A stretch of 32,000 nucleotides of DNA from Candidatus Heimdallarchaeota archaeon (lineage in GTDB: Archaea; Asgardarchaeota; Heimdallarchaeia; Heimdallarchaeales; Kariarchaeaceae): positions 450,001 to 482,000 of the forward strand of contig JASBSB010000006.1 of the NCBI GenBank assembly GCA_030149205.1, written 5' to 3'. The position numbers and the translations under genes were made by a program. Below, piece by piece: positions 1 through 32,000 of this stretch (the stretch's first letter is position 1; every line of letters starts with the position of its first letter). The notes under the pieces were generated by a model. The model saw only the letters and a list, made by a program, of their open reading frames with translations. It ran no database searches and had not been told where the DNA came from.

Positions 1-1
1 A

Positions 2-151
2 CCTACTAAAAGAACTGTGCCTTTGGCTGCCCTTTACATAGATGAACCAAAATTGGGAGAGTCAATGAAACGTGAGTTTAATGAAATGTGGGAGAATGGA
101 GAGGAAATTGAGATGAGATTACAATTTAAACAAACCACAAAGCATTTGTGA
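2..151 (+). CDS. 3' fragment of a gene entering from the left, possibly a TrmB-type/PLD-like regulator C-terminus
   Basis: The frame from position 2 is open (PTKRTVPLAALYIDEPKLGESMKREFNEMWENGEEIEMRLQFKQTTKHL) to TGA at 149-151. The 'ALYI..P.L...MK..F..MW' pattern resembles TrmB effector-domain ends; the family call is weak. Confidence 0.5.
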   Translation, partial: PTKRTVPLAALYIDEPKLGESMKREFNEMWENGEEIEMRLQFKQTTKHL

Positions 152-221
152 CTAAGGGAAAATGCTTCTCACCTCTGATTGGAAAAAGATGTTATAATTA
201 TAAATTTGAATTCTTAGCCAT

Positions 222-248
222 TCTTTTTTATCTTTTTTATCTTTTTTA
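222..248 (+). terminator. Three tandem TCTTTTTTA units, candidate oligo(T) terminator
   Basis: TCTTTTTTA x3 lies about 70 nt downstream of the plus-strand stop at 151, in a convergent intergenic region. Archaeal terminators are U-tracts. Confidence 0.45.
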
Positions 249-433
249 ATTTGTCACCAAGCTATCTGAACTAGAAATATCAACTTCAGTGATTTAAGAT
301 TAAATAAAATTGATACAATACCTTTGAGAGTTAACTTACATATTAAATAAAAGTGGCAGTGATCTCTTCCAAAGTTTCTCCGAAACTCTCAATCATGACA
401 TCAATTACCTTCAGTTATAATTCTATTTCCTCA

Positions 434-994
434 TTAGCGTAATTCATCGTATCTAAAACAAGAGATAATGTGATCGTTTACCATACCTGTTGCCTGCATA
501 AATGCATAGCAGATTGTAGGCCCTACAAATTTAAACCCTCTCTTCTTTAGTTCCTTGCTCATTTTAGTTGATTCTGGAGTGTTAGCAGGACTCTCGTCCT
601 GATGTTCCCAGGAGTTTACTATTGTTTCATGACCAGTAAAAGACCAGATGAATCTATCGAATGAACCAAATTCATCTACTACCTCCAAATATTTCTGTGC
701 ATTAATACGGAATGCTTCTACTTTTAACCTATTTCGTATTATGCTTGTGTCTGTTAATATCATTTTTAATTTTGGATCTGAATATGCAGAAATTTTATAG
801 GGATCAAAATTTTCAAATACCTTACTGTATGATTCTCTTCTCTTAAGTATTGATAACCAAGTTAATCCTGCTTGTGCGCCCTCGAGTAACAAAAATTCAA
901 ATAATTTTTTATCATCATGGAGAGGCACTCCCCACTCATAGTCATGATATTCAGTCATTAATTCATGTGAATTTGCCCAATCACATCTTTTCAT
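434..994 (-). CDS. tag: DNA-3-methyladenine glycosylase I
   Basis: RCDW, YHDYEWGVP, LEGAQAGLTW, GFKFVGPT, MQATGMVNDHIISC; the Zn ligands (C, H, H, C) are present. Start placed at the second Met (MKRCDW). Confidence 0.95.
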   Translation of the reverse strand: MKRCDWANSHELMTEYHDYEWGVPLHDDKKLFEFLLLEGAQAGLTWLSILKRRESYSKVFENFDPYKISAYSDPKLKMILTDTSIIRNRLKVEAFRINAQKYLEVVDEFGSFDRFIWSFTGHETIVNSWEHQDESPANTPESTKMSKELKKRGFKFVGPTICYAFMQATGMVNDHIISCFRYDELR

Positions 995-1052
995 TAACAA
1001 TTGTCTCTGTTAATCTTAATAAGGTTGAAGATGCAAGGGCGAATTGACTAAT

Positions 1053-2201
1053 TTAAGAAACCGATTTGCTAGCATTAACAGGTGTATCTTCCACTGATGA
1101 TTTTATTCCCAGTCTCTCTCCAGTTTCAGCATCAAACATTAGCAGGCTTTCTGCAGGAATATGGACTGAAAGTGGAACCCCTAATGCGAGTTCATCGATC
1201 TTTTTGATATTTTCCTCCTCATTTATAATAAAGACATTTCCATTTTCTTGTTCAACCTCGAGTTGAACATATGTACCCATAAATGATTTATGTTTTACAA
1301 TGCCTGAAAGGGTGTTTTTAGTATCCTTTGGTTCGAGAACAAACGGGTCAAACCTACACATGAGCTTCACTTTCTTTTTAAGATAAGAGGAGTCGCTATA
1401 AGGAAGAACTAGTTCTAACTTTTCCCCACTTGAGAGTTCGACCTTACAAGTTCCTGAATTGATACTTTCCACAGAACCTTCAAAGATGTTGTTTTCTCCT
1501 ATGAATGTTGCGACAAAAAGATGATGAGGATCATGAAATATTTGAAATGGCGTTCCTATCTGTATTATTTCTCCCTCATTTAAAACTGCGATTCTATCAG
1601 AAATGGCCAATGCCTCTGTTTGATCATGGGTGACATAAACCACGGTGACACCTAAGGTCTTTGAAACGTCTCTGATCTCTTTTCGTAATTCAACTCTTAA
1701 TTTATAGTCCAAGTTTGAAAGTGGTTCATCACATAACAAAACCAGAGGTTCAATTGCCAAAGCCCTTGCCAGTGCGACCCTTTGCTGTTGACCTCCAGAG
1801 AGTTGTGTTGGATATTTATCACCCTGATTTGGGAGATGAACAAGATCTAACAGCTCATTAACCTTGGAAAGTATGAAAGATTTTGGTTTTTTTCTTAGTT
1901 TTAATCCAAACCCTATATTCTCTGAAACAGTCATATGCGGCCATAGTGCGTAATTTTGAAAGATCATCCCCATATCACGTTTTCTGGGTGGTAAATTGGT
2001 GATTTCTTTATTCCCAAGAATTATTGAACCAACCTTTGGAGTAATAAATCCTGCCACAGCTCTTAAAATAGTTGTTTTACCACAACCACTAGGACCAAGT
2101 AAGGTCAAGATTTCTCCGTTCTCAATATCAAGATTGATTCCTTTAACAGCATGAAAGTCGTCATAATAAATGTGTATGTTTTGTAAATTTAGTTCTACCA
2201 T
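1053..2201 (-). CDS. ABC transporter ATP-binding protein (FbpC/PotA-like, C-terminal TOBE)
   Basis: Walker A GPSGCGKTT, signature LSGGQQQR, Walker B LLCDEP, H-loop VTHDQ. AGGTGA precedes the ATG of MVELN, so the start is placed at 2201 rather than the GTG at 2210. Confidence 0.93.
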   Translation of the reverse strand: MVELNLQNIHIYYDDFHAVKGINLDIENGEILTLLGPSGCGKTTILRAVAGFITPKVGSIILGNKEITNLPPRKRDMGMIFQNYALWPHMTVSENIGFGLKLRKKPKSFILSKVNELLDLVHLPNQGDKYPTQLSGGQQQRVALARALAIEPLVLLCDEPLSNLDYKLRVELRKEIRDVSKTLGVTVVYVTHDQTEALAISDRIAVLNEGEIIQIGTPFQIFHDPHHLFVATFIGENNIFEGSVESINSGTCKVELSSGEKLELVLPYSDSSYLKKKVKLMCRFDPFVLEPKDTKNTLSGIVKHKSFMGTYVQLEVEQENGNVFIINEEENIKKIDELALGVPLSVHIPAESLLMFDAETGERLGIKSSVEDTPVNASKSVS

Positions 2202-2210
2202 ATTGTTCAC

Positions 2211-4082
2211 CTATATACCTGTAAGTGCCTCTGCACGATTCCTCAGAAGTAGATTTGTTACCATTAAACTAACTGCCTGGATCATCATCAGCAAAACCCC
2301 AACAGCAGCAAATACACCTAACTTCCCAGCAGAGATATCTGCAAGTTTCCATACAAGATTACCATATCTACTGTCAGAAATAAGAATTAGCGTGGTACTG
2401 ACCTCACTCATGATGTATACCAAAGAAACCAAGGCACCACCCACTATGTTTAGAATTATTAATGGAATAATTATTCTTGCGAGAACTCTGGGCTTAGAAG
2501 CTCCTAAGTTTAATGCTGCTTCTTCAAGAACCTCATCAGTTTGTTGCAACCCTGAATAGACAGAACGAACTGTGAACGGAAACTTTCGAACTGTATAGCT
2601 AATAATTAGGATTGTTGGAGGGAAAAACAGGGGGTTTAATGTGAAGATTCCCCAGTCTGGAAAGTTCCCGAACATTCTGATGTAACCAATCCCCAAGACT
2701 ACACCTGGTATCGCAATCGGGATGGTAACCAAAGTATCAAAAAAACTCATCCCGAAAAATTTCTTCCTGTTTGCTACGTAACCAGCCATGGTTGCCAGAA
2801 CCATTATGAAAATTGTGGCAGTAAAACTATAGATCAGCGTGTTTTGCACATAAAGCAGAAAGCCTTGAGATTGGTTTGACTCAAAAATTAACTGATAAAA
2901 GGAAGATGTAAATTGATCTGTTGTCCCTGCCTTTGTGACAGATCGGAAGAGTATTCCTATATGAGGAAGTGTTGCCGTAATTAAGAGGCCAGCAAAAAAC
3001 AGATAAACCCCAACCTTTTGGAAAACATTAGGATTAAATGAGCGATAAGTTCCAGCCCTTCCCTTACTTACCATCGAATATTGCCTCAATGATACGTATT
3101 TTCTGATGAAAATAAAGCCTAAAATGGCTATCACAAGAAGTAGAGCTCCTATCGCAGCACTTGTCTTTCCAATTTCTGTTGTAGCATCACCTGCAAAGAA
3201 GTTGTTCTTGATGTAATAGGTCATTGTTTTCTTGGCAATTGCATCACCAAAACCTCCAAAGATAATTGGGGTACCGAGGTCTTCCATAGAGAGAATGAAA
3301 ACCAAAATACTTCCTGATGCAATACCTGGAGTTGCTAAAGGAAGAGTAATTTTTCTAGTGATTGTGCTCCTCTTAGCCCCTAGATTTTCTGCTTGTTCCT
3401 CCATTGAAGGATCAGCATTCATTAGGGCTGAATAAACATTTAAATGGATAAGTGTGAAATAATGCATACTTTGAACAAAGATTATGGCAAACAACCCTTG
3501 AAAAATAACATTTATCCCCAATACTGGCCCAAGAAAGAATTTATTAATAATCCCCTCATTTCCAAACATTGCAAAAAATCCAATCCCACTGACAAAGGGG
3601 GGTAATACCAGAGGAATAAGCAGAAGACCGTTTAAAACGGTTTTACCTTGGAAGTTCACTCTTGCCATTAAGAAGGCAGTAGTTAGACCAATTCCAACAG
3701 AGAGCAAAGTTGTAAATATACCTATTATCAAGGTGTTTAGGACTATTCCAAAATCAAGTCCTGTAACAAAGATAGTCGAAACACCTCCACCTGGAGGAGT
3801 ATAAATTTGTATAAAATAATCACCACCTCCAATTATTGGATCAAAGAACTGCTTATCTGAAAATATTTGAACAATTGCGTCAAATTTGATTGTACCGTTG
3901 TAGTTAATCGCGGAATAAAGAATTAAGATCAATGGGACAACTAAAAAAGTGATGAAAAATAGGCTAATAAAAAAGATAACTGACCATGAGATAGGGTCTG
4001 ATCTAATGTCATTCTTAATCTGCCTCAATCCATAACCAAGATTTAATCTCTTTTCTTCCCAATAGGAGACGTTTTTTTCCAT
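2211..4082 (-). CDS. ABC transporter permease with a duplicated BPD_transp_1 domain (FbpB/ThiP-like)
   Basis: About 12 hydrophobic segments and two EAA loops (EEQAENLGA, EEAALNLGA); lies between the SBP and ATPase genes. Confidence 0.92.
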   Translation of the reverse strand: MEKNVSYWEEKRLNLGYGLRQIKNDIRSDPISWSVIFFISLFFITFLVVPLILILYSAINYNGTIKFDAIVQIFSDKQFFDPIIGGGDYFIQIYTPPGGGVSTIFVTGLDFGIVLNTLIIGIFTTLLSVGIGLTTAFLMARVNFQGKTVLNGLLLIPLVLPPFVSGIGFFAMFGNEGIINKFFLGPVLGINVIFQGLFAIIFVQSMHYFTLIHLNVYSALMNADPSMEEQAENLGAKRSTITRKITLPLATPGIASGSILVFILSMEDLGTPIIFGGFGDAIAKKTMTYYIKNNFFAGDATTEIGKTSAAIGALLLVIAILGFIFIRKYVSLRQYSMVSKGRAGTYRSFNPNVFQKVGVYLFFAGLLITATLPHIGILFRSVTKAGTTDQFTSSFYQLIFESNQSQGFLLYVQNTLIYSFTATIFIMVLATMAGYVANRKKFFGMSFFDTLVTIPIAIPGVVLGIGYIRMFGNFPDWGIFTLNPLFFPPTILIISYTVRKFPFTVRSVYSGLQQTDEVLEEAALNLGASKPRVLARIIIPLIILNIVGGALVSLVYIMSEVSTTLILISDSRYGNLVWKLADISAGKLGVFAAVGVLLMMIQAVSLMVTNLLLRNRAEALTGI

Positions 4083-4177
4083 TAAATTCAGGTTGTCTTT
4101 GATTATATGATTTTTAATTATTATCCTAGCGCATTAGTAGAATTAAAGATTGAGAAATTGTGAAGAAGGTACTTTAT

Positions 4178-5686
4178 TTATAGTTTAAGCTGTCTTCGTC
4201 GTTTAATTACGGGGACTAAAAGGATCAAAGAGTAGAGGAACGGTATTGGAGAAACAGGGATAGACTTGACATTTGAATTTATAAACCCAAGGGATGACAG
4301 TTGAGTTTCTAAGTTTAAATATTTTGCTTTGGAATCATCTCTCCATTGGGTTTTCATCTTTTCCTTAAAAGTGGCATCGGTGATAAATTGATGGTTAACC
4401 TTAATTGCTTCTGCTTCCGATAGAGTCGGTGTTCCAAATTGAGCAGTTAGGTTGTTGAATAAGGATGTTGATATCTTTTTCGTTTTATAATTTGTTGCCA
4501 AAACATCCCAAACAGATTGAAGGGTTACATGTTCATCACTAATTGAAGATTGAAAGAAGTATCTCATGGGTTCTTCTAATGAGAGTGCTAAAGATTCGTT
4601 AAATTGAATTCCTTGGTTAGCCAAAGTATCATTATAGACCTTGTGAATCTTTTGTCCTGATGCAGATTTTCCAATCGGAGTATCAAAAGCATCTGATCTC
4701 ACAGGTAATCTATTAATTGTTGGCTTTAACCAAAGACTTTGCCCCTCTTTTGATAACAAGAATTCTATAAAGGCATTTGCTGCTGCAGGGTTGTCTGGTG
4801 TTTTTGCAAGAGCAATTGGATCTCCATTAACAATTGAAGCATTCTTGGGGATGATATACTCTGTATCAGGATTTTCTTGTTGGGCAATTAACCCATAGAA
4901 GTCGATTGTCATTGCTGCAGCTGTTTCTCCATTGATAACTGAAGAACGTGTCTCCACAGAACCATCATAAATTTTTCCATTACCTGCCATCTGAGAAAGA
5001 ATTTGCCAACCTTTAACCCATCCATATTTTTGTAATATAATATGATAAATTCTGGTGTTACTTGTTGTCAATGGTGCATTTCCCAGACCAACATTTGGAT
5101 GAGCAATATCCGTGTAGAAATCTGGGCTCGCTAAGTCTATCCAGGTTTGTGGTTTTGTCAGGTTTCTTTCTTTTAGAACTTTATTATTTACGGTAAACCC
5201 AAAACTTGAAATGGCGTTTGCCACCCAAACAAGATCATTAGTTTTGGTGTCATAATACTTCATGTTTGCTCCTGCAATATTATCAGGAACAACGTTTTTA
5301 ATCGTTTGAAGTACGGTTGTGTTTTTGATCGGAGATATTGCTCCATCAAGGTATAAGTTGTTAAAAAGTGTTGGACCACCACCCCAACCTAAGCTGACTC
5401 GGAGCTGAGGGTTTTCCATAGCCTTTTTGAACCCATCATAAGTAGAAATGGATAGAAATTTAATATCAGTAGGACTTGTTATACCTACACTTTTACCATA
5501 GCTTGATGCTGCAAATCCTGCTGCAAATTCATCATAAATGACTACGTCATGACGTGTCACTATTGTGAGCTTTACACTTTGAGCGGGGTGAACTGTTGTG
5601 AGATTTTTTACAGCAGCGTCTATACCTCCAATCGGAAGTGTGAAGACTAGCCCCAACATTAGGAGAAAAACGAGTTTGGTTCTCAT
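4178..5686 (-). CDS. ABC transporter substrate-binding protein (FbpA/AfuA-like class), C-terminally anchored
   Basis: N-terminal signal peptide; WGGGPTLF, NAISSFGFTVN, TSNTRIYHIILQ, SIVNGDPIAL and AANAFIEFLLSKEGQ motifs; C-terminal hydrophobic segment plus KRRR. Substrate unknown. Confidence 0.88.
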   Translation of the reverse strand: MRTKLVFLLMLGLVFTLPIGGIDAAVKNLTTVHPAQSVKLTIVTRHDVVIYDEFAAGFAASSYGKSVGITSPTDIKFLSISTYDGFKKAMENPQLRVSLGWGGGPTLFNNLYLDGAISPIKNTTVLQTIKNVVPDNIAGANMKYYDTKTNDLVWVANAISSFGFTVNNKVLKERNLTKPQTWIDLASPDFYTDIAHPNVGLGNAPLTTSNTRIYHIILQKYGWVKGWQILSQMAGNGKIYDGSVETRSSVINGETAAAMTIDFYGLIAQQENPDTEYIIPKNASIVNGDPIALAKTPDNPAAANAFIEFLLSKEGQSLWLKPTINRLPVRSDAFDTPIGKSASGQKIHKVYNDTLANQGIQFNESLALSLEEPMRYFFQSSISDEHVTLQSVWDVLATNYKTKKISTSLFNNLTAQFGTPTLSEAEAIKVNHQFITDATFKEKMKTQWRDDSKAKYLNLETQLSSLGFINSNVKSIPVSPIPFLYSLILLVPVIKRRRQLKL

Positions 5687-5752
5687 TGCGTTAAGTTAAA
5701 ACCACCTAAATTAAAACTTTCCCCTATTGAATTGAATTAAAAAAATTTTATT

Positions 5753-6340
5753 TTACATCATCCTCTGTGCCTGATAGCCAAATATTCGAGGTAACAACAC
5801 AGAGCTGGTAAACATTGCTGCAATCAAATACCAAGATCCAAATCCTGCCACACTTAACCGTGGATCTAGTGCATACTGGCTAAACCATCCTCCAATAAAA
5901 GGAATCCAGGAGGGGATCTGAAATGGAAGAATTGCAACAACTCCACCTCGAGCAGGGGTAAGATTCAAAGTTGGGTCACCCATAACTCCTCTGAAGAATG
6001 AGAAAACAAAAATGTACATTCCCGAGATAACCACCTGAGGAATTAAACGTTTGAACATAAATCTCTGATTAAGTTCATCTATGCTTTTACTTCTGTTCTT
6101 TATTTCCACCCACAGCTTTGGATCCTTCGTTTTTGAAAGCGCAGACTGCATCCCCTTAAATTGGTTGGTCACTGTTGTGTACCTATTAAGATCTCGTTGA
6201 TTTACCAACAGCTTGGTTAACCAATTTGACAAGATTGTTATCAATACAATCACAAGAACTAAAAAGAAAGACGCCCATGGTGGTCGATTCCATCCTATTA
6301 ATATAATAAAATCGTGTAACCATTCTATTGGAGTTACCAT
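5753..6340 (-). CDS. EMC3/TMCO1-family (DUF106, Oxa1 superfamily) membrane protein
   Basis: TM1, a soluble coiled-coil (QRDLNRY...DELNQRFMFK), TM2, an LPFQIP loop, and TM3 carrying GSWY and ending PRIFG: the three-TM Oxa1-superfamily architecture. Confidence 0.82.
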   Translation of the reverse strand: MVTPIEWLHDFIILIGWNRPPWASFFLVLVIVLITILSNWLTKLLVNQRDLNRYTTVTNQFKGMQSALSKTKDPKLWVEIKNRSKSIDELNQRFMFKRLIPQVVISGMYIFVFSFFRGVMGDPTLNLTPARGGVVAILPFQIPSWIPFIGGWFSQYALDPRLSVAGFGSWYLIAAMFTSSVLLPRIFGYQAQRMM

Positions 6341-6389
6341 TGTCCTAGGATTTCAACAGAAATAAAAATACTTTGGATTGAGTGCTAAA

Positions 6390-7739
6390 TTATTTTGGTG
6401 CAGGTGCCAAAAAGTTTGGGTCGGGAATTAGCCATACGAGAAGAATGAGATAAATTCCAGAGATAAAGATTCGGACAATCGTAGCCACTCCCACAGTCTT
6501 GAAGAAGTACCCCCAACCTACCAATTTACCAGTTTCCTTCTTAAGGATCCCAAGACCAAGTACACCGGGTGGTGCACCAATTGGGGTTAATCCTCCACCA
6601 AGGTTAGTTCCAATTATTAAGGCCCAAATTAATGGACCAAGATGTAGAGATGAGTTGGCAACAATTTGACCTAACATCGGGGTAAGAGTAACTGCTAAGA
6701 CAACATTATCAAGGAAACCACTCAAGAGACTTGAGAACAGTAACATTATAATGGTTGCAATGATATTGTCATTTCCTAAAATCACAATCAAAAATTGTGT
6801 CAGAAGGTCAAGGAGATGAACTAACTCTAAGGCTTTGATCATGACAAATAATGAGGCAAAGAATGAAAGTAGAGGCCAGTCCACCTTAGAAAACACCTTA
6901 TCTACCTTGGCTTTGGAGACATACAGCATCAAAATACCTCCACCCACAGATATAATCGCAAGATTCTGTTTGATAATATCTGATAGTAAAAGTGCAATCA
7001 TCGTTAAGACAAAGGCTATAGTTGTATAATAAAAGGCCCTTCTATCCTTAACTACACTCCATTCATTGAAAGTACTTATCTTAAGCTCAATAGTCTTTTT
7101 ATCCTTTGGTTTATCAATGGGAGCAATATAATACATCAAAACTAGGCTAACCACAAAAAGTAACAATGAAAGTGGTGCAGCAATTATGAGAAATTTACCA
7201 AAAGTAATCTTGTATGGGAGTGCAATAATTAAGTTAGTGATAGATGAGATTAAGGTTGTCAGCCCACCGGTATTTGTTACCACTATCTCCATCAGAATGT
7301 AAGGCTTGGGATCATACTCGAGTTCATTACAAGCAACTAGTGTTAACGCCCCAACCACTAATATTGCCGGGATGGTGTTTACTACAGCAGATAATAGTAA
7401 GGTAAGAAATCCTAAAATAATATAAAGTCTTAAGGGATCACCTTTGGTGAATTTCAATAGTTTTATAGAGATAAATTGGAAGAGACCGACTTCTGAACCA
7501 ACAACTACCATTAGTAAGTTTCCAAATAAAATTGCTAAAATTAAATAATCACTACTGAGTTCTACAGTTACGAATTCAACCTGGTCAAAGATATGGAATA
7601 ATCCTCCAACAAACATTGTAGCAACTGCTCCGAGAAGGGCAGCCATATATTTATCAAATGATGCTTTAACTATGAAAAAATAAGTAATTAAGAACACACT
7701 TAGGATGATTGCTAAATTCGTCCAATTCACAACAGCCAT
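6390..7739 (-). CDS. ArsB/NhaD (SLC13/P-protein-like) ion-transporter-superfamily permease
   Basis: About 12 TM segments with two-fold internal repeat; NTGGLTTLI, KVDWPLLSFF, SGFLDNV and GTNLGGGLTPIG motifs; GGTGA SD upstream. Confidence 0.85.
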   Translation of the reverse strand: MAVVNWTNLAIILSVFLITYFFIVKASFDKYMAALLGAVATMFVGGLFHIFDQVEFVTVELSSDYLILAILFGNLLMVVVGSEVGLFQFISIKLLKFTKGDPLRLYIILGFLTLLLSAVVNTIPAILVVGALTLVACNELEYDPKPYILMEIVVTNTGGLTTLISSITNLIIALPYKITFGKFLIIAAPLSLLLFVVSLVLMYYIAPIDKPKDKKTIELKISTFNEWSVVKDRRAFYYTTIAFVLTMIALLLSDIIKQNLAIISVGGGILMLYVSKAKVDKVFSKVDWPLLSFFASLFVMIKALELVHLLDLLTQFLIVILGNDNIIATIIMLLFSSLLSGFLDNVVLAVTLTPMLGQIVANSSLHLGPLIWALIIGTNLGGGLTPIGAPPGVLGLGILKKETGKLVGWGYFFKTVGVATIVRIFISGIYLILLVWLIPDPNFLAPAPK

Positions 7740-7750
7740 TTAACAATCAC

Positions 7751-8893
7751 CTAGTAAGTTATGAAAGCTGAGACTCCTATTCTCAGTGCCAGCTTACAAT
7801 CATCTGAGACCTCTTCGTCATAACTTGTATCACCTGTTGGCTTTGGGGCAATTATCATTAAATCTGTTTCTATCTCTTTAAGAGCAGGTTGTAGAACATC
7901 TTCAGGTTCTCCAAAAATCACTTTTGAATCAGGAGTTTTCCCACCGATTCGGAGTCGGTTGACCTGGTCAGTAATCTTTGAGCTTAGCTTTGCTTTTAGT
8001 TCATTCAAATCTGATTGATCTGAGGCCAGTGAAGCCATCTGTAGATTTTTGTTGTCTACAATTGTTAAATAAGTAATTGAAACTTTGTTGAGATTCGGGA
8101 TAAGCGAATATATTGCCTGTGCGTTCCTTAACATTGCGGTTTCATCTTGACCAGCTAAAATAACACTTGCAATCGATTTTACGTTTTCATATGGAGTATC
8201 CCCCTGTAAAAACAACCAAGATCCATTAGGTTTTCTTCTCAAAATAGTTTTTTCAAGACTTCCAATAATATTATCTCTCATCTCTTCATCTCTTTTTCCA
8301 AGCAATGGGGGTTTACAATAGATAAAACTTGGTTTTTCCTGATCTACTAAATCTGTTAGAATTGAGTTCAAAGAGTTTTTGTTTTCGATGATTTCTTCAA
8401 TGAAATAATCTGTAAGAGCAAATGCATCCTCTTTACTTAATTCCTCCTCTTTTGAAGATATCTGTCTCAATGATCTAATTCTAAATAATAAATTTTTAAC
8501 ACTATCACTTAACAGAATTTTTGTATTCTCTTGTTTCAATTCCTTTATCCTTGAAGAATGGGTTTGTAATACTCGCAAAATAGTATGTTCTCGTTCCTTT
8601 ATTTCTTCCTCAGTAGGTTCCTTATCATCATCCTCATCGTCCATAGATTCAGTTAACTTTTCCAGCTCTCCCCTCAAGGTTCCTTGTAGGTCATAAAGAA
8701 AGACTTTAAGATATTCAAATTTCATCTTTTGTGAGAGTTTCTCCATTTCATCATATCGTTCACTCACATCATCCAAGCTATCTGTTATGACCATCCCGAA
8801 TGGGATATCTCTAACATCATCAAGTTCAAGCACTGTATCCTTTGCGTGTTCAAGAGAATGAACAAGTGATGAAAAAAGTGATTTATCACTCAT
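7751..8893 (-). CDS. Tandem universal stress protein (USP)-like protein with an acidic helical insertion
   Basis: C-terminal KVIFGEPEDVLQPALKEIETDLMIIAP matches the USP pattern; internal IIGSLEKTILRRKPNGSWLFL resembles the USP 'GSV...VL' end. Stops 11 nt before the permease. Confidence 0.6.
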   Translation of the reverse strand: MSDKSLFSSLVHSLEHAKDTVLELDDVRDIPFGMVITDSLDDVSERYDEMEKLSQKMKFEYLKVFLYDLQGTLRGELEKLTESMDDEDDDKEPTEEEIKEREHTILRVLQTHSSRIKELKQENTKILLSDSVKNLLFRIRSLRQISSKEEELSKEDAFALTDYFIEEIIENKNSLNSILTDLVDQEKPSFIYCKPPLLGKRDEEMRDNIIGSLEKTILRRKPNGSWLFLQGDTPYENVKSIASVILAGQDETAMLRNAQAIYSLIPNLNKVSITYLTIVDNKNLQMASLASDQSDLNELKAKLSSKITDQVNRLRIGGKTPDSKVIFGEPEDVLQPALKEIETDLMIIAPKPTGDTSYDEEVSDDCKLALRIGVSAFITY

Positions 8894-8934
8894 TATGCAC
8901 TATAATTTCAACCTGTTAATAATTTTTACTTAGT

Positions 8935-9375
8935 TTGTATGTATTAACTCTTTTCTTCTTAGAGGAAGAGTATCAGAAAATTAAAGAAACCCTGATTTTA
9001 CAAAACTTATTGAAAATGGATATTAAGTTCAGGAAAATTCAATTACGGAATGTTTTTAGAAGTAATGATAATTTCTCCATCCATATAGAAATGTTCCATC
9101 CAAATCTTAAGGAAATAAATACAGATCTCCTCACTGAGCAGCTCAAAATTATATTTCAAGGGTATAACCATAGAGAGCTTTTAGATCTTTATTTATCTAA
9201 TGAACTGAATGGTAAGATAAAAGAATATCCTAAGTTGAAGGAATTTACTGTTGCAACTCTTGAAATGGAAAAAATCAACGTAGATCCAATCACTAGCACT
9301 AAAGTAGATGAAAAGCTAGAAGGATATAAACAAAAGAAGAAAAAAGGGATATTTCAAAGGTTTAGCAGAGGTTAA
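8935..9375 (+). CDS. Hypothetical protein with a basic amphipathic C-terminus
   Basis: 146-aa ORF filling the gap; ends KKKKGIFQRFSRG. The start is uncertain (TTG only 41 nt from the divergent gene; the ATG of MDIKF is an alternative). Confidence 0.65.
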   Translation: MYVLTLFFLEEEYQKIKETLILQNLLKMDIKFRKIQLRNVFRSNDNFSIHIEMFHPNLKEINTDLLTEQLKIIFQGYNHRELLDLYLSNELNGKIKEYPKLKEFTVATLEMEKINVDPITSTKVDEKLEGYKQKKKKGIFQRFSRG

Positions 9376-9378
9376 TAG

Positions 9379-9885
9379 ATGACAAAAGAATTTGTGGCCC
9401 CAATCCAGAGATCCGGAGCAGTTCAACTTTATAGCGGTGTCTTAACTAACTATTATCTGGGATTTATAACCTTTGGAATACTCATCCTCATCGGGTTAAC
9501 TTTTCTCTTTAACTCTAATTTTTCTCTTGTGTCCTTGATATTCTTCTTTGGATTTGTTGTCCCTGCATTATTTTTTATTCATTTCAAACTGGTAAGGAAG
9601 GGAAGACTACTTATGAGGAAAACTGCTGTAATGGAAATAGATGAGGAGAACTTTAAGATCGTTTCTGGTCACCCCAATACGGCTTCATCTAAACCCATAA
9701 TAATTCAAAAGGATGAAATCAGTGAAATCTCTGTAAAAGGATATTCTGAGCTGGGTTTTTTCCTTTCATTAGGAGAAAGCCAGATAAAAATGGGGCTCTG
9801 GAGAAAATTAGAAGATGCCAAGGAATTTGCCCAGAGCATCGCAAATGAATTAAATCTTAAAATCATTGTTGATATTGAGGATTAG
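9379..9885 (+). CDS. Two-TM membrane protein with a probable bacterial-PH-like cytoplasmic domain
   Basis: Two hydrophobic helices (aa ~25-70), then a beta-rich region (MEIDEENFKI...IQKDEISEISV) and a terminal helix (KLEDAKEFAQSIANEL). Starts 3 nt after the previous stop. Confidence 0.65.
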   Translation: MTKEFVAPIQRSGAVQLYSGVLTNYYLGFITFGILILIGLTFLFNSNFSLVSLIFFFGFVVPALFFIHFKLVRKGRLLMRKTAVMEIDEENFKIVSGHPNTASSKPIIIQKDEISEISVKGYSELGFFLSLGESQIKMGLWRKLEDAKEFAQSIANELNLKIIVDIED

Positions 9886-9960
9886 ATAGAAAACAAAGAA
9901 AATATAAGGGAGCTTATTACATAAATTATAAAAGGAAGGAATCCAGAAAGATTTTGATAG

Positions 9961-10710
9961 ATGGAATTACAAGAGAATTTCTTTGATACTTCGGTGGGAA
10001 GGATTCATTACAAAACAGTTGATGAAGAACATCTTCTTAAACCTAATGATCTCTCAATTGGAATCTTTATTCATGGGGCAAATAAGACTCACCAGAACAT
10101 TGAGTTCTGGGAACCCTTACATGAAGAAATTAGTAAGTTTTGCATTCCTGTCTATGTTGATTTATTTGGGCATGGGCTTTCAGAAACTGACCGGGAAACT
10201 AGCCTAGATACAGACGTATTAAGCATTATAGAGATAATTGTTGAACTTAAGATTAAATACAACAAAAGAATATTCATTTCAGGGAGATCTTATGGAGGAT
10301 TGGTTGCGCTCACTGCAACAAACCAGATTCCAGAAAAAGTAGAAGGATTAATACTAATTGCCCCTGCATGTAATAGTTCGACTATTAATTTATTGAATGC
10401 ATGGAAGCGACCTGTGATCGCCTTCTGGGATTCAATTGATCCAACTGTAAACATATCAAATTTCAGTTTTCTTAAATCAGCTATCCCACATGCAAAACTA
10501 TTCTCCATTGGTTCGCCCCCAGATCACAACATGTTTAAGGCTGAAAAAGTTTTTCCAAGACCTGAGAGTGTTGAACCAACACATGTTCCTGAAATTGTTT
10601 TTTCGAAGTTTTTTATTGAGACATTAGAGTTTTTTATTCAACAGATAAACTATGATCATAACAACTCAAACGTCGAAAAAGTTATTCCGGGACAATCATC
10701 CTCTAAGTAA
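9961..10710 (+). CDS. Alpha/beta hydrolase, cap-less (ABHD14-like)
   Basis: IFIHG oxyanion motif, VDLFGHGLS, nucleophile elbow GRSYGG, acid in WDSIDP, His in PTHVPE. Confidence 0.88.
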   Translation: MELQENFFDTSVGRIHYKTVDEEHLLKPNDLSIGIFIHGANKTHQNIEFWEPLHEEISKFCIPVYVDLFGHGLSETDRETSLDTDVLSIIEIIVELKIKYNKRIFISGRSYGGLVALTATNQIPEKVEGLILIAPACNSSTINLLNAWKRPVIAFWDSIDPTVNISNFSFLKSAIPHAKLFSIGSPPDHNMFKAEKVFPRPESVEPTHVPEIVFSKFFIETLEFFIQQINYDHNNSNVEKVIPGQSSSK

Positions 10711-11385
10711 ACTTATTAACACCCTCATTCCATCCTTACCACGATAAAATTTACCTTGAAATTTTATTCTGATAAATTGATAGTCAGCTTTTTCAAATAA
10801 ATCCTTCCCTGTTTGATTCCCAAGACTTGCAAGTGAAAAATAGGCATAATTCAATGAATCTTCATCTCTTACCTTATTCATTTTTAATAGCACAGAAGCT
10901 TCCACAGATTTTAATTTATTAAACGCAACATATTGGAATATATTTCCCAAAACAATATCATCATCCTCGACTTTCAATAATTCAATAATCTTGTCATCAA
11001 ATCCCTCAAATTGGTAGTTCATTATCAGTTTTACAGCCATAGCTCTTATTTTTGAATCAGAATCACTAAGAAGAATCTCTAATAATTGTTTGATCTGTGG
11101 TTTTTGTAACATCTCAATACCCTGTAAGGCGTTAAGTTTGACATATTCATCCGGATGATTTTCCATGACATTTCTAATATGGTCAATTGCATCTTCTTTT
11201 AAAATTTCTATAATACTTGTTATTGCAACTTGTTGTACACCAGACTGAGAATCTTCCCAAAGCGCTTTTTCTAAGTACGGAACTGCTTTAGGATCCCCGA
11301 GTTCACCAAGTTCACTGGCTGCCTTCACCCTATCTGTGGCATCTACCGAAGTATTCAAGCGAGATAAAACTGAGTCTAATGTCAT
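10696..11385 (-). CDS. HEAT/PBS-lyase-like repeat protein
   Basis: Repeated R..A...LG.L / D...VR..A.. helical units (RVKAASELGELGDPKAVPYL, YVKLNALQGI, KIRAMAVKLI). The 3' end overlaps the convergent hydrolase by 15 nt. Confidence 0.82.
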   Translation of the reverse strand: MTLDSVLSRLNTSVDATDRVKAASELGELGDPKAVPYLEKALWEDSQSGVQQVAITSIIEILKEDAIDHIRNVMENHPDEYVKLNALQGIEMLQKPQIKQLLEILLSDSDSKIRAMAVKLIMNYQFEGFDDKIIELLKVEDDDIVLGNIFQYVAFNKLKSVEASVLLKMNKVRDEDSLNYAYFSLASLGNQTGKDLFEKADYQFIRIKFQGKFYRGKDGMRVLISLLRG

Positions 11386-11538
11386 TGATTTATTTAATTT
11401 CCTTATTTTAATTTAATTCTGATAGGTGCTAACATTAATTGTTCGATTCCAAATAATATATTACTAAAAAGAAAAGGAAGCTCTAGAACCATCAACTTAA
11501 GAAGAAAAACTTTAATCTGATATCTATAATTTTGTGTT

Positions 11539-12267
11539 ATGCAAAAAAATACCTTACTTGCTATATTTGCTCATCCTGATGATGAAATGTCATGTGCTGG
11601 AACATTGTTAAAACATTCAAAAAAAGGAGATGATGTACACTTAGCTTTTCTTACTCATGGAAGCAATACTACATTTATAGATGGAGATGCCGACGCAATC
11701 TCTAAAAAAAGAATGGAACATACAAGAAAAATCGAGAAGCATTTGGGTGTGTCAGTCCACTTTTTAAATTTTAAAGATTCACAGGTGGAAGTTTCTGTAG
11801 AAGGAGGATACATAATAGCCGAACTTATTAAAGAGATAAGACCAAATGCTATCATAACTTGGAATAAGATGAAATTTCTTGGGGGAGGTCATCCTGACCA
11901 TAGAAACACCTCACAATTAGTGGTAGATGCCATATCATATGCACGATACAAAAGGGCAGAAAGTAAATTTAATCCTTACCGAAATAATATATCACTTTAT
12001 CAGTATTATGATGATGTTTCTGATCCCCATGCACAGTTGATTTACATTGATGTTTCTGAGGAATTTGATGAGATAATGAAATTCATTGACATATATCAAG
12101 AAGCATATGGAAGTTGGGACATTAAGAGTTTAGCTAATATTAAACTAGAGACCGCTGGATGGAAGAGTAATGTAAAATATGCAGAGGTGTTCCAAGTGTT
12201 CATGAGGGGATACCCAGCACAAGATTATCTCGATTTGAGAAACTCCAGTAAATTGAATTCTGAATAA
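11539..12267 (+). CDS. PIG-L/LmbE family deacetylase
   Basis: AHPDDE and GHPDH metal-binding motifs, FLTHG, and YAEVF near the C-terminus. Confidence 0.92.
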   Translation: MQKNTLLAIFAHPDDEMSCAGTLLKHSKKGDDVHLAFLTHGSNTTFIDGDADAISKKRMEHTRKIEKHLGVSVHFLNFKDSQVEVSVEGGYIIAELIKEIRPNAIITWNKMKFLGGGHPDHRNTSQLVVDAISYARYKRAESKFNPYRNNISLYQYYDDVSDPHAQLIYIDVSEEFDEIMKFIDIYQEAYGSWDIKSLANIKLETAGWKSNVKYAEVFQVFMRGYPAQDYLDLRNSSKLNSE

Positions 12268-12440
12268 TTATCTTATTGAATAAGAAAAGACCTATAATTA
12301 AATTCATGATTTTTCTTATCCTTAAGCAAGCGGTTCCACATTAATATTCTGAGAAAAGAACTCCTAAAACAGATTATCTAATTTTATTACAGTTGATTAA
12401 TCTATTTCTAATGTAAATCTAATTTTTTAAATTGTATGAT

Positions 12441-13442
12441 TTAATTTCTACGCTTTTTAATAAAAACAACTATTGCAACAAGACCAATGGTGACTGCAAC
12501 GAAATTCAATGGGGATGAACTTTTTGTTGCGACAGAGTTAAAGAAATAATCAATTACTGTATCAACAACTATCATCCCATCATGTGCCTTTCCAGATTTT
12601 TCTAAGGTCTTCCCATACATGTTTTTGTAGCTGGTAAAGTCAGCCTCACCACTTACTACAACCATATTACTTTTCATAGTCTCTGTTGCTAAAAGTGGAT
12701 AATTCCCTGTGGTAGTTGAGGTAACATAGAAATCTGCTGCAGTACCACTTAAGTCTTGATCTAAGGCAGTGGCATTTGCAGATGATTTAACAACAACCTG
12801 AACGTTAGTTGGGGTTGTGGTCCTTAAATCTTTTGCAACACCATTTTGTTCATAGTAGACCGCTGTGGGGCCATGGAATGGGGCAGTAAAGTTTGTGACT
12901 TGACTCTTAATTTTGTCAGCAATTGCTCCAGTTCCTAGTTGGTTGGCGACAACTCTGTATGATGCCCCATCTTTCCAAACTGGATCTGCAACTGCACCTG
13001 CGTCTAATCTAAGAACAGAACCCACGAGCTTCAAGACTGGGTTTATTTTTGATGCGTTGAAATAACCACCAAAATCACTGTCACCAGCGACCCATAAAAG
13101 TTTGTTACCCTGATCAAACCAAGTTTTAATAAATGTTAAATTGTCTGAGTCCTTAAACTGATTACCAGGAAGGAGTAGTGCATCAACATTCTTTGTAGTT
13201 AGATTTCCCTTTAAGTTAGCTAGAGTCATGGTTGTACTATTGATAACAGTATTTGACTTAGCTGTGTAATTAGTGTAAAATCCACTAATATCTGTGTGTG
13301 CTGGGCTTGAACCTAAGTACACTAGGAAGGTTTTCCCGGATACACCAACAGCACCAGAAGCTGGAAGGCTTGCGCTTGCAACCATTAAACTAATGAGTAG
13401 CAATCCAAAGCCGAATCCTAATTTTTTTTTCATAATTTTCAC
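12441..13442 (-). CDS. Secreted, C-terminally anchored surface protein; probable GATase-I-like/GIFT-like fold
   Basis: Signal peptide (MKKKLGFGFGLLLISLMVASASLPASGA); VDALLLPG, LLWVAGDSDFGG and VVVSGEADF segments; C-terminal TM plus KKRRN; seven N-x-S/T sequons. Confidence 0.7.
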   Translation of the reverse strand: MKIMKKKLGFGFGLLLISLMVASASLPASGAVGVSGKTFLVYLGSSPAHTDISGFYTNYTAKSNTVINSTTMTLANLKGNLTTKNVDALLLPGNQFKDSDNLTFIKTWFDQGNKLLWVAGDSDFGGYFNASKINPVLKLVGSVLRLDAGAVADPVWKDGASYRVVANQLGTGAIADKIKSQVTNFTAPFHGPTAVYYEQNGVAKDLRTTTPTNVQVVVKSSANATALDQDLSGTAADFYVTSTTTGNYPLLATETMKSNMVVVSGEADFTSYKNMYGKTLEKSGKAHDGMIVVDTVIDYFFNSVATKSSSPLNFVAVTIGLVAIVVFIKKRRN

Positions 13443-13645
13443 CTATTTGAGGTTGATTTGACGTTAAATTTCTTGTACTTAAATGCTTCGGAAATTATCT
13501 CATACAATCCACATAGTTAAAGTATATCCAATTTTAAAGGCTTTTAATTAATATTTAAGACTTTAGCAGGTATATATTTATATAATAAATACGGAGTATT
13601 TTTTAGTTCTATACAGAACTATACAAATAGCTGGAACACTGTTTC

Positions 13646-14308
13646 GTGTTATTGAAAACCAGATTAATTGAATTCGAACAACCATTAGAAGTTGAACAAA
13701 ATCTGAAAAGTGGGGAACTTGGGGTTATACTAGGTCACGGGGATAGATCTGACATAGACCTCCCAATACTAAAATCCTTGACAAAAGAATTAAACAAAAA
13801 TGATGTAAGCGTTATCAAAGTACGATATCCATTTCGAGTTAGAGGAAAGAGGATTCCCGACAACTCAGAGCTTTTAGATCGAGCATTACTTAGTGTTTGG
13901 AATTGGGTGGAATCTGACTCAAACCTTTCTAAGAAAAAATGGGCGATTGGAGGTCACGACCTTGGAGCTAAAGTAGCATTACGGGTTTCTTCTCTTATTA
14001 TGCAAAATGACAAGCCAATCCCTACAATATGCCTCAATTTTCCAATGTATCCACCCAATAGACCTGAGAAATTAAATATAAATGAAATTCACGCTATAGT
14101 TGGTCCTGTATTGTTTATTCAAACAGACAAAAATTCAAAAGGTACCTTTACAAGGTTGCAAAATCAGCTTGCGATGTATGCATCCTTTTGTGAGATGAAA
14201 CTCATCAAAGGTGGAGATATCGACTTTGAGATAAAGGGGAAACCTGCTTCACTCGTGGCAAAGTGGATAACAAATGACATTTTAACTTTTATGCGGAATA
14301 ACCTTTAA
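13646..14308 (+). CDS. KANSL3/Tex30-like alpha/beta-hydrolase-fold protein with a degenerate triad
   Basis: VILGHG, YPFRVRGKRIPD, AIGGHDLGAKVA, ICLNFPMYPP, GPVLFIQ and IKGGDIDF are collinear with this family, but Ser, Asp and His are not at their usual positions. Confidence 0.75.
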   Translation: MLLKTRLIEFEQPLEVEQNLKSGELGVILGHGDRSDIDLPILKSLTKELNKNDVSVIKVRYPFRVRGKRIPDNSELLDRALLSVWNWVESDSNLSKKKWAIGGHDLGAKVALRVSSLIMQNDKPIPTICLNFPMYPPNRPEKLNINEIHAIVGPVLFIQTDKNSKGTFTRLQNQLAMYASFCEMKLIKGGDIDFEIKGKPASLVAKWITNDILTFMRNNL

Positions 14309-14394
14309 TTAAGTTGTAAAATAAAATTGAGATTTTTGACAGTATTATAAATTCTTTAAAAAATCATATTAACTGTCTCCCGAAATTTAGGTTA

Positions 14395-17292
14395 GTGAGT
14401 TCAGAAAATATAGAACAAATACCCTTTCACTCCAAAAAATTAGGAGAAACCTTGGACATTTTTTCAACAGACAAGGAGTTAGGGATTCATTCTAGTAAAG
14501 TTGCAGGTCTTCATGAAAAATATGGATACAACAAGATAATTCAAAAACCGCCTAGCATCTGGAAGGTGTATCTCGCCCCCTTATTTGACACTTTGATAAC
14601 TATATATTTGATAATGGCGGGGATACTTTCATTATTATCGGCCTTCGTACCTGGGGTTCGTGGTCAGGTTACCTTCTGGATAATAATAATTGCATTGAAC
14701 ATGATATTGGCAATCTTTCAACAATATCGAGCACAGAAAAAGGTTGATGCATTAAAGAAACTAAGCCCTCAAAAGGCTAATGTAATTAGAGATGGACTAG
14801 AAATTGAAGTTTTGTCAGAAAATTTAATCCCAGGCGATATCATTATTCTCGGACTGGGTGATAAAATTCCAGCAGATGCCAGACTAATTGAGACTAACAA
14901 TTTATCTATTGATGAAGCATCTCTTACGGGAGAGAGTGTTCCTATACAAAAGTTCAGAACTTCACAGTTAAATTCTGCTCTTCCTGCTGAAACACCCATT
15001 GGAGAGAGGGGAAATATGATATATCTGGGTACTTTCATACAGACAGGATCTGCTAAAGCAGTGGTCTGTCAAATTGGAAATAACACAGAGTTGGGTAAAA
15101 TTTCCAGCAAGATGGATGAGCTCACAGAGGTAGAGATTCCTCTAAGAACAAAGATCAACGCTCTTGGAAGGGGATTAGGGATTTTGATGAGTGTTTTCTT
15201 AGCAATTGCAATAATAGTCAAATTTTGGATACGAATGGTTCAAGGGTCAAACTTCACCATTGATCAGATTGCCAAGGATATTGCTGATTCAATTGTTAAC
15301 GCAATGGCAGTTATGCCGATCAACATTCCTCTACTTACAACGGTAGTATTGATCACTGGGGTACTCCAGATGGCAACAAAACAGGTTATCGTCAAAGAGC
15401 TCTCTGCTGTTGAAACATTAGGAAGAACCTCAGTTTTATGCTCTGATAAAACCGGGACAATGACCACGTCTAAGATGACAGTTGTCAAATTCTGGAACAG
15501 AGTCTCTATGGTTGATGTAAACGCAATTGATGGTACTGTTGAGACATATGTGGATGGAAAGGAGGTCAGTCTTGATAAAATTATCAAGGATGAGAACAAT
15601 AAACTTTTCCTGTACAATGCCCTGTTGAATAACAGTGCAAAGTTAGTTGAAACATCTGATCCAGAACATTTTGACATAGCTGGTAATCCAACAGATGGTG
15701 CTTTGTTGACCCTTTGTGTGAGAATTGGACTTCCCATTCGTAAAATCAAAGATAGCTTTGTACAGATCAAATCCTACCCATTTGATTCCAAGGTTAAAAG
15801 AATGTCTGGGGTCTTTGAAGACAAAAGCTCCAAACAGCTTCTAGCTTTCACTAAGGGGGCTTCTGATATACTTCTACCACTTTGTACCCAAATTAAGGAC
15901 TCTTCATCTTCAACAAAATTAACTAAGAAGAAAAGAGACGAGATCCTGAGTCAGATCAACAAGTTGGCTAACCAAGGATACAGAATAATTTCTCTTGCGT
16001 ATAAAACATTAGACAGCATTCCAGAGGATGAAGATGACTTAGTTGAAGAAAGAAAGAGAATAGAATCAGACTTGACCTATTTAGGATATACTGTAATTCT
16101 AGACCCTCCACGACCAGGTGTAAAAGAAGCGGTAGCAAAACTTGATAGCGCAGGTATATTTCCTGTTATGATTACAGGTGACGCACCATCAACAGCTGGT
16201 ACAATTGCGCAACAAGTAGGCATTCTAGACCCAGATGAATTGGTAATTGAAGGGAAGGAAATCATGGATTTAAACGATGAAGATTTTCTTAAGGTTTCTG
16301 TTTTTGCAAGGGTTTCACCTCAAGATAAACAAGTGATAGTAGAACGGTACCAAGACGTAGGCAAAGTTGTAACAATGACAGGTGATGGTGTGAATGATTC
16401 ACTTGCAATTGCTATGGCTGATGCTGGAGTAGCCATGGGGATTACTGGTACAGAGGTTACAAAGGAGGCAGCAGATATGATTATAGCAGATGATTCATAT
16501 GTAAGTCTAGTTACAGGGGTTGAAGAGGGAAGAAACCTTTTTGAGAAGATACGAATAATGATCTTCTTTTATATTGCTGTAAACTTTGCAGAGGCAATAA
16601 TGTATTTCTCAACCCAATTCTTAATGGAACAGGGGAACTTCCTTCAGCTTTTGAACAACTATCAGAGAACCTATATTTTCTCAATAGTACACGCCCTTCC
16701 ACCATTAGCAATAATTTTTGGGAATAATGATTGGGAAATTATGAAACTCAAACCTAGAGAACAAGCTGCAATTTTGTCTAAACGAATGATCCAAGCTTTG
16801 ATTCTCTATTCTTTATTATCTGTCAGTGGGATTTTGTTAGTTTATTTCATGCAAGATGGTAATTTCCTGGGATGGTTAGGTGTGAGCAGTTTTAATAAAC
16901 TAGGATTCAACCCAGAGTTTAGAACACCTGATTTTCCAAAACAACCAATTGAATGGACCCAAGCAAAAGCTAGAACCATGTTACTTTCCGTGATTTACAT
17001 CTCAGAAACATTCATGGTTATTAGTATTAGGAGAATGAACAGATCATTCATTCAAAGTCTAAGAGACTCAAATCTATTCATATTAGCAATGGTTTTCTCC
17101 CCACTTATCATTCATTTTGGACTCATGTACATCTTTCCAATTCAATATTTCATTGGGTATTTTGGGATCAACATTGACCTAATCTTTCTAGACCCGCTGG
17201 ATCTCTTCATTGTTTTCTTTTTCGGATTACTGCCGGTTGCTGCATTAGAGATCTTTAAGAAGTTCGTAAGAGAAAAGGGTGAACAATTTTGA
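14395..17292 (+). CDS. P-type ATPase, P2-like scaffold, non-canonical transport site (substrate unknown)
   Basis: LTGES (A domain), DKTGT phosphorylation site, KGA (N domain), MITGD, FARVSPQDK, MTGDGVND; 10-TM layout. TM4 reads MPINIP rather than PEGL. Confidence 0.93.
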   Translation: MSSENIEQIPFHSKKLGETLDIFSTDKELGIHSSKVAGLHEKYGYNKIIQKPPSIWKVYLAPLFDTLITIYLIMAGILSLLSAFVPGVRGQVTFWIIIIALNMILAIFQQYRAQKKVDALKKLSPQKANVIRDGLEIEVLSENLIPGDIIILGLGDKIPADARLIETNNLSIDEASLTGESVPIQKFRTSQLNSALPAETPIGERGNMIYLGTFIQTGSAKAVVCQIGNNTELGKISSKMDELTEVEIPLRTKINALGRGLGILMSVFLAIAIIVKFWIRMVQGSNFTIDQIAKDIADSIVNAMAVMPINIPLLTTVVLITGVLQMATKQVIVKELSAVETLGRTSVLCSDKTGTMTTSKMTVVKFWNRVSMVDVNAIDGTVETYVDGKEVSLDKIIKDENNKLFLYNALLNNSAKLVETSDPEHFDIAGNPTDGALLTLCVRIGLPIRKIKDSFVQIKSYPFDSKVKRMSGVFEDKSSKQLLAFTKGASDILLPLCTQIKDSSSSTKLTKKKRDEILSQINKLANQGYRIISLAYKTLDSIPEDEDDLVEERKRIESDLTYLGYTVILDPPRPGVKEAVAKLDSAGIFPVMITGDAPSTAGTIAQQVGILDPDELVIEGKEIMDLNDEDFLKVSVFARVSPQDKQVIVERYQDVGKVVTMTGDGVNDSLAIAMADAGVAMGITGTEVTKEAADMIIADDSYVSLVTGVEEGRNLFEKIRIMIFFYIAVNFAEAIMYFSTQFLMEQGNFLQLLNNYQRTYIFSIVHALPPLAIIFGNNDWEIMKLKPREQAAILSKRMIQALILYSLLSVSGILLVYFMQDGNFLGWLGVSSFNKLGFNPEFRTPDFPKQPIEWTQAKARTMLLSVIYISETFMVISIRRMNRSFIQSLRDSNLFILAMVFSPLIIHFGLMYIFPIQYFIGYFGINIDLIFLDPLDLFIVFFFGLLPVAALEIFKKFVREKGEQF

Positions 17293-17446
17293 GTAAATTG
17301 TAAAGAGAAGATACTTTAAGTCAAAATTCTTGTGGTCTCTCCCATCGAGAGTCCATTTATTTATAAAGTTTATAGAGGTCTATTAATTATTCTCCTTCGG
17401 TTAAGTCATTCTATGGTGAGATTGAAGATTGTTTTGAGGGTCTATT

Positions 17447-19360
17447 TTGAAGCAGAATAAATCAATTGATGAAATTCGGGGAGAAATCGAAGAGATGATT
17501 CTAGATAATACTGAGGTTACAAACGTTGAATTTGAAGGACCTGAAATAGCAATCTATACTAAAAATATAAATTCATTAATTAGTGAACCAAATTTTATTT
17601 CACAGCTAGCTAAAAAACTAAGAAAACGTGTTGTCATTCGTCCAGATGTGAGCATTCGATCTGGGAAAAAGGATGTTGAGCAAATTGTTAGTCAAATAGT
17701 TTCTTCCTCTGTGGATATCAGCACAATTGAATTTGACGATGCACTTGGTGAAGTTATTGTTGAGGTCGATCATCCTGAGAAACTCAAAGGGGAGGGAATT
17801 GATAGTGTTGAATTAATCACAAAGAATACTGGATGGAGACCTCACTTCTATAGAACACCACCCATTGAATCCACAATGATAAAATCAATTAGACACATCT
17901 TATTTTCTGAGACCGAGAGCAGAAAAAGAGCTTTGAAAAATATTGGAAGAATCATAAACCGACCAACTTATCTAAAAAAACCAATAGTGAGAATGACTGC
18001 ATTGGGTGGATATTTAGAGGTAGGTAGGTCATCCACACTCTTACAGACGGGGGACGCAGATATTCTTGTGGATTGTGGGGTAAGTGTCGGGTATAATGCA
18101 CCGGGAGAATACCTCCCAAGGTTTGACTTACCCGAGTTTGATATTAATGCATTAGATGCTGTTGTGATTACACATGCCCATTTAGATCATTCAGGATTTG
18201 TTCCTTTCCTTTTCAAATATGGATACAGAGGCCCGGTTTATTGCACTCCACCAACATTATATTTTATGATATTACTTCATTTAGATTACCTCGATGTAGC
18301 AACCAAAGAAGGTAAACTCCTTCCATATTCACGAACTGACGTGAGAGATGTTGTACTACACACGATAACCTTAAATTACAGCGAAGTAACAGATATTGCT
18401 CCAGGAGTAAAATTGACCTTTCAGAACGCAGGACATATTGTAGGATCAGCTCTAGCGCACTTGCATATTGGAAATGGACTTCATAACATCATGTTTGCTC
18501 ATGATTTTAGATTTGCCCCCTCGCGAATATTGGATCGAGCAGTCCATAAATTTGTTAGACTGGAAACATTAGTAATGGAGTCCACCTATGGAAACCCTGA
18601 AGATGTTGTTCCCTCAAGGAAAGAGTCTGAAGAGATGCTCCGGGAAATTATTGAATTAACACTGAACAGGGACGGGAAAGTGTTAATCCCTGTCCTTGCT
18701 GTGGGAAGAGCTCAGGAATTATTAGTAATTATAGAAGATCTTATGTTAAATGAGAAAATCCCCGAAGTCCCAATTTTTATTGATGGTATGATTCGTGAGG
18801 CAAATGCCATAACCTCTGCTTTTCCAGAGTTTCTTTCTAAAACACTTCAAGATGAAATCTTAGATAAACAACATAACCCATTTCTTGCTGAATTTTTCCA
18901 TAACGTTTCAGATGATAATACCAGAGATGAAATTATATCAGGAGATCCTTGTATTATATTTGCAACTAGTGGGATGTTAGCAGGTGGTCCATCAGTTAAG
19001 TACTTTACAGCTCTTGCTGAGGACGAAAAGAACTCTCTTATTTTTGTATCATATCAAGGAGCAGGGACTTTAGGTAGAAAAGTTGAAGATGGAACCCGAG
19101 ATATCCCTCTGAGAGATGATCGAGAGAAAACTTATCTCTTAAAAGTGAAGATGGAAGTTCACAAAATCTCAGGATTTACTGGTCATAGTGATAGAGGTGA
19201 GCTATTAGAATACATCAAAAGAATTTCACCTAGACCAAAAAGGTATGTAACTGTCCATGGTGAGGAAACGAAATGTAAGAATCTCGCTAAAACCATCCAT
19301 AAAATGGTAAAACGTGAAGCTTTAGCTCCACCAATCGGGACAACAGTTAGACTAGTATAA
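17447..19360 (+). CDS. aCPSF1: KH-domain beta-CASP ribonuclease aCPSF1 (archaeal transcription termination factor FttA)
   Basis: N-terminal tandem KH region (VEFEGPEIAIYTK, KLRKRVVIRPD), HAHLDH, AGHIVGSA, MESTYG, GRAQE, SGML.GG, GHSD and VHGE motifs; 637 aa; TTG start preceded by GAGGG. Confidence 0.95.
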   Translation: MKQNKSIDEIRGEIEEMILDNTEVTNVEFEGPEIAIYTKNINSLISEPNFISQLAKKLRKRVVIRPDVSIRSGKKDVEQIVSQIVSSSVDISTIEFDDALGEVIVEVDHPEKLKGEGIDSVELITKNTGWRPHFYRTPPIESTMIKSIRHILFSETESRKRALKNIGRIINRPTYLKKPIVRMTALGGYLEVGRSSTLLQTGDADILVDCGVSVGYNAPGEYLPRFDLPEFDINALDAVVITHAHLDHSGFVPFLFKYGYRGPVYCTPPTLYFMILLHLDYLDVATKEGKLLPYSRTDVRDVVLHTITLNYSEVTDIAPGVKLTFQNAGHIVGSALAHLHIGNGLHNIMFAHDFRFAPSRILDRAVHKFVRLETLVMESTYGNPEDVVPSRKESEEMLREIIELTLNRDGKVLIPVLAVGRAQELLVIIEDLMLNEKIPEVPIFIDGMIREANAITSAFPEFLSKTLQDEILDKQHNPFLAEFFHNVSDDNTRDEIISGDPCIIFATSGMLAGGPSVKYFTALAEDEKNSLIFVSYQGAGTLGRKVEDGTRDIPLRDDREKTYLLKVKMEVHKISGFTGHSDRGELLEYIKRISPRPKRYVTVHGEETKCKNLAKTIHKMVKREALAPPIGTTVRLV

Positions 19361-19459
19361 AGTATATAAAAATATCTTAAGGGGTTGACAGGTTTCTTTC
19401 TAGTTAATTTTCTCGAATCATTTAAGAAGGTTTTATAAGGTGGAAGTGTATGGAAAATT

Positions 19460-20320
19460 GTGGTTATGACTGCATCAGAATACGTCGCGAGCGATTATAA
19501 TGCACTCACTGAATTAGAGAGAAAACTTGACCTTTATATCAGGGGGAACCGTGTGGAGTTTTTGGACGGGAGACTTGTTAATCTTGACCTTTCCTCTCTT
19601 AACTTAACTCACATTCCGAATACTATTGGACAATTTAAGGACTTAAGAACTTTAGATCTTTCTTATAACTCACTTTCAAAACTTCCTGAAGAGACTTCAC
19701 AACTTCCTAAATTAGAGGATTTGAATCTACGTCATAACAAACTAAAGTCACTTCCAAACGGAAATAAGAATGAGGGTTACTTTAAAAGCTTAAAAGAAAT
19801 TGACCTCAGCAAAAATAAGTTCACCAAATTCCCTCACTCATTAACAAAAATTGTAAATCTGGAAAAACTCCATTTAGACTACAATGAGATCGAAGAGCTT
19901 ATCCCTGAAATCTCAAAATTGACAAAACTTTATCGTGTGCATTTAAATTATTGCGCAATTAAAAACATTCCAGCTAGCATCGGTAATCTAATAAATCTTG
20001 AAGAACTCTATTTGGAGGGAAACGAGATCAAAGAGCTTCCCACAAGCTTAGTTGGATTGTCAAAGTTAAACACACTAGACCTCAGTTCAAACCCGATAAA
20101 CAATTTTCCAATTTCAGTTACTGAAATAAGAACTCTTGAAGAGTTAAAACTTAGAAGAACCAAAATAAGGGAATTACCCTACCAGATTAAAGAATTATAC
20201 AATTTGAAACAACTGGATCTCACAGCAACGCAAATCCCGGAATTAAACCAAAGAAGATTGTGGGGTGGATTTTCTGGAGATCAAGAAGAGATTCAAAAAC
20301 TCTTTGAATTAGTTCAGTAA
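19460..20320 (+). CDS. Leucine-rich repeat protein (about 10 repeats of ~23 aa)
   Basis: Repeated LxxLxLxxNxL..LP..I units (LRTLDLSYNSL, LEDLNLRHNKL, LEELYLEGNEI, LNTLDLSSNPI and others). Start codon uncertain. Confidence 0.93.
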   Translation: MVMTASEYVASDYNALTELERKLDLYIRGNRVEFLDGRLVNLDLSSLNLTHIPNTIGQFKDLRTLDLSYNSLSKLPEETSQLPKLEDLNLRHNKLKSLPNGNKNEGYFKSLKEIDLSKNKFTKFPHSLTKIVNLEKLHLDYNEIEELIPEISKLTKLYRVHLNYCAIKNIPASIGNLINLEELYLEGNEIKELPTSLVGLSKLNTLDLSSNPINNFPISVTEIRTLEELKLRRTKIRELPYQIKELYNLKQLDLTATQIPELNQRRLWGGFSGDQEEIQKLFELVQ

Positions 20321-20451
20321 TTAATTTTTAAGAGCTTCAAAAATTAATTTTATTAATTAGAATAATGTTATAATTATGATTATGACTTACAAATTACATT
20401 GTGATTACAGATGTTGGACAACTACTTATATTTATTTTCTAACAGTGAGTT

Positions 20452-21819
20452 ATGAGACTGACCTTTGATCTGCACACACATTCAGCGTTTGCTGGAGGAG
20501 CAAGACCTTCCAAACTCACAGAGAAATATCTGTTGAAGCGATTCTACGAGCTTGCAAGATTTTCACCATTAAAAGGAATCTCCGTTCTAGGACTGGGAGA
20601 TATTCAATTTAAACCTTGGAGAGATTTTGTCTTAGGTCATGTAAGTGAAACAAACAATGGTTTGTACGAATTTGAGGTAGAAGGAACCACACCAGAGAAA
20701 GTTTCTGATGAAGTTGAACAACCAAAATATGTTCTTCAGACTGAAGTGATATTTACTTGTCCAATACCTAATCGAGGCAAAAAGAAATCACATTTAATCA
20801 TTCTCTTTCCCGATCTGGTAACAGTTGATGGGTTACTTACACTGTTTGAAAGGTGGGGAGTCAACCATGAAAAGATGGCGAGACCATTTATTGTCTGTTC
20901 TTCAAATAGAGAGGTTTCAGAAAGGATTCATGCAATTCTTGATCTAGACAAGCTTATTGAAGTTATTCCTGCACATATAATGACTCCTGAGGGGGTATTT
21001 GGAGGGTCTCATAGGATCAATTATGGAAAAGATTTTTTTGGAGACAGTTGGAATAGAATATCAGTGGTGGAAACTGGACTCTCCGCTGATCCTCCCATTC
21101 TTGAGATGATCCCTGAGCTTGAGCGATTCACATTCATTTCTAATGCAGATGCTCATTCCTCTGCCCTCAATAGAGTAGGGAGGGAGTTCACTACAATTGT
21201 TCCACAAAATCTAAATTATGAAAATATTATAACCTCACTCAGACAAAACAAGGTGCTTATGACTGGTGAGTTTCATCCCTCAGAGGGGAGATATTTTTTG
21301 ACTGGTCATAGGGAGGAAAGAAAAGCTCCTTATCAACACAATAAGGGACAGTTTTGTTATTACTCACCGAAATTTCTTCCAGAAAATGGAGTTTGCCCTA
21401 TTTGCAAAAAACAACTCACAGTGGGTGTGCTCGAACGGGCATATGAAATTTCAAAAGTGCAATCTGAAGGTCTGTTTGATGGTTCCAGGTTTTCCTCCAA
21501 AAAGAAGAGAAGCTATGTGACCATAGTTCCACTCATTGAGGTGATCGCTGCTTCATTGGGGATAAAATCAATTAGTAGCAAAAAAGTCCAGCGTTTGTAT
21601 TTTGAAATTGTTTCACAGGTGGGATCTGAGGTTCAACTTTGGGAGGAACCTAATATAGAGGATAAGTTAGATGTTCAAGATAATTCAATTATTCAAAGCA
21701 TAAAAGAGATAAAGAATAGAAACTTTTGTTTTGAACCCCCTGGGTACGATGGAGTGTATGGTGAGTTAAGAATTGGTGTGACACAAGATTTCACCAACCT
21801 GAAAGTAGAAAAGTTCTAG
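20452..21819 (+). CDS. Endonuclease Q family protein (PHP domain plus Zn ribbon)
   Basis: DLHTHS, IPAHIMTP, ETGLSADP, SNADAHS, GREFT, CPICKKQLTVGV and PGYDGVYG motifs. Confidence 0.88.
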   Translation: MRLTFDLHTHSAFAGGARPSKLTEKYLLKRFYELARFSPLKGISVLGLGDIQFKPWRDFVLGHVSETNNGLYEFEVEGTTPEKVSDEVEQPKYVLQTEVIFTCPIPNRGKKKSHLIILFPDLVTVDGLLTLFERWGVNHEKMARPFIVCSSNREVSERIHAILDLDKLIEVIPAHIMTPEGVFGGSHRINYGKDFFGDSWNRISVVETGLSADPPILEMIPELERFTFISNADAHSSALNRVGREFTTIVPQNLNYENIITSLRQNKVLMTGEFHPSEGRYFLTGHREERKAPYQHNKGQFCYYSPKFLPENGVCPICKKQLTVGVLERAYEISKVQSEGLFDGSRFSSKKKRSYVTIVPLIEVIAASLGIKSISSKKVQRLYFEIVSQVGSEVQLWEEPNIEDKLDVQDNSIIQSIKEIKNRNFCFEPPGYDGVYGELRIGVTQDFTNLKVEKF

Positions 21820-21844
21820 AAATTTGGAAGTTCATCGATTATAA

Positions 21845-22669
21845 CTAATTACCATTTCGTTTTTGCTGGTTCTGATACTTTAAAATGCGATCTACTATCT
21901 CCAGCATCGAAGAGTTCATGGAAATTGTCAGACTGAAAATTTCATTCGTTATTTCGTTTAAGAGCTGTAAGTTAAGCATATGATCAAATGGAATAACTGT
22001 CGCAACCTCGATTCCCAGCTCCTCAATCTTAACATCCCACTTGCTGAGGAAATGGTTTAGGAGTGTTTTTTCCTCTGGGTTATCTGTAACTGGAACCTGA
22101 TTCCAAACAAAAAAGTCCTTTCTTGGTTTCATACCCTTTAACAGAGAGTGCATCTCTTGAATAAAAACCTCCGCAGCACCTACACCATAGCTCGCAGGTC
22201 TTACAACAAGAAGACTTACGTCTGCCAAAATCATGTTATTTACACTGTTTAGAGACGTGCCTGACTGATTATCTATAATGATAAAATCATAGCCAATCTC
22301 ATATAGTTTTTTTTGGGTTGTGAGACTCTTTCTGAGGGCGTTTTGCCACCAACGTTGCGAGTTTTTGCTAAGGAAAGATTTTCCTATCTCTGGGGGTGAC
22401 GAGTAGATGATTGATAGGTTTGAGAGTTTGGTGGGATTAATTATGTCTTCCACTTTTAGGTTTTTCGCCCCGAGATAATCTGTCCAATAATTTAGATCTG
22501 CCACCGGTTTTTGAGGTTTAATTAGGTGAATGAGACTTGGGGCTTCAAGGTCTCCATCTATGATTATAACTTTGTATCCCATTTTCGAGAGGGTGCTGGC
22601 CAGGCTTACTGAAGTTATTGTTTTCCCTGACCCACCTCTTGTTGAAAAAATTGTTATTGTTGTTCCCAA
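21845..22669 (-). CDS. MinD/ParA-family P-loop ATPase
   Basis: STRGGSGKT deviant Walker A, IDGDLEAP, FIIIDNQSG and VIPFD motifs; TTG start preceded by GAGGTG. Confidence 0.88.
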   Translation of the reverse strand: MGTTITIFSTRGGSGKTITSVSLASTLSKMGYKVIIIDGDLEAPSLIHLIKPQKPVADLNYWTDYLGAKNLKVEDIINPTKLSNLSIIYSSPPEIGKSFLSKNSQRWWQNALRKSLTTQKKLYEIGYDFIIIDNQSGTSLNSVNNMILADVSLLVVRPASYGVGAAEVFIQEMHSLLKGMKPRKDFFVWNQVPVTDNPEEKTLLNHFLSKWDVKIEELGIEVATVIPFDHMLNLQLLNEITNEIFSLTISMNSSMLEIVDRILKYQNQQKRNGN

Positions 22670-22681
22670 AAGTACGCACCT

Positions 22682-23389
22682 CTACTGCGGAATAATTACT
22701 ATCCCTTCATCACTTTCATGTTTTTCAATCAATCCCTTTTGTTCAAGTAGATTGAGTGTATTTTGTTCATCAATTGACAGGGTATTCAAAAGTAACCCAT
22801 CTGGAAACAGCATCAGCTTCTTTGCCAGTTTAGATTCATCACCGGAGAGATTTACCAGAAAACCCAGGTTGAAAATTGATTTTTCAGAATTTGAGGATTC
22901 TAAGAGAGAATTGATTTCAACAAAAATATTTTCGAAGATTTGATTCAGCTGTTCCTTAAGTTTGGGATCCGCAGACTCTGGGGAGATTAAAGAAAAATCA
23001 AGAGATTCAAAACTTGAGATTAGAATAGCCTCTAACTCATCTTCGATTGGTTTAAATTTCTTCTTGTTCATAGTTTTGAAGATTAGTCCAATAACAAGAT
23101 GAATATTTTGTAATCCTTTCAGATGAGGTCGTAGCTGAAAATAATAAAAGCTGTAAGGTGAGCTAGATAATTCAGTCACAGGAACAGGACCCTGTAACTC
23201 TTTTTCCGGGCTTCTTTGGTTCGCTAACCCACAGAGGATGATTGCTCTGGATGCATAAAGCATTTTTGCCTGTATATCAAAAAGCTCCGAGTTCAAATTA
23301 TGGTAGAAGTTTGGTCCCGAAGATTCTAGATTTAATATTGCAACAACATCCTCAAGATATTGAACCATATTCATTATTTGCCTTATCAC
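22682..23389 (-). CDS. Hypothetical protein: uDENN/longin-like N-terminal domain plus C-terminal winged helix
   Basis: AILNLESSGP (cf. FDxxxGP), QGPVPV, YSFYYFQL and HLVIGLIF followed by helices; C-terminal EQNTLNLLEQKGLIEK wHTH pattern. The domain call is inference. Confidence 0.55.
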   Translation of the reverse strand: MIRQIMNMVQYLEDVVAILNLESSGPNFYHNLNSELFDIQAKMLYASRAIILCGLANQRSPEKELQGPVPVTELSSSPYSFYYFQLRPHLKGLQNIHLVIGLIFKTMNKKKFKPIEDELEAILISSFESLDFSLISPESADPKLKEQLNQIFENIFVEINSLLESSNSEKSIFNLGFLVNLSGDESKLAKKLMLFPDGLLLNTLSIDEQNTLNLLEQKGLIEKHESDEGIVIIPQ

Positions 23390-23498
23390 AAATAAAAGAT
23401 ATTGCCTTTAGAATATTATAATCACAAAAATTAAGTAATTCACTTAGCTTATAGGGACAAGATTAGTGAAATTTATTTAGTATGAATCCAAATTAAAA

Positions 23499-24314
23499 TT
23501 GTTCTTGATTAACACTGAGCCAATTTCAATCAGCTATAAAGAAATTTCAAAGGATGAGATAGAACTCTTTAGGGTTCTCAGTTCATTTGAAGTGAGTAAA
23601 TTGTTTCAGCTTTTATTAAACTCAGTATCAGATAATAAACCTGCTTATTGGAGTGTTAAATTGCTTGCACAAACTTCAGGAATTTCACTCGTTAAGCTTT
23701 ATGATCTGTTATTTGTATTGACTCGAACAAGAGTCTTGAGAAAGAAAAAGTTTAGAGTTAAATCTATTGAGGGTAAAAGATTGGTTGATTGTTATAAACT
23801 TGAAGCAAGAAATTACATAATTGATTTAGTTGATCAAATTTCCCTCTCTGAGGAGAACACAATCAACATCATCTTCGATGGTGACCTTCAATCTGGAAAA
23901 TTATCTACAAATCTACATTTGTTTGAAATGCTTGCTCAACGTGCGCTTTGGCATTTTATTGCCAAATTCAAGTCGACAGAATCGTATATGACTGAAAAAT
24001 CAATTTTCGAACCCAAAAAGGGTAAAAGAGTAAAAAGATCTAGTTTCTATTCCAAAGTAAAAAATGAAAATAATGTGCTTCCAAATCAATTTAGGATTTT
24101 TAGAACTTTGAATGAAACAGATATTGTGGCACCCGCGTTTGTATTTGGAACAAAAGGTAAAAGAGGTGGAAAACCTAAATTTTATAATTTAATTGCATCC
24201 AGAATTCGCATAAGTTTTATTCCAAATTCTGTCTTAAAACTTGATTCAATTCTGATTGATGATGAGCATGTAGTGATTGCAGTAAAACATGAGAGGAAAA
24301 TAAGGAGCCTTTAG
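23499..24314 (+). CDS. Tandem winged-helix (ArsR-like) DNA-binding protein
   Basis: Two similar halves: FRVLSS...SVKLLAQTSGISLVKLYDLL..L.R...CYKLEARNYIIDL and FEMLAQ...FRTLNETDIV...FYNLIASRIRISF. Confidence 0.6.
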   Translation: MFLINTEPISISYKEISKDEIELFRVLSSFEVSKLFQLLLNSVSDNKPAYWSVKLLAQTSGISLVKLYDLLFVLTRTRVLRKKKFRVKSIEGKRLVDCYKLEARNYIIDLVDQISLSEENTINIIFDGDLQSGKLSTNLHLFEMLAQRALWHFIAKFKSTESYMTEKSIFEPKKGKRVKRSSFYSKVKNENNVLPNQFRIFRTLNETDIVAPAFVFGTKGKRGGKPKFYNLIASRIRISFIPNSVLKLDSILIDDEHVVIAVKHERKIRSL

Positions 24315-24315
24315 C

Positions 24316-24876
24316 ATGAAAAAAAAGCAAAATAAAATGAGAAACCTTTATGATCAAACCGCAGATTACTACGATAATAGATATTGGCCAATACAAATCA
24401 AAAAATATAATGAGTTTTTGGACGTCTTAACTCCTGAACCGTTAATTCTTGATGTGGGTGGAGGAAGTGGCCTATTAAAGCGGGTGATTAATTCACCTTT
24501 GGTAATTTTTGATGTGTCCATTGAAATGTTAAGGGTTGGTCAAGAAAAATATAATTCAATCAATCTTATCGCAGGCGATGCAGAATCACTTCCAATTAGA
24601 GATAGGTCATTTATTTTAATTACTTCTTTCAGTATGTTGCCAAATCTACAAAATCCATTGAAAGGGTTATTAGAGATGGAGAGAGTTATGACACCAAACT
24701 CAAAACTAGTTCTAACTGTGCTTGATAAGAAAATTTCAGAGCTTGGGTTAAAAGGATTGACAGAGCAAACTAATTTAGATATAGAATTAAGATCACCCAG
24801 TATAGAAGACATTGGTGGCATCCTGACAGTTAGACACAAACCCTTAAATTCAGATAATCAAGAAAAAATGAGTTGA
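24316..24876 (+). CDS. Class I SAM-dependent methyltransferase
   Basis: YDQTADYYD, motif I LILDVGGGSG, DVSIEML, GDAESLPIRDRSF. Confidence 0.88.
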   Translation: MKKKQNKMRNLYDQTADYYDNRYWPIQIKKYNEFLDVLTPEPLILDVGGGSGLLKRVINSPLVIFDVSIEMLRVGQEKYNSINLIAGDAESLPIRDRSFILITSFSMLPNLQNPLKGLLEMERVMTPNSKLVLTVLDKKISELGLKGLTEQTNLDIELRSPSIEDIGGILTVRHKPLNSDNQEKMS

Positions 24877-25772
24877 CACTTCCTGCTGTTAAGGTTCTAA
24901 AGGATTTAAAAAAAGAGCATATCAGGCTGCTTTTGGTTATTGAATCAGGGATGAGGTTTGCAGAATATGTAGACATTGATTTTATTTATAAAAATCTTAA
25001 ATATAACAAAGAAAGAATTGATTACATCCTTAAATTCTGTCACAAGATGGATCTAGTAAATCGATGGCAGGGACATTTCGTGGGTTATGAACTAACCACC
25101 GTGGGATATGACGCACTTGCACTGGATGCCTTGTATGAATCAAGGTTAGTGGCAGATATAGGTCAAGAAAGAGGTGTAGGAAAGGAATCTAAAGTATTTT
25201 TTGCTCGTACACCTTCTGGTGAAGAATGTATTATCAAAATTCATAGAGTGGGGTACACTAGTTTTACCCAAACAAGAAAGAAGCGAAGATACACTTCAGA
25301 TAAGAGACATCTTTCTGCCTTGTATGCATCTAAGCTTTCTGCAGATGAAGAGATAAAATGGATGAAAAAATGTAATCAATTCAATTTACCAGTGCCGAAA
25401 TTTATGGGTAGTAACCGCCACATAATTGTGATGGAATTAATAGAGGGTTATAACCTTAATATGTTGAAGGACCTCGATGTACCTGAGGAATATTTAATTG
25501 ACATATTAGAATTTATCTATGAAGCGTGGTGTGAGGTTGGATTCGTTCATGGGGATCTCTCAGCCTTTAATATCATAATTTCTGTTGAGGGTGAGCTAAA
25601 GATAATTGATTTTCCACAAGCGGTTGAACGCTCAGCAGAAAATGCAGTTGAGCTTCTTGAAAGAGACATCCAAAATATTCTAACCTTTTTTGACAGAAAA
25701 TTTCAAATAAAGAAAGATGAGACATCTGTCTTAAATGACGTACTTGATTGTGTTCATAGAACAGAGAATTAA
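24873..25772 (+). CDS. rio2: RIO2 serine/threonine protein kinase (N-terminal wHTH plus RIO kinase)
   Basis: N-terminal wHTH ending GYELTTVGYDALAL, P-loop GVGKESKVF, IKIHR, catalytic loop HGDLSAFNI, IDFPQ. The TTG start overlaps the upstream TGA (TTGA). Confidence 0.94.
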   Translation: MTLPAVKVLKDLKKEHIRLLLVIESGMRFAEYVDIDFIYKNLKYNKERIDYILKFCHKMDLVNRWQGHFVGYELTTVGYDALALDALYESRLVADIGQERGVGKESKVFFARTPSGEECIIKIHRVGYTSFTQTRKKRRYTSDKRHLSALYASKLSADEEIKWMKKCNQFNLPVPKFMGSNRHIIVMELIEGYNLNMLKDLDVPEEYLIDILEFIYEAWCEVGFVHGDLSAFNIIISVEGELKIIDFPQAVERSAENAVELLERDIQNILTFFDRKFQIKKDETSVLNDVLDCVHRTEN

Positions 25773-25872
25773 TATTTTCAGTTTTAGAAATGAAAAGGTA
25801 CATTAATGAGCTTTCCCAATTTATAATGTAGACGATTACACGTCAGGATGGTTCAAGGTTACTGTAAAGAGA

Positions 25873-27927
25873 GTGTTGGGATTTGATATCCTACCAATGT
25901 CGAAGCCGAACTCAGAACAATCAATCCGAATATCAGCCTTTTTACAACTTGAGGACGGTACCCAAAAACAGTGGGTAAATATCTCCAGACATAAACTTTT
26001 ACAAATTATCCATAAATACAAACCTCGGATTGTAGGAACCGACAATGTTCAAGAGATACTTTTGCGGAATGAATCTATGGCAAGGTTCCATAGAAAACTC
26101 CCCACCAACACTAATATAGCACAAGCAAACATTACCAGAACAGGAAAACCCATAGAAATTAAATCTTTGTTCAAACGGTACAACATAAAATCAAATGGAA
26201 AAGCATCACCACTTGAAACCGCAAGAGGGATTGTAGAATTAATTAACAAAGATATAGGAATGATTATCGATGTTTACGAAGATGAGACACTAGTTAAAAT
26301 CTCGCAACCCAGACGAACAAGTAAAGGAGGATGGTCTCAATCTCGCTATGAAAGACAGAATGAAGAGGTGGTTCTTCATGCAGTAGATAAAGTCCAAGAT
26401 AAGCTTAGATTGAATGATGTAATCTTTGATGCGAACATAGCTAAAACAAAATACGGAGCAAAAAACGCAGTCTTTCATACTTTTCTACCCAGAGAGAAGA
26501 TTTTAAAAATCTTTAAAGGAGTTAATTTAAAACCTGCGAAGGTTAAATTTATTTCTCCTGCTAGAAGAACCCCTAAACTGAAACCACTTAATTCTGATAT
26601 TAATATCAAACACGTCAGTTATCAAAGAAGAATAATTGTTGGTATTGATCCAGGAACAACAGTGGGTGGAGCGGTTATGGACTTACGAGGAAAGGTCTTA
26701 GGTACCTTCAGTCGGAGAGAAATGACCAAAGCAGAGATAATTTATGAAGTAACAGATTACGGAATACCGGTAGCATTCTGCTCAGATGTATCCCCAATTC
26801 CAAATTTAGTTTCCAAGCTTGCTGCAACGTTCGATGCTGAACTTTACTCACCAAAAGTTTTACTTTCTAAAGTTGACAAGCGTGACTTAACCAAAGACTA
26901 TCCAGACTTAAGAAACAACCATGAGATGGATGCATTATCTGCTGCGATAAAGGCATACAACCTTCTAAAACCTAAATTAGATAAAGTCGAAAGTTCACAC
27001 CTCAAAAACCATGAAAAGGATATCGCTAAAGCCTTGGTAATCCGAGGAATGACGGTAGCTGACGCTATTGATGCAGCCAAGACCAGAGAAAAAAGAGAGT
27101 CTTCAGAACAAGAAAAACCAATTACACAAGAGTCAGACATTAATCAGGCCCTTCAGAATCGCATTGACAATCTTCTAAAATATCTTGCTCAATCTGAATC
27201 AACTCTTGGCTATCTACGTGGGAAAATTGGAGAGTTAGAAAATAGCTTGGAAACTCAACAAAGCATAAACTTTAGACTTGTTAAAAAAATTGATGACTTA
27301 AGGGACGCCAATATTTTAAAGGCTTTAAAGGACGATCTGGTTTCTGAAAAGATCAGAGAAATAAACAGTCTCAGAAAGTTATTAGCCCAAAAAAATCAGA
27401 GAGAGCAGAATATGAAATCACTCATAACTGAGTTACGTAAATCACTCTGGATTAGCCTACAAGAGGGAAAATACCCTATAAAAATATTAAGTAAATTTTC
27501 TGCTAATGAGATAGCTAAACTCGAGAGAGATTATTCCATAAAAGAAGGTGATATTTTATTAATCCTAGATTCCTCTGGAGGAGGAAGGTTGACAGCTATC
27601 CAACTAGCTGAATACAAGCCAAGAATTGTATTTTTAAATATGGATAATTTGTCACCAGAAGCACAGAGTGTATTTTCTAATTATGAGATCCCAATAATAT
27701 CAGCCGAGGGTTATAACATACAAATATTAGATACAATTGCTTTAATTCATCCTGATGATTTAAATCGATCCATCAACAACTACAACAGGATTCATCAAAA
27801 GAAGAAGATTCAAGAACAAAGATCCAAACTGATGGGTGCCATAAATGACTATAGATATGAAAGAAGCAGGTTCTTTAGCTCGATTCAACGAGATTATGAT
27901 GATCATGAGACTGAGAATGAGGTTTAA
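25873..27927 (+). CDS. DUF460 domain-containing protein (RNase H-like folds plus coiled coil)
   Basis: LGFDIL, GTDNVQEI, GGWSQSRYER, IVGIDPGTTVG, DVSPIP..V.KLA and NNHEMDALSAAIKAY motifs, a long coiled coil and a C-terminal alpha/beta domain. Confidence 0.87.
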   Translation: MLGFDILPMSKPNSEQSIRISAFLQLEDGTQKQWVNISRHKLLQIIHKYKPRIVGTDNVQEILLRNESMARFHRKLPTNTNIAQANITRTGKPIEIKSLFKRYNIKSNGKASPLETARGIVELINKDIGMIIDVYEDETLVKISQPRRTSKGGWSQSRYERQNEEVVLHAVDKVQDKLRLNDVIFDANIAKTKYGAKNAVFHTFLPREKILKIFKGVNLKPAKVKFISPARRTPKLKPLNSDINIKHVSYQRRIIVGIDPGTTVGGAVMDLRGKVLGTFSRREMTKAEIIYEVTDYGIPVAFCSDVSPIPNLVSKLAATFDAELYSPKVLLSKVDKRDLTKDYPDLRNNHEMDALSAAIKAYNLLKPKLDKVESSHLKNHEKDIAKALVIRGMTVADAIDAAKTREKRESSEQEKPITQESDINQALQNRIDNLLKYLAQSESTLGYLRGKIGELENSLETQQSINFRLVKKIDDLRDANILKALKDDLVSEKIREINSLRKLLAQKNQREQNMKSLITELRKSLWISLQEGKYPIKILSKFSANEIAKLERDYSIKEGDILLILDSSGGGRLTAIQLAEYKPRIVFLNMDNLSPEAQSVFSNYEIPIISAEGYNIQILDTIALIHPDDLNRSINNYNRIHQKKKIQEQRSKLMGAINDYRYERSRFFSSIQRDYDDHETENEV

Positions 27928-27980
27928 ATAAAAAGACAATAGAAAGAAAATAATCTTAGCTTTGTAGGAATGAATTTGTT

Positions 27981-28760
27981 TTGGGTATACTAGATCTTTT
28001 TTTATCTGATATTTTCATAGATTTAGCTTTAGGATACGGAGTTCTTATTCTGATTTATGGATATTATTTTGTATTTGTAGAAAGAAAAATCAGTTCATTT
28101 GTAAGATTTAACCTCTCCTCAAATGCCTTCTTAAGCGGGATGGGGGCCTACCTTGTTAATTTATTAGCCTTGCAGCTTCTTAGAAACTTATTTCAAATAA
28201 ACATTATAACCTTAGAAAATGGATTGATTGGTTTTATTTATATCATAATTATAGCTATACAAGAGGAACTTCTGAAATTTTCTGTTCTGTTAGTATCTTT
28301 GAAAGTCACTAAGTTTAAATTCAGTAAGATAGGGCTAAACAATGTTTTTGGAATAGGTGTAATTGCTGGATTAGGGTATCAATTTCTTGAAGTACTAGTT
28401 AAAATCACAATCTTCTCTAATTCAACCTTGCCGTTGGGAACTTTCCTCTTATTCTTTGTTAACAACGAATTGTTAGCTTTTTCAAGCCATCCCCTTCTAA
28501 CAGGTTTAAGTTTGTTTTATTACACAAAGATTTTACAGGACAAAAGGTCCCCACTTCGGTCATTACACAATATATTTCTGATACCTATGGCAATTCATTC
28601 GTTAACTAATTTTCTTGAGATTTTTATAGAGAGAATTAAGGTTCCATATTCTGAATTTATCTTTTTACCATTTCTAGGGTTTGTTCTATACAAGGCGATA
28701 TTAGTGATCGAAACTATAAAACTACTCCCCAAAGAATCGACTGGTGAGGTTCATGGCTAA
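27981..28760 (+). CDS. PrsW-family intramembrane metalloprotease
   Basis: Multi-TM protein with QEELLKF, GLGYQFLE, SSHPLLTG and AIHSLTN catalytic motifs. Confidence 0.8.
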   Translation: MGILDLFLSDIFIDLALGYGVLILIYGYYFVFVERKISSFVRFNLSSNAFLSGMGAYLVNLLALQLLRNLFQINIITLENGLIGFIYIIIIAIQEELLKFSVLLVSLKVTKFKFSKIGLNNVFGIGVIAGLGYQFLEVLVKITIFSNSTLPLGTFLLFFVNNELLAFSSHPLLTGLSLFYYTKILQDKRSPLRSLHNIFLIPMAIHSLTNFLEIFIERIKVPYSEFIFLPFLGFVLYKAILVIETIKLLPKESTGEVHG

Positions 28761-28770
28761 TCCTTACAGA

Positions 28771-30066
28771 TTACCATCCAGCTTCTTTGAAGACCCCTTT
28801 TATTAATGATAACACCTGTACAAATTTATCAAACACTGAAAAAAAGAATTCTCGATATCTATAAGAGAATACTGCACAAGTAATAAAAAATAAAATGATA
28901 GCTATGGTCAGATCAAATGGACTCAATACAGTACCAATTATTACTATCCACCAAATGAGAACATACATAAGATATCTTGATGAAAATTTATAATCAAGAC
29001 GAACTACAAAAATAAGTGCAAGAATATAAAATATGAAAGGGATTAATCCGAAACTAAAATTATAGCTGCCACTATAACTTGAGTTGAAGTTTGGGAAGTT
29101 CAGCAATGCTGCAACATAGAACCCTATAAAAGATAATTCCAGGAAAAAGTTTGGTTTTTCTAGATATCTTATCCCTCTCTGTTCCTTAATATACCCTTTT
29201 GTGAAAAATCCATAGTATTTGTTTTCTCTGTTGATTAAAAACTTAAAAACTAGATAAGGAACAAGCCATGTAAAAAATAAGAAATAACTTTTCTCCCAAT
29301 AAAAATTAGCCTCATACAAATCACCATAGTACGGAAAAGCCCCAAGAAAAAGAAAGAGTCTTAATCCAAATAATCTTAAATATTGGACAAAATAATTACT
29401 CAAAATTAAATTGAGCAGAAACATGAAGACAGTGCCCTCATATATGTTAAGGAAATAGTTTCTTGTTTTAAAAACCACTCGATCAATCTGATTACTCTTA
29501 TTCTTAGAAACCAATAAGAATTCATATAACAAAGTGACAACTAGTAAAAACGCGACTCCAAATATAGTAAGAGTTCCATTATACCCATATGGAGTGAATA
29601 TTCCTATACTAACGAATAAGGTCATAAAATAAGCATAAGAGAAAAATGCGATAAAAATATAACTACTAATTCTGTTATCTTTTGATATTTTAGATAAGAG
29701 GAATTGTGGATTCAATGCATGATCTTGTAGTCCATTGCTATTTTCACCTTCAAAAATTTTTTGAGAGTATAATTCCTCTTCTAACTCATAGGATTTTGCC
29801 ATGGATTCAGGGGTGCCGTACCTAGAAAGTACTGCTTTCAACTCATCCATCGTGAGTTTTGTAGACTTATTTAGTTCTGCCAGATCGGAGAGAATTAGAT
29901 TTTCAACATCTGAAACTATAGAATAGACATCTTTGTGTCCGATCTTGAAGAGTTCAACTCCAAGAGTATTCAGGAAACTATTGAGATACTCCGCTGAGTC
30001 TGCTGCCATGGGAATATTTTGTGAAGTTGCACCATTTCTTGACGTATCAGTATTTTTCATGTTCAT
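28771..30066 (-). CDS. Polytopic membrane protein with an N-terminal HAAS (DUF1700-like) helical domain
   Basis: EYLNSFLNTL...IVSDVENLI...VLSRYGTPESMAKSY matches the 'YL..L...E...H.....LG.P..lA..Y' pattern; many TM segments follow; GGTGA SD; directly downstream of PadR. Confidence 0.72.
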   Translation of the reverse strand: MNMKNTDTSRNGATSQNIPMAADSAEYLNSFLNTLGVELFKIGHKDVYSIVSDVENLILSDLAELNKSTKLTMDELKAVLSRYGTPESMAKSYELEEELYSQKIFEGENSNGLQDHALNPQFLLSKISKDNRISSYIFIAFFSYAYFMTLFVSIGIFTPYGYNGTLTIFGVAFLLVVTLLYEFLLVSKNKSNQIDRVVFKTRNYFLNIYEGTVFMFLLNLILSNYFVQYLRLFGLRLFLFLGAFPYYGDLYEANFYWEKSYFLFFTWLVPYLVFKFLINRENKYYGFFTKGYIKEQRGIRYLEKPNFFLELSFIGFYVAALLNFPNFNSSYSGSYNFSFGLIPFIFYILALIFVVRLDYKFSSRYLMYVLIWWIVIIGTVLSPFDLTIAIILFFITCAVFSYRYREFFFSVFDKFVQVLSLIKGVFKEAGW

Positions 30067-30070
30067 GATA

Positions 30071-30442
30071 TCACCTTAACATTGATTTGAAATCAGATTC
30101 AAATGTTGACAATACTTGAACCAGATCATTCTGCATCTGTTTCATTAGATCCCAGCTTGATTCTGAGGGATATATTGTTTTTCTGACTCGATTGTTTTCG
30201 ATTTCGTTTTTAATTTTTACAAATCCCTGTTCTTCAAGTCTATTTATCGCAGAATAGATGGTGGGGAGAGGAGGAGTGTACTCTCCCCAATGGTTATGTA
30301 ACTGCTTATAAACAAAATAAGCATGTGGTTTTTCAGGTGAGAATGATGCAAGATACAATATTGCAAGCTCCACTAAAGCACCCCTTAGTCTTCCATTCCA
30401 AGACGTGAGATAGGATTGCACCTGTTCATCATTCTCACCCAT
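30071..30442 (-). CDS. PadR-family transcriptional regulator
   Basis: LRGALVELAILYL, HAYFVYKQL, PTIYSAINRLEEQGFV, RVRKTIY. Confidence 0.88.
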   Translation of the reverse strand: MGENDEQVQSYLTSWNGRLRGALVELAILYLASFSPEKPHAYFVYKQLHNHWGEYTPPLPTIYSAINRLEEQGFVKIKNEIENNRVRKTIYPSESSWDLMKQMQNDLVQVLSTFESDFKSMLR

Positions 30443-30478
30443 GAATCAATAATTATATTCACATATTTAAATATTATA

Positions 30479-30517
30479 TATATCATAATATACAAATGAG
30501 CAATATATTATGATATA
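30479..30517. promoter_or_regulatory. Perfect 14-bp inverted repeat, candidate PadR operator
   Basis: TATATCATAATATA (30479-30492) + CAAATGAGCAA + TATATTATGATATA (30504-30517), just upstream of the palindromic TATA-like ATATTTAAATAT (30463-30474) that precedes the PadR ATG. Confidence 0.6.
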
Positions 30518-30640
30518 GCTAATTACTTTCTCTTTTAATTTATAGACTATTTGGCTAAACAACCTGGGCTGAACGGAGAAAATATCCGTAATTAGACAAA
30601 ATATTTAAGTTCAAAGAGGATGGAAATGATTTAGCTGTCA

Positions 30641-30648
30641 TTTAAGAA
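30641..30648 (+). promoter_or_regulatory. Candidate TATA box of the tRNA-Pro gene
   Basis: TTTAAGAA about 25 nt upstream of tRNA position 1. Confidence 0.4.
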
Positions 30649-30703
30649 TAACAGCAATAAATAACGGACGGGTAGTCTAGCTTGGTATGATGCTGGGTTT
30701 GGG

Positions 30704-30717
30704 TAACAAATCAAAAC
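30704..30717 (+). other. tRNA intron 1 (14 nt, canonical 37/38)
   Basis: TAACAAATCAAAAC. Intron CAAA pairs with tRNA 32-35 (TTTG) as the 4-bp central helix, with 3-nt bulges GG^T and AC^A. Confidence 0.88.
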
Positions 30718-30739
30718 ACCCAGTGGTCGGGGGTTCGAA

Positions 30740-30769
30740 ACAAAGAGAACTGGCTTCTTTTTGAGAAAT
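30740..30769 (+). other. tRNA intron 2 (30 nt, non-canonical T-loop 59/60)
   Basis: 9-bp hairpin CAAAGAGAA/TTCTTTTTG (one G-U) with a 5-nt loop; central helix TTCG/AGAA (3 WC pairs plus G.A); bulges AA^A and AT^T. Excision restores TTCGAAT. Confidence 0.85.
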
Positions 30770-30814
30770 TCCCTCTCCGTCCATAAATTTTCTTTTTTAA
30801 TATACCTTCTGAAT

Positions 30815-30994
30815 TTAATACGATGTTGCTTCTACTTTTTGTTCGCTTGAATTAGGAACCCAAAGTTCATCTTTTAAAAGATCTCGAATTGCTACACGGA
30901 TAGCTTCAGATCGTGTTGGATACTTCTGTTGTCTGACAAGTTCGTCAAGACCATAAAGAAATTCATTGGGCAAATACACTGTTACAAGTTTCAT
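30815..30994 (-). CDS. Ribbon-helix-helix (CopG/Arc/MetJ) regulator, CdrS-like
   Basis: MKLVTVYLPNEFLYGLDELVRQQKYPTRSEAIRVAIRDLLKDELW. AGGAG lies 7 nt before this ATG, so the start is placed at 30994. Confidence 0.88.
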   Translation of the reverse strand: MKLVTVYLPNEFLYGLDELVRQQKYPTRSEAIRVAIRDLLKDELWVPNSSEQKVEATSY

Positions 30995-31069
30995 AAAATA
31001 ACTCCTAAGCACTAAAAGTGGAATTAATTATTAAAGTTGGGGGAATACTAAAGTAATATTATGGTAATT

Positions 31070-31780
31070 TCACACATATTTTTGTACAAACGCAGCAATT
31101 GATTGATCATTATCATCTAAATATGTCCTTAGGATGTTTTTGACCTTTTCTGTATCACTGAAGAGGTTATTGTCTAAGATATATCCTAAGACCTTTACGA
31201 CCTGCATTTGAACTTTATCAACCTGATTTGTTCCCAAAACCTCCAATGTATGAATTGTTTGATCTATCTGATCTGGACTCAGGGCATTCTTGTTCTTAAG
31301 CCAATTCAAGGGATCTTTTCCAAACAGAGCTTCTTGAATGAAAGCAGTTGACCAGGATGCAACCACCCTCTGCTGTAGTTCAGGTGATTTCATTTCTTCA
31401 TCTGAGTAAACCTCCTCTGTAACCTCTTCAAGGCTTTCTGGGGCTTCAGATGGTTTTAAAACCTCAGAGTTTATATCAGTATCTCCTATGGTGTTAATTG
31501 ACCCCTGCTCTTTTCCTTCCTCAAGGAAGTCATCCATCCATACAGGTCGAACTGGGGCTTCAAAATCCACAGCATCACCTACCTGCCTATGAACGGTCGG
31601 AGTCCTGATTTTGACGGATTCATGACATTCCTCACAAAAGAAATAAACCATTGTTTGTCCATGTTCTGTAGTCTCCTTGTGCATCCATTTTACTTGTGGA
31701 GAACCACATTTGTCACAAGAATCAATTTCAACTTCATCCTCAAGTAATCTTCCAAACACATCATCAGACATTGTTTTCAT
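31070..31780 (-). CDS. Hypothetical protein: N-terminal C4 zinc ribbon, acidic linker, helical C-terminal domain
   Basis: CDKC-x23-CEEC, an E/D-rich middle region and HEAT-like terminal helices. Confidence 0.75.
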   Translation of the reverse strand: MKTMSDDVFGRLLEDEVEIDSCDKCGSPQVKWMHKETTEHGQTMVYFFCEECHESVKIRTPTVHRQVGDAVDFEAPVRPVWMDDFLEEGKEQGSINTIGDTDINSEVLKPSEAPESLEEVTEEVYSDEEMKSPELQQRVVASWSTAFIQEALFGKDPLNWLKNKNALSPDQIDQTIHTLEVLGTNQVDKVQMQVVKVLGYILDNNLFSDTEKVKNILRTYLDDNDQSIAAFVQKYV

Positions 31781-32000
31781 AATAGCTGTTGCCTAAATGA
31801 ATAAAAAGGTAACACATTTCTACATCAATTTCGGATAATTTTCTTCCTTCATTCAACATTTGAAAAGTGAATCAAAAAGGGATTTAGAAAATACAAAATA
31901 CGGTTAATATACAGCCCTTCATGGTGGGGAGGACGATTGTTTATTTTTTGTAAATTCATGAGACCAACAATTTCAAGTGCCAAATATCTGTATCTAACAT

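Follow-up and report, generated by a model that had tools for sequence, protein, structure and literature searches.

What defines a subfamily of P-type ATPases is the chemistry of the cavity formed by TM4, TM5, TM6 and TM8 and, to our knowledge, each known cavity signature maps to a class of substrates. Among the Ca2+ pumps, the single-site members (PMCA, SPCA and LMCA1) retain site II and not site I. Here we describe a pump from the Asgard archaea, the archaeal phylum closest to eukaryotes, whose best sequence matches are SPCA1/PMR1 (1.9e-113 for SPCA1) and LMCA1 (1.6e-112). It has the same domain order and 10 TM helices as these pumps and SERCA, and shares with them the motifs TGES, DKTGT and GDGVND, the Asn and Glu of TM5, the Glu of TM8 and the His of TM9. 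It differs from them in the ion site, where their TM4 sequence PEGLP is replaced by PINIP and their TM6 N..TD by F..VH.

The window, i.e. the whole stretch of 32,000 nucleotides that was analysed, carries the gene for this pump as a complete open reading frame with a GTG start (Table 1). The gene upstream ends at position 14308, and a TATA-like box in the intervening DNA suggests that the pump gene may have its own promoter. GC content is even (0.36–0.37) over the region. The protein contains the Pfam domains E1-E2_ATPase, Cation_ATPase, Hydrolase, Cation_ATPase_N and Cation_ATPase_C, all scoring above their cut-offs, and the domain search found no metal-binding domain at either terminus. Membership in the P-type superfamily is evident from the score against TIGR01494 (247 bits, cut-off 62 bits) and from the catalytic motifs, which include, in addition to those named above (GDGVND representing the general GDGxND), KGA at residues 487–489 of the N-domain, with a Lys487 that is invariant in the family, and TGD at residues 594–596 of the P-domain. 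A preliminary description of this DNA had called the cytoplasmic machinery intact and P2-like, and all of these motifs were indeed found.

Table 1. Features of the pump gene and its upstream region (positions are those of the window)
Feature	Position	Strand	Details and basis
TATA-like A/T box	14343..14351	+	~45 nt upstream of the GTG start; read from the sequence
P-type ATPase gene, complete	14395..17292	+	965 aa, 10 predicted TM helices, five Pfam domains
A-domain dephosphorylation motif TGES, residues 178–181	14926..14937	+	near-invariant in the family
TM4 motif P308-I-N-I-P312, in place of PEGLP	15316..15330	+	translation, alignment, clade conservation
Phosphorylation motif DKTGT, residues 351–355 (D351)	15445..15459	+	invariant in the family
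P-domain hinge motif GDGVND, residues 663–668	16381..16398	+	invariant in the family
TM5 N730-F-A-E733, equivalent to SERCA N768/E771	16582..16593	+	alignment, clade conservation
TM6 F762-S-I-V765-H766, equivalent to SERCA N796/T799/D800	16678..16692	+	alignment, clade conservation, modelled helix break
TM8 E871, equivalent to SERCA E908	17005..17007	+	alignment, clade conservation

Residues of the ion site were assigned from HMMER alignments to human SPCA1 and SERCA1/2, which are gapless over TM4, TM5, TM6 and TM8. Direct translation of positions 15304–15345 gives MAVMPINIPLLTTV, which places the PINIP motif, and that of positions 16663–16704 gives QRTYIFSIVHALPP, which places His766 at 16690–16692. 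In TM4, SERCA E309 corresponds to Ile309 and G310 to Asn310, whereas N796, T799 and D800 of TM6 correspond to Phe762, Val765 and His766, respectively. The retained SERCA residues are N768 (N730), E771 (E733), E908 (E871) and, in TM9, H944 (H907), and the distance from P308 to D351 is 43 residues, the same as in SERCA. No substitute acidic residue is found in TM6 within residues 755–778, and the TM5 core (724–741) has no basic residue, neither Lys nor Arg. Judging from these alignments, Ca2+ site II (E309, N796 and D800) is erased and the site-I residues are retained. The replacement of E309, N796, T799 and D800 and the persistence of the TM5 and TM8 ligands had been proposed in the preliminary description and both proposals hold; the gapless alignments restore no acidic residue at the E309 or D800 position.

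The AF2 model of the pump (mean pLDDT 87.8, pTM 0.83) has 10 TM helices, with TM4 unwound over residues 305–310 and a break or kink in TM6 at 766–767, as at D800/G801 of SERCA. In a Foldseek search, the best 50 matches were all P2 pumps, with TM-scores up to 0.79 and no P4 or P5 structures among them; E-values against SPCA1, SERCA and LMCA1 ranged from 1e-58 to 1e-53, in line with a P2A fold and 10-TM topology. A feature search of the ESM Atlas returned only generic P-type ATPase clusters. Sequence and model together suggest that the PINIP pump still runs through the E1/E2 phosphorylation cycle and that it has kept the canonical cavity in mid-membrane, where the helices of TM4 and TM6 are broken.

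Analysis of the homologues showed that these features are shared by a large clade, for which conservation was counted in 226 members and compared with 90 PEGLP pumps. Position 309 is hydrophobic in all 226 members and is Glu in none of them, and Glu733 is likewise invariant (226/226, 100%). His766 is found in 224 members (99%), Asn730 in 220 (97%) and Asn310 in 215 (95%). The TM8 residue is more variable: Glu871 is present in 194 of the 226 (86%) and is replaced by Ile in one subclade of 30 members, which has His864 instead. Met304 occurs in 203 members (90%), as against Val in the PEGLP pumps, and is missing from the basal branches. The cavity is also enriched in aromatic residues (Phe, Tyr or Trp at 762, Tyr or Phe at 737 in 89% and at 868 in 64% of the members), whereas the PEGLP pumps have Asn, Ile or Val at the equivalent positions. 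The TM2 Asn (N102) is conserved. The substitutions are thus not peculiar to one assembly, and their conservation in more than 200 homologues shows that they are due neither to chance nor to sequencing error; that the site residues are kept in sequences down to 33–40% identity points to strong purifying selection acting directly on the site.

In a tree of the PINIP clade, PEGLP P2A pumps and P3-like pumps that was rooted with P1B pumps, the PINIP clade was monophyletic (SH-aLRT 100), with the canonical PEGLP P2A pumps as its sister group and the P3-like pumps outside it. The deepest branches share the signature in the form of PWNFP or PFNFP. The clade is nearly restricted to Asgard archaea, with named homologues in the Heimdall, Kari, Hod, Thor, Odin and Loki lineages and isolated copies in one Dehalogenimonas genome and one Korarchaeota MAG. 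The named homologues bear out the Asgard-like origin of the genome suggested in the preliminary description. Most sampled Asgard genomes carry the signature, often in two copies. On this phylogenetic and alignment evidence, the clade forms a separate subfamily, a possibility raised in the preliminary description. The subfamily is old, centred on the Asgard archaea and built on a P2 scaffold, and its signature comprises P-hydrophobic-N-hydrophobic-P in TM4, NxxE in TM5, His together with an aromatic residue in TM6 and, in most members, Glu in TM8. We found no description of the PINIP clade or motif in the literature on Asgard P-type ATPases and P6 ATPases, and we know of no characterised member of any kind with this signature.

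Profile scores also set the pump apart. None of the NCBIfam equivalog models for Ca2+, H+, Mg2+ or Na/K pumps recognises it above cut-off; it scores 460.8 bits against TIGR01522 (cut-off 798; PEGLP control pumps 777–823) and 410.2 bits against TIGR01116 (cut-off 703; PEGLP control pumps 707–713). NCBIfam scores of 460–541 bits are far under these two Ca2+-pump cut-offs. The defining P2A residues, Glu309 within PEGLP and Asn796 plus Asp800, are Ile309, Phe762 and His766 here.

The same genome encodes a Ca2+ pump of the canonical kind (PEGLP/NLVTD), a P3A-like pump that combines PVALP with a TM5 Arg and a TM6 Asp, a P3B-like pump, four P1B pumps, one of them of the APC/HEGS Co/Fe type, a second PINIP paralogue and three Na+/H+ exchangers. 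Conventional candidates for the transport of Ca2+, H+, Mg2+ and heavy metals are therefore already encoded. The gene neighbourhood, surveyed on three long contigs and by all-against-all ORF clustering over 118 loci, gives no functional hint as to the substrate. The only conserved synteny is limited to the Thorarchaeota lineage, with an S8 peptidase gene divergently upstream in 45 loci, panB downstream and, in 14 loci, a gene for a 640-aa protein at a distance of 14–35 nt downstream. The window has none of these three genes, and the family as a whole thus has no common partner gene.

The site is not of the Ca2+ type, and from its residues we infer the class of substrate. We favour, with about even confidence, a working P2-type pump whose substrate would be a small inorganic cation but not Ca2+, preferably a monovalent one (H+, K+ or Na+) moved one ion per cycle. 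With one invariant Glu, one His and a pair of Asn residues, the cavity has the look of a small-cation site. The single remaining site would consist of Asn310, Asn730, Glu733, His766 and, usually, Glu871; it would be built around the pair of Glu733 and His766, and the hydrophobic residue 309 would act as a gate in the manner of the Ile of P3A pumps. Glu733 is the only invariant carboxylate and is paired with a titratable His, and both points favour one monovalent ion per cycle. Several points count against a monovalent ion: K+ and Na+ are poorly liganded by His, the combination of His, Glu, Asn and the 90%-conserved Met304 would suit a transition metal as well, and the P3A-like pump of the same genome is already a candidate for proton transport, alongside three Na+/H+ exchangers.

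It is possible, though on balance unlikely, that the pump imports or exports a divalent transition metal or Mg2+/Mn2+, liganded by His766, Glu733, Glu871, Asn310, Asn730 and perhaps Met304. A His, a carboxylate, Asn and Met make up a typical ligand set for Mn, Fe, Co, Ni or Zn, the Met is found in most of the clade where the PEGLP pumps have Val, and SPCA1, the closest relative with a solved structure, also pumps Mn2+. However, only one carboxylate is invariant, Glu871 being lost in a whole subclade, and the basal branches lack Met304. The protein also lacks terminal metal-binding domains, no metal regulator or chaperone was found close to the pump gene, and the genome has its four P1B pumps, including the Co/Fe-type one.

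A more specific proposal, which we consider quite doubtful, is that the subfamily represents a new ion specificity and provides Asgard archaea with their primary pump for alkali cations (active K+ uptake or Na+/K+- or H+/K+-type exchange), filling the gap left by the absence of Trk/Ktr, Kup and Kdp across the phylum. Among 400 genomes of the Asgard phylum, TrkH was found in one (as a fragment) and Kup and KdpA in none, and the only K+ systems in the pump's own genome are two RCK-type K+ channels. The gap is suggestive, also for the monovalent ion favoured above, but the argument is weak: of five Asgard genomes that were spot-checked, four are without Trk, Kup and Kdp and have pumps of the PEGLP type only, none of the PINIP type; the two distributions are thus not complementary. 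With the three classical active K+ uptake systems apparently absent, knowledge of the substrate of the PINIP pump would bear on the way in which ion gradients are established in Asgard cells.

Retention of Ca2+ transport is very unlikely. A single Ca2+ would then have to bind at site I in remodelled form, the opposite of the arrangement in the known single-site Ca2+ pumps, which keep site II. In its favour, N730, E733 and E871 are equivalents of SERCA site-I ligands, and both public annotation and a study of the Asgard transportome (PMC7997004) label the Asgard orthologues as putative Ca2+-ATPases. Yet D800, which bridges both sites in SERCA, is a His here and T799 is a Val, Glu871 is dispensable in one subclade, a canonical PEGLP/NLVTD pump is encoded in the same genome, and all scores lie under the Ca2+-pump equivalog cut-offs. 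Identification of the substrate would correct a widespread annotation as well as add a branch to the P-type classification.

Equally improbable is a substrate that is large or organic, be it a lipid headgroup (as in P4 pumps) or a polyamine or other organic cation (as in P5B pumps), carried through a cavity made more hydrophobic and aromatic. The preliminary description had raised the possibility of a non-metal substrate (lipid headgroup, organic ion or anion), on which the data are neutral. Like the P4 flippases, with their PISL, the pump has Ile at the SERCA E309 position, and aromatic residues in the cavity are enriched in comparison with the PEGLP pumps. In contrast to P4 pumps, however, its A-domain motif is TGES rather than DGET, its TM5 core lacks a Lys, and PxxxP still has its second Pro. 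Its score against the P4 model TIGR01652 is 94 bits (cut-off 431), with 94–126 in clade members and 97–103 in PEGLP controls; against the P5 model TIGR01657 it is 233 bits (cut-off 618), with 224–236 in clade members and 247–248 in PEGLP controls, and TM4 has a single Pro before the Ile instead of the P5 motif PPxLP. The pump's own scores are no higher than those of ordinary Ca2+ pumps and the best 50 folds are all P2, so an affinity to P4 or P5 is rejected and the suggestion in the preliminary description of a P2-to-P4-like intermediate has to be abandoned. The Cdc50 profile PF03381 found no match in the genome, but a control search was equally silent in every genome. The PINIP clade says nothing about how the P4 or P5 pumps of eukaryotes arose. 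Finally, a non-transporting or degenerate protein (a regulatory ATPase or a decaying paralogue), which the lost canonical ligands and the common presence of two paralogues per genome might suggest, is scarcely credible given an open frame and catalytic motifs and new site residues that are invariant in more than 200 sequences down to 33–40% identity.

The pump also shares features with the P3A proton pumps (plant AHA2, fungal Pma1 and methanogen homologues). Both have a hydrophobic Ile after the TM4 Pro, a single central charged site, a titratable residue at the TM6 position equivalent to D800, and a conserved TM2 Asn. The P3A pumps, however, have Asp in TM6 where this protein has His766, and a TM5 Arg that is absent from its TM5 core; its score against TIGR01647 is 293 bits (cut-off 615.5), P3-like pumps fall outside the PINIP clade, and a separate P3A-like gene is present in the same genome. 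The earlier view that this is no ordinary H+ pump is therefore correct as regards P3A membership, but protons might still be transported through the Glu–His pair. As an offshoot of a P2-like scaffold in prokaryotes that has lost the TM6 Asp, the clade also resembles the P6 ATPases, here compared by their published description: Mycobacterium CtpE keeps PEGL, has Ile at the TM6 Asp position and lacks the N-domain Lys (Palmgren, 2023; PMC10654040), whereas the PINIP pump has lost the Glu of this TM4 motif, carries His in TM6 and has an invariant Lys487 in KGA.

The window gene encodes a protein with all five Pfam domains of type II P-type ATPases, and its HMMER alignments to human SPCA1 and to SERCA1/2, which were used to map the residues, run without gaps through TM4, TM5, TM6 and TM8. 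E309 and G310 of SERCA are replaced in TM4 by Ile309 and Asn310, and N796, T799 and D800 in TM6 by Phe762, Val765 and His766, while N768 (Asn730), E771 (Glu733), E908 (Glu871) and H944 (His907) are retained. The preliminary description had reported PINI for PEGL in TM4, Asp to His in TM6 and retention of the TM5 and TM8 residues; given the gapless alignments, a spacing between P308 and D351 identical to that of SERCA and the lack of any acidic residue in TM6 (residues 755–778) that a shifted alignment could recruit, it was right in every detail, and the alignments place no acid at the position of E309 or D800.

Features of the pump locus and of related loci (G000 is the window's own genome; L and other G handles denote other loci and genomes, C contigs)
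Feature	Location	Strand	Remarks
P-type ATPase ORF, GTG start, 965 aa	window 14395-17292	+	translation
PINIP (TM4)	window 15316-15330	+	direct translation
His766 (TM6)	window 16690-16692	+	direct translation
FttA/aCPSF1, archaeal termination factor (KH, beta-CASP, RMMBL)	window 17447-19360	+	directly downstream of pump
Leucine-rich-repeat protein, 286 aa	window 19460-20320	+	downstream of FttA/aCPSF1
P0041, PINIP paralogue	G000:C2:406417-409353	-	55 kb upstream of window gene; 49-52% identity, matching site signature
Dehalogenimonas pump	L085:1815-4778	-	full-length, 40% identity to window gene product
Thorarchaeota 640-657-aa protein (example)	L010:8922-10895
Tandem PINIP pairs	L024; G397:C86; G051:C13; G144:C86
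PEGLQ pump	L145 (G116:C1:3571575-3574127)
PEGLQ pump	L146 (G002:C1:1646249-1648858)

An AlphaFold2 model built on a 66-sequence alignment (mean pLDDT 87.8, pTM 0.83) has 10 TM helices, with TM4 unwound at residues 305–310 and TM6 broken at 766–767. Breaks in these two helices form the canonical binding site of all P-type pumps, and Asn310 and His766 thus lie exactly at both of them. The best 50 Foldseek matches in the PDB were SPCA1, SERCA, LMCA1, Na,K-ATPase and H,K-ATPase, with no P4 or P5 pump among them.

A word-indexed search retrieved more than 115 full-length homologues (40–60% identity), all carrying the same TM4 motif, and in an exhaustive profile-free search the motif class extended to about 460 bits, below which canonical PEGLP pumps took over. 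We compared the site in 226 clade members, including those from species-representative genomes, with that of 90 PEGLP pumps. Position 309 is hydrophobic throughout the clade (Ile in 211 members) whereas all 90 PEGLP pumps have Glu; position 766 is His in 99% of the clade and Asp in 86 of the 90; position 762 is mostly aromatic in the former and Asn in 88 of the latter. Glu733 is invariant (100%), and Asn730 (97%), Asn310 (95%), Met304 (90%) and Glu871 (86%) are conserved to the extent given. The substitutions, being shared across the clade, are therefore not an error or decay peculiar to this assembly. The deepest branches have PWNFP or PFNFP in TM4 and already carry Asn310, Asn730, Glu733, His766 and Glu871; Met304 and Arg758 are missing there and represent crown-group additions. 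In a monophyletic-looking subclade of 30 members (e.g. the pump P0077), Glu871 is replaced by Ile, with His864 and Pro872 in TM8, and this subtype may differ in specificity or stoichiometry. Lys is frequent at its TM4 position 302.

A maximum-likelihood tree was built from 74 pumps, with the P1B pumps of the window's genome as root. The P-x-N-x-P clade was monophyletic in it (SH-aLRT 100), the sampled PEGLP pumps of P2A type formed its sister group, and the P3A- and P3B-like pumps of the window's genome fell outside. The proposal of a separate group was thus borne out. Against the NCBIfam models, the protein scored 461 for PMR1-type Ca2+ pumps (TIGR01522, cut-off 798), 410 for SERCA-type Ca2+ pumps (TIGR01116, 703), 293 for P3A (TIGR01647, 615.5), 233 for P5 (TIGR01657, 618) and 94 for P4 (TIGR01652, 431). 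Two ordinary PEGLP pumps scored similarly on the last two models (247–248 for P5, 97–103 for P4), as did two other clade members (224–236 and 101–126), so the P4 and P5 models show no particular preference for the clade. The suggested P2-to-P4 intermediate, which would also have to account for TGES instead of DGET and a TM5 without Lys, is unsupported. What the gene encodes is a genuine P2 pump variant, conserved and as yet uncharacterised.

Scanning 185,579 species, each represented by one genome, with the degenerate DNA pattern for PINIPLLTT[IV][IV]L yielded at least 118 loci, nearly all of them in Asgard archaea (Thor, Hermod, Heimdall, Hod, Kari, Prometh/Loki, Odin, Atabeya and Asgardarchaeum lineages). 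One exception is a copy with the whole site signature in a closed Dehalogenimonas MAG (CP139473); as the only such gene among 81 genomes of that order, it was probably acquired by an isolated transfer from an Asgard archaeon. On this Chloroflexota chromosome the pump adjoins a presenilin-like SPP gene. A second exception is a tandem pair in an Aerophobetes MAG, and one divergent clade member is labelled Korarchaeota. P2-type matches at E<=1e-100 were found in 375 of 400 Asgard genomes. The large families f1, f3, f5, f12, f19, f20 and f31 almost all reached E<=1e-150 (about 500 bits), a grade attained only by clade members in the exhaustive search; several small families reached the PEGLP grade at best, and of five such genomes spot-checked, four contained PEGLP-type pumps only, and the fifth had a PINIP pump whose match was split. 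Two PINIP copies per Asgard genome are common, frequently in tandem, and since the paired copies belong to different subclades the duplication must be old. A different P2 pump, present in some Asgard genomes, has PEGLQ in TM4 and AIDLGIDI or AIDLFIDI in TM6, resembling the sites of Na,K-/H,K-ATPase-type (P2C) pumps.

The host assembly (3.3 Mb, 12 contigs, 93.5% complete) encodes nine P-type ATPases: four P1B pumps (two CPC, one CPH, one APC/HEGS), one P3A-like (PVALP, TM5 Arg, TM6 Asp), one P3B-like (PDLLP), one canonical P2A (PEGLP with NLVTD) and the two PINIP paralogues. With these, the genome already has conventional pumps that could handle Ca2+, H+, Mg2+ and heavy metals. The window gene stands alone in a region of uniform GC content, behind a candidate A/T-rich TATA-like box, and is flanked by genes for an alpha/beta hydrolase, FttA/aCPSF1 and an LRR protein, the latter two seemingly not tied to the pump. 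Neither this neighbourhood nor the loci of its relatives gave any hint of function. In the Thorarchaeota lineage (14 of the 118 pattern loci), a gene for a 640–657-aa protein with a faint E3_UFM1_ligase Pfam match, missing from the window, follows the pump gene in the same orientation at a distance of 14–35 nt and is possibly co-transcribed with it.

P2-type Asgard pumps have been named putative Ca2+-ATPases in a survey of the Asgard transportome, which lists few or no K+ transporters (PMC7997004). In 400 Asgard genomes, we found no Kup or KdpA and a single TrkH/KtrB, a fragment with a stop, while reference genomes of archaea and bacteria yielded TrkH in 11, Kup in 5 and KdpA in 6 of 14. All three classical systems for active K+ uptake thus appear to be missing from Asgard genomes. 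The only K+ channels of the host genome are two Ion_trans_2 + RCK proteins (C4:308769 and C8:409976); it also has three CPA exchangers, and an Amt/Rh ammonium transporter (PF00909), found in 14 of 14 control genomes, was not found in this 93.5%-complete genome. The gap in K+ uptake lends appeal to an alkali-cation role, but this is a weak argument, as Asgard lineages devoid of PINIP pumps lack the same uptake systems and His is a poor ligand for K+ and Na+.

The catalytic machinery is intact and the cavity canonical. Site II has been removed, and a new set of polar residues is strongly conserved; Glu733, its sole invariant carboxylate, is paired with His766. The substrate is probably a small cation other than Ca2+. 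We favour a monovalent ion, and the pump would carry H+, K+ or Na+, since known divalent-cation sites of P-type pumps have at least two anionic ligands and the single-charge P3A site handles H+. The main rival is a transition-metal site, for which His, Glu, Asn and Met would offer a suitable ligand set. Ca2+ bound at a remodelled site I is less likely, as is a lipid or organic cation; a dead pump is very unlikely, the site being under selection. The analogy drawn on for a monovalent ion is the P3A site, where one Asp lies behind the TM4 Ile; here Ile309 is combined with the invariant Glu733 and His766. The P6/CtpE pumps differ in keeping PEGL and having Ile in TM6, in contrast to PINIP and the TM6 His of the pump described here (PMC10654040).

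Follow-up and report, generated by a model that had tools for sequence, protein, structure and literature searches.

A tRNA-Pro(UGG) gene with predicted introns at positions 37/38 and 59/60 in an Asgard archaeal genome with many T-loop introns

The window (the whole 32,000-nt stretch of DNA analysed) carries a tRNA-Pro(UGG) gene that is interrupted twice, once in the anticodon loop and once in the T-loop (Table 1). The coordinates, the exon-intron boundaries and the spliced 74-mer given in the original prediction were all exactly reproduced from the sequence and with ARAGORN, and its reading of the locus as a two-intron tRNA-Pro(TGG) gene was supported by the ARAGORN call on the spliced form and by the alignment to orthologs. 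Removal of 14 nt at 37/38 and 30 nt at 59/60 yields a clean 74-nt tRNA-Pro(UGG), called tRNA-Pro(tgg) by ARAGORN. The spliced product combines a 7-bp acceptor stem with an anticodon stem of 5 bp, the loop UU-UGG-GA, a 5-bp T stem and the T-loop TTCGAAT; it ends in A73 and shows the D stem, 7-nt anticodon loop, U33, G37 and 7-nt T-loop of an elongator tRNA-Pro(UGG). CCA is not encoded at the 3' end, as exon 3 stops at A73. When intron 2 alone was removed, ARAGORN in intron mode reported Pro(tgg) with a 14-nt intron. The unspliced precursor gave no ARAGORN call and the Rfam tRNA model had no match anywhere in the window, which bears out the suspicion that standard annotation may miss the gene. 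The GC content was 59.5% in the exons, 21% and 33% in the introns, and 35.5% in the window.

Table 1. Features of the tRNA-Pro(UGG) locus, in window coordinates.
Feature	Position	Strand	Description	Basis or location
Distal promoter-like box	30603..30610	+	ATTTAAGT within AAAATATTTAAGTT, candidate BRE/TATA	63 nt upstream of mature 5' end
Proximal promoter-like box	30640..30647	+	ATTTAAGA	26 nt upstream of mature 5' end
tRNA-Pro(UGG) gene	30666-30783	+	Two introns	Sequence, ARAGORN on spliced form
Exon 1	30666-30703	+	nt 1-37: acceptor 5' strand, D arm, anticodon stem 5' strand	Sequence, ARAGORN, ortholog alignment
Anticodon TGG	30700-30702	+		
G37	30703	+		
Intron 1	30704-30717	+	14 nt, canonical 37/38, after G37, relaxed BHB	Sequence, ARAGORN -i
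Exon 2	30718-30739	+	nt 38-59: anticodon stem 3' strand, variable loop, T stem 5' strand, T-loop T54-A59	
Intron 2	30740-30769	+	30 nt, T-loop 59/60, after A59, BHB with mismatch	Sequence, genome scan, orthologs
Exon 3	30770-30783	+	nt 60-73: T60, T stem 3' strand, acceptor 3' strand, discriminator A73	
T-run	30788..30798	+	TTTTCTTTTTT, candidate archaeal terminator	5 nt past 3' end

TTTAAG boxes are found at -63 and -26 of the gene. Among the 45 tRNA genes detectable in the genome (see below), TTTAA[AG] boxes occurred within 90 nt upstream of 18 (background 12.8%, p = 4e-6), and runs of at least four T within 25 nt downstream of 24 (background 20%, p = 1e-6). Judging from archaeal promoter architecture, the proximal box may serve as a promoter element. 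A near-identical AAAATNTTTAAGTT box (window 30598-30611) was also observed at about -47 to -63 of Glu(CUC), Glu(UUC), Val(GAC), Gly(GCC) and Pro(UGG), the other tRNA genes carrying it at -47 to -60; it is probably a BRE/TATA element, in which case the 5' leaders would be about 25-30 nt long. Elsewhere in the window, and unrelated to the tRNA gene, a 684-aa ORF (25873-27927, +) matched DUF460 and, weakly, the acVLRF1 release-factor-like domain.

No second Pro(UGG) copy was found in the assembly, which is 93.5% complete, by blastn, ARAGORN, a genome-wide search with the Rfam model, the T-loop scan described below or a scan agnostic to intron position that required a T-arm and a closing acceptor stem only. 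A Pro(GGG) gene is present in the genome, and no Pro(CGG) gene was found there. CCA and CCG made up 44.6% and 6.2% of the proline codons in long ORFs (together 51%), so that, with no Pro(CGG) found, tRNA-Pro(UGG) is needed. An independent hydrothermal-vent metagenome contig from another study was identical over 30583-30901, both introns included, and the independent metagenome search showed no intron-less joint or allele. The identical stretch shows that the allele is no assembly artefact.

The spliced product was compared to 10 orthologous Pro(UGG) sequences from six genera and two families of the order, three of which had been spliced likewise beforehand. The alignment was gapless over all 74 nt, 222 of the 231 stem cells were paired, and 15 of the 21 stem pairs showed compensatory changes (on both sides). 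The sole non-pair of the spliced tRNA, a U.U at 13:22, is common to 9 of the 11 sequences. Exon 1 was matched in relatives at 83-97% identity over 20-33 nt, and the spliced T-arm of the window's genome (G000) is identical to the intron-less T-arms of three members of its family (G005, G007 and G011). Overall, the sequence evidence supports the prediction of a functional tRNA-Pro(UGG) gene with introns at 37/38 and 59/60.

Both splicing motifs were read with the standard BHB rule of two 3-nt bulges separated by 4 bp, with the cut after the second nucleotide of a bulge (marked by a slash below). For intron 1, the perfect 4-bp BHB core described in the original prediction was recovered from the sequence as four out of four Watson-Crick pairs between T32-G35 (30698-30701) and CAAA (30712-30715), with bulges GG/T and AC/A. 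Its outer helix (h) is the 5-bp anticodon stem, while its inner helix (h') is the single pair A30705:T30711 closing a 5-nt loop, where a strict motif has at least 2 bp; with one inner pair only, the motif is classed as relaxed (hBH-like). In the folded precursor, central pairs 33-35 had probabilities of 0.64-0.67 and T32:A of 0.14. For intron 2, the hairpin and the mismatched central helix were likewise recovered: T54:A, T55:A and C56:G are followed by a G57.A mismatch (30734-30737 with 30764-30767) that adjoins the 5' bulge and leaves three pairs in place of the strict four, and the bulges are AA/A and AT/T. The flanking helices are both in place, the outer being the 5-bp T stem (probability 0.73-0.75 in the folded precursor) and the inner a 9-bp hairpin (30741-30749 with 30755-30763; 0.79-0.99).

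Within the precursor fold as a whole, the acceptor, anticodon and T stems and the intron-2 hairpin formed at 0.73-0.99, with one lower value, 0.53, for G7.U66, the closing pair of the acceptor stem. The three central T-loop pairs of intron 2 reached only about 0.1 in the thermodynamic ensemble, a value that says little, since many of the perfect TTCA/TGAA helices of other T-loop introns in the same genome scored equally low (0.05-0.2) in the same calculation. The BHB motif is held by the splicing enzyme. The two motifs lie in separate arms, share zero nucleotides and are compatible in one drawn structure. The structure therefore imposes no splicing order, and the suggestion that the introns are removed in a set order found no support; with no nucleotides shared, neither cut is likely to depend on the other.

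In the 3.3-Mb genome (93.5% complete), ARAGORN reported 23 tRNA genes and Rfam 22 above threshold. In our scan of this genome for T-loop introns, a hit needed a T stem, TTCRA with one more nucleotide and an intron 10-150 nt long; three or more of the four central pairs had to form, and ARAGORN had to confirm the tRNA after excision. A 59/60 intron was found in 24 of 45 detectable tRNA genes, half of which (12/24) contained an anticodon-loop intron in addition; examples are C2:432859-432960, C2:484276-484398, C4:455848-455962 and C8:133106-133239. By our own count the 45 genes hold about 48 introns, or ~1.07 per gene. All but one of the genes with a 59/60 intron (23/24) were missed by ARAGORN, and Rfam scored above threshold for a single one, Gly(CCC). 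The Pro(UGG) gene and 22 similar genes are invisible to both tools, and routine annotation would give about half of the tRNA set and no decoder for 51% of the proline codons. Among the 45 genes found, none was Pro(CGG), Ala(UGC) or Arg(UCG/CCG). As a separate observation, ARAGORN assigned the labels Stop(tta) (C4:59648-59735), SeC(tca) (C7:348060-348142), Phe(aaa) (C8:37367-37450) and Lys(ttt) (C2:525506-525612). A short intron was called in every case, and ARAGORN has probably misplaced it in an ordinary tRNA.

Within its genome the Pro(UGG) gene does not stand out, being one of 24 that are interrupted at 59/60. The same position recurs as an intron site in Crenarchaeota. A search with the 59/60-intron signature gave 25 matches in G000, while each of the 46 further genomes from its order gave 0-11 (reversed control 0-5), a contrast biased toward G000 because the signature was derived from that genome. 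The central helix was complete (4/4) in 22 of the 24 T-loop introns, and a G.A mismatch was found only in Pro(UGG) and Leu(UAA). The gene is only mildly distinctive, in having one of the two G.A-mismatched T-loop BHBs and a 59/60 intron that no other sampled family member shows in Pro(UGG). The T-loop introns of Leu(UAA) (C4:455848-455962) and Pro (30740-30769) are both 30 nt long, start with ACAA, end with TTGAGAAA and share the G57.A mismatch. Their overall similarity, however, fell short of significance: they ranked 47th among 276 pairs, and 654 of 5000 shuffles scored equally well. The idea that one is a copy of the other was set aside as unsupported, and a common origin, though possible, has no support. 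The Pro intron had no significant match to any other T-loop intron, and the 24 introns share their constrained ends only.

The relaxed-specificity splicing endonuclease that the original prediction expected of this genome has a matching pair of candidates. The genome encodes EndA twice, and both paralogs have N and C domains (PF01974 and PF02778 matches at C4:500350-500844 and C2:623316-623762). The alpha paralog aligned with the Aeropyrum (A.) pernix catalytic chain (3P1Z chain B) at E = 3e-31, ungapped over residues 18-170 and hence across the Crenarchaea-specific loop (CSL), where K72 of the 216-aa frame corresponds to APE K44. It retains the Tyr/His/Lys triad (...DFIVY..., ...GLEH..., ...SVKKK...), and its catalytic His aligns with the one that 3AJV carries as an Ala mutation. 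The ability to cleave non-canonical introns comes from the CSL and Lys44 (Hirata 2011, PMC3241643), and the EndA type with the L1 loop occurs throughout Asgard and TACK archaea (Kaneta 2018, PMC5829648). The beta paralog has a residue other than His at the M. jannaschii catalytic His position and is predicted to be non-catalytic. The sequences thus support a predicted broad-specificity (alpha-beta)2-type enzyme. It was also observed that beta (L003:1378-1998 (-), equivalent to G000 C2:623193-623813) has its nearest sequence matches in the alpha4 subunit of M. jannaschii (E = 1.5e-19) and the beta-alpha fusion of M. kandleri, with crenarchaeal beta chains absent among the matches. An RtcB ligase is encoded as well (555 bits).

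We infer that the gene would be processed as follows. The single tRNA-Pro(UGG) gene would be transcribed as a precursor with two short introns. In it, the anticodon stem would carry one motif (37/38) and the T stem the other (59/60), where the 3' end of the intron would pair with T-loop nucleotides 54-57. The endonuclease, an (alpha-beta)2 heterotetramer, would cut two nucleotides into each 3-nt bulge and RtcB would join the exons, while RNase P would remove the 5' leader, a 3'-end nuclease would trim the trailer and the CCA-adding enzyme would complete the 74-nt tRNA. We assign a probability of roughly 90% to the reading that this sole tRNA-Pro(UGG) gene gives mature tRNA from a two-intron precursor by EndA cleavage and RtcB ligation.

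Three other readings were weighed against it. Silence of both ARAGORN and Rfam would be expected if the locus were no gene at all, just a cloverleaf-like sequence arisen by chance or an artefact of assembly. However, GC-rich exons set against AT-rich introns, together with a gapless ortholog alignment and its compensatory stem pairs, are not what chance would leave; the promoter and terminator features are held in common with other tRNA genes, and the identity of the metagenome contig and the ortholog covariation effectively refute this reading, to which we attach next to no weight. It is also conceivable that the gene is decaying or poorly spliced, i.e. that a recent T-loop insertion left a mismatched BHB that is cut badly or never, so that the locus is a pseudogene or has low output and an unassembled copy decodes CCA and CCG. 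The G57.A mismatch in the central helix points this way, as do the incompleteness of the assembly (93.5% complete) and the missing 59/60 intron in Pro(UGG) of the other sampled family members, including the same-genus G002, which makes the intron look young. Yet the stems and identity positions are all intact and covary with the orthologs, five different searches returned no other copy while 51% of the proline codons depend on this tRNA, the tRNA-Leu(UAA) gene with the same mismatch is likewise single-copy, and the identical allele was recovered from a second independent sample. We therefore consider decay very unlikely.

The remaining reading accepts the gene and moves the T-loop cut: a junction slid by 1 nt or a shifted BHB would alter the sequence or length of the T-loop. 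The 59/60 junction falls in A/T runs (GAA/A ... AAAT/T), so that 30-nt excisions slid by 1 nt also give 7-nt T-loops, and the genome T-loop scan returned an alternative 28-nt excision whose central helix is 4/4, including two G.U pairs. We also observed that the A/T runs permit shifted BHB-like T-arm pairings over window 30729-30775 and that the isolated T arm prefers a shifted stem. On the other hand, the canonical T stem formed at 0.73-0.75 in the full precursor, and the 28-nt excision would place 2 extra nt between the T stem and the acceptor stem. The 59/60 register alone recreates the uninterrupted ortholog T-arm GGGGG-TTCGAAT-CCCTC (G005, G007, G011), and it alone fits the 23 other T-loop introns of the genome, which end in YGAA plus 2 nt before T60. 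The chance that another register is used is smaller still than that of decay, and shifted T-arm cuts are a possible source of mis-splicing that would leave the T region 2 nt too long. We retain the two-intron gene with excision at 59/60 as the preferred reading.

A comparison of related genomes at 59/60, which the original prediction had suggested, revealed that the introns present differ between genomes. Within family f1, G000 (genus g1) has both introns, the same-genus G002 and G010 (g3) have the 37/38 intron and no 59/60 intron, and G005 (g3), G007 (g5) and G011 (g4) have neither. Within family f2, the 37/38 intron is present and the 59/60 intron absent in G012 and G032 (g7), both are absent in G015 and G020 (g10) and in G027, G033, G036 and G039 (g11), and G028, G030 and G031 (g11) have a 59/60 intron of 32 nt and none at 37/38. 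The orthologs of G002, G010, G012 and G032 were read by eye and stand outside the covariation count. The 37/38 intron of Pro(UGG) is thus commoner among the relatives than the 59/60 intron. Pro(UGG) was not found in the same-genus G001 and G003 (fragmented assemblies, 89% complete) by BLAST or by D-arm, anticodon-arm and D-loop-to-T-loop patterns, the D-arm pattern matching Pro(GGG) only. In the G002 assembly we also noted bacterial-type tRNA genes clustered together (L066, G002:C162:1883-4847), with a bacterial tRNA-Pro(UGG) among them; this is most likely a contaminant contig.

Homology between the Pro(UGG) 59/60 introns of G000 and genus g11 was considered and rejected, as they showed no similarity (2238 of 5000 shuffles score equal). 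Within the sampled family, G000 alone has this intron in Pro(UGG), which is why we read the gain as recent; most simply, it is a recent and independent one. The imperfect BHB and the absence of the intron from the other sampled family members, including the same-genus genome, could be taken one step further, to a very recent gain specific to a strain lineage and caught early. We raise this tentatively and think it unlikely. If true, the genus would offer a natural setting in which to study how BHB introns come to occupy a favoured site. Candidate routes would be reverse splicing directed to the T-arm by EndA/RtcB and then reverse transcription, or else gene conversion among T-arms that are nearly identical.

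The host was identified as an Asgard archaeon with the support of a predicted full-length, eukaryote-type actin (Pfam Actin, 445 bits; C2:232008-233114) whose nearest feature clusters are eukaryotic actins; the Pfam profilin model had no match in the genome, and its control was equally silent. The original prediction had ascribed multi-intron tRNAs to Thermoproteales and other TACK or DPANN lineages, and Asgard archaea, where genes of this kind have been published, were not among the groups it named. Non-canonical and multiple archaeal tRNA introns have been reviewed (Fujishima and Kanai 2014, PMC4033280; Yoshihisa 2014, PMC4090602), and T-loop introns in general have been described (Hirata 2011, PMC3241643). 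Like the present gene, tRNA genes of Thermoproteales and other Crenarchaeota carry BHB or relaxed (hBH / HBh') introns, which lie in the D-loop and T-loop among other places, can number two or three to a gene, and are processed by an (alpha-beta)2 EndA with a broad-specificity CSL (PMC4033280, PMC4090602, PMC3241643). They differ in belonging to another phylum and in that near-identical introns recur across their tRNAs, which points to transposition, whereas only the constrained ends are shared here. The A. pernix enzyme (3P1Z / 3AJV) has the CSL lysine and the Tyr/His/Lys triad in common with the alpha paralog; the beta paralog, in contrast, is less similar in sequence to crenarchaeal beta chains than to the homotetramer subunit of M. 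jannaschii and the fusion of M. kandleri.

The closest parallels are the published Asgard tRNA introns. In Atabeyarchaeia and Freyarchaeia, 92-95% of tRNA genes contain introns, which are often non-canonical, and over half of the genes have several (Valentin-Alvarado 2024, PMC11291895). Across 90 Asgard genomes, called introns concentrate at 37/38 and the T-arm, with strong BHB enrichment at T-arm sites and repeated, mostly terminal gains; no general route of arrival was found, and how introns arrive was singled out as the main open question (Goswami et al. 2026 preprint, doi 10.64898/2026.10.13.758758). The present gene resembles these in its Asgard host, in BHB introns at 37/38 and the T-arm, often more than one per gene, in being partly missed by standard annotators, and in lineage-specific, repeated gains, here exemplified by the Pro(UGG) 59/60 intron of G000 and, with unrelated sequence, of part of g11, absent between. 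The published work differs in centring on Atabeyarchaeia and Jordiarchaeia/Freyarchaeia, where a gene has ~2 introns and D-arm insertions are numerous; this genome has ~1.07 per gene, and its non-canonical introns are almost all at 59/60. On its own the Pro(UGG) gene raises no new question. Multi-intron, T-arm-interrupted tRNA genes have already been published for Asgard archaea (2018, 2024, 2026), and the gene fits the published picture in every respect, as a further data point for heavily interrupted Asgard tRNA genes with a favoured T-arm, lineage-specific repeated gains and a broad-specificity (alpha-beta)2 EndA.
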